Assembly (NCBI RefSeq): GCF_028641065.1
Contig: NC_073401.1
Coordinates: forward strand, 14,136,001 to 14,200,000
Length of the DNA stretch: 64,000 bases
Direction: 5' to 3'
DNA from: Leucoraja erinacea
Taxonomy: Eukaryota
Numbering within the stretch: the stretch's first letter is position 1; each line of letters starts with the position of its first letter. The translations under genes and the position numbers were made by a program. The notes under the pieces are model-generated. The model made no database searches. It saw only the letters and a list, made by a program, of their open reading frames with translations, and had not been told where the DNA came from. Of this stretch, positions 1 to 64,000 are shown piece after piece.

Positions 1-614
1 AAGCAAGGAACTGCAGATGATGCTTTACACAAAAGTATACAAAGTGCTGGAGAACTTAGTGTGGTTAGGCAGCATCTCTTGAGAATATGGATAGGTAATG
101 TTTTCGGTTGAGACCCTCCTAGCATAGATGGGCCATTTGGTCAGCACAAAGAAGTTAGGCCGAAGGGCCCAGTTTCCATGCTGTTTGGCTCAATGACAGA
201 CAAAGCATTAAACCACTCTCGTGAAAAATCTGTCTAGAACATGTCCAAGTGCCGCGATGGCTTCAAAGGTAACAATTCAATAAACTACAGCAAATTGTAA
301 AACTTGTACATAGTCTGTTAAATATTTTCAATGAACTATGCGAACAACCCTGTGTATTAAGGAGCATGGTGTGTATGTGTGTTTTGTTAGCAGACTGCAG
401 GAAGCACAGATTACCTTGGCTGCCCGACTTGGGGAGGCAGAAGAAAAAATAATGGTCCTTCACTCAGGTAGCTGTCTTTTACCACTCATTACGTAAGTAA
501 CATCGATGTCATGGGAGTGGGCCAGCAGCAGCTAAACACATTTGCTGCCACACTGAGACCAAGCTGTTGTGATGTGCGGTGAAAGCTGTCAGCCCTTTAT
601 ATACCAGTGTGGTG

Positions 615-1033
615 CAGTACTGGTCCATCACCGATTAACCACCAACTGATAGTCCGGCACCTCCTTTAATCCGGACAAAATAACGGGGGTGCACTTGAAA
701 TCCCCCCTACCGGAGGTCCCCCTGAAAATGTGACCCCCAGACTGGGTGAGGTGGCTGATCTTGACCTAATTGGAACGTCAATGGCCGAAGTGGCGTGTCG
801 AACTTGACCCTCGCGGCTGGGACTCTGGAACTCCTGCCCGGGCCAGACCCAGTAGATCCGTTCCCGTAGCCGACTTTATGGGCCGGTATCCCAGCCCCTC
901 GGCTGCCAAGGCAGGCCATTCCGGTACGGTTGGACTCCTCTCAGGGGCCATGCCCTCAGTTGGTCTTATAATCAGATAATCCAGAAAGGCTCAAGGACCA
1001 AAGGTGCTGGAAAATCGGTGTTGGTCTGGTATA
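615..1033. mobile_element. Possible Tc1/mariner-type MITE
   Basis: Imperfect inverted ends tactggtccatcaccgatt / aatcggtgttggtctggta; GC-rich interior. Confidence 0.4.
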
Positions 1034-1951
1034 TTGACCATGCCAGTTCCACGTGCAACCATCACTGCATGTTATTTAGTTTCCTGCAGCTATCCGCTGC
1101 AGTGTTGCAGTCACCCCTTAGTTCCATAAGTAACTCCTTGCACCACTACAATATTTATCCCATTTTGTTTACACAAACTGCCCGCAGTACAGTATTAGTC
1201 CAGCATTTGCATTGGTTTGCTACATATACCACCAGTTCCGTACACAGGACCCAGGTTCGATCGTGACCTTGGGTGCTGTCTGTGGAATTTGCACGTTCCC
1301 CCCGAGTCCACAGGTGTGGGTTTTCTCCGGGTGTTCTAGTTTCTTCCCACATCCCAAAGACATGCGGGTTCGTAGGTTAATTGGCCTCTGTAAAATGCCC
1401 CCAATGTGTAGTGAGTGGATGGGAAAATGGGATAACATGGAACTAGTGTGAACAGGTGATCGATGGGCGGCATGGACCCGGTGGGCTGATGGGCCTGTTT
1501 CCATGCTGTATCTCTACTAAGCAACTCTATGCTGCAGGGAACTGTTCCTGCCACCAGTTTTCAATGTACTTCTTTCCATCCTAACATTTATACCCGACCT
1601 TCTCTGAAGCCAATGGTCTGCTCTAATGCAAGTTTAACACCACTATTTCCATCTGCAATTAACACCTATGGTTTAATCTCTATCCCACCAGTTCCATGTG
1701 CAGAATACATGGTACATGTATATTTACATGGTAAATATGTGGTGCCATATTTCCCATGCATAATCCCATGCAACTGTCTGCAGCAGTGCATTGTTTACTT
1801 TGTAAGTTCCAGATGCAACTGTTAATAATGATTTGATAATAACTTGCCAGATCTATGTTGCTGCCGTGCCATTTTACTCCTTCCCTTCTTTCTCCCAGCT
1901 CTTTTCTGCGGACCAATATTTACCCCACCGGTCCCAGCCTCTGCTGCACAG

Positions 1952-2856
1952 TAAAGCCCCCGTCCCACTTTCCCAAGTTGCTCACGAATTCTCCCGAGTT
2001 TTCCCCTTGATTCAAACTCGGTGAATGTCCGTAGCGAGTCTGTAGGAGGCCGTAGGATTCCGTAGATATTTTGTAGCGGCTCGTAATGCCAGCTCTGGGA
2101 ACTCGGGTAAGTCGGGACGTTTTTTCAGCATATTGAAAAATGACCACGAGTTAAAAAAATAGCCCCGAGTACCTATGGCTGGCATATCCGAGTTTGTATC
2201 AAGGGGAAAACTTAGGAGAACTGCAGTTGTACAGGGTCTTGGTGAGACCACACCTGGAGTATTGCGTACAGTTTTGGTCTCCAAATCTGAGGAAGGACAT
2301 TATTGCCATAGAAGGAGTGCAGAGACGGTTCACCAGACTGATTCCTGGGATGGCAGGACTGTCTTATGAAGAAAGACTGGATAGACTTGGTTTATACTCT
2401 CTAGAATTTAGAAGATTGAGAGGGGATCTTATAGAAACTTACAAAATTCTTAAGGGGTTGGACAGGCTAGATGCAGGAAGATTGTTCCCGATGTTAGGGA
2501 AGTCCAGGACAAGGGGTCACAGCTTAAGGATAAGGGGGAAATCCTTTAAAACCGAGATGAGAAGAACTTTTTTCACACAGAGAGTGGTGAATCTCTGGAA
2601 CTCTCTGCCACAGAGGGTAGTTGAGGCCAGTTCATTGGCTATATTTAAGAGGGAGTTAGATGTGGCCCTTGTGGCTAAGGGGATCAGGGGGTATGGAGAG
2701 AAGGCAGGTACAGGATACTGAGTTGGATGATCAGCCATGATCATATTGAATGGCGGTGCAGGCTCGAAGGGCCGAATGGCCTACTCCTGCACCTAATTTC
2801 TATGTTTCTATGTTTCTAAAACTCAGTAACTCGGGGAAAGTGGGACAGGGGCTTTA
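1952..2856. mobile_element. PIF/Harbinger-like MITE interrupted by a CR1 insertion
   Basis: TIR taaagcccccgtcccactttccc / gggaaagtgggacaggggcttta; related element at 31540-31842. Confidence 0.7.
2220..2817 (+). mobile_element. CR1/HER1-type LINE 3' fragment (young)
   Basis: Open ORF2 C-terminus LYRVLVRPHLEYCVQFWSP...RRLRGDLIETYKILKG...FFTQRVVNLWNSLP; (ctatgttt)n tail. Confidence 0.93.
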
Positions 2857-3256
2857 CACTGCACACCACTAGTTCCTAAACAACTCTTTGCTGCAGGGCA
2901 GCATGACTATACCAGATGCCCATGCAGCAGCCTGCAACAGGGCAATGACTACCCCAATAGTTGCAGATGCAGTATTCCGATGCCTGGCCCTACAAATCAT
3001 AAATGTTTCCCTCTACTGGAATGCAAGATCTAGTCCACCACTTCCTCTGGCATGTTTCCACTACCGTGCATTATTTATATTACTATTTCCACAGGCAAAC
3101 ATCTGTTGCAGTGCATTTATTCTCCCCTACAATTTACAGAAGCCAATTAACCTGCAGTTCTTTCTTAGTCATTTATTCTCCACCGGTCTCTTATGCACTC
3201 CCCGGCTGTGTTTCTGTGTCTACCCCACTATTGTTATACACAGCAGTCCTCTACAT

Positions 3257-3827
3257 CAGGGGCGGAAATCCAGGCGGGGACAGGGGGGACATGTCCCCCT
3301 CATGTTTTGCGAGGGGGGGGATGATTTCCCCCCCCCCCCCCCCCCCCATGTTTTGTAATCCGTATTTTAAAACTCGGTGAAAAATACCTGTTAAAATCTC
3401 CGCTTTCCGTGAGACAGTGGGGGTGGGACTGATGATCGAGGGAGCCGATTGGACGAGAGACGTTGGTCAGCAGGCAGTGGGGGTGGGGCCATGATGATTC
3501 AGCGCGGTGATTGGAGGAGGGAGACGTCTGTGGAGCAAAGATCATAGAGAGGAGCTTGAATCGGCCCGTTCGCGGGTCTTTTCATCGCCCGGCGCGGCCG
3601 GCCGCAGAATCTTCCACCGCCCCGCGGCCAAATCGCTGCGTCGAGGCGAGGCGATCGAGGCTCCCGATGTTGAAGTCCCCGCGAACGGGCCGACTGAAGC
3701 ACCACGATGCGGGGCGGACAAAGCCGCTGTTGCTGGAGTTCGGAGTCGGTCACCAACCAGGTCAGCTCCCGATGTTACCGTCCGCCAAGAAATCCCTCCC
3801 ACGTTTTGATAGTGATTTCCGTGCCTG
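3257..3827. mobile_element. hAT-type non-autonomous DNA transposon, GC/CpG-rich
   Basis: Perfect 8-bp TSD ctctacat (3249-3256, 3828-3835); imperfect TIRs caggggcggaaatc / gatttccgtgcctg. Confidence 0.85.
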
Positions 3828-4823
3828 CTCTACATGGTGTTCCGTCCCAACTTCCTCACTGCTGTGCTCTCTTGCATAGCCACGCTGACCACACCAAGCC
3901 TAATGCAACTGATGACTGTAGGACAGTATTTACAAAACTCATTCCATACATGACTGTTGCAGCAATGCTAGTTTTTAGCTTTTTAACTTTAGAGATACCG
4001 GGTGGAAAGAGGCTCTTCTCCCACTGGGTCCATGCTACCTGGCGATCATCTGTACACTAGTTCTATCCAACATTCTAGGAACAATTTACAGAAGCCAATT
4101 AACCCTACAAACCTGCACGTCTTTGAGATGTGGGAGGAAACTGGAGCATCTGGAGAAAACCCACGCAGTCACCTGGAGAATGTGCAAACTCCTTGTAGAC
4201 AGCGCCCGTAGTCGGGATTGAACCTGGCGCTGTAAGGTAGCAACTCTACTGCTGCACCACTGAGCTGCCAAATTCTAGGTGTAAATGGAAATTATGGTGC
4301 AAATATTAACTCTTCAGATGCATATGTACCCTGCAACTACGTGACATTTGCACATCCAGTAAGATATGCAACGCATTGTTTACTGCAACAGTTGTATATG
4401 AAGGGTTGTGCTGCAGTGCAGCATTTAACCCATCAGTCGTGGGTGTTGCACTGTTGTTGTAGAGCAATATTTACCAGACCAGTTTGATATGCAACTGCAG
4501 TGTGATACTTACTCTTCAATCCATGTGTAACTCTGATGCTCTGCTCTCCATCCATTGCATTGATCCAGTTACTCTCTGACATTTCTTGTGGTCTTGGGCA
4601 GTGCTGTTCCCAAACCAAGCTGTGATGCAATCCGGCAGTGCGCTTTCCATGATGCATCTGTAGAAGTTTGTAAATCCAGAACAATGTCAGGCAACGTATC
4701 CAGCCCCTTTAAATGTGTGGAGGAATCTGATGAAATGGACTAGGCAGCTTTCTGGATGACAGTAATTGCAGATTTAAGTCATGTGATTTGTTTATCATTT
4801 TGCTTTATTTATCTGCTGTTCAG

Positions 4824-4890
4824 CTTTGAAGACAACACAAACAGAGCTCCTGGACCTGAGGTGCAAATACGATGAAGAAACAGCAGCTAA
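4824..4890 (+). CDS. CUX2: CUX2 coding exon (first in window; coiled-coil region)
   Basis: ttcag|CT...GCTAA|gtaagt; translates (A)LKTTQTELLDLRCKYDEETAA(K), resembling remembered mammalian CUX2 [23 protein letters not shown]. Confidence 0.9.
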
Positions 4891-7800
4891 GTAAGTAACT
4901 TGCAATCTTGCCTTTGCTAAGCATGCTCACTTTGAGGAATATTTAACCTAATTGTGGTTTCAGAAGAGTTATTAATTTAATCAGCAAAAGCTAATGTCGT
5001 ATTATTAAAAGTAACACAGACCTCTCTTTCCCATATAAATCAGCTACCAGAAATGTTAAGTAGTTCATGTAATTGTACAAAAATACAGTCAATGGTTTGG
5101 CTCCCTCTCACGAGGAGGAAAGGGTCAAGATAGTTCGAAGACTAACAACTTTATACTTGTCAGACTTTGATTAATGGGTTAACATTCTTTGACACAAGTT
5201 ACACTACCAGAATGCAAATTGCACCATAGTCTCGGGTCTTTACACAGGACGGCGGGTAAAGCTTCCTATGTTTTGCTTCAGGGCGAGATGCTATTTTGGT
5301 CCAAACTCACATGGGCAATGTTGGTGGCTGCTCATCGAGGTGCTTTTGGTGCTTGGTTGCTGATGTTCTCATTGCCCCTTCCACCTGCCCTACAAACCTG
5401 CAGGGACTTGGCTCCATCTGGCCCCCTGACTTCCTTCCTTCCTTGCTGGTTCTCTTGTGAGTGGTGAGAATGGATCTCTTCGTAGACACTGTGACTGAGA
5501 TCACTTCACCTCTGACCTGGAACTCAAACGCTTGTTGGCCTTCCCTTAGTTTCGTAATACAATGGCAAACCAGTCACATTAGAAACAGCTGAGTTCATAT
5601 GTTTTTACAAGGCTGCAAGATGATAGTTGTCATAAATTATGATTAACGTCCATGGCGTCATTCTCAGTAACATGTCTCTCATCAGAGAGAGAGAGACCTG
5701 CTTTCTGTATCTATGTGCAATTTCTTCAGGATGGATCTTTACTTTAAAAAAGGCACAGAGTGCTGGAGTAACTCAGCGGGTCAGGCAGCATCTCTGGAGA
5801 ACATGGATAGGTGACGTTTTGGGTCGGGACCCTTCTTTAGACTATAACTTTAATCTCAGTGCCTGACAATTTAGCCTTTTATTGTATCAATGTTGTGATG
5901 TCTGACATTATGTGGACACTATTGTCTTTGGTTGGTGTCAGTTTAGTAATGGACTGTCTTCCAATGTAAGATCTCCTTGAGACACAGAGTGCTGGAGCAA
6001 CTCAGCAGGTCAGGCAGCAACCCTGAAGAACATGGATTGGTGACATTTCGGGTCAGGACCCTTCGGGCATTTGCTGCCTGACCCGTGGAGTTACTCCAGC
6101 ACTTTGTGTCCTTTTTGTGCATTAACCAGCATCTGCAGCTCTTTGTTTCTACTAGAAGCTGTCCACGGGCTTGTATGTGACTCTTAAATGACCCAGCTTC
6201 ATATCATCAGATGCTCTCATGGTGTAAAAATACATCTTGGCTCCCAGTCAAAATTTTTCTCCTGGATGTTTATTTTTAAACATGGAGTCAGTGAAACTTG
6301 TCCCAAGTAACAACTTTCTCTATTAAACCTGTTATTATTCAGGTTAACATCTGGCTGGTGCCATGAAATGCTGCTGCTGCTGACTCTTGAGCGTTGTGTT
6401 ATTCCCAGAGAGGGCAGTGCTTTTGGATTCTTTCCACCGCAGTCTGTACGGACCAGAGTGAGGGTAACACAAGTCCCTCGGGATTAGGAAAAACCCCAAA
6501 TGTCACGACACCTCACTCACTCGTAAAATCGTGGCTGCTTTTTTAATTTCAATTTATATTATAATTTAATGACTTCTTCGTTACATCGCAGGCTTCACTT
6601 TCCTTTTGTTCCCAGCGACATTTCTTGAATCCGCCCTCATCTTGCCAAAGCCAGCCAGCTGCTTTAAATAATCTCTGGTAGCCCAGTAGAGAATGTTTAT
6701 GTAGGCTAGAGAAAGGAAGTGGGATGAACTTTCTTAATTGCAAAAGCCAGGAACACATGTTTCTGTAATCACACAAGTTTTTCCATTGCAAGCCTGTTGT
6801 CTTCAGCCTACACTGACAAATTCCATCGCCATCTCTCCTAAAAACACAATGGCTTTAAATTCAGTTTAGAGATACAGCTTCGGCACACCGAGTCCGCGCC
6901 AACCAGCGATCCCCGCACACTAACACTATTCTACACACCAAGGACAATTTACAACCAGCGATCCCCGCACGCTAACACTATCCTACACACCAGGGACAAT
7001 TTACAATTTTTACCTCAGTTAATTAACTTACAAACCTGTACGTATTTGGAATGTGGAAGGAAACCGGAGCACACAGAGAAAACGCACGCGGTCACAGAGA
7101 GAACGTACAAACTCTGTACAGACAGCACTCGTAGTCAGGATTGAACCCGCTTCTCTGGCGCTGTAAGGTAGCAATTCTACTGCTGAGCCCATGGTGTATA
7201 ATATTAAATCAGCATTAGTTGATTGCTAATTTTAACTTTTCCCTTGTCTGGCTGCCTGAAAATCTCATCATGTTTAAAATGAAGAAACAAAGAACGACAG
7301 ATGCTGGCTACTACACAAAAGGACACAGAGTGCTGGAGCAACTCAGCAGGTCAGGCAGCATTTCTGGAGAACATGGATAAGCAAAGTTTTGGATCGAGAC
7401 GTCTCCTATCCATGCTCTCCAGAAATGCTGCCTGTCCCGCTGAGTTACACCAGCACTTTGTGTCTCTTTATTTTAAAATGTTGCTGCTTCACCTATAGTT
7501 CATGAGCCCAATGATTCTTCCCTTTCGCCTGGATGTTTAGGATCACCAGAGTTATAGCCATAGAGTTGTACAACATGGAAACAGACCCTTGGCCCATCTT
7601 GTCCTTGCTGAAGAAATGGGCACACAGAGCTAGTCCCATTTGCCTGCATTTGGCCCATAGTCCAATAAACCCTTCTTATCCATTTAACTGTCTATTGTTT
7701 AAAACTCGTAATTGTGTCCTTCTATAGTCTCCTCTGGCAGTTTATCCCAGATATGGTTCACCATCTCCATGGAAAAGTTGCCCCGCAGGAACCTCTTAAA

Positions 7801-10800
7801 TCTTTTTCATTTCACCTTAAGCCTATACCCTCTAGTTTTTGAATCCTCTACCTTGAGTAACAAGACTGAGTGTTCACTTCATCCATGTACACCTCATTCC
7901 TCAGCCTCCCACACTCCAAAGAAAAAAAGTCTCAGCCTATCCAACCTTTCCCTAAAACTCAAGGCTGCAAGCCCAGGTAACTCATCGATTGGCTGGTTTA
8001 TTTCCCCAGTACATTAGTATGTATATGTGTTGTTAGCAAAGTGAGAAAATATTAATCTAGTTGAAAATAATACAAAAAAAAGGCAATTTTATAAAATAGT
8101 TCAAACCCAATTATGAGACCTCGTGGGTGATAATAGATTATATGGTTGTTATAATGGGTGTTCCAGTTAGCTCTCACATCCCAAAGACGTGTGGGTTTGT
8201 AGGTTAATTGGCCTCTGCAAATTTCCCCTAGTGTGTAGGGGGGTGGATGAGAAAGTGGGATAACATAGAACTAACTGTTTTGAAGGGCCTGTTTCCATGT
8301 TGTGTCTTTAAATTCAATTCATTGCATGTATGTCACGGGCAACTACACAACAATGTATGAAGCCTTTGCAGTGGTTGATGTAATGGCCAAGCTTGGTTGG
8401 GACACTCCACCTGTGTAGCCCAGTGTGATCGGTCAGAGGGAATACCATGTTTTATGGGCTGCAGTATTTAGACCAGAACAAGGAGGAAAGGTGTATAATA
8501 CATTGACTCCACATGTCGACAAGTCATCACACTAAGGAGCGTGTTTTATTTCTCTGGCTGGGTAAGGAATATTGTAGTTTTGCTTCTGCAGAAAGAAATT
8601 AATTGGACAGAGAACTGCAGGAGCTGGAAGCATTGCCTTCACCGGCAGTACTGACACGGTGTGCCTGGTGTTGGAGGAGAGGGGTGGGGAAGGCCAACAG
8701 CGGGGTGGGGATCAGATGGGAGGCTTGATTTATTCCACAAGGAATCTGGCCTTGACTAAATCTCATTTCCCTCTAGATGAAAGGGAAATGTGGAGTAGCG
8801 TGTAACAGAGTGGAGGGGAAATTAAAATATATCGGGGCATGTGATTAGAATATTGTGGGGAGAATTCAGTACTTTCAATGGTTTCTATGGTGCTTTATTG
8901 GTCTGAAGAAGTGTCTCGACCTGTAACGTCACCTCTTCCTTTTCTCCAGAGATATTGCCGGACCCGCTGAGTTACTCCAGCTTTTTGTTTCTATTTTCTG
9001 TGGTTTATATTTGCACAGTGAGTTTCTTTTTGCATCGATCGCACATGCACGAGTCGCCATCATTTAGCGCCTTTCACAAAAAGTCCAAAGTACACATGCT
9101 CGATTTTTCTGATTAGATTTTACTTTAGGGTAACAGCGCGGAAACAGGCCCTTCGGCCCGCCAAGTTCGTGCCAACCAGAGGTCACCCCGCACACTAGCA
9201 TCATCCTACACACTAGGGGCACTTATAATTTTTACCAAAGCCAATTAACCTACAAACCTGTATATCTGTGGAGTGTGGGAGGAAACCAGACCAGCTGGTA
9301 GAAACCCTCGCGGTCACAGGGAGAACGTACAAACCCTGTGCAGACTGCACCCATAGTCAGGATCGAACCTGGGTCTCTGTCGCTGTGAGGCAGCAACTCT
9401 ACCGTTACGTCAGTGTGCCGCCCATGTTCTTTGCTTGATTTCTATTACTAAAAGTACTTTCACTTTCACAAGGTATTAGTTTTCTCTTGCTAATGCATTT
9501 AGCAATCACTGAACTATAGAAAGGCTCCTAAACCAGCTTGAGTGCGGAGATTGTTCTCCTAATGTCTGAGCATCTGAATGACTGGAGAGACTTAATGAGC
9601 ATCAATTAACAAATGGGGCAGCAAATGCTAATGTGTGAAATTGGGCTGTAAAAAATAAATATTTTAATTAACAGTTGCGCCACAACTATAAATAATGCAT
9701 GCAAAGGCTGGAGTTTCCTGTTCGAGGAAATTATTACCAAGTTTAATTTTTAACAGTTAAAATAGCTTGGAAACAAGCCCTTTGGCTCAATATGCCCACG
9801 CCGACCAATATGTCCCGTCTACACTAGTCCCACCTGCCTGTGTTTGGCCCACATCCCTCTAAACCTGGCCCATCCATGTACTTGTCTAAATGTTTCTTAT
9901 ATGCCTCAACTACCTCCCCCGGCAGCTCGTTCCATAAACGCATCGAAAAAGTTACCTCTCTGATGCCTATAAAATCGTTTCCCCTTCACGTTAAACCTAT
10001 GTTCTCTGGTTTTCGATTCCCCCTACTCTGGGCAGGAGACTCTATGCATCGACCCAATCTATTCCTCTCATGATTTTGTAAATGGCCAGGAATGAACTCC
10101 AGCTTTCTGTGGTCCCCGGCACTTGGGGCAGAGCTTCCACTGACAAACTAACATTGCCCTCACAGAATGGACAAACAGGGTTGGTGACAGTCAGTGAAGA
10201 CACAAGGAACTGTAGATGTTAGTTTACTGAAAAAGTGCCGGAGTCACTCAGCAATTCTGGTGATGTTTCTCACCGGGACCCTTCTTCAGACTCGGTAACA
10301 GTCTTATTTCCTTAAACTCGGGTCTATGTAAATATTTCCTCTGCGTTTTCTTGTACAAAGCTTTCACACATGGTTGTGGGTGGGAATAGTATGTCATTGG
10401 CTTCTTAGAAATGCATAAATGGGTAAAGTCTGAAGGATGTAAAGTCACAGAGGTTAGGTTGATGAATGTTATTATGGAGAAACAAGGAACGGCAGTTGCT
10501 GGAATCTTGCGTAGAAAGAGTACTGGAGTAACACAGCGGGTCAGGCAACATCTCTAGAGAACATGGATAAGTGACGTTTTGAGTTGGGAACCTTCTTTAT
10601 ACTAATTGATCTTTCAGCCATTACCTGGTTACGAGTGAGTGTTGGGGGGGGGGGGGGGGGGGGGGGGTGGTTCGTGGATTTAAAGTTTCTATCAAAATCA
10701 ACGTCATTCTGGTTAAAAGTGGAGGCAGAACGAGCGGGAAAGTGAGGGAGCAGAGGTCCAGTTCTGAGCTCGGCCAAATGGAGAGTTGTCCACATCTGGT

Positions 10801-11069
10801 GAGTGTGGAAAGTTTTGCCATGATGCCGAGTCCAAACGCCAGAGAGAGGTGGCACAGCCAGGTGCAATGCTCTCTGTTTAATCAACAAAGCTCAGCGGAC
10901 AATGAAACTTCTGAAGGATGATAGCAAACTCTGATTATTAGTAGCAAGATTAATCCTCTTGGTAGCACACACTTGTTGTCCGTCTGCTGTCTTCACTCTG
11001 CCTTTCACTGGGAGGATGTGCCTTCAAAATGTAACATGCATATTCTGTTTTGGACCATAAATCATGATC

Positions 11070-11593
11070 AAGACATTCTTGCCATAGAGGGAGTACAGAG
11101 AAGGTTCACCAGACTGATTCCTGGGATGACAGGACTTTCATATGAAGAAAGACTGGATAAACTCGGCTTGTACTCGCTAGAATTTAGAAGATTGAGGGGG
11201 GATCTTATGGAAACTTATAAAATTCTTAAGGGGTTGGACAGGCTAGATGCAGGAAGATTGTTCCCGATGTTGGGGAAGTCCAGAACTAGGGGTCACAGTT
11301 TAAGGATAAGGGGGAAATCATTTAGGACCGAGATGAGAAAAACATTTTTCACACAGAGAGTGGTGAATCTCTGGAATTCTCTGCCACAGAAGGTAGTTGA
11401 GGCCAGTTCATTGGCTATGTTTAAGAGGGAGTTAGATGTGGCCCTTGTGGCTAAAGGGATCAGGGGGTATGGAGAGAAGGCAGGTACATGATACTGAGTT
11501 GGATGATCAGCCATGATCATATTGAATAGCGGTGCAGGCTCGAAGGGCCGAATGGCCTACATCTGCACCAATTTTCTATGTTTCTATGTTTAT
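11070..11593 (+). mobile_element. CR1/HER1-type LINE 3' fragment (young)
   Basis: Nearly identical to the 2220 copy; open ORF2 end and same tail. Confidence 0.93.
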
Positions 11594-12167
11594 GTTAAGG
11601 TTTATTATTGTCGCGTGTATTGAGCTTTAGTAAATGTTTTGTTTCGCATTCTTCCCGAACAGATTATATAATGCTAGACATGAATACAATCTAGCCAAAC
11701 TCAAATACAATAGACAGAGCAATGGGAAAGATCAACCAAGAGCCTTCTGCTCTCCAATATATAAAGTCCTAACCTGCCCAACCTCTCATTATAGCTCAGG
11801 CCCTCAAGTCCTTGTAAATTCTTGGAAATATGTATGTTGCCACTGCTTTATTGTTGCAGTGTTTAAATATTGTTGCAGCGTCTAAATCTAGGAATGCTGC
11901 AGCAGCAGCCAGCCCGGATGGACTGCATTAGTTTAGGGTAACAGTTCCCCACCGTTACCTCATTAGCACTCAATGGGTCCAAGATTCTGATGGCACCAGG
12001 TTCAAGTTCTAGCTTTGCCAGTGAAGCCTGGATCAAAAAAACATTTAATTAAAAAATAGTTAATAGTGTAATTCTAAAGCCGAGAGAGTCCCGCATAAAG
12101 ACCGCAAACCCATTGTTATTTGGGAATGGGTTGCACATGTTGTAAAGACAATGAGATGACCCATATA

Positions 12168-12492
12168 ACATAATGTGCTGGAGTAACTCAACGGGTTGGG
12201 CAGCATCTGTGGAGGACATGGATAGTTGATGTTTCAGGTTGGAAGACGGGTCCCGACCTGAAACATTGCCTGTCCATGTCCTCCACAGATGCTGCGTGAC
12301 TCACTGACTTACTCCAGCACTTTGTGTTTTGTTCAAGGTTCCAGCATCTGCAGTTCCTTGTGTCTCGGGAGAGCTACGTTCCTCTCCAGTTTAAACTGTC
12401 TGAAGAAGGGTCTTGACCCGAAACGTCATATATCTTTTTCTCCAGAGACACCGCCTGACCCGCTGAGTTACTCCAGCACTTTGTGTCTATCC
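12168..12492. repeat. Cluster of Penelope-like pLTR fragments (inverted pair plus direct copy)
   Basis: gtgctggagtaactca...gcagcatct followed by its reverse complement; same family at ~1-120, 5752, 5982, 7280, 8900, 10480, 13440, 29040, 33545, 40110, 41150, 44445, 51415, 52045, 55570. Confidence 0.75.
12398..12430 (+). ncRNA. Minimal type I hammerhead ribozyme-like motif in a Penelope-like pLTR
   Basis: CTGAAGA-A-GGGTC TT GACCC-GAAA-C-GTC: core nucleotides, perfect stem II and GUC triplet present; stems I and III minimal. Confidence 0.65.
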
Positions 12493-13597
12493 ATAGTAGT
12501 CTCACCGCCTGCTGGGATCGTAACTGCAGTTTCAGAGGTATCCACCAGAGGGCAATGGGACCTCGGTGAACAGGTGTACAGAAATACAGCATTCTGCATT
12601 AATCCAATCCGAGGACAATTATAATTGTCCTTAGTGGAAGTTAAACTGAGTGCCTAGGCAGCGATTAAAACATAGCTCCATTGGTCTCTTGGAGGCCTTG
12701 TATTTTTCAGTAGATATTTGGATTTTCGTGCTGTTTGAATTAGAAGGGGTGTTCCAGCTCCCATCTTTGTTTGCCTAGCCACCTTCACTGTGCTTTACAA
12801 GGGAGGCAGTATTTGGGTTGGAAGCTCAGCAGGGGAAGAGGAGCAGCCACAGCACCAGAAGACAGGTGGTGGCTGGGACTGTCTGCTGCTGGGATAATGC
12901 ACTGTCCAGGACCACTTCCTTGGACTTGCTGACACCCTGCAGGCTCTTATGGCAGAGACAGTCGGCTTCTCTCATCTCCAGGGCTGTGTTTATGGACACT
13001 TTGTCCTCTGGATGCCAGCCCTCGTGCCAACAGAAAGCTCTTTGCCATTCGTGTCCAGCTAGGGTCCGATTAGAGGAGCAGAAGGATGCAGACTCGTGCA
13101 AAGTCCCCAAGATTGTAGACGGCACGGACAAGGCGGACCGTCGGTCTGTTTCCATGCTGCGTAACTTTGTGACTCTGTAAGATGAATTATTGGTGTATAA
13201 AGCTACATTGGGATACCAAAGCTTTTGAAAGACTGAAAGCAGATGGTAAAAAGTTCTGAAAAGGTCAGACAAGAACCATGGCATGATTTTTCCACATCAT
13301 ACTGACTTTTGGTGATGGTCCACATTTGAATTATCAAGTTGCCTAGTCACCCCAAAAGGTTTCCAGCAATTTCCAACTAAGTTTCAGCATTCTAGCATTG
13401 AAGTTGTTGTTTATATATTTCATTTTTAGCTATTAAAACCATCTGAAGAAGGGTCCCAACCAAAATCTATCCATGTTCTCCAGAGATGCCACCTGATCCG
13501 TTGAGTTATTCCAGCAATTTGTGTCAATAGACAATAGATGCAGGAGTTGGCCATTCGGCCCTTGGAGCCAGCACCGCCATTCAATGTGATCATGGCT

Positions 13598-13723
13598 GAT
13601 TCAGATTCAGATTCAATTTAATTGTCATTGTCAGTGTACAGCACAGAGACAACGAAATGCATTTAGCATCTCCCTTGAAGAGCGACATAGCAAACGATTT
13701 GAACAAAAAATAATAAGTGTCCA

Positions 13724-13776
<53 letters not shown>

Positions 13777-13936
13777 GGTGATTGGCAGTCACCGAGGTAC
13801 GTTGTTGAGTAGAGTGACAGCCGCCGGAAAGAAGCTGTTCCTCGACCTGCTGGTTCGGCAACGGAGAGACCTGTAGCGCCTCCCGGATGGTAGGAGGGTA
13901 AACAGTCCATGGTTGGGGTGAGTCCAGTCCTTGGCG
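13598..13936 (-). mobile_element. Rex1/Babar-type LINE 3' end nested in a CR1 tail, containing a long G run
   Basis: Minus strand reads HGLFTLLPSGRRYRSLRCRTSRSRNSFFPAAVTLLN; (tgaatc)n tail; host CR1 pieces at ~13525-13600 and ~13937-14092. Confidence 0.75.
13724..13775 (+). repeat. Poly-G homopolymer (~52 nt)
   Basis: Directly visible; shorter G/C runs at ~3313-3347, 10643, 29508, 36967. Confidence 0.9.
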
Positions 13937-15146
13937 ATCATCCCCAATCAGTACCCCGTTCCTGCCTTCTCCCCATATCCCTTGACTCCGCTATCTTTAA
14001 GAGCCCTCTCTATTGAAAGTATCCAGAGAACCGGCCTCCACTGCCCTCTGAGGCAGAGAATTCCACAGACTCACAACTCTCCGTGTGAAAACTCTTCTTT
14101 GTAACCCAGCATCTACAACTCCTTGTATCGAGTATTTATGTTTGCTGGGGATCCTGGCTGTTAGTGGATATATGATGTAGACCAAAGAGAAAAATCACCG
14201 TTTTAATGAATGCCTATTTTTCGTTTATTGATAATAATCAGTCAGAACAGTTTTCCCGGTTTCACTTTTTCAAGGGTCGACCAATCCAGTAGCCTCAGGC
14301 ACCTGAATCAGACCAACTAACTTTCCATTGGGAAAACCACATGAGGAATCTGCCATTAGATCAGGAATGAAGGAATTGGTTTTCCTCTGTAATTCAACTT
14401 AGCTTTTGGAAAGAAAGGAGAAAAAAATTGTTCTGGATCCATTTTCTTCTTTGAAGTTCTTTGCTAGTCTTTCTGCTACTTGTAACGCCACACTTGTTAT
14501 GTGCATTTTCTCCAAAGATCCCTTGACTTGAGGTACAGAAATTTGAATGTTGGTGTTTACATTTTTGTGTTGTGACTTAGTCAGGTGCAGTACCCAGCCA
14601 TTTAATTGTAATGATTATGACTTTTAAAAGACATTTGGCCAGATATATGGATAGGAAGGGTTTAGAGGCACATGGGCCCAATGCAGGCATAATGGGGTTA
14701 ACTTGGTCGGCATGGACAAGGTTAATATTTGGTTATCCGCATCCAAATGCAAATTAAACCATTGCTTTCCTCTCTTACCAATGTGACTGTGCTAATACAC
14801 ACAGTAATATGATTCCAAATGCTTTGGAGCGTAATACTGAGGCGACTGAAATTCCCAAGGGTGCACAGCAAATTACAATTTTAACTTGCAATTCTCATAA
14901 AATGCACAACATGCAATTTGATTAAACCATCTTAGGATTTGTTCTCAAACTAAACTACAAATCCTAAAAATCCTGGTGCGTCAGGTAACTGCAGTAGAAA
15001 GGCTTGTGTTGCTCGCACCATTGTAAAGAATAGCATACTAGGTGTTGCATCAACTGCGGCAGGAGGTGATGAATTGCTATTTTGCAGTCTATTCACATGA
15101 TTATAGGTTATTCCTGTCAAACTGTGACGTTTTGCATCTATTTCAG

Positions 15147-15195
15147 GGCAGATGAAGTGGGGTTGATCATGACCAACTTGGAGAAGGCTAATCAG
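15147..15195 (+). CDS. CUX2: CUX2 coding exon
   Basis: tttcag|G...CAG|gtaag; ADEVGLIMTNLEKANQ, the CUX2-type version (CUX1 has ADEIEMIMTDLERANQ); phase fits previous exon. Confidence 0.95.
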
Positions 15196-15420
15196 GTAAG
15201 AAAGAAGCAGAGTTGAGTCTGTAAAAGTATTAATCGTGTAGGATTCAATTTTAAAAAGGAATGAAAAGGCATAATAAAGGTGGCATGATTTATTAATTTA
15301 TTAATTAAATTTCCTGAACATTTGCAGAATGTATTGGTTTTGCATGTTTGCTAACTAGTGATTTATCTACCAAAGGATGCCATGTTGTGTACGGCACAGC
15401 TTCTTAAAAGAGCTGCTATA

Positions 15421-15723
15421 GTTTAGTTTAGAGATACAGCGTGGAAACAGGCCCTTTGGCCCACCAAGTCCATGCTGACCAACGATCTCCGTACACAAGC
15501 ACTACCTTACACATTCGGGACAATTTACAATTTTTACCAAAGCCAATTAACTGACAAACCTGCGCGCCTTTGGGATGTGGGAGGAAACTGGAGCACCCGA
15601 AGAAAACCCACGCAGGTCACGGGAAGAACGTACAAACTCCGTACAGGCGGCACGCATTGTCGGGATCGAACCGGGTCTCAGACGCTGTAAGGCAGCAATT
15701 CCACCGCTGTGCCACCGTGCCGC
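15421..15723 (-). mobile_element. HE1/V-SINE copy
   Basis: Reverse complement of the same SINE. Confidence 0.85.
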
Positions 15724-16144
15724 TCCAAACTAGCATGTTAGTGATGTATCGACCAAGGGATGCCATGTTGTGCACTGCGCACAGCTTCTTAAAAAAGCTG
15801 CAATACTTCTGTGGAAATTGGAAGCAAGCTGAATGAGATTGATGATAATTTGACATGAAGACAAGTTGTCATGAAGTTACACCCAGCTTGTACTGAAACC
15901 AGAGTAGACCTTCCAGCCTTCAGCGAAGGACACGAAAATAATCCATCTCAACGTTGGTAAAATTGCAACTGGTGGGTTTCTGGGGAACTTCCTGAGACTG
16001 ACCAGTCTGTTTTTAGCTCTGCTCAGCTTTGCACTGCATCCCTGTCATCAGCTTGACTGCCTTTAGGTCACGCAAGGAGAGGGACAACCATTCGCGGGAC
16101 AAACGGAATGGAGGCAACGGCTGCAACGGGCCTCTGTAAAATGG

Positions 16145-16465
16145 CACCCCTTGCATGGAGCGCAGCGGTAGAGTTGCTGCCTTACAGCAAATGCAGCGGC
16201 GGAGACCCGGGTTCGATCCCAACTACGGGTGCTGTCTGTACGGAGTTTGTACGTTCTCCCCGTGACCTGCATGGGTTTTCTCCGAGATCTTTGGTTTCCT
16301 CCCACACCAAAAACGTACAGGTTTGTAGGTTAATTGGCTTGGTAAATGTAAAAATTATTCCTAGTTGGGTGTAGGATAGTGTTAATGTGCGGGGATCGCT
16401 GGTCGGCGTGGACCCGGTGGGCCGAAGGGCCTGTTTCCGCGCTGTATCTCTAAACTAAACTAAAC
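16145..16465 (+). mobile_element. tRNA-derived HE1/V-SINE, representative near-intact copy
   Basis: A/B-box head (gcgcagcggtagag...gggttcgatccc), V-domain core (ggagtttgtacgttctcccc...gggttttctccg), CR1-like gggccgaagggcctgtttcc tail and (taaac)n; roughly 30 copies on both strands across the window. Confidence 0.85.
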
Positions 16466-18047
16466 TCAGTGGCCTATTCGGCACCAACCAGGGGATTGTG
16501 CTTCTGTATGGTGATGGTCTTGCTGAGATGTATGCACAAAACGTATTTCACTCTACATTGGTACACGTAATAATAAAGGAACCATTGACCAATTGATTAT
16601 TCACCGACCAACCTTATAGACTGAACATAGAAATAAGGAACTGCAGATGCTAGTTTACATAAGAGGGCACAGAGTACTGAGGATTCCTGAACCGAAACAT
16701 CACCTAACTATATTCTTCAGAGATGCTGCCTGACTTGTTGTGTCCTGTTTTCTAAACTGAATATTCTGAGCTAGTCAACGTGAGGGAATAGCTTCAAGGT
16801 GAGAGGGGCAAAGTTTAAAGGAGATGTGCAGGACAAGTTTTTTTTTACACAGAAGGTGGTGAGTGCCTGAAACGTGCCGTGAGTGGTGCTGGTTGAAGCA
16901 GATACATTAGGGCCATTTGAAAGACTTTTAGTTGGGCACATGGGTATGCAGGGAATGGAGGGAAATGGATTATGAGCAGGGATATATGCTCATATGACTT
17001 ATGAAATCTCTCTACTTTGTAAAAACAATTCTCCTCAAAACCATTCCCTTTATGAGCATCTTTTCAAGAGAGTCAAGAGTATATAATTGTTATATGTATC
17101 GAAAATGTAATAATGAAATTCTTACTTGCAGTAGCATAACAAGCCTGTAAATACACGACTCATAAATAGGGCTGGCACATTGGCGCAGCGGTAGATTTGT
17201 TGTCTTACAGTGCCAGAGACCCGGGTACAATCCTGACTACGGGTTCTGTCAGTACGGAGTTTGTATGTTCTCCATGACCGTATGGTTTTTTTCTGGGAGC
17301 TCCGGTTCCCTCCCACACTACAAAGACGTTAAGATTTGTAGGTTACTTGGCTTCTGTAAAAGTTGTAAATTGTCCCTAGTGTGTAGGGTAGGGCTAGGGT
17401 ACGGGGTGATTGCTGGTTGGCTTGGACTCGGTGGATCAAAGGGCCTATTTCCGCATTGAATCTATAAACTAAACTAAGATAACATAGTAAACCAAAAAAT
17501 AAAAAAAATAATAATATTAATGCAAAAAGCCCAAACTCCTTAGTGCAACCAAGACAGTTCAGAGTTTAGTTAGTGCTTGTAATGTTAAAGAACCTGATGA
17601 TTGTTGGGAGGAAGCTGGCCTTGAACCCAGAAATCATGGTTTTCAGACCCCTGTACCTTCTTCACAATGACTGGTATGAAATGAAACATAGAAACATAGA
17701 AAATAGGTTGCAGGAGTAGGCCATTCGGCCCTTCGAGCCAGTCTGCCATTCAATATGATCATGGCTGATCATCCAAAATCAGTACCCCTTCTTTCTCCCC
17801 GTATCCCTTGATTCCATTGAGCCCTAAGAGCTAGATCTAACTCTCTCTTTAATTCATACATTGAAAGCAAATGAGAGTGTGGCCAGGGTGGTGTGGATCT
17901 GTGATGCTAGCTGCCTATTTCTGGTTTTTACCTTTGAGTTGAGTTGTCTGCTCCTGGTCAGAATCCACCACCCTGTTTTATCAACCACCTGCGGTCTGTC
18001 TGCCAGTAGTGTTCACAGCCTGCCCTGTTTCATATGTGCATCTAGAC

Positions 18048-18319
18048 CAGTGGTTCCCAACGTGGGGCGTACGCCCCACAGGGGGGCAATTTGATTTTTA
18101 AGCGGGGCAATTGAGCGCGACTGAGGAGGTCTGGGTCCAAATTTTCAATTTTTCTTTTTTGGGATTTTCCATCAGGTAAACATATGTAGTTTATGTTTCA
18201 GATGTTATTTTGAGTAAATATTTTTTTATTTAAGAATTATATATCACCACATGGGGGGGGCATCAGGATTTTAGGGGTGATTAGGTGGGGCATGGCCAAA
18301 AAAAGGTTGGGAACCACTG
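18048..18319. mobile_element. hAT (Charlie-like) MITE, short variant
   Basis: TIR cagtggttcccaa / ttgggaaccactg; 8-bp TSD atctagac. Confidence 0.92.
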
Positions 18320-19586
18320 ATCTAGACACAGCTTCAGAAGGCTATTTTGCCAGTGTTATAGGGCCGCAAACTGTTCATATAAATTGCTGAAGGCTTCATC
18401 AAATGATGAACCATCAGCTCACCTGCCTCTCTATCTCCCCCACTGATTTATTTGTCTGTCTGCAGAATGCAGTCTTCCCACTCAGTCTTCGTCAACCTTC
18501 AGCAGTCTCTTTTCACATCTGGAATGTGTCTTTATAAGCTTGTTTTAAACAAAATAAGCCAGACTTCCCAGTCTTGGAGATCGGCCTTCAGTTTAGTGTG
18601 GAGAAACAGGCCCTTCGGCCCACAGAGTCCAGGCTGAGCAGTGATCCCCTAGTTCTATTCTACATATTAGGGACAATTTACAGAAGCTGATTAACTTACA
18701 AACCTGCACTTGTTTGGGAGGAACCCGGGTGAAAATCCTTGCAGTCACATGGAGATTGTATAAACTCCGTACAGACGGCCCCCGTAGTCAGGATCAAACT
18801 CGGTTCTCACGTGCTTTATAGCAGCAACTCTACCGCTGCGCCACTGTGTGAAAAAAGGTTCTGACTGTCTATCCTATCTATGTCTCTATAATTCAATGTA
18901 CGTCTATCAGGTCTCCCATCAGTTTTGCTCCAGAGAAAACAATCCCAAATTTGTCCAACCCCTTATAGCTAAAGAAAGGGTGAAAAGGGTGAAAAAATGA
19001 TTTAATTGTCAATTATTAAAAGATAAATATCTACCGTGCAGTGTGCAGCAATACTAGCATGAGTGACATTGTCTGTCATTTGGATTTGAACTTTTCAAGT
19101 ACCTTGAGTCCTTGGATGATGCTTGAACCTTGTGAATAACACACATGCTAAGAGAGGCATTTGAGCTAGTGTTTGAATTTTTTATCTACAGTAGATGTAA
19201 TCCACCAGTTCAAAGTCCTCTACAAATTATGCACTAGCTGTGCTTGTTATCAATATTAGTCCCGGATTAATTTTGTCAAAGACTTGCCCATATCTGGAAT
19301 GAGCTGCGAAAATAAGATGTAGAACTGTGGCCAATTCTGATTTTTAAAAGACATTTGAACCAATATGGATAGGATGGGTTTAGAGGGCTATTGGCGAAAT
19401 GCATGCTAAATATGCTAACTTAGTTGGCATGGACAAGGTGGGCCGAAGGGCCTGTTTCCCTGCTGTACAGCTCTATGACTCTAATTGAGACCATTAAGAA
19501 CAGAAAAATTGGAAGTAAAGGATCACAGATGATGTTGGTGATTCATGAAGTTGGAATTCAGCTTTTCACTTTTTTCTATGTTCCAG

Positions 19587-19685
19587 AGGGCAGCAGCTGC
19601 TCAGAGGGAAGTGGAGAGTCTTCGAGAACAGTCCGTAAATTGCTCCATTCACCTCGACTGTCATTCTCCACGGATTGGGGGAGTG
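19587..19685 (+). CDS. CUX2: CUX2 coding exon
   Basis: ttccag|AGG...GTG|gtaag; RAAAAQREVESLREQSVNCSIHLDCHSPRIGGV. Confidence 0.92.
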
Positions 19686-20592
19686 GTAAGGAAATGGGAT
19701 CAAAGGGGGAAGAATGCTGTGCCAATCTGGTGAACAGCAGCCGGGATTAATTCACAATGCATAAAGATGCCGTCTGACTAGCTTGAGGAAATAATCAAAA
19801 CATCATTAAGTATCGAGGCAAAGCTGACAAGTGAACTCAAAGCAGTGAAGGCTCAAGACAAATACAGAGTTTAAATTGAGATGTTAGCTGGTTGATAGAG
19901 ACAAGAACTTGTTGGAATGTCCTACAAGATCACAAGTGGTTTGCATTGGTGTACTCCAGAGCTCAGCTGGGGTATTATTACTCCAACACCTATTGAAGAT
20001 TCAGATTTAGAAAATAGAATCCAAAGGGCAACGCAATGGTGCAGTGGTAGAGTTGCAGCTTCACAGCGCCAGGGACCCAAGTTCGATCATGACTACGGGT
20101 GCTTTCTGTACGGAGTTTGCATGTTCTCCCTGTGACCGCATGTATTTTCACCGGGTGCTCCGGTTTCCTCACACATTCCTCACAAAGACGTATGGGTTTG
20201 TAGGTTAATTAACTTCTGTAAATTGACCCTAGTGTCTAGGATAGAACTAGTGCATGATTGATCATGGTCAGCGCAGACTCGGTGGACTGAAGGGCCTTCC
20301 ACACTGTATCACTAAACCAAACTAAAATCTAATTGAGTGGAGTTTTTGCACAGATATTGGGGAAGTTTCACACTAAGGGGGGTGGGTGTATGGAACCAGC
20401 TGCCAGAGGAGGTAGTTGAGGCTGGGACTATCCTCAACATTTAAGAAACAGTTAGACAGGTACATGGATAGGACCAAATGCTGGCAGGTATGACTAGTGT
20501 AGCTGGGTCATGTTGGGCCAAAGGGCCTGGTTTCACACTGTATCACTCTATGACTCTGAGGGTGAAAATAGCTCAAAGCAAACCATAGAGTA

Positions 20593-20823
20593 ACACAGAG
20601 AGTGGTGAATCTCTGGAACTCTCTGCCACAGAGGGTAGTTGAGGCCAGTTCATTGGCTATATTTAAGAGGGAGTTAGATGTGGCCCTTGTGGCTAAAGGG
20701 ATCAGAGGGTATGGAGAGAAGGCAGGTACGGGATACTGAGTTGGATGATCAGCCATGATCATATTGAATGGCGGTGCAGGCTCGAAGGGCCGAATGGCCT
20801 ACTCCTGCACCTATTTTCTATGT
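20593..20823 (+). mobile_element. Short CR1 3' fragment
   Basis: acacagagagtggtgaatctctgg...gggccgaatggcctactcctgcacc, same family. Confidence 0.88.
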
Positions 20824-21781
20824 ATCAATGTAACTGCAGGCAAGTATAAAATATTGCACAAGATACTTCAGAGACAGGTTTACAAAAATCACAAACTGCT
20901 TGAATATTGTGAAGTCTTCTGCAGTAGACCGGGGCTGTCCATCTCACTCTTAATTCTTGCGTGCAACATTTTACATAGTGCTGTAGTAACTCAGTGGGTC
21001 AGGCGGCATCTATAGAGAACAAGGATTGGTGAAATTTTAAGACGGGACCTATCCACCTGACCTAGTCAGTCTACTGCAAAAGACTTCAGTATACTCAGCT
21101 TTTGGGGTCAATGATTAAAAGGTCAAGAGAAAGGTCAAAGAGTATGGGATCATCAGTAAAGATGAAAATCCAGAAACCATTTTTAAAATGTGGTGAAATG
21201 GGGGAATAACCGTAGGAAGCACAGTGTAAAATAGAATGTGCTCGGTCATTTAGGGGCAGCACAATGGCGCAGCGGTAGAGTTGCTACCTTACAGCGCCAG
21301 AGATTCTGACTGTCTGTACGGAGTTTGTACGTTCTCCCTGTGACCAAGTGGGTTTTCTCCTGGAGTTGCGATTGCCTCTCACACTCCAAAGACGTACAGG
21401 TTTATAGGTTAATTGGGTTCAGTAAAATTGTAAATAGTCTCTCGTGTGTGTGTGATTGTGCCAATGTAGGTGAGACTCGGTGGGGCCGAAGGGCCAGTTT
21501 CCGGGCTGTAGCTCTAACGTCTAACATTTAAAGTCATGCTGCTTCTGACGTGATCTTGCGGTCCGATACTGTTCTTCCGTATCATTTATTTGATGATGGA
21601 TGTCAGTAGTTGGAACATGTTTTCTGATATTTAACTGTTTGGCGATAAGAAATGTAATTGGAGGCACAATAGTAGCTTTTCCTTGAGTTGGTTTTTGACC
21701 TGTTCATGTGTTTAAGGCCCCGCGCTGGTATTCTAATTCATAACATTACCTTTGGCAGTGGCCACAAGATGTTGTCCCTAG

Positions 21782-24700
21782 ATTTTACTTCGGAGTCACG
21801 TGAGTGATTCCGTGAAGACCCCAGCTCTACTGTGCATGCGACATAATCGCACAGCTGTGCAGAACGCGGCCAGCGGGAGTCGGGCTAGCTCCCGCATCCA
21901 AGGACGAGAGGTAAGTACTTACCTTAATCGGGCCTTGTGGTTTTTGCTCCAGGGGGAGCAAAGTAGAGAGGCATGGTGAGCGGCCCCGTTTCGACTCCAG
22001 CGTGGAGCCGACAGTGGACGGGGAAAAGGCGCTACCCGGACCGCAAACGCTGCGGACCGCTGCAAGGAGCTGCGCTAATGCCGGTCCGCTGAACAGCTGT
22101 TTGGTAACAGCAGCGGACCAGCGGGAAGTTTAAAAACCCGACCGGCAGCCCTGCAGACTCCTGACAAAGAGAATCGCCGCCCGGGAACCGCCACAATGCC
22201 GCCTGGAAAACGGCAGGCAGCCTCTACATACAGGTAAGAGAAAAATCTTCCCAATTCAACAGGTTCTACAGGAGCCAACTTCCTCCAAAACTGGAACAGG
22301 TTGGAGACAGCAAAAATAAGTATGTCTGTCTCCCCAAGCCAGAGGAGGTCATGGAGTTCACCTCCAGGAAAGGGGCACTGGCTGAATGCCAAGGGAGCTG
22401 ACTCCTACCCCAGTGCTATTGCACTAGCCATCTCCCTTGGCGAGGGATTGATGCAACAGCGGAGTTTGAGCTATGCCTCCTCCAATTTATAGCACACCCT
22501 TTTGCTCCCTCTTTTGAGGCTAGCTAAGGAGGCCAGGGCTGGGCTGGCTTAAACGCTGGGCAGGCGGACGAGAACAGCAGTATGCCAGGGGAGCAGGATC
22601 AGGAAGAGCTACTGGGTGTCGTGGGCCACTACATGGCTCCTCCACGCGACCATCTTCCCAACAAAGCCCTGCAGGAGCAGGCCTTTCCAGAGGCAAATCC
22701 GCAGGCAGCTGGGTCAGCGGACTCGCAGACAAGCAGCGAATTCTACAGAAGGGTCAAGATGTTACCGCCTTTGCTCGTTTTTTCCACGGATTATACTCTC
22801 CCAGGATGAGACTATCCCATTGCACTACCAGGGTGCTGACGCCTAAGATGTTCCCAAATTTGGGATACTCGACTGAACAATGGTGCATATAGACCTGCCC
22901 GCAACCCCAAATATATGGGGCTATGCAAACCGCTGCTGCGGGAAGAGAGGCAGCTAAACCTGTGCGCCTCATGAAGGCAGGCCATGGAACGAGCAGGACA
23001 TCGCATCCAACACCCAGCTGGCAGCACCCCTCGGCATCCACCAGCGATATCAAACAAGGACTGGTGAAAGCCTGGCGACCGCTTCACATTACCCCCAAAG
23101 TTCTTTTTAGACGGGGCCTAGAGCGGAGCCGTGGGAAGATGCGCCGCCCCACCGACAGCACCAGCATACCAGCAAACTACGCCTTCATGAAAAAACAACA
23201 AACATGGAGGTAGGTAGTCTGGTTCCTCCCAGTTTACACTAAACAAGGGTGTTCTACTAACTGCGGGGGGGGGGGCATTTACACTTGTTAATAAAGCATG
23301 GGATGCTGTCACAAATAACTAAAATATACTCAACAGTATTAGAGGATAAAAACAAATTCAAATTGGGCATATTACCGCCAGTTCAGCAATGCGCCCAAAG
23401 GGCACTTTCTCCCTCTAAGAAAAGAGAAGTGAGAAGGTCAAGCTGAACTAGAAAGGCTCATTACTAAACGGATCATGGGAGTAAACATGAACCATTGGAA
23501 ACTACAAAAGATGGTGAATGTAGCATCATCATTGATCTAATATCACTAAATAAATCTGTTGAGTATATATACACTTTAAGATGGAGATGGGTTTTTGTCA
23601 CTGTCAGGCATCTGATCTCCCAAGGATACCTAAGGGGAGCATTGATATGGAAGATGCTAACTATCTTATACCCATACACTAAGATCATTATAGATACCTA
23701 AAAATTTTACCTGGATAATGGATATCCCGGTTAGGGCAACCATGGAAGCACAGAGCAGTCCCTATGGCCTAACCTCAGCCCTAAACTATTAAATATTAAA
23801 ACGGCCATGAAAATATTAAGAAAACAAGCATAATCATGGCATATATTGGATGATATCCTCATATTAGGGGAAACAAAGGAATTAGCTGTGGCAGCAGTTC
23901 TAGCTACGAAACAGCTCCCTAAAGCTCTGAGGTTATCCCACGCCCAGATAAACCAGAATTGAAGCGTTAACTACCAAGGATTATCTGGGCTTCAATAATA
24001 ATTCCGTCCATATCACTGTTACTTTGCCAAGGTACTTGGGCTATATCACAACTAAGGTGGTGGGTAGACATCTATTTGGCATAGTTTTCAGCCCTATTAT
24101 CATCACCAATCCCAATTTGGTTATTAAAAACCGATGCCAATACTTTAGGCTGGGGAGCAACTAAACTCCATATCCAGCACAGGTAACAGATGGACCAATT
24201 CACAAACATCGTTACTACACATACCGGGCATCAACTACTTAGGATTGGTGAGCGTCTATTGGGCTAAAAAGCATATGCATTTCAAATGCAGCACGTACAT
24301 ATGTGGTTACGGATTGATAATACTATGGTGGTGGCTTATATCAACCATATGGGGAGCATAATAATCATTGTTGTGCATCAAATTGGTCAAACAAATCTGG
24401 CAATGGTGTGTCAAAAGACATTTTAACTATCAGCTGCCTATGTCCTAGGAAGCTAGAACACAGTGGGAGACACCAGGTCACGGGGTAAAATTTATGATTA
24501 CATTGAATAGATGTTAAACCCAAAATATCTGCTAAAGGTATTAAGCAGTTTGAAAGCCAGATATCAATTTGGTTGCACAAGAAGGAATCACCAGTAACCT
24601 ATGTATGTGACTTGGGAACCAGATTAGAGGCAGCAGCGATAGATGCCTACACGCTGGAAGGGGGAATTTCTGCTTTGCCTTCCTCCCTTCTGCCTCATCA

Positions 24701-26440
24701 GACGGGCACTTCGCAATACAGATGGGAGTCTCCGAGATATTGAACGTGCCCGACCGGCCTACACAGCCATGGTTCCCAGTTCATCACGACACGGTGGGCG
24801 AGTCACCTATGGATTTCCCTAGTGGACCATGGTTGCTGACTCAACCCAGTATCAGGCACAAGCCACCCATGCCAGGGAAACATCAAACTCCTGGGTGCAG
24901 GGTTTCAATAGACCTTACCAGGGACTGGGATTATCCAAGGGACCACCATGTCGGCATCCCTGCGAACAGTCAGTAAAAGCTAACATGGGTAAAATACTGC
25001 CACGACGCAGGGACAACATACCGAACTATTCAACCACTGACGTATTGGAGTTCCTGGAACATCTACACCATGACCAAAAGGTGAGTTACAATGCCGTAAA
25101 TACAGCATGAAGCGCCTTATCTGCTTATCTAAAACAGCATGACAGCAGAGCATGGGATCCCATCCACTGAAGGTAAACTTATGAAGGGCAACTATAATAT
25201 AAGCCCCAAACACCCAGGTATATACCCATGTATGGGATATTGGTGTGATATTGACATATCTCAGAGAATGGCACCAGCCAGATCCCTCAGCTTGCTTAAT
25301 CTATGTTTTAAAAAACGCTCATGCTTATGGCTCTCGTACACGCTCACAGAGTCCGGTCACTCCATAAACTAGACTGGATAACATGGTGATGACCCCAGAC
25401 GCATCACGTTCATATTTAGGTCTGGTAAAATCTAACTCGCAGGTATATGGGACTAGGCGAGATTATGAGTTCGGCACGAACTAGTAGGGTCGAGATCGCC
25501 TGTGTTTTCCGTGCTGTAGTCGTTATATGGCTATATGGACCAGGAACGCCCAATTCACTGGTGGGATTCCGGGCCTACCCACCAGAGTCCAGGTTGAGTG
25601 TGGTGACCCATCTACTACTATATATAGACACAACCCACAATCTTAGAGGGAGAGGAAAGCCTATGGGTCAACCACAGTAACCCAAGACGGGGTACGAGCC
25701 AAACCACTCCAAGGTGGCTCAAACAGGTACTGAAAGCTGCCGGAATAGATAATAATACATTTAATCCCATTCCAATAGGGCAGCATTGGTATCAGCGGCT
25801 GAACGAATGGACATCCCGGTTGACCACATTTTCAATACAGCAGAATGGTCAAGGGAACGGCGTTCAGAACATTTTTTATTATAAACCGTTGATAAACCTG
25901 ATTTAATTGCAGGAGAATATTACAAACTGCAATATTAATTTAAGCTCAGAGGAGCTCTTTTATGTTGTTATTGTTAACAAATACCTTTCTGTTTCTTTTG
26001 AAAGCAGATCCACTGGTTGATTACGATAACACTTCCTCATAAACTTCGGCAGTGAGTGAAATAAAAACTGTTACACGGTTTGAAATCACAGACCTTTGAA
26101 GTCTTCACGGAATCACTCACGTGACTCCGAAGTAAAATAGTAAGATTAAACGAGTACTTACCAGTATGAAGTTTGATCTGTATTTTATGAGGAGTTACGG
26201 TGAGGGATTAAGTGCCCGCCGCTCCCACCCTCATTATATAGATCAAACTAATAAATTGATGTCTCGTGATCTTTACTATCTTACTTCAAATATTGTGTCT
26301 ATCCTGTGATTTCACACCGCTGCTTCGAAGTATGCCGCATGCGCAGTAGAGCTGGGGTCTTCACTTAATCCCTCACCGTAACTCCTCATAAAATACTGAT
26401 CAAACTTCGTACTGGTAAGTACTCGTTTAATCTTACTATT
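21782..26440 (+). mobile_element. DIRS1-type tyrosine-recombinase retrotransposon, full-length, ORFs decayed
   Basis: Left end 21782-21845; right ITR 26331-26364 plus extension to 26440; ICR 26101-26214 complementary to both ends; remnants of RT (IMAY/LDDILI ~23833), RNase H (TDANTLGWGA ~24130; LRIDNTMVVAYINHMG ~24307), MT-like (VPDRPTQPWFP) and YR (HSNRAALVSAA ~25768). Confidence 0.93.
26101..26214. repeat. DIRS internal complementary region (ICR)
   Basis: 26101-26138 is the exact reverse complement of 21782-21819; 26136-26214 is the reverse complement of 26362-26440 with 2 mismatches. Confidence 0.95.
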
Positions 26441-27751
26441 AAATGCTTGGTGATTTTGGACATTTTAGCCCTTTGTATCAGCATCTATCTAAAACATTAA
26501 GACGTTTTATCTGAAACATTTCCAGATTTAATAAAACTGGCATGATCCATCTCCTCTTAAGAAACATTATATGCCAAGTACTCAATAATTGCAAATACAT
26601 TTTAATTAATGTCACATCTTTGTAAATGAAAACTGATCCAACATTATGATACTTGAGTTAGTTGACCACAGCTATTTATTCCAAAGTTAAAGATCCAGCT
26701 GAAAACCAGAGCAACTTTGCACTTTTTTCCTAAACAACGGACTGTGCATCAGCAGAATTAATTATCAGAACTCGACCAGTGCACAGTGGTGCAGTTGGTA
26801 GACCTGCTGCCTCACAGCACTGGAGACCCAGGTTCGATCCTGACTCGGGTGCTGTCTGTGTGGAGATTGCACGTTCTCCCTATGACTGTGTGGGTTTCCT
26901 CCGGGTGCTCCGGTTTCCTCTCGCATCCCAAAGATGGCGTGTTTGTAGGTTAATTGGCCCTCCCTAAATTACCCCTAGTCTTTCAGGAGTGGGTGAGAAC
27001 ATGTTGTAATGTAGAACTGGTGTCAACAGGTGATCAATGGTTGGCATGGACTCGGTGGGCCGAAGGACCTGTTTCATGCTGCATATCTGAACTAAACATA
27101 GTAAACTGAACAGACATAACTAAGTCTGTGTTAGTAACCTGTTGTAGATCCAGTTAGCATGGCCCTGATAACCAAAATAATTTTATTTCCAGTGAAACCT
27201 CCAGAAAGTCATGCATCCAATAATAAAATCTGCTTGGGATGCGTGACTGCATTTTAAACACGTCAAAGCTACACTGGCTCTTAATAAAGAAAGCATTCTT
27301 CTCTGCTGCTGCTTACCGAACACAATACGTTTCCAATTTTCTTTAATGATTAAATGCCTTGACTGCTGATTTTAAGCTTCATCACGACATTCAATAAACC
27401 CATTTTGTGTATTTCACTTTTTTCTAAAGTAAAATCATTTTTCTATAAACCTAAGTGTTATTAAAATAGGTGACGTTCGTAGCAGAGAAATTAAACTTTT
27501 AAAAGCAAAGTTAGTTTTAGCTAGGTTTGGTAATTGTTCCATGGTTTCCAATGAATTGTGAAAGACAACCTTGCATTGAAGTGAGCGCTCACAGGGTAGA
27601 GGATTCTAAAACCAGAGGATATAGGCTTAAGGTGAGAGGGGACTTCAGGTGCAATGTTTTCACTTGGACGTTTGGACAGGTATATGGACAGGAAGGGTTT
27701 AGAGGGCTATGGGCCAAATGAAGGCAAATGGGACAAGCCCAATATGCCAAC

Positions 27752-27917
27752 TTAAGGGCCTGTTCCACTTGGACGTCATTTGCGTGTCACGCAGGTGGTG
27801 CGCCGCGCGCTACAGTGCGTCACTGCCTACGCCACCACGTCTCACCACGTGTGTCGTGACGCGTAAATGATGTCGCATAAATGACTTCCAAATAACGCCC
27901 GTGGGACAGGATCTTTA
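27752..27917. mobile_element. Small Harbinger-like MITE inserted in a CR1 3' tail
   Basis: ttaagggcctgttccac ... gtgggacaggatcttta; CpG-rich, partly palindromic interior. Confidence 0.6.
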
Positions 27918-27954
27918 GTCAGCATGGATAAGGTGGGCTGAAGGACCCGTGTCC

Positions 27955-28355
27955 ATTTCTGTCCTAGATCTCCTCCATTGTCAGAGTGGGGCTAAACGCA
28001 AATTGGAGGAATAGCATCTCATATTTTGCAAAGGGAGCTTACAACCCAATGGTATGAATATTAATTTATCTCACTTCAGGTAGCCCTGGCATTCCCTCTC
28101 TCTCACTCTCTATCCCTCCCCCACTAGCTTCTCATTTTCACCCTACAAACAGCTTAATAAAGGCCTGTTTCCTTTTTCATCATTTTTTGCATATCTTTCA
28201 TTCATTGTTCTTGATCTCTCCACATCACCATCTATATCTCTCATTTCCCTTATTCTTAACCAGTCTGAAGAAGGGTCTTGACACGAAACGTCACCCATTC
28301 TGTCTCCGATGCTGCCTGCCCCGTTGAGTTACTCCAGCTTGTTGTGTCTATCTTT
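27955..28355 (+). mobile_element. 5'-truncated Penelope-like element (GIY-YIG C-terminal remnant + pLTR with hammerhead-like motif)
   Basis: ISVLDLLHCQSGAKRKLEE*HLIFCKGSLQPNGMNINLSHFR* resembles PLE endonuclease C-termini; CTGAAGA-AGGGTCTTGACAC-GAAACGTC at 28265-28292; flanked by gacccgtgtccat / gacctgtgcccat (probable TSD). Confidence 0.8.
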
Positions 28356-28709
28356 GACCTGTGCCCATGCTGTGCAGCTATTTGACTCTAATTGAAACCA
28401 ATAACCATAGTTAAATGTGAAATAAGGAATTGCAGATGATGTTGGTGAATCATGAAGTTGGGATTCAGGTTTTAACTTTAGCTGTAGAAGCAGATGCAAT
28501 TAGAATTTTGAAAAGGACGTTTGAGCAAAGATACGGATAAGAAATGTTTAGAGGGCTGTGAGCCAAATGGTATATGCCAATTTAATGGGCATGGACAAGA
28601 TGGGCCAAAGGGCCTGTTTCCATGCTGTACATGTCAATGCTATGACTCTGTCTCTATGACTCCGAGTTGCGGGAAAACAACCTAAAGGATTCTTTCCTTT
28701 CCTCTCCAG

Positions 28710-28901
28710 GATCAGGCCAATGTTCTGATGTGTCCCGGTTCGAGACTGGAGGCAGCGTTGGTTGCTAAGGACCGGGAGATTATCCGGCTGTTGAAAGAGG
28801 TTCAACACCTGCAGACTGCCTTCCATGACCTTCAGGAGAGTTCGGCAAATCAGGTTGCAGAGTTGGAGCAGCAGCTAGCACTGAAGACGGAAGCTGTGGA
28901 G
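28710..28901 (+). CDS. CUX2: CUX2 coding exon (coiled coil)
   Basis: ctctccag|GAT...GAG|gtgatt; DQANVLMCPGSRLEAALVAKDREIIRLLKEVQHLQ...LALKTEAVE, 192 nt. Confidence 0.93.
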
Positions 28902-29448
28902 GTGATTGCCTTTCATGTAGTCTTTGTAACTTAAATAAAGTTCTAACGAAGTGGCCAGGAAATATCTTGTCAACAGCCTCACCCACTCTAGTGAACTAGT
29001 CATCAGATCCTTTTTTGATCTCTGGGATATTGGACACACAAGAAACTGCAGATGCTGGAATCTTCGGCAAAACAAAGTGCTGGAGGAACTCAGTGGGTCA
29101 GGCAGCATCTGTGGAGGGAATGGATTGCTGATGTTTCAGGCCCAATTACTTCTCTTGACCCAGAACCTCGCCTATCCATTCAATGGTGCTTTCAACTGCA
29201 CCATGAAATTATTTTTGCATATTTACTCATGCAGGCACCACCATGTTTTGGCGCCATTTCCAGAGTCCGGTCCGCCCATGCGCGCAGTCTACAGGAGCGG
29301 ATCCCGATCCAGGCAAACCCCAGGCTCCTGCAGGGCCTTCCTCTGTCATCCTCGACCGAATGGGCCTGCAAACAGGCATCATTTTCTTCCCAACGGCCAT
29401 CTGTGTGTCCTGGGGCGCCTCCTGCAACCAATCTTGAAGCCGCTAGAG

Positions 29449-29899
29449 CAGTGGTTCCCAACCTTTTTTTGGCCATGCCCCACCTAATCACCTCTAAAAT
29501 CCTGATGCCCCCCCCCCCCCCCCTTGCTTTCCCTTGAGAGAAAACGGAGGAAATAGATATTATAAGGGTAACTTAGCAAAAGCTCTTTGAATCACAGTTC
29601 TAAATCCAATTCAATAAATAAGGTTCTCCCATGACCTCGCGCGCTTCGTGTGACGTGCATGAAGAGCGATGGCGCGGTGATTATGTAATAACTACACAAT
29701 AAAGACCTTTTTTACCCCAAAAAAATTATTTACTCAAAATAACATCTGAAACATAAACTACATATGTTTACCTGATGGAAAATCCAAAAAAATAAAAATC
29801 GAAAATTTGGGCCCAGACCTCCTCAGTCGCGCTCAATTGCCCCCCTTAAAAATCAAATTGCCCCCCTGTGGGGCGTACGCCCCACGTTGGGAACCACTG
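29449..29899. mobile_element. hAT (Charlie-like) MITE, long variant, opposite orientation to the 18048 copy
   Basis: Same TIRs; 8-bp TSD cgctagag; shared parts nearly identical to the reverse complement of the 18048 copy. Confidence 0.92.
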
Positions 29900-30627
29900 C
29901 GCTAGAGGCATTCCCTCCACAGATGCTACCTGACCCGCTGAGTTCCTCCAGCACTTTATGTTTTGCTAACCTGTGTTGTCAGGACATGCGATCAGTTGTT
30001 AAATGTGATGAATCATCTCCTTTTAGTTCAATCAGCGCCATCAATGTGCACAGCATCATTTACTAATACATTTTAAAGCTTGGAAAAGGTTAATCTCTTG
30101 TGGGGTTTAAGAAAAACAAAGTGCAGCATCTGTGGAGGGACTGGAGAAGGGATTGGACCCAAAATGGCATCAGTCCATTCCCTCCACAGATGCTGCCTGA
30201 CCCGCTGAGTTCCGCCAGCAATTTGTTTCTTGCTCAAGATTCCAGCATGTGCAGTTTCTTGTGCTTCCATTTTAATCTCATTTGGTCTTGTCACTGATCA
30301 ATCAGGCTGCACTCGCTTGTTTTCATTTCGTAGTTGTGGGGCAAGGAGGAGTATATTGTTTATTATAAAAATGCAATATAGTTGCTGAAAATTAACGTTC
30401 CCTTCAAACCTGTCAAAGCACCGAGAGGAGTTTGCAATTGTGTGAGTTTGAAGTAAACCAACGAGTAGAGAGGTGATAAGGCGACGTGATACAGCACCGC
30501 ACTGTTCTGTGGCACAATGTAACTGTTTTGGAGCGGCCCAGTGGCACTGTACCGCTCTTCCCACATGGACTCGTTCGTTTAGTTTCTTTCCTTAAACTCA
30601 CAGGTATTCAAAGTGTGTGCTGAACAT

Positions 30628-30653
30628 TACAATACAATACAATACAATACAAT
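30628..30653. repeat. (TACAA)n microsatellite
   Basis: tacaatacaatacaatacaatacaat. Confidence 0.85.
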
Positions 30654-30777
30654 TTATTTGTTATCATTTGAACCTCTTGAGGTTCAAACAAAATTTGGTT
30701 TCTTAATTTGGTTGTAAATGTGGTTGTACGTTAACTACTGTATGTACCTGCTGACTGATACTTCTCTCCCATTTCAG

Positions 30778-30836
30778 ACTTTAGAAAGGAAATTGTGTGC
30801 ACAACTAAACCACGAGAAACGTAAAACCGAATTAAG
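30778..30836 (+). CDS. CUX2: CUX2 coding exon (diverged)
   Basis: atttcag|ACT...TTAAG|gtaag; TLERKLCAQLNHEKRKTEL(S) aligns to [20 protein letters not shown]; phase 0 to 2. Confidence 0.85.
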
Positions 30837-31539
30837 GTAAGTTTTTCGATATCTGTGTGATGGCCACAAGAATAACTGGATCTCTCTAGTTGTAAGGTTT
30901 TGAAGGTCCTAAGAGAATAATGACAAAACGTGGCCAAATACATTGTTCCTCATGCAGAATGTGTTCTATGCATTTTTATGCTCACAAGTTCTAGGAACAG
31001 AATTAGGCCATTCGGCCCTACTCTGTCCTTCAATCATGGCTGATCTATCTTTCCCTCTCAACCCCATTCTCCTGCCTTCGCCCCAAAGCCCTTACTAATC
31101 TCGAATCTGTCAATCTCCGCCTTAAAAAATATCTTCTTCTTCTGAACTTTCTTCATTCCTCTTCTGTCATTCAGTTTTCTACTACATCCCTAGAACATGG
31201 AACACAGAACATAGAACAGTACAGCACAGGAACAGGCCCTTCGGCCCACAATGTATGCGCTAAACATATTGCAAAGTTAAGTAATCTCGTCTGCCTGCCC
31301 ATGATCCACATCTCTCCATTTCCTGCATATCCATCTAAAAGCCTCTTGGATGCCACTATCATCTCTGCCTCCACCTCCACCCCGGCAGCATATTCCAGGC
31401 ACCCACCACACAGCATGTTTAAAAAAAACAAACTTGCCCTGCACATCCCCTTAAACTTTGCCCCTCTCTCTAAAGCTATGCCCTCTTCTTATCCTAACAT
31501 TTGAATTGGAGATCACCAATTTACAGTTGTTTAATTTTA

Positions 31540-31842
31540 CTCCCACTGTACGAGGTAATTCAAGAGTTCTCCCGAGTTTCCCCTGATTCGAACTCGGAGA
31601 ATTACGGTAATAGCCGCTCTTAGGTACTCGGGGCTCTCGTGGACATTTTTCAACATGTTGAAAAAACTTCACGAGCTTACCGCGTTTCCCAAGTACCTGC
31701 CGTTAGCGTTACGAACCGCTAAGCGACGTCCCGAGCTCCGACATACCCGCTACGTACATTCTACGTACTTACCACGAGTTTGATTATTTTTTCAACTCGG
31801 GAGAGCTCTTGGGTAAACTCGTATAGTGGGACAGGCACTTTA
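31540..31842. mobile_element. PIF/Harbinger-like MITE with long subterminal inverted repeats
   Basis: cccactgtacgag...gagttctcccgagtt vs aactcgggagagctc...ctcgtatagtggg; right end gtgggacaggcacttta. Confidence 0.65.
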
Positions 31843-32129
31843 GACAATGTTCTATTCCCCTGGAACTGAAATTATGCTTGTCTACCTTTTCAAATAAATT
31901 GGTTCTATCTAACCCCGAATTACAAGCATCACAACAAGATTCTTCACTCTGTGCTTGAAAAATCTTCAATGGAATCTTGGTATTTGTTCACGATACATAT
32001 GGAAATCCATGACAAAATAAAATGCATTGTTCCATGAATAAGTTTCACTGCTCCAAATCGGTATGTAACAAGTACTATCAGCAGCAACCTTGCAAATGTT
32101 TCTATGCTCGTGGTTAAAAATGGATATTG

Positions 32130-32470
32130 GTTTATTATTGTCACGTGTGGCGAGATACGTGCGAGCTACGTGCGCTATCCAGTCAAGTCATACGATACAT
32201 GAGTACAATCGAGCCTTACAAGTACAACAGGAAGTGCAAAGAGAAAAACACCAGAGTGCAGAGTATAGTGTTACAGTAATATTAGCAGCACAGAGAGAAT
32301 ATCCAAGGTCCGCAGGGGGGTAGGTTGGAAGATTGGGACGGCACCCTAGCTTGTGGGAGGTCTGATCACAACAGGGAAGAAGCTGTTCCTGAATCTGGTG
32401 ATACATGCTCTCATACGTTTGTATCTTCTGTGCAATGGGAGAGGGGGGAAGAGGGAATGACTGAGGTGAG
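32130..32470 (-). mobile_element. Degenerate Rex/Babar-like LINE 3' end
   Basis: gggaagaagctgttcctgaatctggtg motif (minus strand, RFRNSFFP-like); similar pieces at ~11595-11850, ~17065-17690, ~52975-53235. Confidence 0.55.
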
Positions 32471-34403
32471 AAAGGTAAACCCAATCTCCGATGCATCCCA
32501 AGTGCAGATGCTTTCTCCAGTATTTTCTCTTTGGATCCTACATCTTGAACAACAATTAAACCAGGCAAACATACCTACTGTGACTTCTCGCTGGTATTTA
32601 TTGCCACGGAGGTAGCTCTGTATCTTGCAACTGCATGATGACGCATATGTCATGATTGCTTTATGGATCCAATGTATTTAGTTTAGTTTACTTTAGAGAT
32701 ACAGTGTGCGAACAGGCCCTTCAGCCTTTGAGTCCATGCCGACCAGCGATCACCCGTACACTAGTTCTATCCTGCACACTAGGAAACAATTTACATTAGC
32801 CAATTAACCTACAAACCTGCAGGTATTTGGGGTGTGGAAGGAAACCGGAGCATCCGGAGAAAATTAAAGGGAGAATGTGCAAACTCCAAACAGACTACAC
32901 CCGAGATCAGGATTGAACTCAGGTCTCTGGCGATGTAAGGCAGCGACGCTATGTGCCACCCGGGATAGAGGGATTTAATAGAGGCAACAACAGAAAATGC
33001 CCAGAATGTTCAACAGGTGCGATAGCATCTGTGACTAGAAAAATGGAACCAGTGTTTTAGATAGACAATTCTTCTTCGGCATTGGCAATGTTGGCTGTAT
33101 TTGTTCAACAGGAACTATTTTTCTGCTGTTTGCAGCTGGCATAACTTAACTCTGAAATCATTTTGAACTGAATCATTATACCAATGGAGTTAGATAACTA
33201 GAAATAGACTTTTTAGATTTTTAAGTACAGATAAACCCAAGCCTTCAGTTTGATTAGATTTGATCTTTGTAGTTTGTGCCAGTCTAATATTCCCCTGAAG
33301 ATAGACACAAAAGATCATAAGTGGTAGGAACAGAATTAGGCCATTGCCCTATCATGTCTACTCCCATTCAAACATGGCTGATCTATCTCTCCCTCCTAAC
33401 CCCATTCTCCTGCCCTTCTCCCCATAACCTCTGACACCCATACTAATCAAGAATCTATCTATCTCTGCCTTAAATAAATCCACTGACTTTGCCTCCGCAG
33501 CCTTATGTGGCAAAGAATTCCACAGACTCACCACCCTGTTGGAGTAAGGATAGAAGGAACGGGTGATGTATTGGGTCGAGACATTTCTTCAGACTCTTCA
33601 GTCTCAACCCAAAATGTCACCCATTCCTTCTCTCCAGAGATGTTGCCTGTCCCGCTGAATTACTCCAGCATTTTGTGTACATCTTTGGTGTAAACCAGCA
33701 TCTGCAGTTCCTTCCTACTAATACCCACCTGCCTTGAGTGTTTGTGTTAGCTGAATGCAATATTACAAATGCCACCAGCCTACCTTTGTGAACCAAAATA
33801 ATGATTTGTTAATGCACAGTTTCAATATTTGGGCGTGGGACACATATATTTCATCACCGGGTGGTTAATAATCAGCGATGAAATCCTTTCTACAGATAGT
33901 GTCCAATCTTCCTGAAGGATACTGGTCCTTATTTCCAAATGGCTGGTGCTGTCTTCTTTTACCCCACACTAACTGCTTCCATCTCCTTCGGTGATCTCTC
34001 CTCCACAGCTTCCAACCTTGTTGGTCCGCCAGCCTGCCACTGCCTGCTTCTGTCTCCCTCCCTCTCACTGTCTTTTTGTGCTCCACAATGCCCGCTTCCA
34101 TCTCCTTCGGCGATATCCCCATCGCAGCCTCGTTGTTCCCCAGCTCCACACTGCCCACTTCTATCACCTCCCCTCTCTCACTGTCCTCTAAGCTTCTAAA
34201 ATAGCAGCGTAATTGCAGGCCATCACAACACTACGGAACCTGCTTGCAATGTCTTACAGATAATTACAATGGTGATAATTAATGCTGGGCATCCAGCGGT
34301 GTAGTGGGTGATGCTACTTTGAAAAGCTAAGAACGACCGTCAAATTAATTGTGAAAGATGTGCAGCAGAGGTCACAAACTTGCATTGTATATTCTCTTCA
34401 CAG

Positions 34404-34452
34404 CCTTTTCAACTCGACAAACTCAACAGCCACCAATAGTCGGGCGTCCCTG
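34404..34452 (+). CDS. CUX2: CUX2 coding exon (strongly diverged, 49 nt)
   Basis: ttctcttcacag|C...CTG|gtaact; (S)LFNSTNSTATNSRASL; size and phase (2 to 0) match the expected ILKAMKLASSTCSLPQ exon, but sequence similarity is low. Confidence 0.65.
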
Positions 34453-34683
34453 GTAACTATTCTGTTTTTCTTGTGGTTTGCATCCTTTTGTTTAATTAAA
34501 TGTAGCTGCAATATTAATATTGAATCATATGTCACCGTTTCACTATAATTAGCCACTCAGTAAGAAGTGCCAGAATGCATGTCCCAAAGGAACTTTTCAT
34601 TGGCATTCCATTGAAATCATCTAAGCTCATTTGATGTGCAAAGTGATGACCAGATTGAAGAATAATTATTTCCTGCTGCTCAG

Positions 34684-34786
34684 GATAGGAAAAAAGATAA
34701 CAAGGACTTTCTGCCAGAAAAAGAGATGACCCTTCCTCCCGAGAAGAGATGTTTACGAAAGAAACCAAATGCATATGCAGAAATGG
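34684..34786 (+). CDS. CUX2: CUX2 coding exon (diverged, 103 nt)
   Basis: ttcctgctgctcag|GAT...ATGG|gtaag; DRKKDNKDFLPEKEMTLPPEKRCLRKKPNAYAEM; phase 0 to 1 joins the CUT1 exon in frame. Confidence 0.72.
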
Positions 34787-37700
34787 GTAAGATTGCACCT
34801 CTGTTCTCAGTCTAATCTGTTCCGTATCAAATTGGGTATGCATGTACAGAAGTCCAAACAGACTAAGAATTGTGCTCTTCTCCTGAATCAAGTGGGACAA
34901 ATGAAAGTTTTATTTCTCATGCCGGAGATAATTATCAAGGAGCCTTTCCCACCTACAAACAAATAACCAGCAGTCTCTTTGGATACAGTGAGATAATGAG
35001 CTATTTATTAGTCATGTAGTCAAACAGCACAGAAACACCACCCCCCTCCACCCCCCCGCAACTTTCTCAGTCCGTGCTGACCATAAAACACCTAAGTAAG
35101 ATAATCCTACTCTAATACCATCGCATTCTCCCCATTCTCCCGAAGGTGTTCTCCAGATTCCACCCCACATTTACCAAAAAAAGGGCACAAAGTGCTGGAG
35201 TAACTCAGCATCTCTGGAGAACATTTCTCGAGACCCTTCCGTCACCTCTACGTTCTCCAGGGATGCTGGCTGACCTACTGAGCTACTCATGCACTTTGTG
35301 TCCTTTTGTTTATTAACCAGTATCTGGATAAAGGGAGCTTTTGTTGGAAATACACAGGGTGCTGTGAGAACTCACCTGGAGAACGACGCAGAGTCTTGGT
35401 TTCATACTTAATGTGCTTGCGGAGCAGAGAAAGTTCACTGGGGGTTTAGCTCCTGGGGTGAGAGGAGCGAGATATGAAGGAACGTTAAGCAGGGTTTATT
35501 GGAGTAAAGAAGAATGAGAGATAATCTTACTGAAACATCAGTCTTACGGAATGGACCAAGACGTTGTTTCCCCTCATGGGTAATCCTAAACCTGGGCCAG
35601 ATGTTCAGAATATGGCGTCAACTATGGAAACGCAAAATAATTTATTCTCTCAGAGGCTTATCAGGGTTTAGAGAGACAGTGGGGAAACAGGCACTCTGGC
35701 CCATCGAGTCCAGAGGGCACCACGTCAGAATAAAAGGACGTACCTTTAGAATGGAGATAAGTAGGAATTTATTTAGCTGGAAGGTGGTGAACCTGTGGAA
35801 TTCATTGCCACAGACGGCAGTGGCAACCGAGTCATTTGGGTATTTTTAAGATGCAGATTGATCGGCTCTTGCTTGGTAAGGGTCAAAGGTTTTGAGGAGA
35901 AGGCAGGAGAATGAAATTGAGACGGAAAGATAGATCAGCCATGAAATAATGACGGAGCAGACTCGACGAGTCGAAAGGCCTAATTCTTCTCCCATGTCCT
36001 GTGAACATGTGGTCTTATGAGTCCACACTGACCACCGATCACCTGTTGACACTGGATCTATGTTAATCCCCATTCGCATCTACCATGACAGCCTGAGCAA
36101 TTTACAGAGGCCAATTAACCTCTGGAATTCTCTAACCTAAAAAGCTGTGGGGCAGAGCTACTGAATTATTCAAGACAGAGTTTGACAGCCATCTAAAGCA
36201 CGAGGGTGTCGGGAGGCATGAGGATGGAGGTGGAAGCTGTTGTGAGGCCAGGATTGGATCAGCCATGATTTTAATGAGTGGTAGGGCTGTGGCTTGATGG
36301 GCCAAATGGCCTGCTTGTGTTCATTATGTTCTTCACCATTTGTTGGTAAAGCATTCATTGCCTCGCCCTTTAAAGTGACAATTGTTCATTTTTTATATTG
36401 TTTTGTAACAATATTTCCAGCTGGTGCATTATTTAACAATCTCTATACTTCATCTACACAGTGGGCATCCACAGTATATCAGTAAATTAGTTCCAGAGAA
36501 AATACTTTTTAAATCAAAATAATCTGCAAATGTAAATGTAAAATAAAATAAATCAAAACCTAATTAATATAACACAGAATTTATTATTTCTAACAGCATG
36601 ATTAATGTACAGGAACAGCAACACTCTGCCATTTAAACACATTAACCAGTTGGTTATTTTTGTGTGAAACATTTATATTCTGGTAGTTTTACCATGAAGA
36701 AAATAAACAAGATTAAGATGGTGAGGTTTCAAGTGTACACCAGCAATAACCTCTGTCTGGGCTGACTTTTTTGAAAGCTGACTTGTATATCAAGTAGCAT
36801 GGCAAAGAATGTGTTCAGGGTTGTAGATGGATGCAGGTCTGGAATACAATTAATGCTTTAATGATGTGAGGGAATTTTTGATGTAAAGGCATTCCTCTGG
36901 GAAGTTGCTGAATCATTTAAATCCTGAGCCATGTTACTTCTACACAAGTTAGTCTTTTGTCTTACTCCCCCCCCCCCCCCCCATACATCCAAGGGATACT
37001 TTGCAGGCGGCAGAAGACCATTTAGATTCATAAAATTGGCCGTCTAAAGTTGCACCTAAATATGATCTGAAGATTTGGAGGTTAGATGAAGCTCTGCTTC
37101 CTCCACATTCCTGGCAAACTTCCGAAAGACTGGAACTGTGCTTGGGTTTGTGAAGGAAATGAATAGCTGCTGAGGTCGTTATTGAACCGTGATTGAAAAC
37201 AAAATAGCTGCGTTTACATTCGTATTAGAATAATTGAAAACATTTTTGGAAGCAAAGTTTTTTGAAGAGACTATTTGTTTTGTGACTGGAAATGCCAAAA
37301 TAAATTTGCATTGATTAACATGTTAATCAGTGTTAATTTCAGTTCAAGTTGCAGTTATTTTGATTATCTGTTAATCCAATTTCAGATACACAGACCTTCT
37401 TCTGTGCTATTTATTGCAGGGCAGGCAGTATCTCTAGGCCATGTGGTCTGCTGTTTCCAGTGATATCTGTGCCTGGCCAACACCTAGCAGCATTTTCATC
37501 AGGGAGCACATTGTTGGGAGAGCCAATATGATGAGTGTCTAAAGTTGCTTAAACAATCCCCTGGATCCCTGGGGCTACACAGTGACACGAACAAGCAGAA
37601 ATGTTTGAAGATTTTTTTTTTTAACATAAGCCAGTCTTCACAGTCTTCAGTCCCCGGGAATTCTGCTGTAATCTTGAGGAAAGGGGCAAATCCGATGAAA

Positions 37701-38237
37701 TACTTGGGTTTGGCGGCATCACAGTCGAAATGTCTCCCTGTCTAATATCCACTGACTCAACACTGTCTAATGGTGATGGGGAGCAGGGAATGTTCTCCAT
37801 TATAAGTAACATCACTTCCATCACCATCAATTTGTTTCCCACCAACTTCACCAAAGGGTGGACCAGTGGCACAGCGGTAGAGTTGCTGCCTTACAGCACC
37901 AGAGACCCGGGTTTGATCCTGTCTGTACGGAGTTTGTATGTTCTCCCTGTGGCCTCGTGCGGTTTCCTCCCACATTCCAAAGACTTGCAGGTCTGTAGGT
38001 TAATTGGCTTCTGAAAAATTGTCCCTAGTGTGTGGGATTGAACAAGTGCATGGGTACGTATAGCAGCACGTTTCAGAAATTCAGTTAAGCACAGATCTTT
38101 GTTGCCTGGACTTAAACAATCCAATGTTATTCATGACATGTGCCCAAGTGTCTAACCTGCTGATGGATGAGGTTCTTCACCCGAGTCGATACATGGTTCT
38201 GAATGCATCAGTTCATTCCTATATCCCTGTCATTTAA

Positions 38238-38535
38238 TTGTTTAGTTTAAGTTTTGTTTAGAGATACTGCGTGAAATCTAGTCCTTCGCCCCACTGATTC
38301 CACGCCGACTGGGAATCCCCATACATCAGCACTATCCTGCACACTTACAATTTTACCGAAGCCAATTAAATTACAAACCTGTATGTCTTTGGAATGTGGG
38401 AGGAATCCAGAGCACCTGGAGAAAACCCACGTGGTCACAGATAGTACGTAAAACTCCGCACAGACAGCGCCCGTTGTCAGGATCGAACCCGGGTCTCTGG
38501 CGCTGTAAGGCAGAAACTCTACCACTGTGCCACCC
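38238..38535 (-). mobile_element. HE1/V-SINE copy just upstream of the CUT1 exon
   Basis: Reverse complement of the SINE; a plus-strand copy lies at ~37865-38060. Confidence 0.85.
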
Positions 38536-38612
38536 AATTGGATGCACGTGTGTGAGTGAAATTGTGCCAGTGATTGAGGTCGGTAATTTAAACCTCTCCT
38601 TGAATTCTGCAG

Positions 38613-39281
38613 ATGAGGTACAACCTGAAGATGGTGCCAGGAAAGCAGCTGTGAACAATGAGAAGGATGCCTCGAGTGTTGATCATGCATCACCAGCCCC
38701 TCAGCCAAGTCCACATTGGTCCCGAGATGAGCAAGCCTCTCCAATGGCCATCCCAACACAAGTGTCAACCCAAGGACCAGAACCATCAGGAGCACTCCCC
38801 CTCTCTCCAATCCCCTTGATCAAAGCAAGCGATAAGTCTTCTCCAGAGCCTTTGCATCACAGGCCACTGATGTCTCCCTTGTACTCGAAAGAGGCTGTAA
38901 ATACTGTGGTTTACCCGACTGCACTCTACTCTGCTAAGGGAGCGCTAATCATAGGGAGTAGTTCTAGCAACAGTGAAGCTACCCCACCAAGTGACCAGTC
39001 AGAGGGCAGCGGCTCAAGTGCTGGTGATGACGAACATGTAGAGACAGCTGACATTGCTTTTCAGGTTAAAGACCAACTCCTAAGGCACAACATTGGACAG
39101 CGTGTGTTTGGACACTATGTTCTGGGGTTATCACAAGGATCTGTCAGTGAGATTCTTGCCAGACCTAAGCCATGGCATAAGCTTACAGTTAAAGGGAAGG
39201 AACCTTTTATTAAGATGAAGCAGTTTTTATCTGACGAGCAAAACATCCTTGCCCTTCGAACTATTCAAGTGCGGCAGAGAG
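38613..39281 (+). CDS. CUX2: CUX2 coding exon containing CUT repeat 1
   Basis: tgcag|AT...AGAG|gtatgt; [80 protein letters not shown]. Confidence 0.97.
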
Positions 39282-40794
39282 GTATGTACACGGGCTTACG
39301 CCAGTTTTCTGTCTGATTGAAACTTGGAGTAATAAGATCTGAGAGTTGAAAATAAAGTGCTGGAGGAACTCAGCGGGTCAGGCAGCATCTTTTACTTTAG
39401 ACTTCAAATATACAGCAAAGGAAACAAGCCCTTCGGCCCACCGAGTCCATGCTGACCGGTGATCACCCCATACATTAGCACTATCCTACACACTAGGGAC
39501 AATTTACAATTTTACCGAAACCAATTAACCTACAAACCTGTCCGTCTTTGGAGTGTGGGAGTGAACCGGAGCACCCGGAGAAAACCCATTCACTCACAGG
39601 GAGAACGTACAAACACCTTACAGAAAAGACCCGTAGTCAATATCGAACCTGGGTCTCGGGTACTGCAACTCCTCAGCTGCACCATTGTGCTGCCCCTAGT
39701 CCTTGTGGAGGGAATGGGCGGACAACATTCGGAGTGGGTGCCTTCTGATGGTTTAGGAGAGAGAGCTGGTAGAAAGAGGTGAGAGGAAGGGGTGGGGCAA
39801 GAACTGGCAAGTGATAGGTGGATAAAGGTGAGGAGGGGTTGATGGTCAGATGAGATGGGTGGGGATGGTAACCAAGGCTGGACGAGGTTTAACAGTGGAG
39901 ACGACAAAAGGGTGTGAATGGTGGAAACAGATAAAGAAGGTGAGGAGTGAAACATAGAACTAGAGGGAGGGGTGGTGACCATTCAGAAGGGCATAACAGA
40001 GGGGAAGAAGCCTGAGTCTGGTTGTGTGGACTTTCAAGCTTCCCTAGCTTCTGCTCGATGGGAACGGGGAGGGAAGAAGGAATGGCCAAACATGCTGATG
40101 GCAAGTGTAGGAAGGAACTGCAAATGCTGCTTTACACTAAAGATAGGCACAAAGTGCTGGAGTAGCTCAGTGGGTCAGGCAGCATCTCTGGAGAAAAAGG
40201 GTGGGTGACGTTTTGTGTCGGAATCCTTCACTGAACAAGACGTCCGACCCAAAATGCCACCAATCCTTTTTCTCCACAGATGCTGCCTGACCCACTGAGT
40301 AACTCCAGTACTTTGTCTCTATCTTCATACTGAGGGAAAATTTGGTTGGTATATTTTAAAATTAAAGTAACACCCGCCTGAATGAGCAGTGACCATCTTG
40401 TACACAGAGTTCATTGCATGTCTTACTGTATATGCAACTACTTGTAATCCTTCACAAAGGACTATTCAGATGGGTGTAATTTTCAATACAAGCTGTGACT
40501 CCAGATTATATGTTTTACCAGCTCAGCTGAAATCACAGCAGCACTAGGCATTATATGTCACAATGGTGGGGAAAAGAAAACATGAAATATTTTAAATTAC
40601 CCTATGTTAGATCATGCAGAAGTGGAAATCTTACCAAAGATATTGTTGAGTTACAAAACGAAACTCTTGGGGGACCTTATTCCGATCCAGTGAAGGTAGT
40701 AATTAAATTAAGCTGCGTGTTGTTGCTGTTTTGTCTTCTAATTTACATGGGTAAAGTGCAAGAAACAGTTTTCATGCATCTTTTGTTTTTGCAG

Positions 40795-40896
40795 GGAGCA
40801 TAACTCCGAGGATTCGGACTCCAGAAACCGGATCAGATGATGCCATTAAAAATATCCTGGAGCAGGCAAAGAAAGAGCTTCAGACTCAGAAAACTG
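40795..40896 (+). CDS. CUX2: CUX2 coding exon
   Basis: tttgcag|GG...ACTG|gtgagt; (G)[33 protein letters not shown]. Confidence 0.96.
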
Positions 40897-41907
40897 GTGA
40901 GTAATTGGGAAAAACAATCGAGATGTGCTTGAGTTAGGATTGTCGATCTGCGGCTCCTTAAAACGAAACCACATGAAGGCAAATTAGATCTTTGTGGAGA
41001 AGTTCATCAGCTGACAGGCTGTTTAATCATAAATGTCAGAGTTTTGAGTAGCTGCTTTGAGAAATCTAATTCAATGTCAAATTGTGTGCAGGAGGAAGAT
41101 ATCACTGAGGCTCGGGTTAAGATTGTGTTTTTGGGGATAAAGAAACGCAAGGAACTGCAGGTGCTAGTTAACAAAAAAAGACACAAAGTGCTGAAGAAAC
41201 TCAGCAGGTCGAGCAAGCAACATCTCTGGAGGACATGGATTGGTGAGGTTTCAGGTTGGAACCTTCAGCCTAGGGAAGGGTCCCAACCTGAAACATCACC
41301 TATCCATGTCCTCCATAGATGCTGCCTGACCCGCTAAGTTACTTCAACATTTTGTGTTTGTTCCTGGGAATAGGTTGCATCATTTCCACTAGTCGGAGAG
41401 TCTACATGACAACCTCAGAATACAAGGACGTACATTTAGAAAAGTGAAGAGGAATTTCTTTAGTCAGTGAATCTGTATAATTCATTGCTATAGACAGCTG
41501 TGGAGGCCAAGTCTTTGAATATTTTTTAGGCTGAAATTGACAGATGATTAATAATTGTGTCTGGGGTTTTGAGGAGAAGGCAGGAGAATGGGGTTGAGAG
41601 GGAAAGATAGATTTGCCACGATTGAATGGCGGGGCAGATTCAATGGTATGAATGAGCTAATTCTGCGCCTATGACTTATGAAAGCAAAGTCAGCTTAGTT
41701 ATTTTCACAAGATGCATTTTTGGAGACCTTCAATAAATACTCATTTCCAGTTCTCCTTTGCATCTTGGAAAGTGTTATTTTTTAAATATTTTGTAAACGC
41801 TGCTTTGAGTCACAATTTCCACCCGCATTTGGAAAAAATATATAGTTATTGGTACTTGAGAGCGAAAGAATGCTTAAAAAAAACCTGACTTTCTCTTTTC
41901 CTTTTAG

Positions 41908-42680
41908 TTGAATCTAAAAGCTCTCCCTTGCCTGTATGCAGTGCAAGTTCCAGCAGCAGTGCTGGCTCTGATGATGCGATTCGGTCTATCTTGGAGCAGG
42001 CCCGGCGAGAGATGCAGGCCGAGCAGCAAGTTCTGCTGGAGATGGAGACCCGGAGTAGCAGCAGCAGCAGCAACAATGCAGCGGTAACCCCGCATGTGGA
42101 AGCTTTACCAGCCACAAGCAAAGTTCCCCTTACCCCCTCCATCAAGCAGGAGGAAGGCATTGCAACTAAAAGTTCCCAGACTCCTCTCAGCGTGGTGTCA
42201 CCCGCGGCCTTTGTGCAGAGCATCATACGAAAGGTGAAGTCGGAGATCGGTGATGCTGGCTCCTACTTCGACCAGCACTGGGCCACGGAGAGGAACGTGG
42301 CTCACAGGTTGTACGCTTCGGTCTCGCCCTCCCCGTCGTCCTCCTCCTGCGGCTCGTCGGGGACGTCGGGAGCGGTGAGGCAGTGGCGGGCAGAGCCCAG
42401 CGAGAGCAGCAAGAGCGGCGAGGAACAGCCGGCCGCCTTGGAAGCTGCCAACAAGGTCGCGGACATCAAATGCGAAGGCAGCCCAGACTCTCAGAGCACG
42501 GGACAGCTCTCCGTCTTCCCCACCTACGTCCCGCGGTCGCTGAAACCAACCGTACCTCCGCTGACTCCAGAGCAGTACGAAATGTACATGTATCGAGAAG
42601 TGGACACTCTGGAGCTGACCAGACTAGTTAAAGAGAAGCTGGCCAAAAATGGAATCTGCCAGAGAATCTTTGGTGAAAAG
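41908..42680 (+). CDS. CUX2: CUX2 coding exon, N-half of CUT repeat 2
   Basis: cttttag|TT...AAG|gtaagc; [14 protein letters not shown]...[14 protein letters not shown]...[47 protein letters not shown]. Confidence 0.97.
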
Positions 42681-43056
42681 GTAAGCGGCCAGACAAATCA
42701 ATTCAGAATGAATTTCCCTGCCCTGCCAAGCTGGAAAGAGAAATGTCTAGGGAAGAGGAATAGTGTGGGCGGTTCATGATTTCACTTTAGACAACTGGTA
42801 GAACCTCTGCCTCACAGCGCCAGAGACACGGGTTCAATCCTGACCTTCGGCGCTATCTGTGCGAATTTTGTATGTTCTCCCTGTGACCGTGTGCTCTAGT
42901 TTCCTCCCACATCACAAAGACATGTTGGTCTGCAAGTTAATTGGCCTCTGTCAATTGCTTCTAGTGTGTCGGGAGTGGATGAGAGAGTGAGATAACAAAG
43001 AACGTGTGATTGATGTTGGTCGGCATGAACTCGGTGGGCTGAAGGGCCTGTTTTCT

Positions 43057-43555
43057 TGGGGAACAAGGACATGGCAGACCAATTGAATAACTACTTTGGT
43101 TCCGTCTTCACTAAGGAAGACATAAATAATCTGCTGGAAATAGCAGGGGACCGGGGGTCAAATGAGATGGAGGAATTGAGTGAAATCCAGGTTGGCTGGG
43201 AAGTGGTGTTAGGTAAATTGAATGGATTAAAGGCCGATAAATCCCCAGGGCCAGATAGGCTGCATCCCAGAGTACTTAAGGAAGTAGCCCCAGAAATAGT
43301 GGATGCATTAGTGATCACACAGAGAGTGGTGAATCTCTGGAATTCTTTGCCACAGAAGGTAGTTGAGGCCAGTTCATTGGCTATATTTAAGAGGGAGTTG
43401 GATGTTGCCCTTGTGGCTAAAGGGATCAGGGGGTATGTAGAGAAAGCAGGTACAAGACACTAAGTTGGATGATGAGCCATGATCATATTGAATGGCGGTG
43501 CAGGCTCGAAGGGCCCAATGGCCTACTCCTGCACCTAATTTCTATGTTTCTATAT
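43057..43555 (+). mobile_element. Internally deleted CR1 LINE
   Basis: LNNYFGSVFTKED...KSPGPDRLHPRVLKE joined directly to TQRVVNLWNSLP and the 3' tail. Confidence 0.88.
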
Positions 43556-43629
43556 TTCATGCTGCATCTCTAATCTAACCATATTCTTGTAATGGTTTTC
43601 CTCATATGTTTGTCCATCTCGAAAGATAT

Positions 43630-43840
43630 CATAGAAACTAGAAACATCTTAGGTGCAGGAGTAGGCCATTCGTTGGAGCCTGCACCGCCATTCAATATGA
43701 TCATGGCTGATCATCAACTCAGTATCCCGTACCTGCCTCTCTCCATACCCCCTGATCCCCTTAGCCACAAGGGCCACATCTAACAAATATAGCCAATGAA
43801 CTGGCCTCAACTACCCTCTGTGGCAGAGAGTTCCAGAGAT
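43630..43840 (-). mobile_element. CR1 3' fragment, inverted relative to its neighbour
   Basis: Reverse complement of the CR1 3' end (ggtgcaggagtaggccattcg...tggcagagagttccagagat). Confidence 0.85.
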
Positions 43841-44694
43841 CTGTATCATCATCTAACAAATCAGTGCAAGAGGCTTGTTCAGATCAATAGTCTCTCATAC
43901 TGTCATGGTTCAGGTTCAGTGATTACCAGAGGGACACAGTGAGATTTGTGTGAGGACTGGTGGCAAACAGTTGCCGTATAAATAACAGAAGAAGGAGCTC
44001 CAGCCTCCACCACCTGCTCGCCTGTACTATAAATAGATCTTATGCCCCCGCTGAGTTTCACCTTCTCACACTAATTCCATGTCCCTTGATTCAGTTACTA
44101 TCCAAATATCTCTGGTGGAATGTACCAATGATTGATCATCCACCGCCATCTTAAGTAAAGAATTCCAAAGATTACGAATGAAGGCATTTCTTCTCATCTC
44201 AGTGCTGAATAACTGGCTCATTATTCTGAGGCTGTGGTTGTTGCTACCCAGCCCCGTATCTGCCCCTTTAAGCCCGGTGGAGTCCTGGCGGGATCAACTC
44301 GCGTTGTCCTACCCTTCAGAGTCTAGGTCCAATTTGTTGAACTTCTCAACCAGCCACCGTCTCGGGGACCATGCCGGTCAACATTTGTTACATTCCCTCT
44401 GTCGTGGCAGGGAGTCCAGCCAATACTATTCAGACAATGAGAGACTGCAGATGCTGGAATCTTGAGCAGATCCCAAAGCACAAGACAATGAGGAATTCAG
44501 TGGGACAGGCGGCATCTGGGGAGGGAATGGACAGTTGACATTCTGGGAGGGGACTTGAGTCCAAAGAAGGGTCCCGACCCAAAACATCACCTGGCCATTC
44601 CCTCCCCAGGTGCTGTCTGACCTACTGAGTTCCTCCAGTACTTTGTGTTTTGCATACACACTATTCCACCTGCAGTCTCACCAGAGGCCTATGT

Positions 44695-44808
44695 ACCACA
44701 TTATATATAGTGTATATATGTATACAGTATAATACTAAACATTATATAGACTATATGTAATGTATAATATATACCACTACTATACATTTAGTATATGTTA
44801 ATATACTA
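44695..44808. repeat. TA-rich low-complexity tract
   Basis: Degenerate tatata/tatac repeats. Confidence 0.65.
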
Positions 44809-45774
44809 CTTCGCCCACTAGGGGTGAGTTACAGAGACCTATTAATCTAGAAACCCGCTCACTTTTGGGATGTGGGGGGAAACCGGAGCACCCAGAGGAA
44901 ACCCACGCTGTCACAAGGAGAACGGGCAAACTTCACACAGACAGCACCCGAGGTCAGGATCAAACCCAGGTCCCTGGCACTGTGAGGCAGCAGCTCTACC
45001 AGCTTCGCTACTGTGCCATCTCTGTTATCGCTTCTATCCAGGGAACATAAGTCTTGGTCTTCCTAGCTTCCAGCATGAGTTTGAACGCCAATGGGTCCAT
45101 TGTAGTTGCATGGTTGTCATTGGAGATTTACAATCAACGGAGGGAGGATGCATCCTATTCAAATATGTCTCGCGTAGCTATCTGTATAACTGCGGTCCCA
45201 ACCTCGACCTTTATTAAGGAGATGTATTCTAATCGCCACCTTGGTTGATGCTGACTATGGGTGCGGTCTGTACAGAGTTTGTACGTTCTCCCTGTGACAG
45301 CGTGGATTTTCTACAGGTGCTCCAGCTTCCTTCCGCACTGCTACAAAGACGTACAGGTTTGTAGGTTAATTGGCTATTAAAAAAATTTGCAAGTTGTCCC
45401 TAGCGTGAAGGATATTGCTAGTTGATCGCTGGTTGGCGAGGATCCGGTGGACTGAAGTTGTCTGTTTCGCTGTATCGCTAAAGTCTGAAGTCTAAAGCTA
45501 TACTCTCATCAAGAAGTGAAAATGAACTGAAGCAAGGGATAGCTGCAAATTGTGCGAGGTCACAAAAGAGTGGCATTGGAGCTTGGACAATGTGTGCCAA
45601 AGGGTCTGTTCTGTTCTGTAATGTTCCATGTTCTATGTCATCGAGTGCACTGGCTTTCAGTAATTCTTTGAAATTCAGACACCTGGTCCCATATGCACAC
45701 AATTTTGATTGCAATTGTGAAATTATTCTGAATTTATTTAAATTCATATTACATTTCAAGTAAGATCACGAGAT

Positions 45775-46300
45775 CATAAACAATAGGGGCAGAATTAGGC
45801 CATTCGGCCCATCAAGTCTACTCCGCCATTCATTCATGGTTGATCTATTTCACTCTCCTAACCCCATTTTCTTGCCTTCTCCCCATAACCTCTGACACCC
45901 GTACCAATCAAGAATCTGTCTCTGCCTTAAATATATCCACTGACTTTGCCTCCACAGCCTTCTGTGGCAAAGAATTCCACAGATTCACCACCCTTTCACT
46001 AAAGAAGTTCCTCCTAATCTACTTCCTAAAAAAAAATGTCCTTTAATTGTTATGACCTCTAGTCCTAGACTCCCACTAGAGGAAACATCCTCTCCACATC
46101 CAATCTATCCATGTTTTTCCACTATTTTGTACCTTTCAATGAGGTCCCCCCCTCATTCTTCTGAACTCCAGCGAGTACAGGCCCAGTACTGTCATATATT
46201 AACCTACTTATTCCTGGGATCATTCTTATAAAACTCCTCTGGACCCTCTCCAGAGCCAGCTCATCCTTCCTCAGATATGGCGCCCAAAATTGATCAAATA
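45775..46300 (-). mobile_element. Older CR1 LINE 3' fragment
   Basis: gaattaggccattcggccc...aattccacagattcaccacc...ctccagcgagtacaggccc. Confidence 0.8.
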
Positions 46301-46976
46301 TTTGAGCAGTGTGTGACTATGGTGAACTATGAGTGACTTGTATGAATGACTATGGTGGCAAAAATCCTCGTTTATGTAGGACCTTTGCTCCGTTACATTG
46401 GGCGGTCGGTACCTAGTCAATAATCAGCTGGAGTGCGAGACTCCTGGAATTACTACCTGCTAATGTCTCCTATTCTGGTTCATGTTTTAAAGCACCATTT
46501 TTTCTTCTAAATCAGAATTCCCGATCTAATTATGGGACCTTAGCTGAAGGTAACTGATTATTCCAGTCCAATATCGGTTTGAAACCTACTGAGGCATGAA
46601 GCATATTTTTCTGCTGCTATTTCTCACTGGTTTCCTCAAAACAGCAACCAATAAACTTGTCCAAACCCATGCCTTTCAGTAATCCATCTTCACTGCGATG
46701 GAAAGCATGCTCACCTGATGCAAAACGGTGAAGAATATTCATTTGTCAGAAGCTAAATGCCCATAAGTGGATTTCCTATAACACAGGAGTAATAGGATGG
46801 TGTAGACTAAAAATCCATTTAAATGTCGCAATAAAATTCACAAAGCGAAGGCATCATCAGTCTCCTGGAAAATAATCTGTTTCGTGTAACATGCTCCCGT
46901 TTCAGTAACCCTGTTAACAGGCCAGGTTGGAAGGTTGGAAAATAATTTGTTTCCCTTCGTGTTCCCTCTGCACCAG

Positions 46977-47136
46977 GTGCTGGGCTTGTCACAGGGCAGT
47001 GTCAGTGATATGCTGTCCAGACCCAAGCCGTGGAGTAAGCTGACTCAGAAAGGCCGTGAGCCCTTCATCCGCATGCAGCTGTGGCTCGTTGATAAGTTAG
47101 GCCAGAGCACCACATATCCCCCACAACCTGTACAAG
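46977..47136 (+). CDS. CUX2: CUX2 coding exon, C-half of CUT repeat 2
   Basis: caccag|GTG...CAAG|gtaagg; [37 protein letters not shown]. Confidence 0.97.
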
Positions 47137-49457
47137 GTAAGGGACTTTATTTTTCTGCTCTGTGTTCTGAAACTATTATAGTAACTAAATCATGAACCAG
47201 GTAAGGTAAGTGCGCAGCGCAGTGGTGCAGCTGGTGGATACCCGGGTTTGATCCTGACTTCAGCACCAGCTCAGGTGGAGTTTGCACGTTCCCCCTGCGA
47301 CCACGTTTCCTCCCGGTGCTCCGGGTTCCTCGCATTTCCCAAAGATATGCGGGTTTGTAGGGGTTAATTGACCTCTGTAAGTTGCCCCGAGTGTGTGGGG
47401 AGTGGATGACAAAGTGGGTTAACATAGAACTAGTGTGAACAGGTCAGGTGATCGATGGTCAGTGTGGACTTGGTGGGCCGAAGGGCCTGTTTCCATGTCG
47501 TAACTCTTTTAAAAAAAAATAGTGACATCATCAATCTTAGTCCAAGGTGACGTCTGAGAGTAATGGATATAAATCCCTCATTGTAATCGGCACATTACTT
47601 CTTATCTCATTCTTTACCACGGGGATTCCACTTCCAATTGAAGACCCTTCAGTTTTGACCTGTAAAGTTTAATGTTGCACAGTCTGTTGAGTGTTTCCAG
47701 CATTATCCACTTTTATTAGCGATCTCCTGCAGCTGCAGTTCTTTGGATTACCTAATCCTTACTATGTCAACCTATGTCCAGAGCCCAGACTGGCTGATCC
47801 ATTGATTTAACTCCTGGGTACTCACACCTTTAGAGATAGACTTTAAAGACACAGCGTGGAAACAGGTCCTTCGGCCCACCGAGCTCGCTCAGATCAGCGA
47901 TCACCCTGTACACTCACACTATCCTACCCACTAGGGACAGTTTAGAATTTTATTACTGAAGCCAGTGAACCTACAAACCTGCACGTTTTTGGAGTGTGGG
48001 AGGAAACCGGAGCACCCGGAGAAAACCAATGCGGTCCAGGGAGAATGTTCAAACTCCGTACATACTGCACCAAAGTCAGGATTGAACCTGGGTCTCTGAT
48101 GCTGTAAGGCAGCAACTCTAAAACTGCGCCGCTCCGCTCTGATCTTGCGTGGCCCTTTGCAGTGGCGATACTCCACCAACCTGCAACCCAAGATCAGGGG
48201 TCTCTTGAACCTCACCATATATGGAATGGACAATTTCTACCACCTCATCCCCATTGCTCCCAACTACCCAAATGCTGGTGTCCCTGAAATTCTGGGAGCG
48301 TTGGGAGGTTTAGTGCCAAAGTAAGATGTTCTTGTTCATAAATAAGATATGTTCAACTTCAAATGAAAGTTGGTGTGGCGCAGTGGTAGAGTTGCTGCCT
48401 CACAGCGCCAGAGACCCGGGTTTGATCCTGACTGTGGGTGCTGCCTGTACAGAGTCTGTACGTTCTCCCAGTGACCGCGTGGAGGTTTCTCCAGCTGCTC
48501 CGGTTTCCTCCCACATTCCCCAGACATACAGGTTTGTAGGTTCATTGGCTTTGGTAAAAAAAGATTGTAAATTGCCCCTGGTGTGTAGGATAGTGTGTCT
48601 TGTATGGGGTGATCGCGGGTCAGCGTGGACTTGGTGGGCCGAAGGTGTTTCCGCGCTGTATCTGTAAAGTCTAAAATTGTCCCTCGTGTGTTGGATAGCG
48701 CTAGTACAACTGACAGGTGCTGAAAATTATAGTCAGTCATACAGCGTGTAAAGCCCCTTCAGCCCAACTTGCCCATGCTTACCAACATGCCCCATCTACA
48801 CTAGTCCCACCTGCCAGAGTTTGGCCCAAATCTTTCTAAACCTATCCTATCTATGTGCTTGTTCAAATGTTTATTGAACATTGCGATAATATCTGCCCCA
48901 ACTACCTTCTCTGGCAGCTCATTCCATTTACCTACCACCATTTGAGTAAAAGATTTGGCCTCGGGTTCCTATTAAATCTTGTCCCCCCTCACCTTAAACC
49001 TTAAACCTGGGTCTTGATTCTCAAACTTTGGGTAAAAGTCACCGTACATTTACCCGATCAATTCCACTCATGCTCTGATATGTAATATGGGCGGTCACGG
49101 TGGCGCAGCGGTAGAGTTGCTGCCATACAGCGCGGAAAATCCGGGTTCGATCCCGACTATGGGCGCTGTCTGTAGTTTGTATGTTCTCCCCGTGGGTTTT
49201 CTCCGAGATCTTCGGTTTCCTCCCACACTCCAAAGACGTACAGGTATGGTTCATTGTTTTGGTGTACGTGTACATTGTCCCTACTGTGTGTAGGGTAGTG
49301 TTAATGTGTGTGGATCGCTGGTCGTCGCAGACCCGGTGGGCTAAAGGCCTTGTTTACGCGCTGTATCTCTAAACTAGATTAAACTGAAACAAAACATGTT
49401 GGGTTTTTTAAATTATTTCACAAAACTCAACTCTTTTCTCTGGCTTGATTGAAACAG

Positions 49458-49733
49458 CAAATAATGTGGTTCAGGCCAGGTATTCGCCATCACCTCCGCC
49501 CAGTCCCGCTGACCGCGAGATGAGTCAACAGGAACCCATCAGCACGGCACTGGAAAGCACCAAAGAAAACCAGCAACCGGACCCCCAGTCAACGTCTCGC
49601 CCCCTCTGTGGGAAGAGCCTCTCCAATGGCCAGTCTCCCACAGGCATTCAGGAAATGGTGGCCATGTCCTCTGAGCTGGACACTTACACCATCACTAAAA
49701 AAGTGAAAGAAGTGCTAACAGACAACAACTTAG
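49458..49733 (+). CDS. CUX2: CUX2 coding exon, start of CUT repeat 3
   Basis: aaacag|CA...TTAG|gtactg; SPSPPPSP...ESTKENQQP...[30 protein letters not shown]. Confidence 0.93.
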
Positions 49734-52274
49734 GTACTGTAACACTTTCCAACAACTTTCAGTGTAGCTTAATCTGTAAATCTATCTATAAAACTGTAAA
49801 TCTTTTATCCATAATGCTGCAAATTTCTGTAATATGATTTTATGCACCTAAATTGTGTACGAAATCGTGAGGAATAGATCAGGTAGATGCACAGAGTCTC
49901 TTGCCCAGAGTAGGGGAATCAAGAACTAGAGGACATACTATAAGTTTAAGGTGAGGTGGGAAAGATTTAATATGAACGTGAGGGGGCATACAAAAGGTAT
50001 TTGTGTGACCGTGTGGGTTTGCCCCGGGTGCTCCGGTTTCCTCACGCATCCCAAAGACGTGCGGGTTTGTCGATTCTTGATTCCCCTCTCTTGGGTAACA
50101 GACTCTGTGCATTCACTCTAACAAAATGACCTGTAGGAGGTTCGTAGTGTACGGGGGAGTAAGTGTGTGGGGGTGACCCAGTGGAGATCCCTCGGTGTTC
50201 TGATGGACATCAAGCCTGGGTGGCCGCAAGGTTGTGCTTACCCTGTCCTCCCCCTGTTCCCTGTACAGGAGTGAGAAAGCATTGACGGAGCTGACTGAAA
50301 GGCCTCCTCCAGAAATGTTGTCGTTCCTTTGGTGTGCGTGCATAAATTATCAACACAAATTGGATTACTGATGATTTGTCTGAAGAAAACTAATTCAAGT
50401 TGTCGTTTCATCTTTCATGTTCTGTTTTTGTTCCAAATGCAGCATTTTTCTGCCTTGAATGTTTCGCCCCCTTTTATTTTTGTGTTTTGTGCCGTTTGCT
50501 AAATGCTTACAGCGGCTGTGTTTGTACGAACATCAAAGTTAAAACGCATCGAGAAAACTGTTTACTGTAAACAGCAGACCTTTGGGAAGAAGTGTACCAA
50601 CTTGAGAGAGTACTGAAAAGATGTTTAAAAATGATTAAATCAGAACTGCGACGAGTCCAGATCAAGAAGGAGAAATAATTGATTTACAAGCCAAATTAGT
50701 GCAGCCTTTTGGCTCTATGTATAAAAAGATGCAAGCCATAAAAAGCCATGTCCTGAACAGATGGCCTTCCTAAAGTTCATCTGCGTTCTGCACAGAGAAC
50801 TCTGTGGTGTTTATTTATTGGTTCCAGCTGCTAAAGGAAGTGGTTTTATTTATTTTTCTGGAGAAACAAGAAACAGATTACTGTTGTTTCTTTGCATTTC
50901 TCAGAGCAGCATGCACTCTGCCCAACTGCTGCACATCTGTATCCACCTTGCAGCTCGCAGAATTGCTTGCGGCAGATGCAGCTCGCACTTCCCACTAAAT
51001 TTACCCTTTGCACATTTTGCCCCGTTGTAAAACAACAACTTTGTAAGGAAAAGAAAAGTTTTGAAAGACGTAAAAAAAGTTTTACACTGATGTGTAGCTT
51101 TCTGCAGCGGGTTCTGTGCCATTCTAGTGCAAGGGGACAAAGCCACTACTTTCCTTCCCAAAGATAGAAAATTCTCACCGCTAGTGCCTCTGAGTCATTA
51201 TTTCCATTGAAACAAACACCATGTGTTGGACGGCACAGAGGCGCAGATATTAGAACTGCTGCCTCACAGTGCCAGAAGCCCAGACTTGATTCTGACCTCG
51301 GGTGCTATCTATGTGGAGTTTGCATGTTCTTCCTGTGACTGCGTGGGTTTCCTCCAGGTGCTCCGGTTTTCTCCCTCATCCCGATGACATGTAGGTTAAT
51401 TGGACTCTGTAAATTCTGAAAAGGGTCCCAACGCCAAACATCACAACTTTTATTATCTCCAGACATGCTGCCTAACTCGCTGGGCTACTCCAGCACTTTA
51501 TGTCTATCTTTGGTATAAACCAGCATCTACACTTCTTTGTTTCTACTATGCTCTGTAAGTTGTGTTTGGGGACTGGATGTGAAAGGTATACATAGAACCA
51601 GTGTGAACGGATGATCGAGGATCGTCATAGACTCAGTGGGCCGAAGCCCTGACTTCGCACTGTACTTTTATCTTTATAGTTATCAATATGATGTAATACT
51701 GGAACAAGGAACTGCAGATGCTGATTTACCAAGGATAGACGCAAAATGCTGAAGGTACTCAGCGGGTCAGGCAGCATCCCTGGGGTACCCGGATAGGCAC
51801 TCTTCAGAAGGGTCCATGATCTAACACTTCTACTTATGAGCAGTGTATCCAACTTTGTGTCCTACTGAGTTTCACTGTTTGTATCACTCGTTATCAACTT
51901 TCCCACAGCCAACAATGGACCTTTGTGGGCTCCACCTTTCCTTGATCATTTGTTCCTGACTTTGATTTGTGTTGTTACATATCTTTCATTCATTTGCTCC
52001 ATGTACCTTTTCATATCTATCCGTTCCCTCTCCCCTGACTCTCAGTCTGAAGAAAGATCTCGACCCGAAACATCACCATTTACTTTTGTCCAGAAACGCT
52101 GCCCGACCCATTGAGTTACTCCAGTACTTTGTGTCTATCTTTAGCAGGGATAATGTCAGGGGGTATGGGGTAACATGCTCATAATCTATACCAAGGGCTG
52201 TTTTAAATAATGGGTGTGCTATGCATCGTTTTGAGAAAGTTTTATAACTTAGTGGCATTTCTCGACCTTGCTAA

Positions 52275-52601
<327 letters not shown>

Positions 52602-53814
52602 TGATATCCGTAGAATTAGCATCAACTTGACCAAAATTTGCTGGCCAACACATGGTGTTGGTTTAGTTTAGTTTAGAGATCCAATGGGGAAAAAGGCCCT
52701 TTGTCCCACCAAGTCCACACCGACCATCGATCACCCATTCACACTAGCTCGATGTTATCCTACCTTCTCATCCACTCTCTACACACTAGGGGCAACTTAC
52801 AGAGGCCAACTCATTTACAAACCTACTCGGCTTAGGGATGTGGGAGGAAACCGGAGCACTCGCGGGAAACCCAGGCGGTCACAGGGAGAACGTGCAAATT
52901 CCACACAGACAGCATCCGAGGTCAGCATTGAACCCAGGTCTCTGGCGTGGTGAGGCAGCATGTCTACTGCTGTCAAGAGTCAAGTCAAGAATGTTTGATC
53001 ATCATACGTGTAGATGATGGAACAATGAAATTCTTACTTGCAGCAGCATAACAGGTCTGTAAACAATACACAGAGATAATATGTGAGAGAAAACGTCATA
53101 AATAATCACGCTACTCGTGCATAAAAATGCCAAATTCCTCAGAGCAATCAAAGATGGTTCATAGTTGATGTTAATGTTGTGCAGCGTTCAACAGCTGAAT
53201 GTGTGTTGGGACGAAGTTGTTCCTGAATCTGATAATGCTCATCCCTCATGTCTCTGAATTAAGTCATTTCAGAAGGCAGTGGGGAGAGGGTCACTTGGTG
53301 AATCTGGAGTAATTTCATAGACCAGACTACATACGGCAAGTTTCATAGAGTCATAGAGCACGGAAACAGCCCCTTTGGCTTCACTTGTCCATGCAAACTA
53401 AGATGCCCCATCTAAGCTAGTCCTATTTTCCCACATTTGGTCCACATCCCTCCTAAACCTTGCCTATCTACGTACCTGTGCAGGTGTGTCTTTTAAATGT
53501 GGTTATAGTACCTGCCTCAACTACCTAGTCTGACAGCTCTTTCCACACACCCACCACCTTCTGCGTGAAAAAGGTATCCCTCTGGTTCCTATTAAATCTT
53601 TCCCCTCTCACCATAAACCTATATTCCTCCACTCTGGGTAAAAGACTGTCATCATTCGCCCAATCAGTTCCCCTCATGATGTATAAACATCTGCAAGACC
53701 ACCCCTTATCTTTCAATTCAATTCAATTCATTTTCTATCCCCAGAGACTGTTCATGAACCAGGTGGACTTTGTGACAATCTGGTCATTTCACCGTCACTT
53801 TTGCAGAAATTATT

Positions 53815-53925
53815 TTTTTATTCCAGATTTATTTAATTAACCAAATTAAAAGTCTTCAGATGCCGTAACAGGATTTGAACTTGTGTCCGTAGATGATTAG
53901 TCTGGATTACTGGTTCAGTAACACG
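53815..53925 (-). mobile_element. Old tRNA-derived SINE head (SacSINE/Deu-SINE-like)
   Basis: Minus strand gttactgaaccagtaatccagactaatc...agttcaaatcc...aattaaataaatctggaataaaa resembles the remembered shark SINE head. Confidence 0.45.
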
Positions 53926-54775
53926 TTGCTGCTAAATCCAACAATTAATTCTCCCAAAAGTATTATAGAACATAGAACAGTACAGGAACGGGCCCTTCAG
54001 CCCACGATGTTTGTGCTGAACACGACGCCATGTTAAACTGATCGCATCTGCCTGTACATGATCCATATCCCACTATTCCCTGCACTTCCATGTGCCAATG
54101 GAAAACCTCTTAAATGCCACTATCGTATCTGCCTCAACCACCATTCCTGCCTGAACCAACCACCAATGCGTTCCAGACTCCCACCACTCTGTATACAAAA
54201 AAAAACTTACCCCATGCATTTCTATTCAGTTTTCCTCCTCTCACCTTATAGATATGCCCTCTAGTGTTGGAAATTTCCATTCTGGGAGAAAGGTTCTGAC
54301 TGTCTACCCTATCTCTGCCTCTCAACTTGTTCAACAGTTACCTCCCACATCTCAAAGGCAGTAGGTTAAGTTGCCCGCTGAGTTACTCCAGCACTTTGGG
54401 TCCTTTTGTATGTTAATCATCATCTGCAGTTTTCTGTTTCAACTACCTACAATGATAATCCCTTACTCTGTTATAGCGGACAATCGGCAATAGCAGACAC
54501 CATTCCTCCCTCCAAGGTCCGTTATAACGAGGGTTTACTGTAGTGCGATCGATGGTCAGCCTGGTCTTGGCGGGCCGAAGGGCCTGTTTCCACGCTGTAT
54601 TCGGTTCAAAAGCAGCAAAAGTGCTTCAGTCTGTTCCTCAGCAAACTGAGCCCGGGTCCAGGGAAGAGATTTACTCTGCAGGCAAACAGGATGGAGAAGG
54701 AAATGGATGGGCGAGAGGTGTGCGGGACAAAACAGTAATTGCACTAACTGTTTTTATCATTCGTTTTTTCCTCAG

Positions 54776-55049
54776 CCTATCTGAAGCGCAGGTATGGATT
54801 ACTGAATGCTGGGTCCGACAGTGATTCTCCCAGCACCCGATCAGAGTCGGCCAGCCCAGGCGTCCAGCAGCAGGTGTTCCACCATTACCAGGTCAAAAAG
54901 CCCAGGGTCGTGCTGGCACCTGAGGAGAAAGAGGCCCTAAAAAATGCCTATCTGTCAGAGCCATATCCATCCCAGCAGACCATCGAGAGCCTCGCTTCCC
55001 AGCTGAACCGCAAGACGAGCACGGTCATCAACTGGTTTCACAACTACAG
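54776..55049 (+). CDS. CUX2: CUX2 coding exon, Cut-class homeodomain
   Basis: ttcctcag|CC...TACAG|gtcagt; AYLKRRYGL...[52 protein letters not shown] (His at homeodomain position 50). Confidence 0.97.
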
Positions 55050-56506
55050 GTCAGTACACTGTTTAAAGGCCCAGAAACAACGCTTCATTAAAAGAGCTCC
55101 AGCTTCCTGCTGTCCAAGGCACTTGGGTCAGAGTTTCCACTGCCGAATTAATATTGTCCTCGTTGTCCAGAGTGGACAAAATGTGTATAAGATCATGAGA
55201 GGAATTGATGGGGTAAATGTACAGTCTGTTACCCAGAGGAGGGGAATCAAGAACCAGAAGACATAGGTTTAAGGCAAGGAGGAAAGATTTAATAAGAATG
55301 GAGGGGCAACATTTTTACACAATGGGTGGTGGGTGTATGGAACAAGGTACCGGAGGCTGGTGGTACTATCACAACGTTTTAAAAAACATTTAGACAGGTA
55401 CATGGTGGATAGGTTTTAAAGTTTAGAGAGATATAGGCCAAACGCAGGCAGGTGGGATAAGTGTAGATGGGATGTGTAGATGGGACATGTTGGTCAACAT
55501 GAGGCAAATTGGGCCGAAGGGCCTGTTTGCACTCTACGACTTTAACACGATTGGTGACAATCTAGCCACAAGGAACTGCAGGAAAGGTGCTGGGTAACTC
55601 AGTAGGTCAGGCAGCATCTGTGGAGAACATGGATAGTGAAGTTTTGGGTTAGGGCCCTTCTGATTGTAGCAGTGGGGTGGTGGAGAATACAGGAGGAGAG
55701 GTGGCGAGTGGGCAACGTGATTGGCCGATGGTTGGACAACGGCCAGTGATGAAAGGAGTACAAGGGTGAGATAATGACAGAAGAAGCACAAAGTGTGAAG
55801 CCATTGGAAGGAATATAGGTTGAAGGGAATGGGGGGGGGGGGGGGAGAACTACGTGCATATTCACTTGGGACACAGGGAAGAGAGGGGGAATAAAGATGG
55901 GGGGGGGAGGAAAAGGGGAGAGTTGCAGGAATGGAGGAATTTATTTGTAGGAATATGCATTAGAAGCCAAGTCTACAGATTCTGCTATTAAACACAGTTT
56001 CTTATCGTCTCTGGCCTTTATCACCCATCTGCCAATCACCACTCCTTAGCCGTGGTTTGCATCTATGAAACTTGGCTGCCAATGTGAATAGTCAGTTTTT
56101 GGTTGCCATCAACTTAACATCATGTTGAATTGTATTGAAAGAAACAGCGTGGAAACAGGCCCAGAGTATTCTCAGCACTCTGTGTCCATCGCAGTATCCA
56201 AAATTGCTGGCACAGACCTGGTGGCTCTGTCTGGTTTAATTTAGTTTAAAGATACAGCAAGGAAACAACCCCTTCTGCCCATAGAGTCCGCGCCAACCAT
56301 CAATTACCCGTTCACACTAGTTCTATGTTATCCCACTTTCTCATCTACTCCTTATACACTTGGGCAATTTGACAGAAGGCCAATTAATTTACAATCCCAC
56401 GCATCTTTAGATGTGGGAGGAAACAGGAACACCCGGAGGAAACCCACGTGGTCACAGGGAGAATATGCAAACTCTGTACAGACAGCCAAGGTCAGGATAG
56501 AACTCA

Positions 56507-57304
56507 AGGTTATCCACTTTGGTGGCAAGAACAGGAAGGCAGATTATTATCTGAATGGTGTCAGATTAGGAAAAGGGGAGGTACAACGAGACCTGAGTGT
56601 CCTTGTACATCAGTCACTGAAAGTAAGCATGCAGGTACAGCAGGCAGTGAAGAAAGCAAATGGCATGTTGGCCTTCATTGCGAGAGGATTTGAATTTAGG
56701 AGCAAGGCGGTCCTACTGCAGTTGTACAGAGCCCTGGTGAGACCACACCTGGAATATTGTGTGCAATTTTGGTCTCCTAATTTGAGGAAGGACATTATTA
56801 CTATTGAGGGAGTGCAGTGTAGGTTCACCAGGTTAATTCTCAGGATAGTGGGACTGACATATGATGAAAGAATGGGTCGACTGAACTTGTATTCACTGGA
56901 ATTTAGAAGGATGAGGGGATCTTATAGAAGCATATACAATTCTTAAAGGATTGGACAGGTTAGATGCAGGAAAAATGTTCCCAATGTTGGGGGAGTCCAG
57001 AACCAGGGATCACAGTTTAAGAATAAAGGGTAGGCCATTTCGGACTGAGACGATGAAAAACTTTTTCACCCAGAGAGTTGTGAATCTGTGGAATTCTCTG
57101 CCACAGAAGGCGGTGGAGGCCAATTCACTGGATGTTTTCAAAGAGAGTTAGATTTAGCTCTTTAGGGCTGAAGGAATCGGGGGATGGGGAAAAAGCAGGA
57201 ACGGGGTACTGATTTTAGATGATCAGCCATGATCATATTGAATGGTGGTGTTGGCTCGAAGGGCCGAATGGCCTACTCCTGCACCTATTTTCTATGTTTC
57301 TATG
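56507..57304 (+). mobile_element. CR1 LINE 3' fragment inserted at a SINE
   Basis: VIHFGGKNRKADYYLNG...LYRALVRPHLEYCVQFWSP with frameshifts; ctatgtttctatg tail. Confidence 0.92.
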
Positions 57305-58016
57305 AACCCGATCAGGTCTCGTTTGGCATCAGTGTCTCCCAGTCCAGTAACGCTGCACTTATACAATGTAAATGGATCCATGAAAAGAGTTTCTAAAATA
57401 TTTCATTGATAAACCCCTTTGATTCTCTGCTAGGTTATTTTTCACAGGAGCTTCATGCAACTTTCCTCCCCAGTCCATCAAACATATGGGGGAGCCGCTG
57501 CCTCACTGCACCAAAGACAGGTTTGATTGCGACAGTCTGTGTGGAGTTTGCATGTTCTCCCTGTGACTGCGTGATTTTCCCTTGGGTGCTCCGGTTTCCA
57601 CCCACATCCCAAAGACACGTGGGTTTGTAGGTAAATTGCCCTCAGAAAAATTGTCCTGAATGTGTACGTAGTGGATAAGAAAGTCGGATAGCATGGAACG
57701 ATGGTCGGCATGGACTTGGTGGCCCCGAAGGGCTGTTATCTCTAAACTAAACAAAATCTTTTAATCAGTTTTCCTCGTTTATCAGGTTTGGAAGAAATTG
57801 TGTTCATTATTTTTACAGATATAACTCAAATCTTTATCTTTAGAGCCAAACTCGAAGATAGCAAAAAGATTGCTTCTAAAAGTAGTTGAGACACCCTGGT
57901 TTTCTTTTTAACCAGAAAAAACACAAATGCTTCAGATTGATTCTTTCTCAGTTTCGAGCTTCCAATTGGCCTGATAATTTATTTCACTAATGGTGCCCTG
58001 CACACTATTTCTTCAG

Positions 58017-58872
58017 GTCCCGTGTTCGAAGGGAAACGCTTGTCGAAGATCTGCAGGGGAACGATACAGATCAGGAGCCTTCCAGGTGCCAAGGGTACAC
58101 GCACCACAACCATTCTCTCAGCACCGGCCCATCACAGAGTTCTGACTCGGAGCTGGAAGACAAGAAGGCTATTTTTGCTGAGATGAAGGGCCAGCTGCCG
58201 GTTGCAATGGTGACAGACGGGGAGAGTGAAATGGAGATCAAGCGGGAATTTGGCGAGCACTGTGAAGAGAAGGATTATGAACGCTGTTCAACGTGTTGCA
58301 TTGGAGATAGCGAAGAAAGCGCAACTTCATCCGTACATTTCTCGGGCACTCTGAAACAAGGGCGGGTCAGAGCTGGTTGTAATCATAAGGTCCACCCATT
58401 AAAGACGACCACGGTCCTGCATATCCAGAATCCGCAATGCTTGATTATCGGTTCATCTAACTACGACAAGTTTCACGTTAACTCGTCTGGTCTCGCATCT
58501 CCCGGCAAATCGCCAAAGCCAGACGAGTGTGTCCCTGCTCCGACAGCGGCAGAAAGCAACGGTTTCAAGGCGATCTCTGAGCCTGCGTGTGGTGGAGTGG
58601 AGGTGACGCTGAATTCTCCTGCAACCTCTTCGCCAGGCCTAATGTCAGTGTCTCCCGTTCCATCCTCCTCTGCTCCCATCTCGCCTTCACTCCCCACTGC
58701 CCCTCAGGGCCAGTGCTCCACCCCTGGGACCGATATCATTGCTTTGCAGCCAACCTCAAAGCTTACAAAAAGCATCCAGAGACGCAATGCAAAGATGGCC
58801 AATCTGAATAACATTATCCATCGTCTTGAAAGGGCAGCCAATCGCGAGGAACCCACAGACTGGGAATTCTAA
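58017..58872 (+). CDS. CUX2: CUX2 terminal coding exon
   Basis: cttcag|G TCC CGT GTT CGA AGG GAA; ends SSPGLMSVSPVPSSSAPISPS...[29 protein letters not shown], the CUX2-type C-terminus. Confidence 0.96.
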
Positions 58873-61420
58873 CAACAGATTTTATTACGGGCAGTGAATT
58901 TGTTAGTAGTGAAACTGCAGGACGTGACACTGAGCTCTTCAAGAGTAGGAAGAATTTTAGATGTTTAATTTAAATTGAGACTTGGCAAAGCCAAAACCAC
59001 AGTAGTTTGTGCAGAAAACTTTGAATTTTATGAATTCACTCTTCAATTAATCTTCCAGAATCATGTTTAGCATCTGAGGAAAAAATATTGACCACTATTT
59101 TAAACAAAAAAAAATTCAAACAACTTTTAGAAAATAAATATTTATTTGTACATGTCTTATATTAAGGACTGGTTGAAAACTCTGCTGTAGCAGTTTTCCT
59201 ATTTGTCATTAGCTACAAAATGAAAATAGCAAAAGTTGATTTTAGTGCCATTAAATGCACACTTGAAGTCCTGTAGTTTGCCACAGGAAGAGATTAAAGA
59301 CTATAGTCTAAAGCCATTAAACAGCACTATGATCCAGAAGGCTGACCAAATTTGCAAGCTCATGGATAGAAATTGTTTTCTTAATTTTGTCTTCAAGACA
59401 ACTAATTCATATTACCAGAAGTGAACTCTGATATAGTCAAGAAGACTCTAAAAATAGGAACCTCAACACCAGGAACAATGTTCTTAGTTTTGATCACGTG
59501 TTTTCAAACATTTGTAACACAGGGTGTTATGTGCAATTGTAAATGTTGTAGAATCTTCTGCAATAGCCTTTCTTGAACAAGCAGTAGCATGGTACGTGAT
59601 TAATTCTTCACTCTTGTTGGACATTCACTCGTGGTGTTTTGAAGTCTAATGAACAGAACTCTGCCCAACAAAAACGCGTACAGTCATTTTGGAGTTTACA
59701 TTTTGTTTTTGTAACCAACTATGAGAAGATGAGTCAAAGTCCGAAAACCATAAGAGGCAGCTGGCAAAATCTCTGGTTTAGGAAAAGAAATTTGACTTCC
59801 CAGTTGTCGTGGCCTGGTGTTCAGTGTTCAGGATTTTGTTCCTTGAGTGAACATCTTCCAGTCCCAACAATGCAGTTGGCCTCTTCAAGTCAACCCTGAT
59901 TTTTATCCACATTTTGAAGGGGTTTTTTTTCCACCTTTTTAAGATGTCGTTGATGTGATGATGTTGGTGTAATCTCATTGCTAAAGGTCGATGTGGGGTT
60001 GGATTCTTCAGGACTTCCTGCAGCACTCGATTTTTTTGTTTTGCACCAGATTTAAATCCTGTTTTGCTGAAGGCTACGGTAATGCACTTGATCAGATTCA
60101 ACTGATCCTTTTTATCCCTGCGTTCATCTTACCTTATCTTTTGTATTTGTAAAAAGGAAACATGAAGGCTGATCTCTATCTAGCCTTTGTAGTCTTTCTC
60201 TGCACTTGGCCACTAAATACAGTATATTTCTGTTGGTGTAAGCATTTTGACATGCAGCTTGATTTATTCTCTGATGCCGTGTCCCAAACACAGTGCTTTG
60301 TGTCACTGTTTTACATTCATTGCCTAAAATACTGCAGGTTGTGATAGAGCAACAAAGTAAGACAACTGCAGAGCAATGCAATGGAAGGCAAGCCATGTGT
60401 GATGACATTATTCCTTTGTGACACTGTTCAGACACATGTGAATTTTCGATGTTTTCAGTGGTACTTTATACTTATTTCTTTAAAAGAGAGCTGACGTATT
60501 TTCCTCCACAAAATATTAAGTAAGAAGAAGTTGCAAAAAAACAAAACAAATGTCAGAACAACAAAAATTAGATATGACCTGAGTATCTCATCTTAGGTGT
60601 GGCCTTTATGGGCAAGGATACCGCAGTTTATTTGATTTGATCATGAAATATGCTTTTTATTTTCTCCATTATGCATGCAGGTTTACCCTGCAATCAATCT
60701 CAAGATGGCAACTGTATTAAACCAATTGTCATAAAAATCCTGTGCAGCTGCTGCTGAATTAAAGATGTGCAGTTTTTAATGTGACAGTTGAGTCAATACA
60801 ATCAACGTTTAACAATCAATCTATTGAGCACACTCAGCAAGAAAGGTTGGCTTCACAAACCACTGTTTGAGGCCAGAAAATATGAACACCCAGGATAATA
60901 TTACTCCCTGGATCCATACATTAAGGTTTCTTAATGCTGGAAATCAATTTCCCTCTAAACATTTTCTATTTGGCGCTGTTTCGGGACCCGGTTCAGCAGG
61001 AAAGATGAGACTTCAATTAAATTTGTCTCTGAAATGGTCAACAATTTGTTATTCACTGTTGGTGAAACATGGATACTCTTCCCGGGCCAAGTTATTCCCA
61101 CCGTGCGGAAACTCTCCTGGTTGCAGTTAATGCCTTTCCGTGGCACAGGGCTACTTCCTGGTGAGTGACCTTTTTGGCTGGAAATATACTCCCAGATTTT
61201 GCAATTAACAGTGTATTGATCTCAAGGTATAATCAATATTGAGCATATTGAATTCAATGCAAAATCATTTAATGTAATGTGAGATAAGAAAGATTTGACT
61301 AAAGGAAAACATTTTTTTTTAAATCCCACAGTAATTACAATTGGAAGAAATTATATTCCACACGGGCAGTAAATGTTGAACATTGGAGAGATTAGAATGA
61401 AGCCTTAATACAATCTTAAG
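58873..61420 (+). other. Probable CUX2 3' UTR / 3' flank (true end unknown)
   Basis: AT-rich, about 2.5 kb with no recognisable repeat after the stop codon; AATAAA at 59133-59138, ATTAAA variants near 60716 and 60758. Confidence 0.55.
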
Positions 61421-61426
61421 TCTTAA

Positions 61427-61733
61427 GGGCTGCATGGTGGCACAGCGGTAGAGTTGCTGCCTTACAGCGCCAGAGCCCCGGGTTCGATACAGACCACTGT
61501 TGTCTGTGTGAAGTTTGTACATTCTCCCTGTGACCGCGTGGGTTTATTCCAGGTGCTCCGGTTTCCTCCCACACTCCAAAGATGTGCAGGTCTGTAGGTA
61601 AATTGGCTTTAGTAAAATTGTAAATTGTCTGGAGTGTAGGATAGTGTTGTTGTGCGGGGATTGTTGGTCGGCGCAGATTCAGTGGGCCAAGGGGCCTGTT
61701 TCCGTCCTGTATCTCAAAACTAAACTAAACTAA
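61427..61733 (+). mobile_element. HE1/V-SINE copy downstream of CUX2
   Basis: Full head, core and (taaac)n tail. Confidence 0.85.
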
Positions 61734-64000
61734 AGTTCACTTGGCACCCACACCTTCTGGCGTATTAAAGGAGTATCTAAAGGGGAATTACTAGATTCAT
61801 GTATTTTAAAATAACAAATCTCTTGGTAAGATTCTGGTTTTAACAAAGCTTCTGACAACGCGGGGAATTCAGACTACCACCTGATCTCCAGGTTTTCATC
61901 TGGAGATTGAGAGTTTCTGTCCGATTTAATTCAGGATAAATGAGCTCTGATACACATATTATTACTATATAATCCAAGTCAACAGGGTCAACCAAGTCCT
62001 GTCACAGGTAGCTTATTTAATTGCTTGCTTTTCCTCATCTAATGCACAAATTCCAGTTAGTAAATAATTTGTTTTATTAACTTTGGGTTTATTATTATTT
62101 GCTATGTTTGACAATGGGACACCCACTTTAGAAAACCTAAACCTTAAAGCAAATTTAAAACAAATTTAAAGCATTTAATTTTAACGGTGGTACAGCTGGT
62201 AGAGCTGCTGCCTCACGGAACCAGACATCCCGATGCTGACCTCGGACTATCTGTGTGGAGTTTGCGTGTTCTCCCTATGACCGCGTAGGTTTCTCCCAGG
62301 TGCTCCGGTTTCCTCCCACATCCCATTAGCCTCTGTAAAATGGCCTCTCGTGTGTAGGGATGAGAAAATGGAATAACAGAACTAGTGTGAATGGGTGTTC
62401 AATAATTGGTCTGGACTCGATGGGCCGAAGGGCATGTTTACACATTGTATCTGCAAACGACACTAAGCTAAAGCCTTCCATTTTTTTTAACGTTACTTTA
62501 ATGCTCTGGCCTCTAGTTACTGGTCCACGCACAGTGAAAAAGTTCTCCCTAAGTTACTGTATCAAAACCCCTCTGAACCCCTCAGCAATTCAGAACTGCT
62601 CTTAGATCTGTCATACTCTGAGCAGAATTAGATTCTCCACGGAACTATAGTTCCCTGTCCTGTTATCGTTCCGGCAAACCCCTCCTTTACCCTTTTCCAA
62701 ACCTTGACATTGTCTTAATTGAAGCTCATGCAAGGTTATAGTTGTGAGAGAAATTGCCCATTCTCCGAAGTATGGGCACTTTCTGCTCCGCACTTGCATC
62801 CATTAGGAACCAGTTCAAGCTCATTAGACCATTGATCATTATTAAATTAATGACTTTCTATCAAATCTCAGCACCCAGTTGTGAAAGGACAGTATTTAAA
62901 CGCCGCTATGCCAGTCTATTCACCCTATTAAGCAGCTCGTGGGCTATTATGTTTGATGGACCTGTAACAGTTCAATATTTTTATGGAGGTTTGTTTTTAG
63001 AATTAATTTAAATGAGCAATAATCTTTATTGCCGATCCCATAAGTGGGCACTTTTTCAATTTTTTAAAATAATAAACTCTTTTACTTGTCGTGTTACTGA
63101 TAGAATAGCAATATTAACAGTTCTACAGCTGCCACTAATTAAGAAATACTGTTCCATTGGAGCCTATTAAATGGAGCACAGTAATGTGTTTTAATTAATT
63201 AATTTCTCTGTTTTAAAAAGATGGGCCTTGCAAAGTAATGTCCAAGAGAACACTAATGCACATAAGCGGCCACATAAAAATAACTCCATTCCCACGAATG
63301 ACACGGTATGAATGAGGTTATTGTTTGTAAACTGTAGATGGGAGCAAGACTGGTAGGGGGGGACACAACGCAATCAGGAAATATGAAGTGGTTAAAATAA
63401 AACCAGACTTTGCTGTAAATGTCCCAAACGTCAAGCTGATTACACAGCCCTAATGTGCTTTTTTTAAAAAGAAGACATATTCCAAGCAGCAGATCATTTT
63501 TAATTTCCTTAAAGACCCAGTTGGGCTTAATGGATACTCAGGCATGTTCACTCATTTATTTAGCGAACGTCTCAGGATATGAAATTTCTGCAGAGAAATT
63601 TAACCAAATATTTGCCCTTGCACCAATGATAAGTCTAAACGAAGCAAGAAAATGGAGAGATGATGAGTTCGACCGACTCAAATCAAAATGGATTTCCCAG
63701 CAAAGAATTGTGTAGAGTGTGCGAGAACAGCTCGTTGTGCCAATCAACCCATGTCGACATTTATGGTTAACTTCAGCTTCCTTTCACACTTTCTAACCTA
63801 TTTTACTCCAAACCTTCTACTCCCTACCTCTTCATATTCCTAACCAGGCATTAACGGCTTCACAATTGGTCACCTCAACCATTGCTTGTGCTGCTGAGTC
63901 GAGCGATGCAGGATGAAAGGCAATGGCTCGGGCAGCAATGCTCGGATGCAGGCGATCCTTACGTTACGGAAGGGGGTGCGCGCTCCCAGTAAACCGTCCG

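Follow-up and report, generated by a model that had tools for sequence, protein, structure and literature searches.

The window, a 64,000-nt stretch of the Leucoraja erinacea genome, carries at positions 21782–26440 (+) a complete DIRS1-like retrotransposon of 4659 nt that belongs to a non-coding family. With high confidence, we interpret it as a very recent full-length insertion from a family whose coding capacity was lost many copying rounds ago, the copying and integration being likely due to enzymes from intact DIRS1 families of the same genome. The element would give a full-length RNA that is packaged together with the gag and reverse transcriptase (RT) of a helper, the missing ends would be rebuilt from an internal complementary region (ICR), and a tyrosine recombinase (YR) of the helper would insert the joined ends at a target ATT by recombination. 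Template switching between co-packaged RNAs would then give rise to mosaic copies and bring in foreign RNA pieces such as U1.

Structure of the element and its host intron

The element begins and ends with ATT, as the initial annotation had claimed, and the same trinucleotide is found in the copies with both ends (53 of 55 at the start and 54 of 55 at the end). The left terminus occupies positions 21782–21845 (+), of which 21782–21819 are complementary to the ICR and 21812–21845 are the conserved part of the left ITR. The ICR (26101–26214, +) consists of 38 nt directed against the left end and 79 nt directed against the right end, which overlap in the 3-nt junction, and it is followed by the right ITR (26331–26364) and the right extension with ATT at its end (26331–26440 together, +). 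The reading of the ICR as the joined ends holds: the reverse complement of 26101–26214 corresponds to the right end (26362–26440) followed by the left end (21782–21819) with one ATT shared, and 112 of the 114 positions match. The ITR pair 21812–21845/26331–26364 has the two mismatches in 34 positions noted earlier, and over 64–65 nt the ITRs are 85% identical. By structure, the element is DIRS1-like, and all tested structural features of this superfamily are present, namely ITRs, an ICR with a 3-nt overlap, trinucleotide ends, RT-RH-MT and YR, the latter two as remnants.

The host gene had been named correctly as CUX2: the exon at 38612–39283 is 100% identical to a Leucoraja erinacea protein with this name. 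The element lies within an intron on the CUX2 strand, between the upstream coding exon 19584–19685 (+, amino acids 254–287 of P0001) and the downstream coding exon 28710–28907 (+, amino acids 288–353). A very abundant short repeat, which we take to be a SINE, flanks the element at a distance in two copies (21310–21501 and 26823–27075) that are 78% alike over 83 nt.

Coding regions of the window copy

Frameshift-aware alignment to open-frame relatives places gag, RT-RH-MT and YR in this order, in line with the earlier observation of RT, RNase H, MT-like and YR motifs in canonical order but broken. The decayed ORF1, gag-like by position, lies at 22158–23175 (+) with 36–40% identity to the relatives, the decayed RT–RNase H–methyltransferase ORF at 22967–24905 (+) with 57–59% identity to their ORF2, and the decayed YR ORF at about 24790–25931 (+) with 63% identity to their ORF3. 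No open gag, pol or YR frame is left, and the window copy lacks any plus-strand frame of at least 130 amino acids. Compared with the open-frame relative L062, its frameshifts number 25 in pol and 21 in YR and its stops 7 and 3, respectively; in the comparison of indels, 63 of those in pol and YR shift the frame. None of 12 open fragments of the window copy scored over the Pfam cut-off (the best was Phage_int_SAM_4, E 0.004), and a protein search with a 92-residue YR fragment gave 27 candidates, none of them significant. Through the open-frame relatives, the interior does match RT and YR proteins, a point on which the initial annotation had made its identification depend.

Breaks common to the family

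The coding damage is inherited and family-wide. We fetched the 39 other copies that best match the 3′ end, along with 20 of the 39 further copies that score best in the RT region; both samples were picked by likeness to the window copy and describe the youngest part of the lineage. Frameshifts number 16–28 in pol and 14–22 in YR in all 39 copies chosen by the 3′ end, and 16–27 and 13–21, respectively, in all 20 copies chosen by the RT region. In the control, 20 loci of the sister (nearest) coding family, there are 1–4 frameshifts in pol. The possibility raised by the initial annotation as a refutation, that the disabling mutations are private to this copy, is contradicted by 59 of 59 close copies broken to a like degree.

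Coding relatives served to polarise an alignment of 49 copies, the gag part of which is less reliable. Each of 71 indels, 60 of which shift the frame, occurs in 45 copies or more. All 71 are found in the window copy, and the 113 singletons are all absent from it. Six rearranged or partial copies (L007, L016, L020, L029, L033 and L038) were omitted from the copy alignments. The 29-nt junction between YR and a repeat inserted in it has 423 exact genomic matches (the control has 0) and is carried by 56 of 60 close copies. The data lend no support to an unusually high indel rate on the shared branches: the ratio of indels to substitutions is 0.27 among shared changes and 0.29 among private ones.

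These data bear directly on the explanation that an autonomous element decayed after its insertion, or that assembly indel errors broke its frames. Decay in place is the usual fate of most genomic DIRS copies, and the few pol frameshifts of the sister family are private ones of this kind. However, the breaks common to the copies refute both variants; the window copy lacks singleton coding indels and has only 5 private substitutions among 34 copies; its insertion is missing from 4 other samples; and open-frame elements exist in the same assembly. We give this explanation practically no weight. The copies are young and entered the genome independently; nearest neighbours are 97–99.6% identical, and the nearest to the window copy exceed 99%.

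Stepwise loss of coding capacity

The 36-nt left end of the family has 2387 matches in the genome, from the first 100 of which we extrapolate approximately 1600 elements. For the reconstruction of earlier stages, we used 36 loci from this match list, chosen without the 29-nt junction, and added 4 loci without the YR insert; nine of the 36 listed loci (short, partial or unaligned) and, among the four added, L136, which has no left end, were omitted from the tree. Among the 27 near-full-length listed loci that remained, 26 have at least 22 breaks and 1 has 5.

Part of the loci form a nested ladder towards the window copy, whose steps share 7, 21, 36, 51 and 60 of the window copy's 70 pol and YR indels, with 3 indels non-nested, and the coding outgroups share none of them. 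A 174-nt deletion in pol at 24031 is common to the whole ladder, being present already at step 1, and a frameshift inside the RT YLDD codons (23842–23854) is common from step 2 onward.

The stem of the family is 0.276 substitutions per site long, and its changes are spread evenly over codon positions in gag, pol and YR (74/72/83 in pol), against about 60% third-position changes in coding lineages (55–73% in most comparisons). The first ladder branch shows a third-position excess in YR. On the branch from step 1 to step 2, the excess is weaker (62/48/85, p = 0.005 pooled; p = 0.065 and p = 0.14 for pol and YR apart) and suggests recombination with coding relatives or a later loss of some function; the branches after step 2 have no codon-position bias. 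CpG transitions fall short of the post-insertion rate on the stem (27 of 159 versus an expected 32%, p = 1e-5). The even codon positions together with the low CpG value favour repeated copying without coding rather than one long genomic sleep.

A long stem with even codon positions would also fit neutral decay of a long-dead copy that an active family took up on one occasion and then amplified. We consider such a single pick-up unlikely: there are multi-copy intermediates at four earlier stages with nested breaks, the ICR is still 92–93% identical to that of the coding families, and the CpG decay of the stem is too low. Shorter dormant spells between ladder steps may have occurred.

Captured foreign pieces

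Two foreign pieces were acquired along the ladder. At 22793–22885 (+), a captured remnant of U1 snRNA replaced part of ORF1 and later lost 38 nt. Its Rfam U1 score in the window copy is only 18.6 bits (E 0.14), whereas at the aligned place in older relatives, it reaches 84.5 bits in L134, which is over the cut-off, 64.8 bits in L144 and 64.5 bits in L122. The piece arises within ladder step 2, as it is present in L134 and absent in L137, and then decays from 84.5 through about 65 to 18.6 bits. The Rfam matches on the window element are all weak, and a match to H19 was taken as chance.

The second piece, at 25432–25531 (+), consists of about 100 nt of another dispersed repeat, presumably the 3′ tail of a LINE or SINE, that entered the YR ORF and multiplied together with the family (46 of 49 copies). 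It appears first at ladder step 3 and has 8 matches of 77–89% identity among the fetched loci; RNA loose ends are found at both of its edges.

Insertion and spread

The predicted empty site with a single ATT was recovered: contigs from 4 of 4 sequencing runs (4 samples from 3 studies under two species labels) join position 21781 directly to 26438. It follows that the empty site has one ATT and that the insertion is not fixed. Runs X3 and X4, under the second species label, also show family variants along with the empty site.

Integration occurs at a single ATT without other duplication, with a preference for A or G at position −1 (48 of 55) and for A at +1 (41 of 55). The flanks are all different among the 40 copies listed, and the ends are exact. 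These observations, together with the empty site, are against a spread by DNA-level duplication or gene conversion in place of retrotransposition, which we regard as very improbable even though recombination among copies is evident and two copies, L038 and L039, were seen as a head-to-head pair. Conversion may be behind some of the mosaic copies.

The length of the family stays near 4.7 kb (median 4713 nt, 55 copies) because losses are partly offset by gains. Among the paired terminal matches listed on contig C1, 29 of 32 are at least 4.2 kb apart. Internally deleted short elements with both ATT ends were each seen once: L130 (713 nt), L141 (1105 nt) and L148 (1760 nt). No sibling of the 713-nt derivative was found in 40 scored of 1032 candidates, which is a single and weak case. 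The head-to-head copies L038 and L039 (G000:C1:9543454-9553968) are about 400 bases apart.

Open-frame relatives and candidate helpers

Searching the genome for tyrosine recombinases yielded 96 scored matches, of which 20 were fetched at full length. In four of the relatives, L061, L062, L064 and L066, three open frames overlap one another; they measure about 430–470, 690–730 and 360–390 amino acids within 4.83–4.85 kb, and YLDD and the YR motifs are kept in all four. In the open-frame relatives scanned, RVT_1 (E 1e-17 to 1e-20) and Phage_integrase are over the cut-off, and Dam is weak (E 0.0009–0.05) and under it. This L062-type family is young, with its top 40 matches 98–100% identical, and its ICR and right ITR are 93% and 84% identical to those of the window family, the best terminal match sampled.

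The intact partner with identical termini sought by the initial annotation was not found among the sampled relatives: some have open frames and similar termini, but the best ICR is 93% identical. Being young and the best terminal match, the L062 type is the likeliest candidate helper among the sampled families, and we think this role somewhat more probable than not. A better helper may be present among the remaining YR matches. The interior of the window copy is nearer to the sister family (75%) than to the L062 type (71%); the sampled copies of the sister are all broken. No recombinant of the window's own family with the L062 type was seen among the copies sampled.

The earlier conclusion that this is a non-autonomous lineage that moved after coding decay is supported by the common breaks, the RT and YR remnants, the single-ATT empty site and the open-frame relatives. 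Its original argument, based on termini kept better than the ORFs, has to be dropped, because two coding families also match the ICR of the window copy at 92% while matching its pol and YR at only 61–72%.

Two further groups of broken elements were observed. In one of them (L115, L118, L125, L131 and L132, G000:C1), 43 of 57 indels are common within the group, but the window copy has only 4 of them. This second lineage is a recombinant, with a gag region 89–94% identical to the L062-type family and a pol–YR region from another broken group. The borrowed gag is the best hint of broken and intact RNAs meeting in one particle, although in a lineage other than that of the window copy. The other group (L116, L121, L142 and L150–L153) has 22–33 indels in pol and YR, about half of them common (11 of 23 in L121), and is probably an older non-autonomous lineage.

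Concerted change of the ICR and termini

Across subfamilies (55 copies), 6 sites covary between the ICR and the matching terminus, changing nearly always together, and 3 sites covary likewise in both ITRs. The mismatch of a copy between its own ICR and terminus is 1.56, compared with 3.5 between copies (none of 10,000 permutations was as low). Such covariation is a prediction of the ends being rebuilt from the ICR in every cycle. This replication model, with rebuilt ends and a circle, comes from Cappello, Cohen and Lodish, as cited in PMC7192593 and PMC3266345.

Both ICR mismatches of the window copy are at sites that separate subfamilies, and they look like mosaicism rather than decay. The ICR and the right end of one copy have different subfamily haplotypes at 2 sites in the window copy and at 3 sites in L019. 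Strict copying of the ends from the element's own ICR would not give the two conflicts of the window copy; candidate readings of the conflicts in both copies are template switching, copying of another molecule's ICR, or later conversion. Recombination among copies of the family is evident, and four-gamete conflicts rise with distance from 10% to 22%.

In Dictyostelium DIRS-1, according to PMC7192593, the ICR is essential, RT works in trans, and a truncated test element gave 0 scored insertions; the cDNA there is mostly linear and single-stranded, and PCR for the circle junction failed. The initial annotation had tied the ITR/ICR layout to circular intermediates and to YR integration at a trinucleotide: integration at a single ATT stands, and the circle is a model, here as in Dictyostelium.

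Comparison with known systems

The skate element resembles the DIRS1-like retrotransposons surveyed by Piednoel et al. 2011 (PMC3266345) in its ITRs, right extension and two ICR halves that share the 3-nt junction, in its ATT ends, which are the commonest there, and in the order gag, RT-RH-MT, YR with overlaps. It differs in being non-coding and in its length of 4.7 kb compared with 5.2–6.3 kb in the table entries consulted; the words "non-autonomous" and "nonautonomous" are absent from the main text of that survey.

As general background, TOC1 of Chlamydomonas has split direct repeats (PAT-like) and is not known to have ITR/ICR ends, and Morgane and BARE-2 keep degenerate coding sequence. TOC1, which PMC9940879 calls a non-autonomous DIRS retrotransposon, resembles the skate family as a retroelement of the tyrosine-recombinase kind whose movement does not depend on enzymes of its own, but the passage on it describes no ladder of decay. 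SIRE of Trypanosoma cruzi, in the account excerpted from PMC6681497, is likewise a non-autonomous partner of a YR retrotransposon (VIPER); unlike the skate family, which keeps about 97% of the helper length, it is truncated to about 435 bp and has direct repeats. LARD, TRIM, TR-GAG and Morgane, as treated in the relevant part of PMC10794571, are also non-autonomous parasites of an autonomous retrotransposon. These elements use LTRs and a DDE integrase, whereas the skate family, found in a vertebrate, relies on a tyrosine recombinase and on ends rebuilt from an ICR.

Non-autonomous YR retroelements are thus already known (TOC1, SIRE), and in the literature searched we found no earlier report of a full-length one of the ICR type. 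It held no full-length, ICR-type, multiply frameshifted non-autonomous family, although repeat databases (Repbase, Dfam), subscription journals and supplements may list such families; the portions of PMC9210276 and PMC8498967 consulted mention no non-autonomous DIRS1.

Trans action of DIRS enzymes has so far been described in one laboratory system, in which, according to PMC7192593, a truncated test element did not complete a scored cycle. The skate family provides natural evidence of an ICR-type element carried through whole cycles, many times, with all of its genes defunct. For the old model of replication and integration, the single-ATT empty site and the joint change of ICR and termini amount to a test on genome data.

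It should be noted for annotation that many stops and frameshifts do not make a DIRS copy old: the window copy has more than 60 frameshifts, yet it is missing in other individuals. A wider generalisation, which we put forward tentatively and with more doubt than conviction, is that ICR-type DIRS1 elements are hard to shrink, because near-full length or internal signals are needed, so that their parasites stay at about 4.7 kb and cycle with dozens of frameshifts. Dead-frame lineages would have arisen at least twice here; they may make up a large share of the DIRS copies of this genome, and domain-based annotation would miscount them as old decayed copies. On this reading, the ladder would document in nature how the DIRS reverse transcriptase errs, switches templates and captures RNA.

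Transcripts and splice-like motifs

Coverage of the element by reads from 3 raw RNA runs is low and bidirectional, and the reads frequently continue into the flanking DNA. The depth drops after 26197; this drop may be due to the ICR hairpin or to double mapping, and hence we claim no transcript end.

Splice-donor-like motifs are present on the sense strand in the leader (21910–21952, +) and in the right extension (26415–26421), and could have a bearing on the capture of U1 or on CUX2 splicing. The leader motif is kept in 14 of 14 aligned elements, and in the window copy, it forms part of an extended 14-nt palindrome, with an acceptor-like run behind it. The leader donor precedes its own complement in ladder elements and in the second broken lineage.
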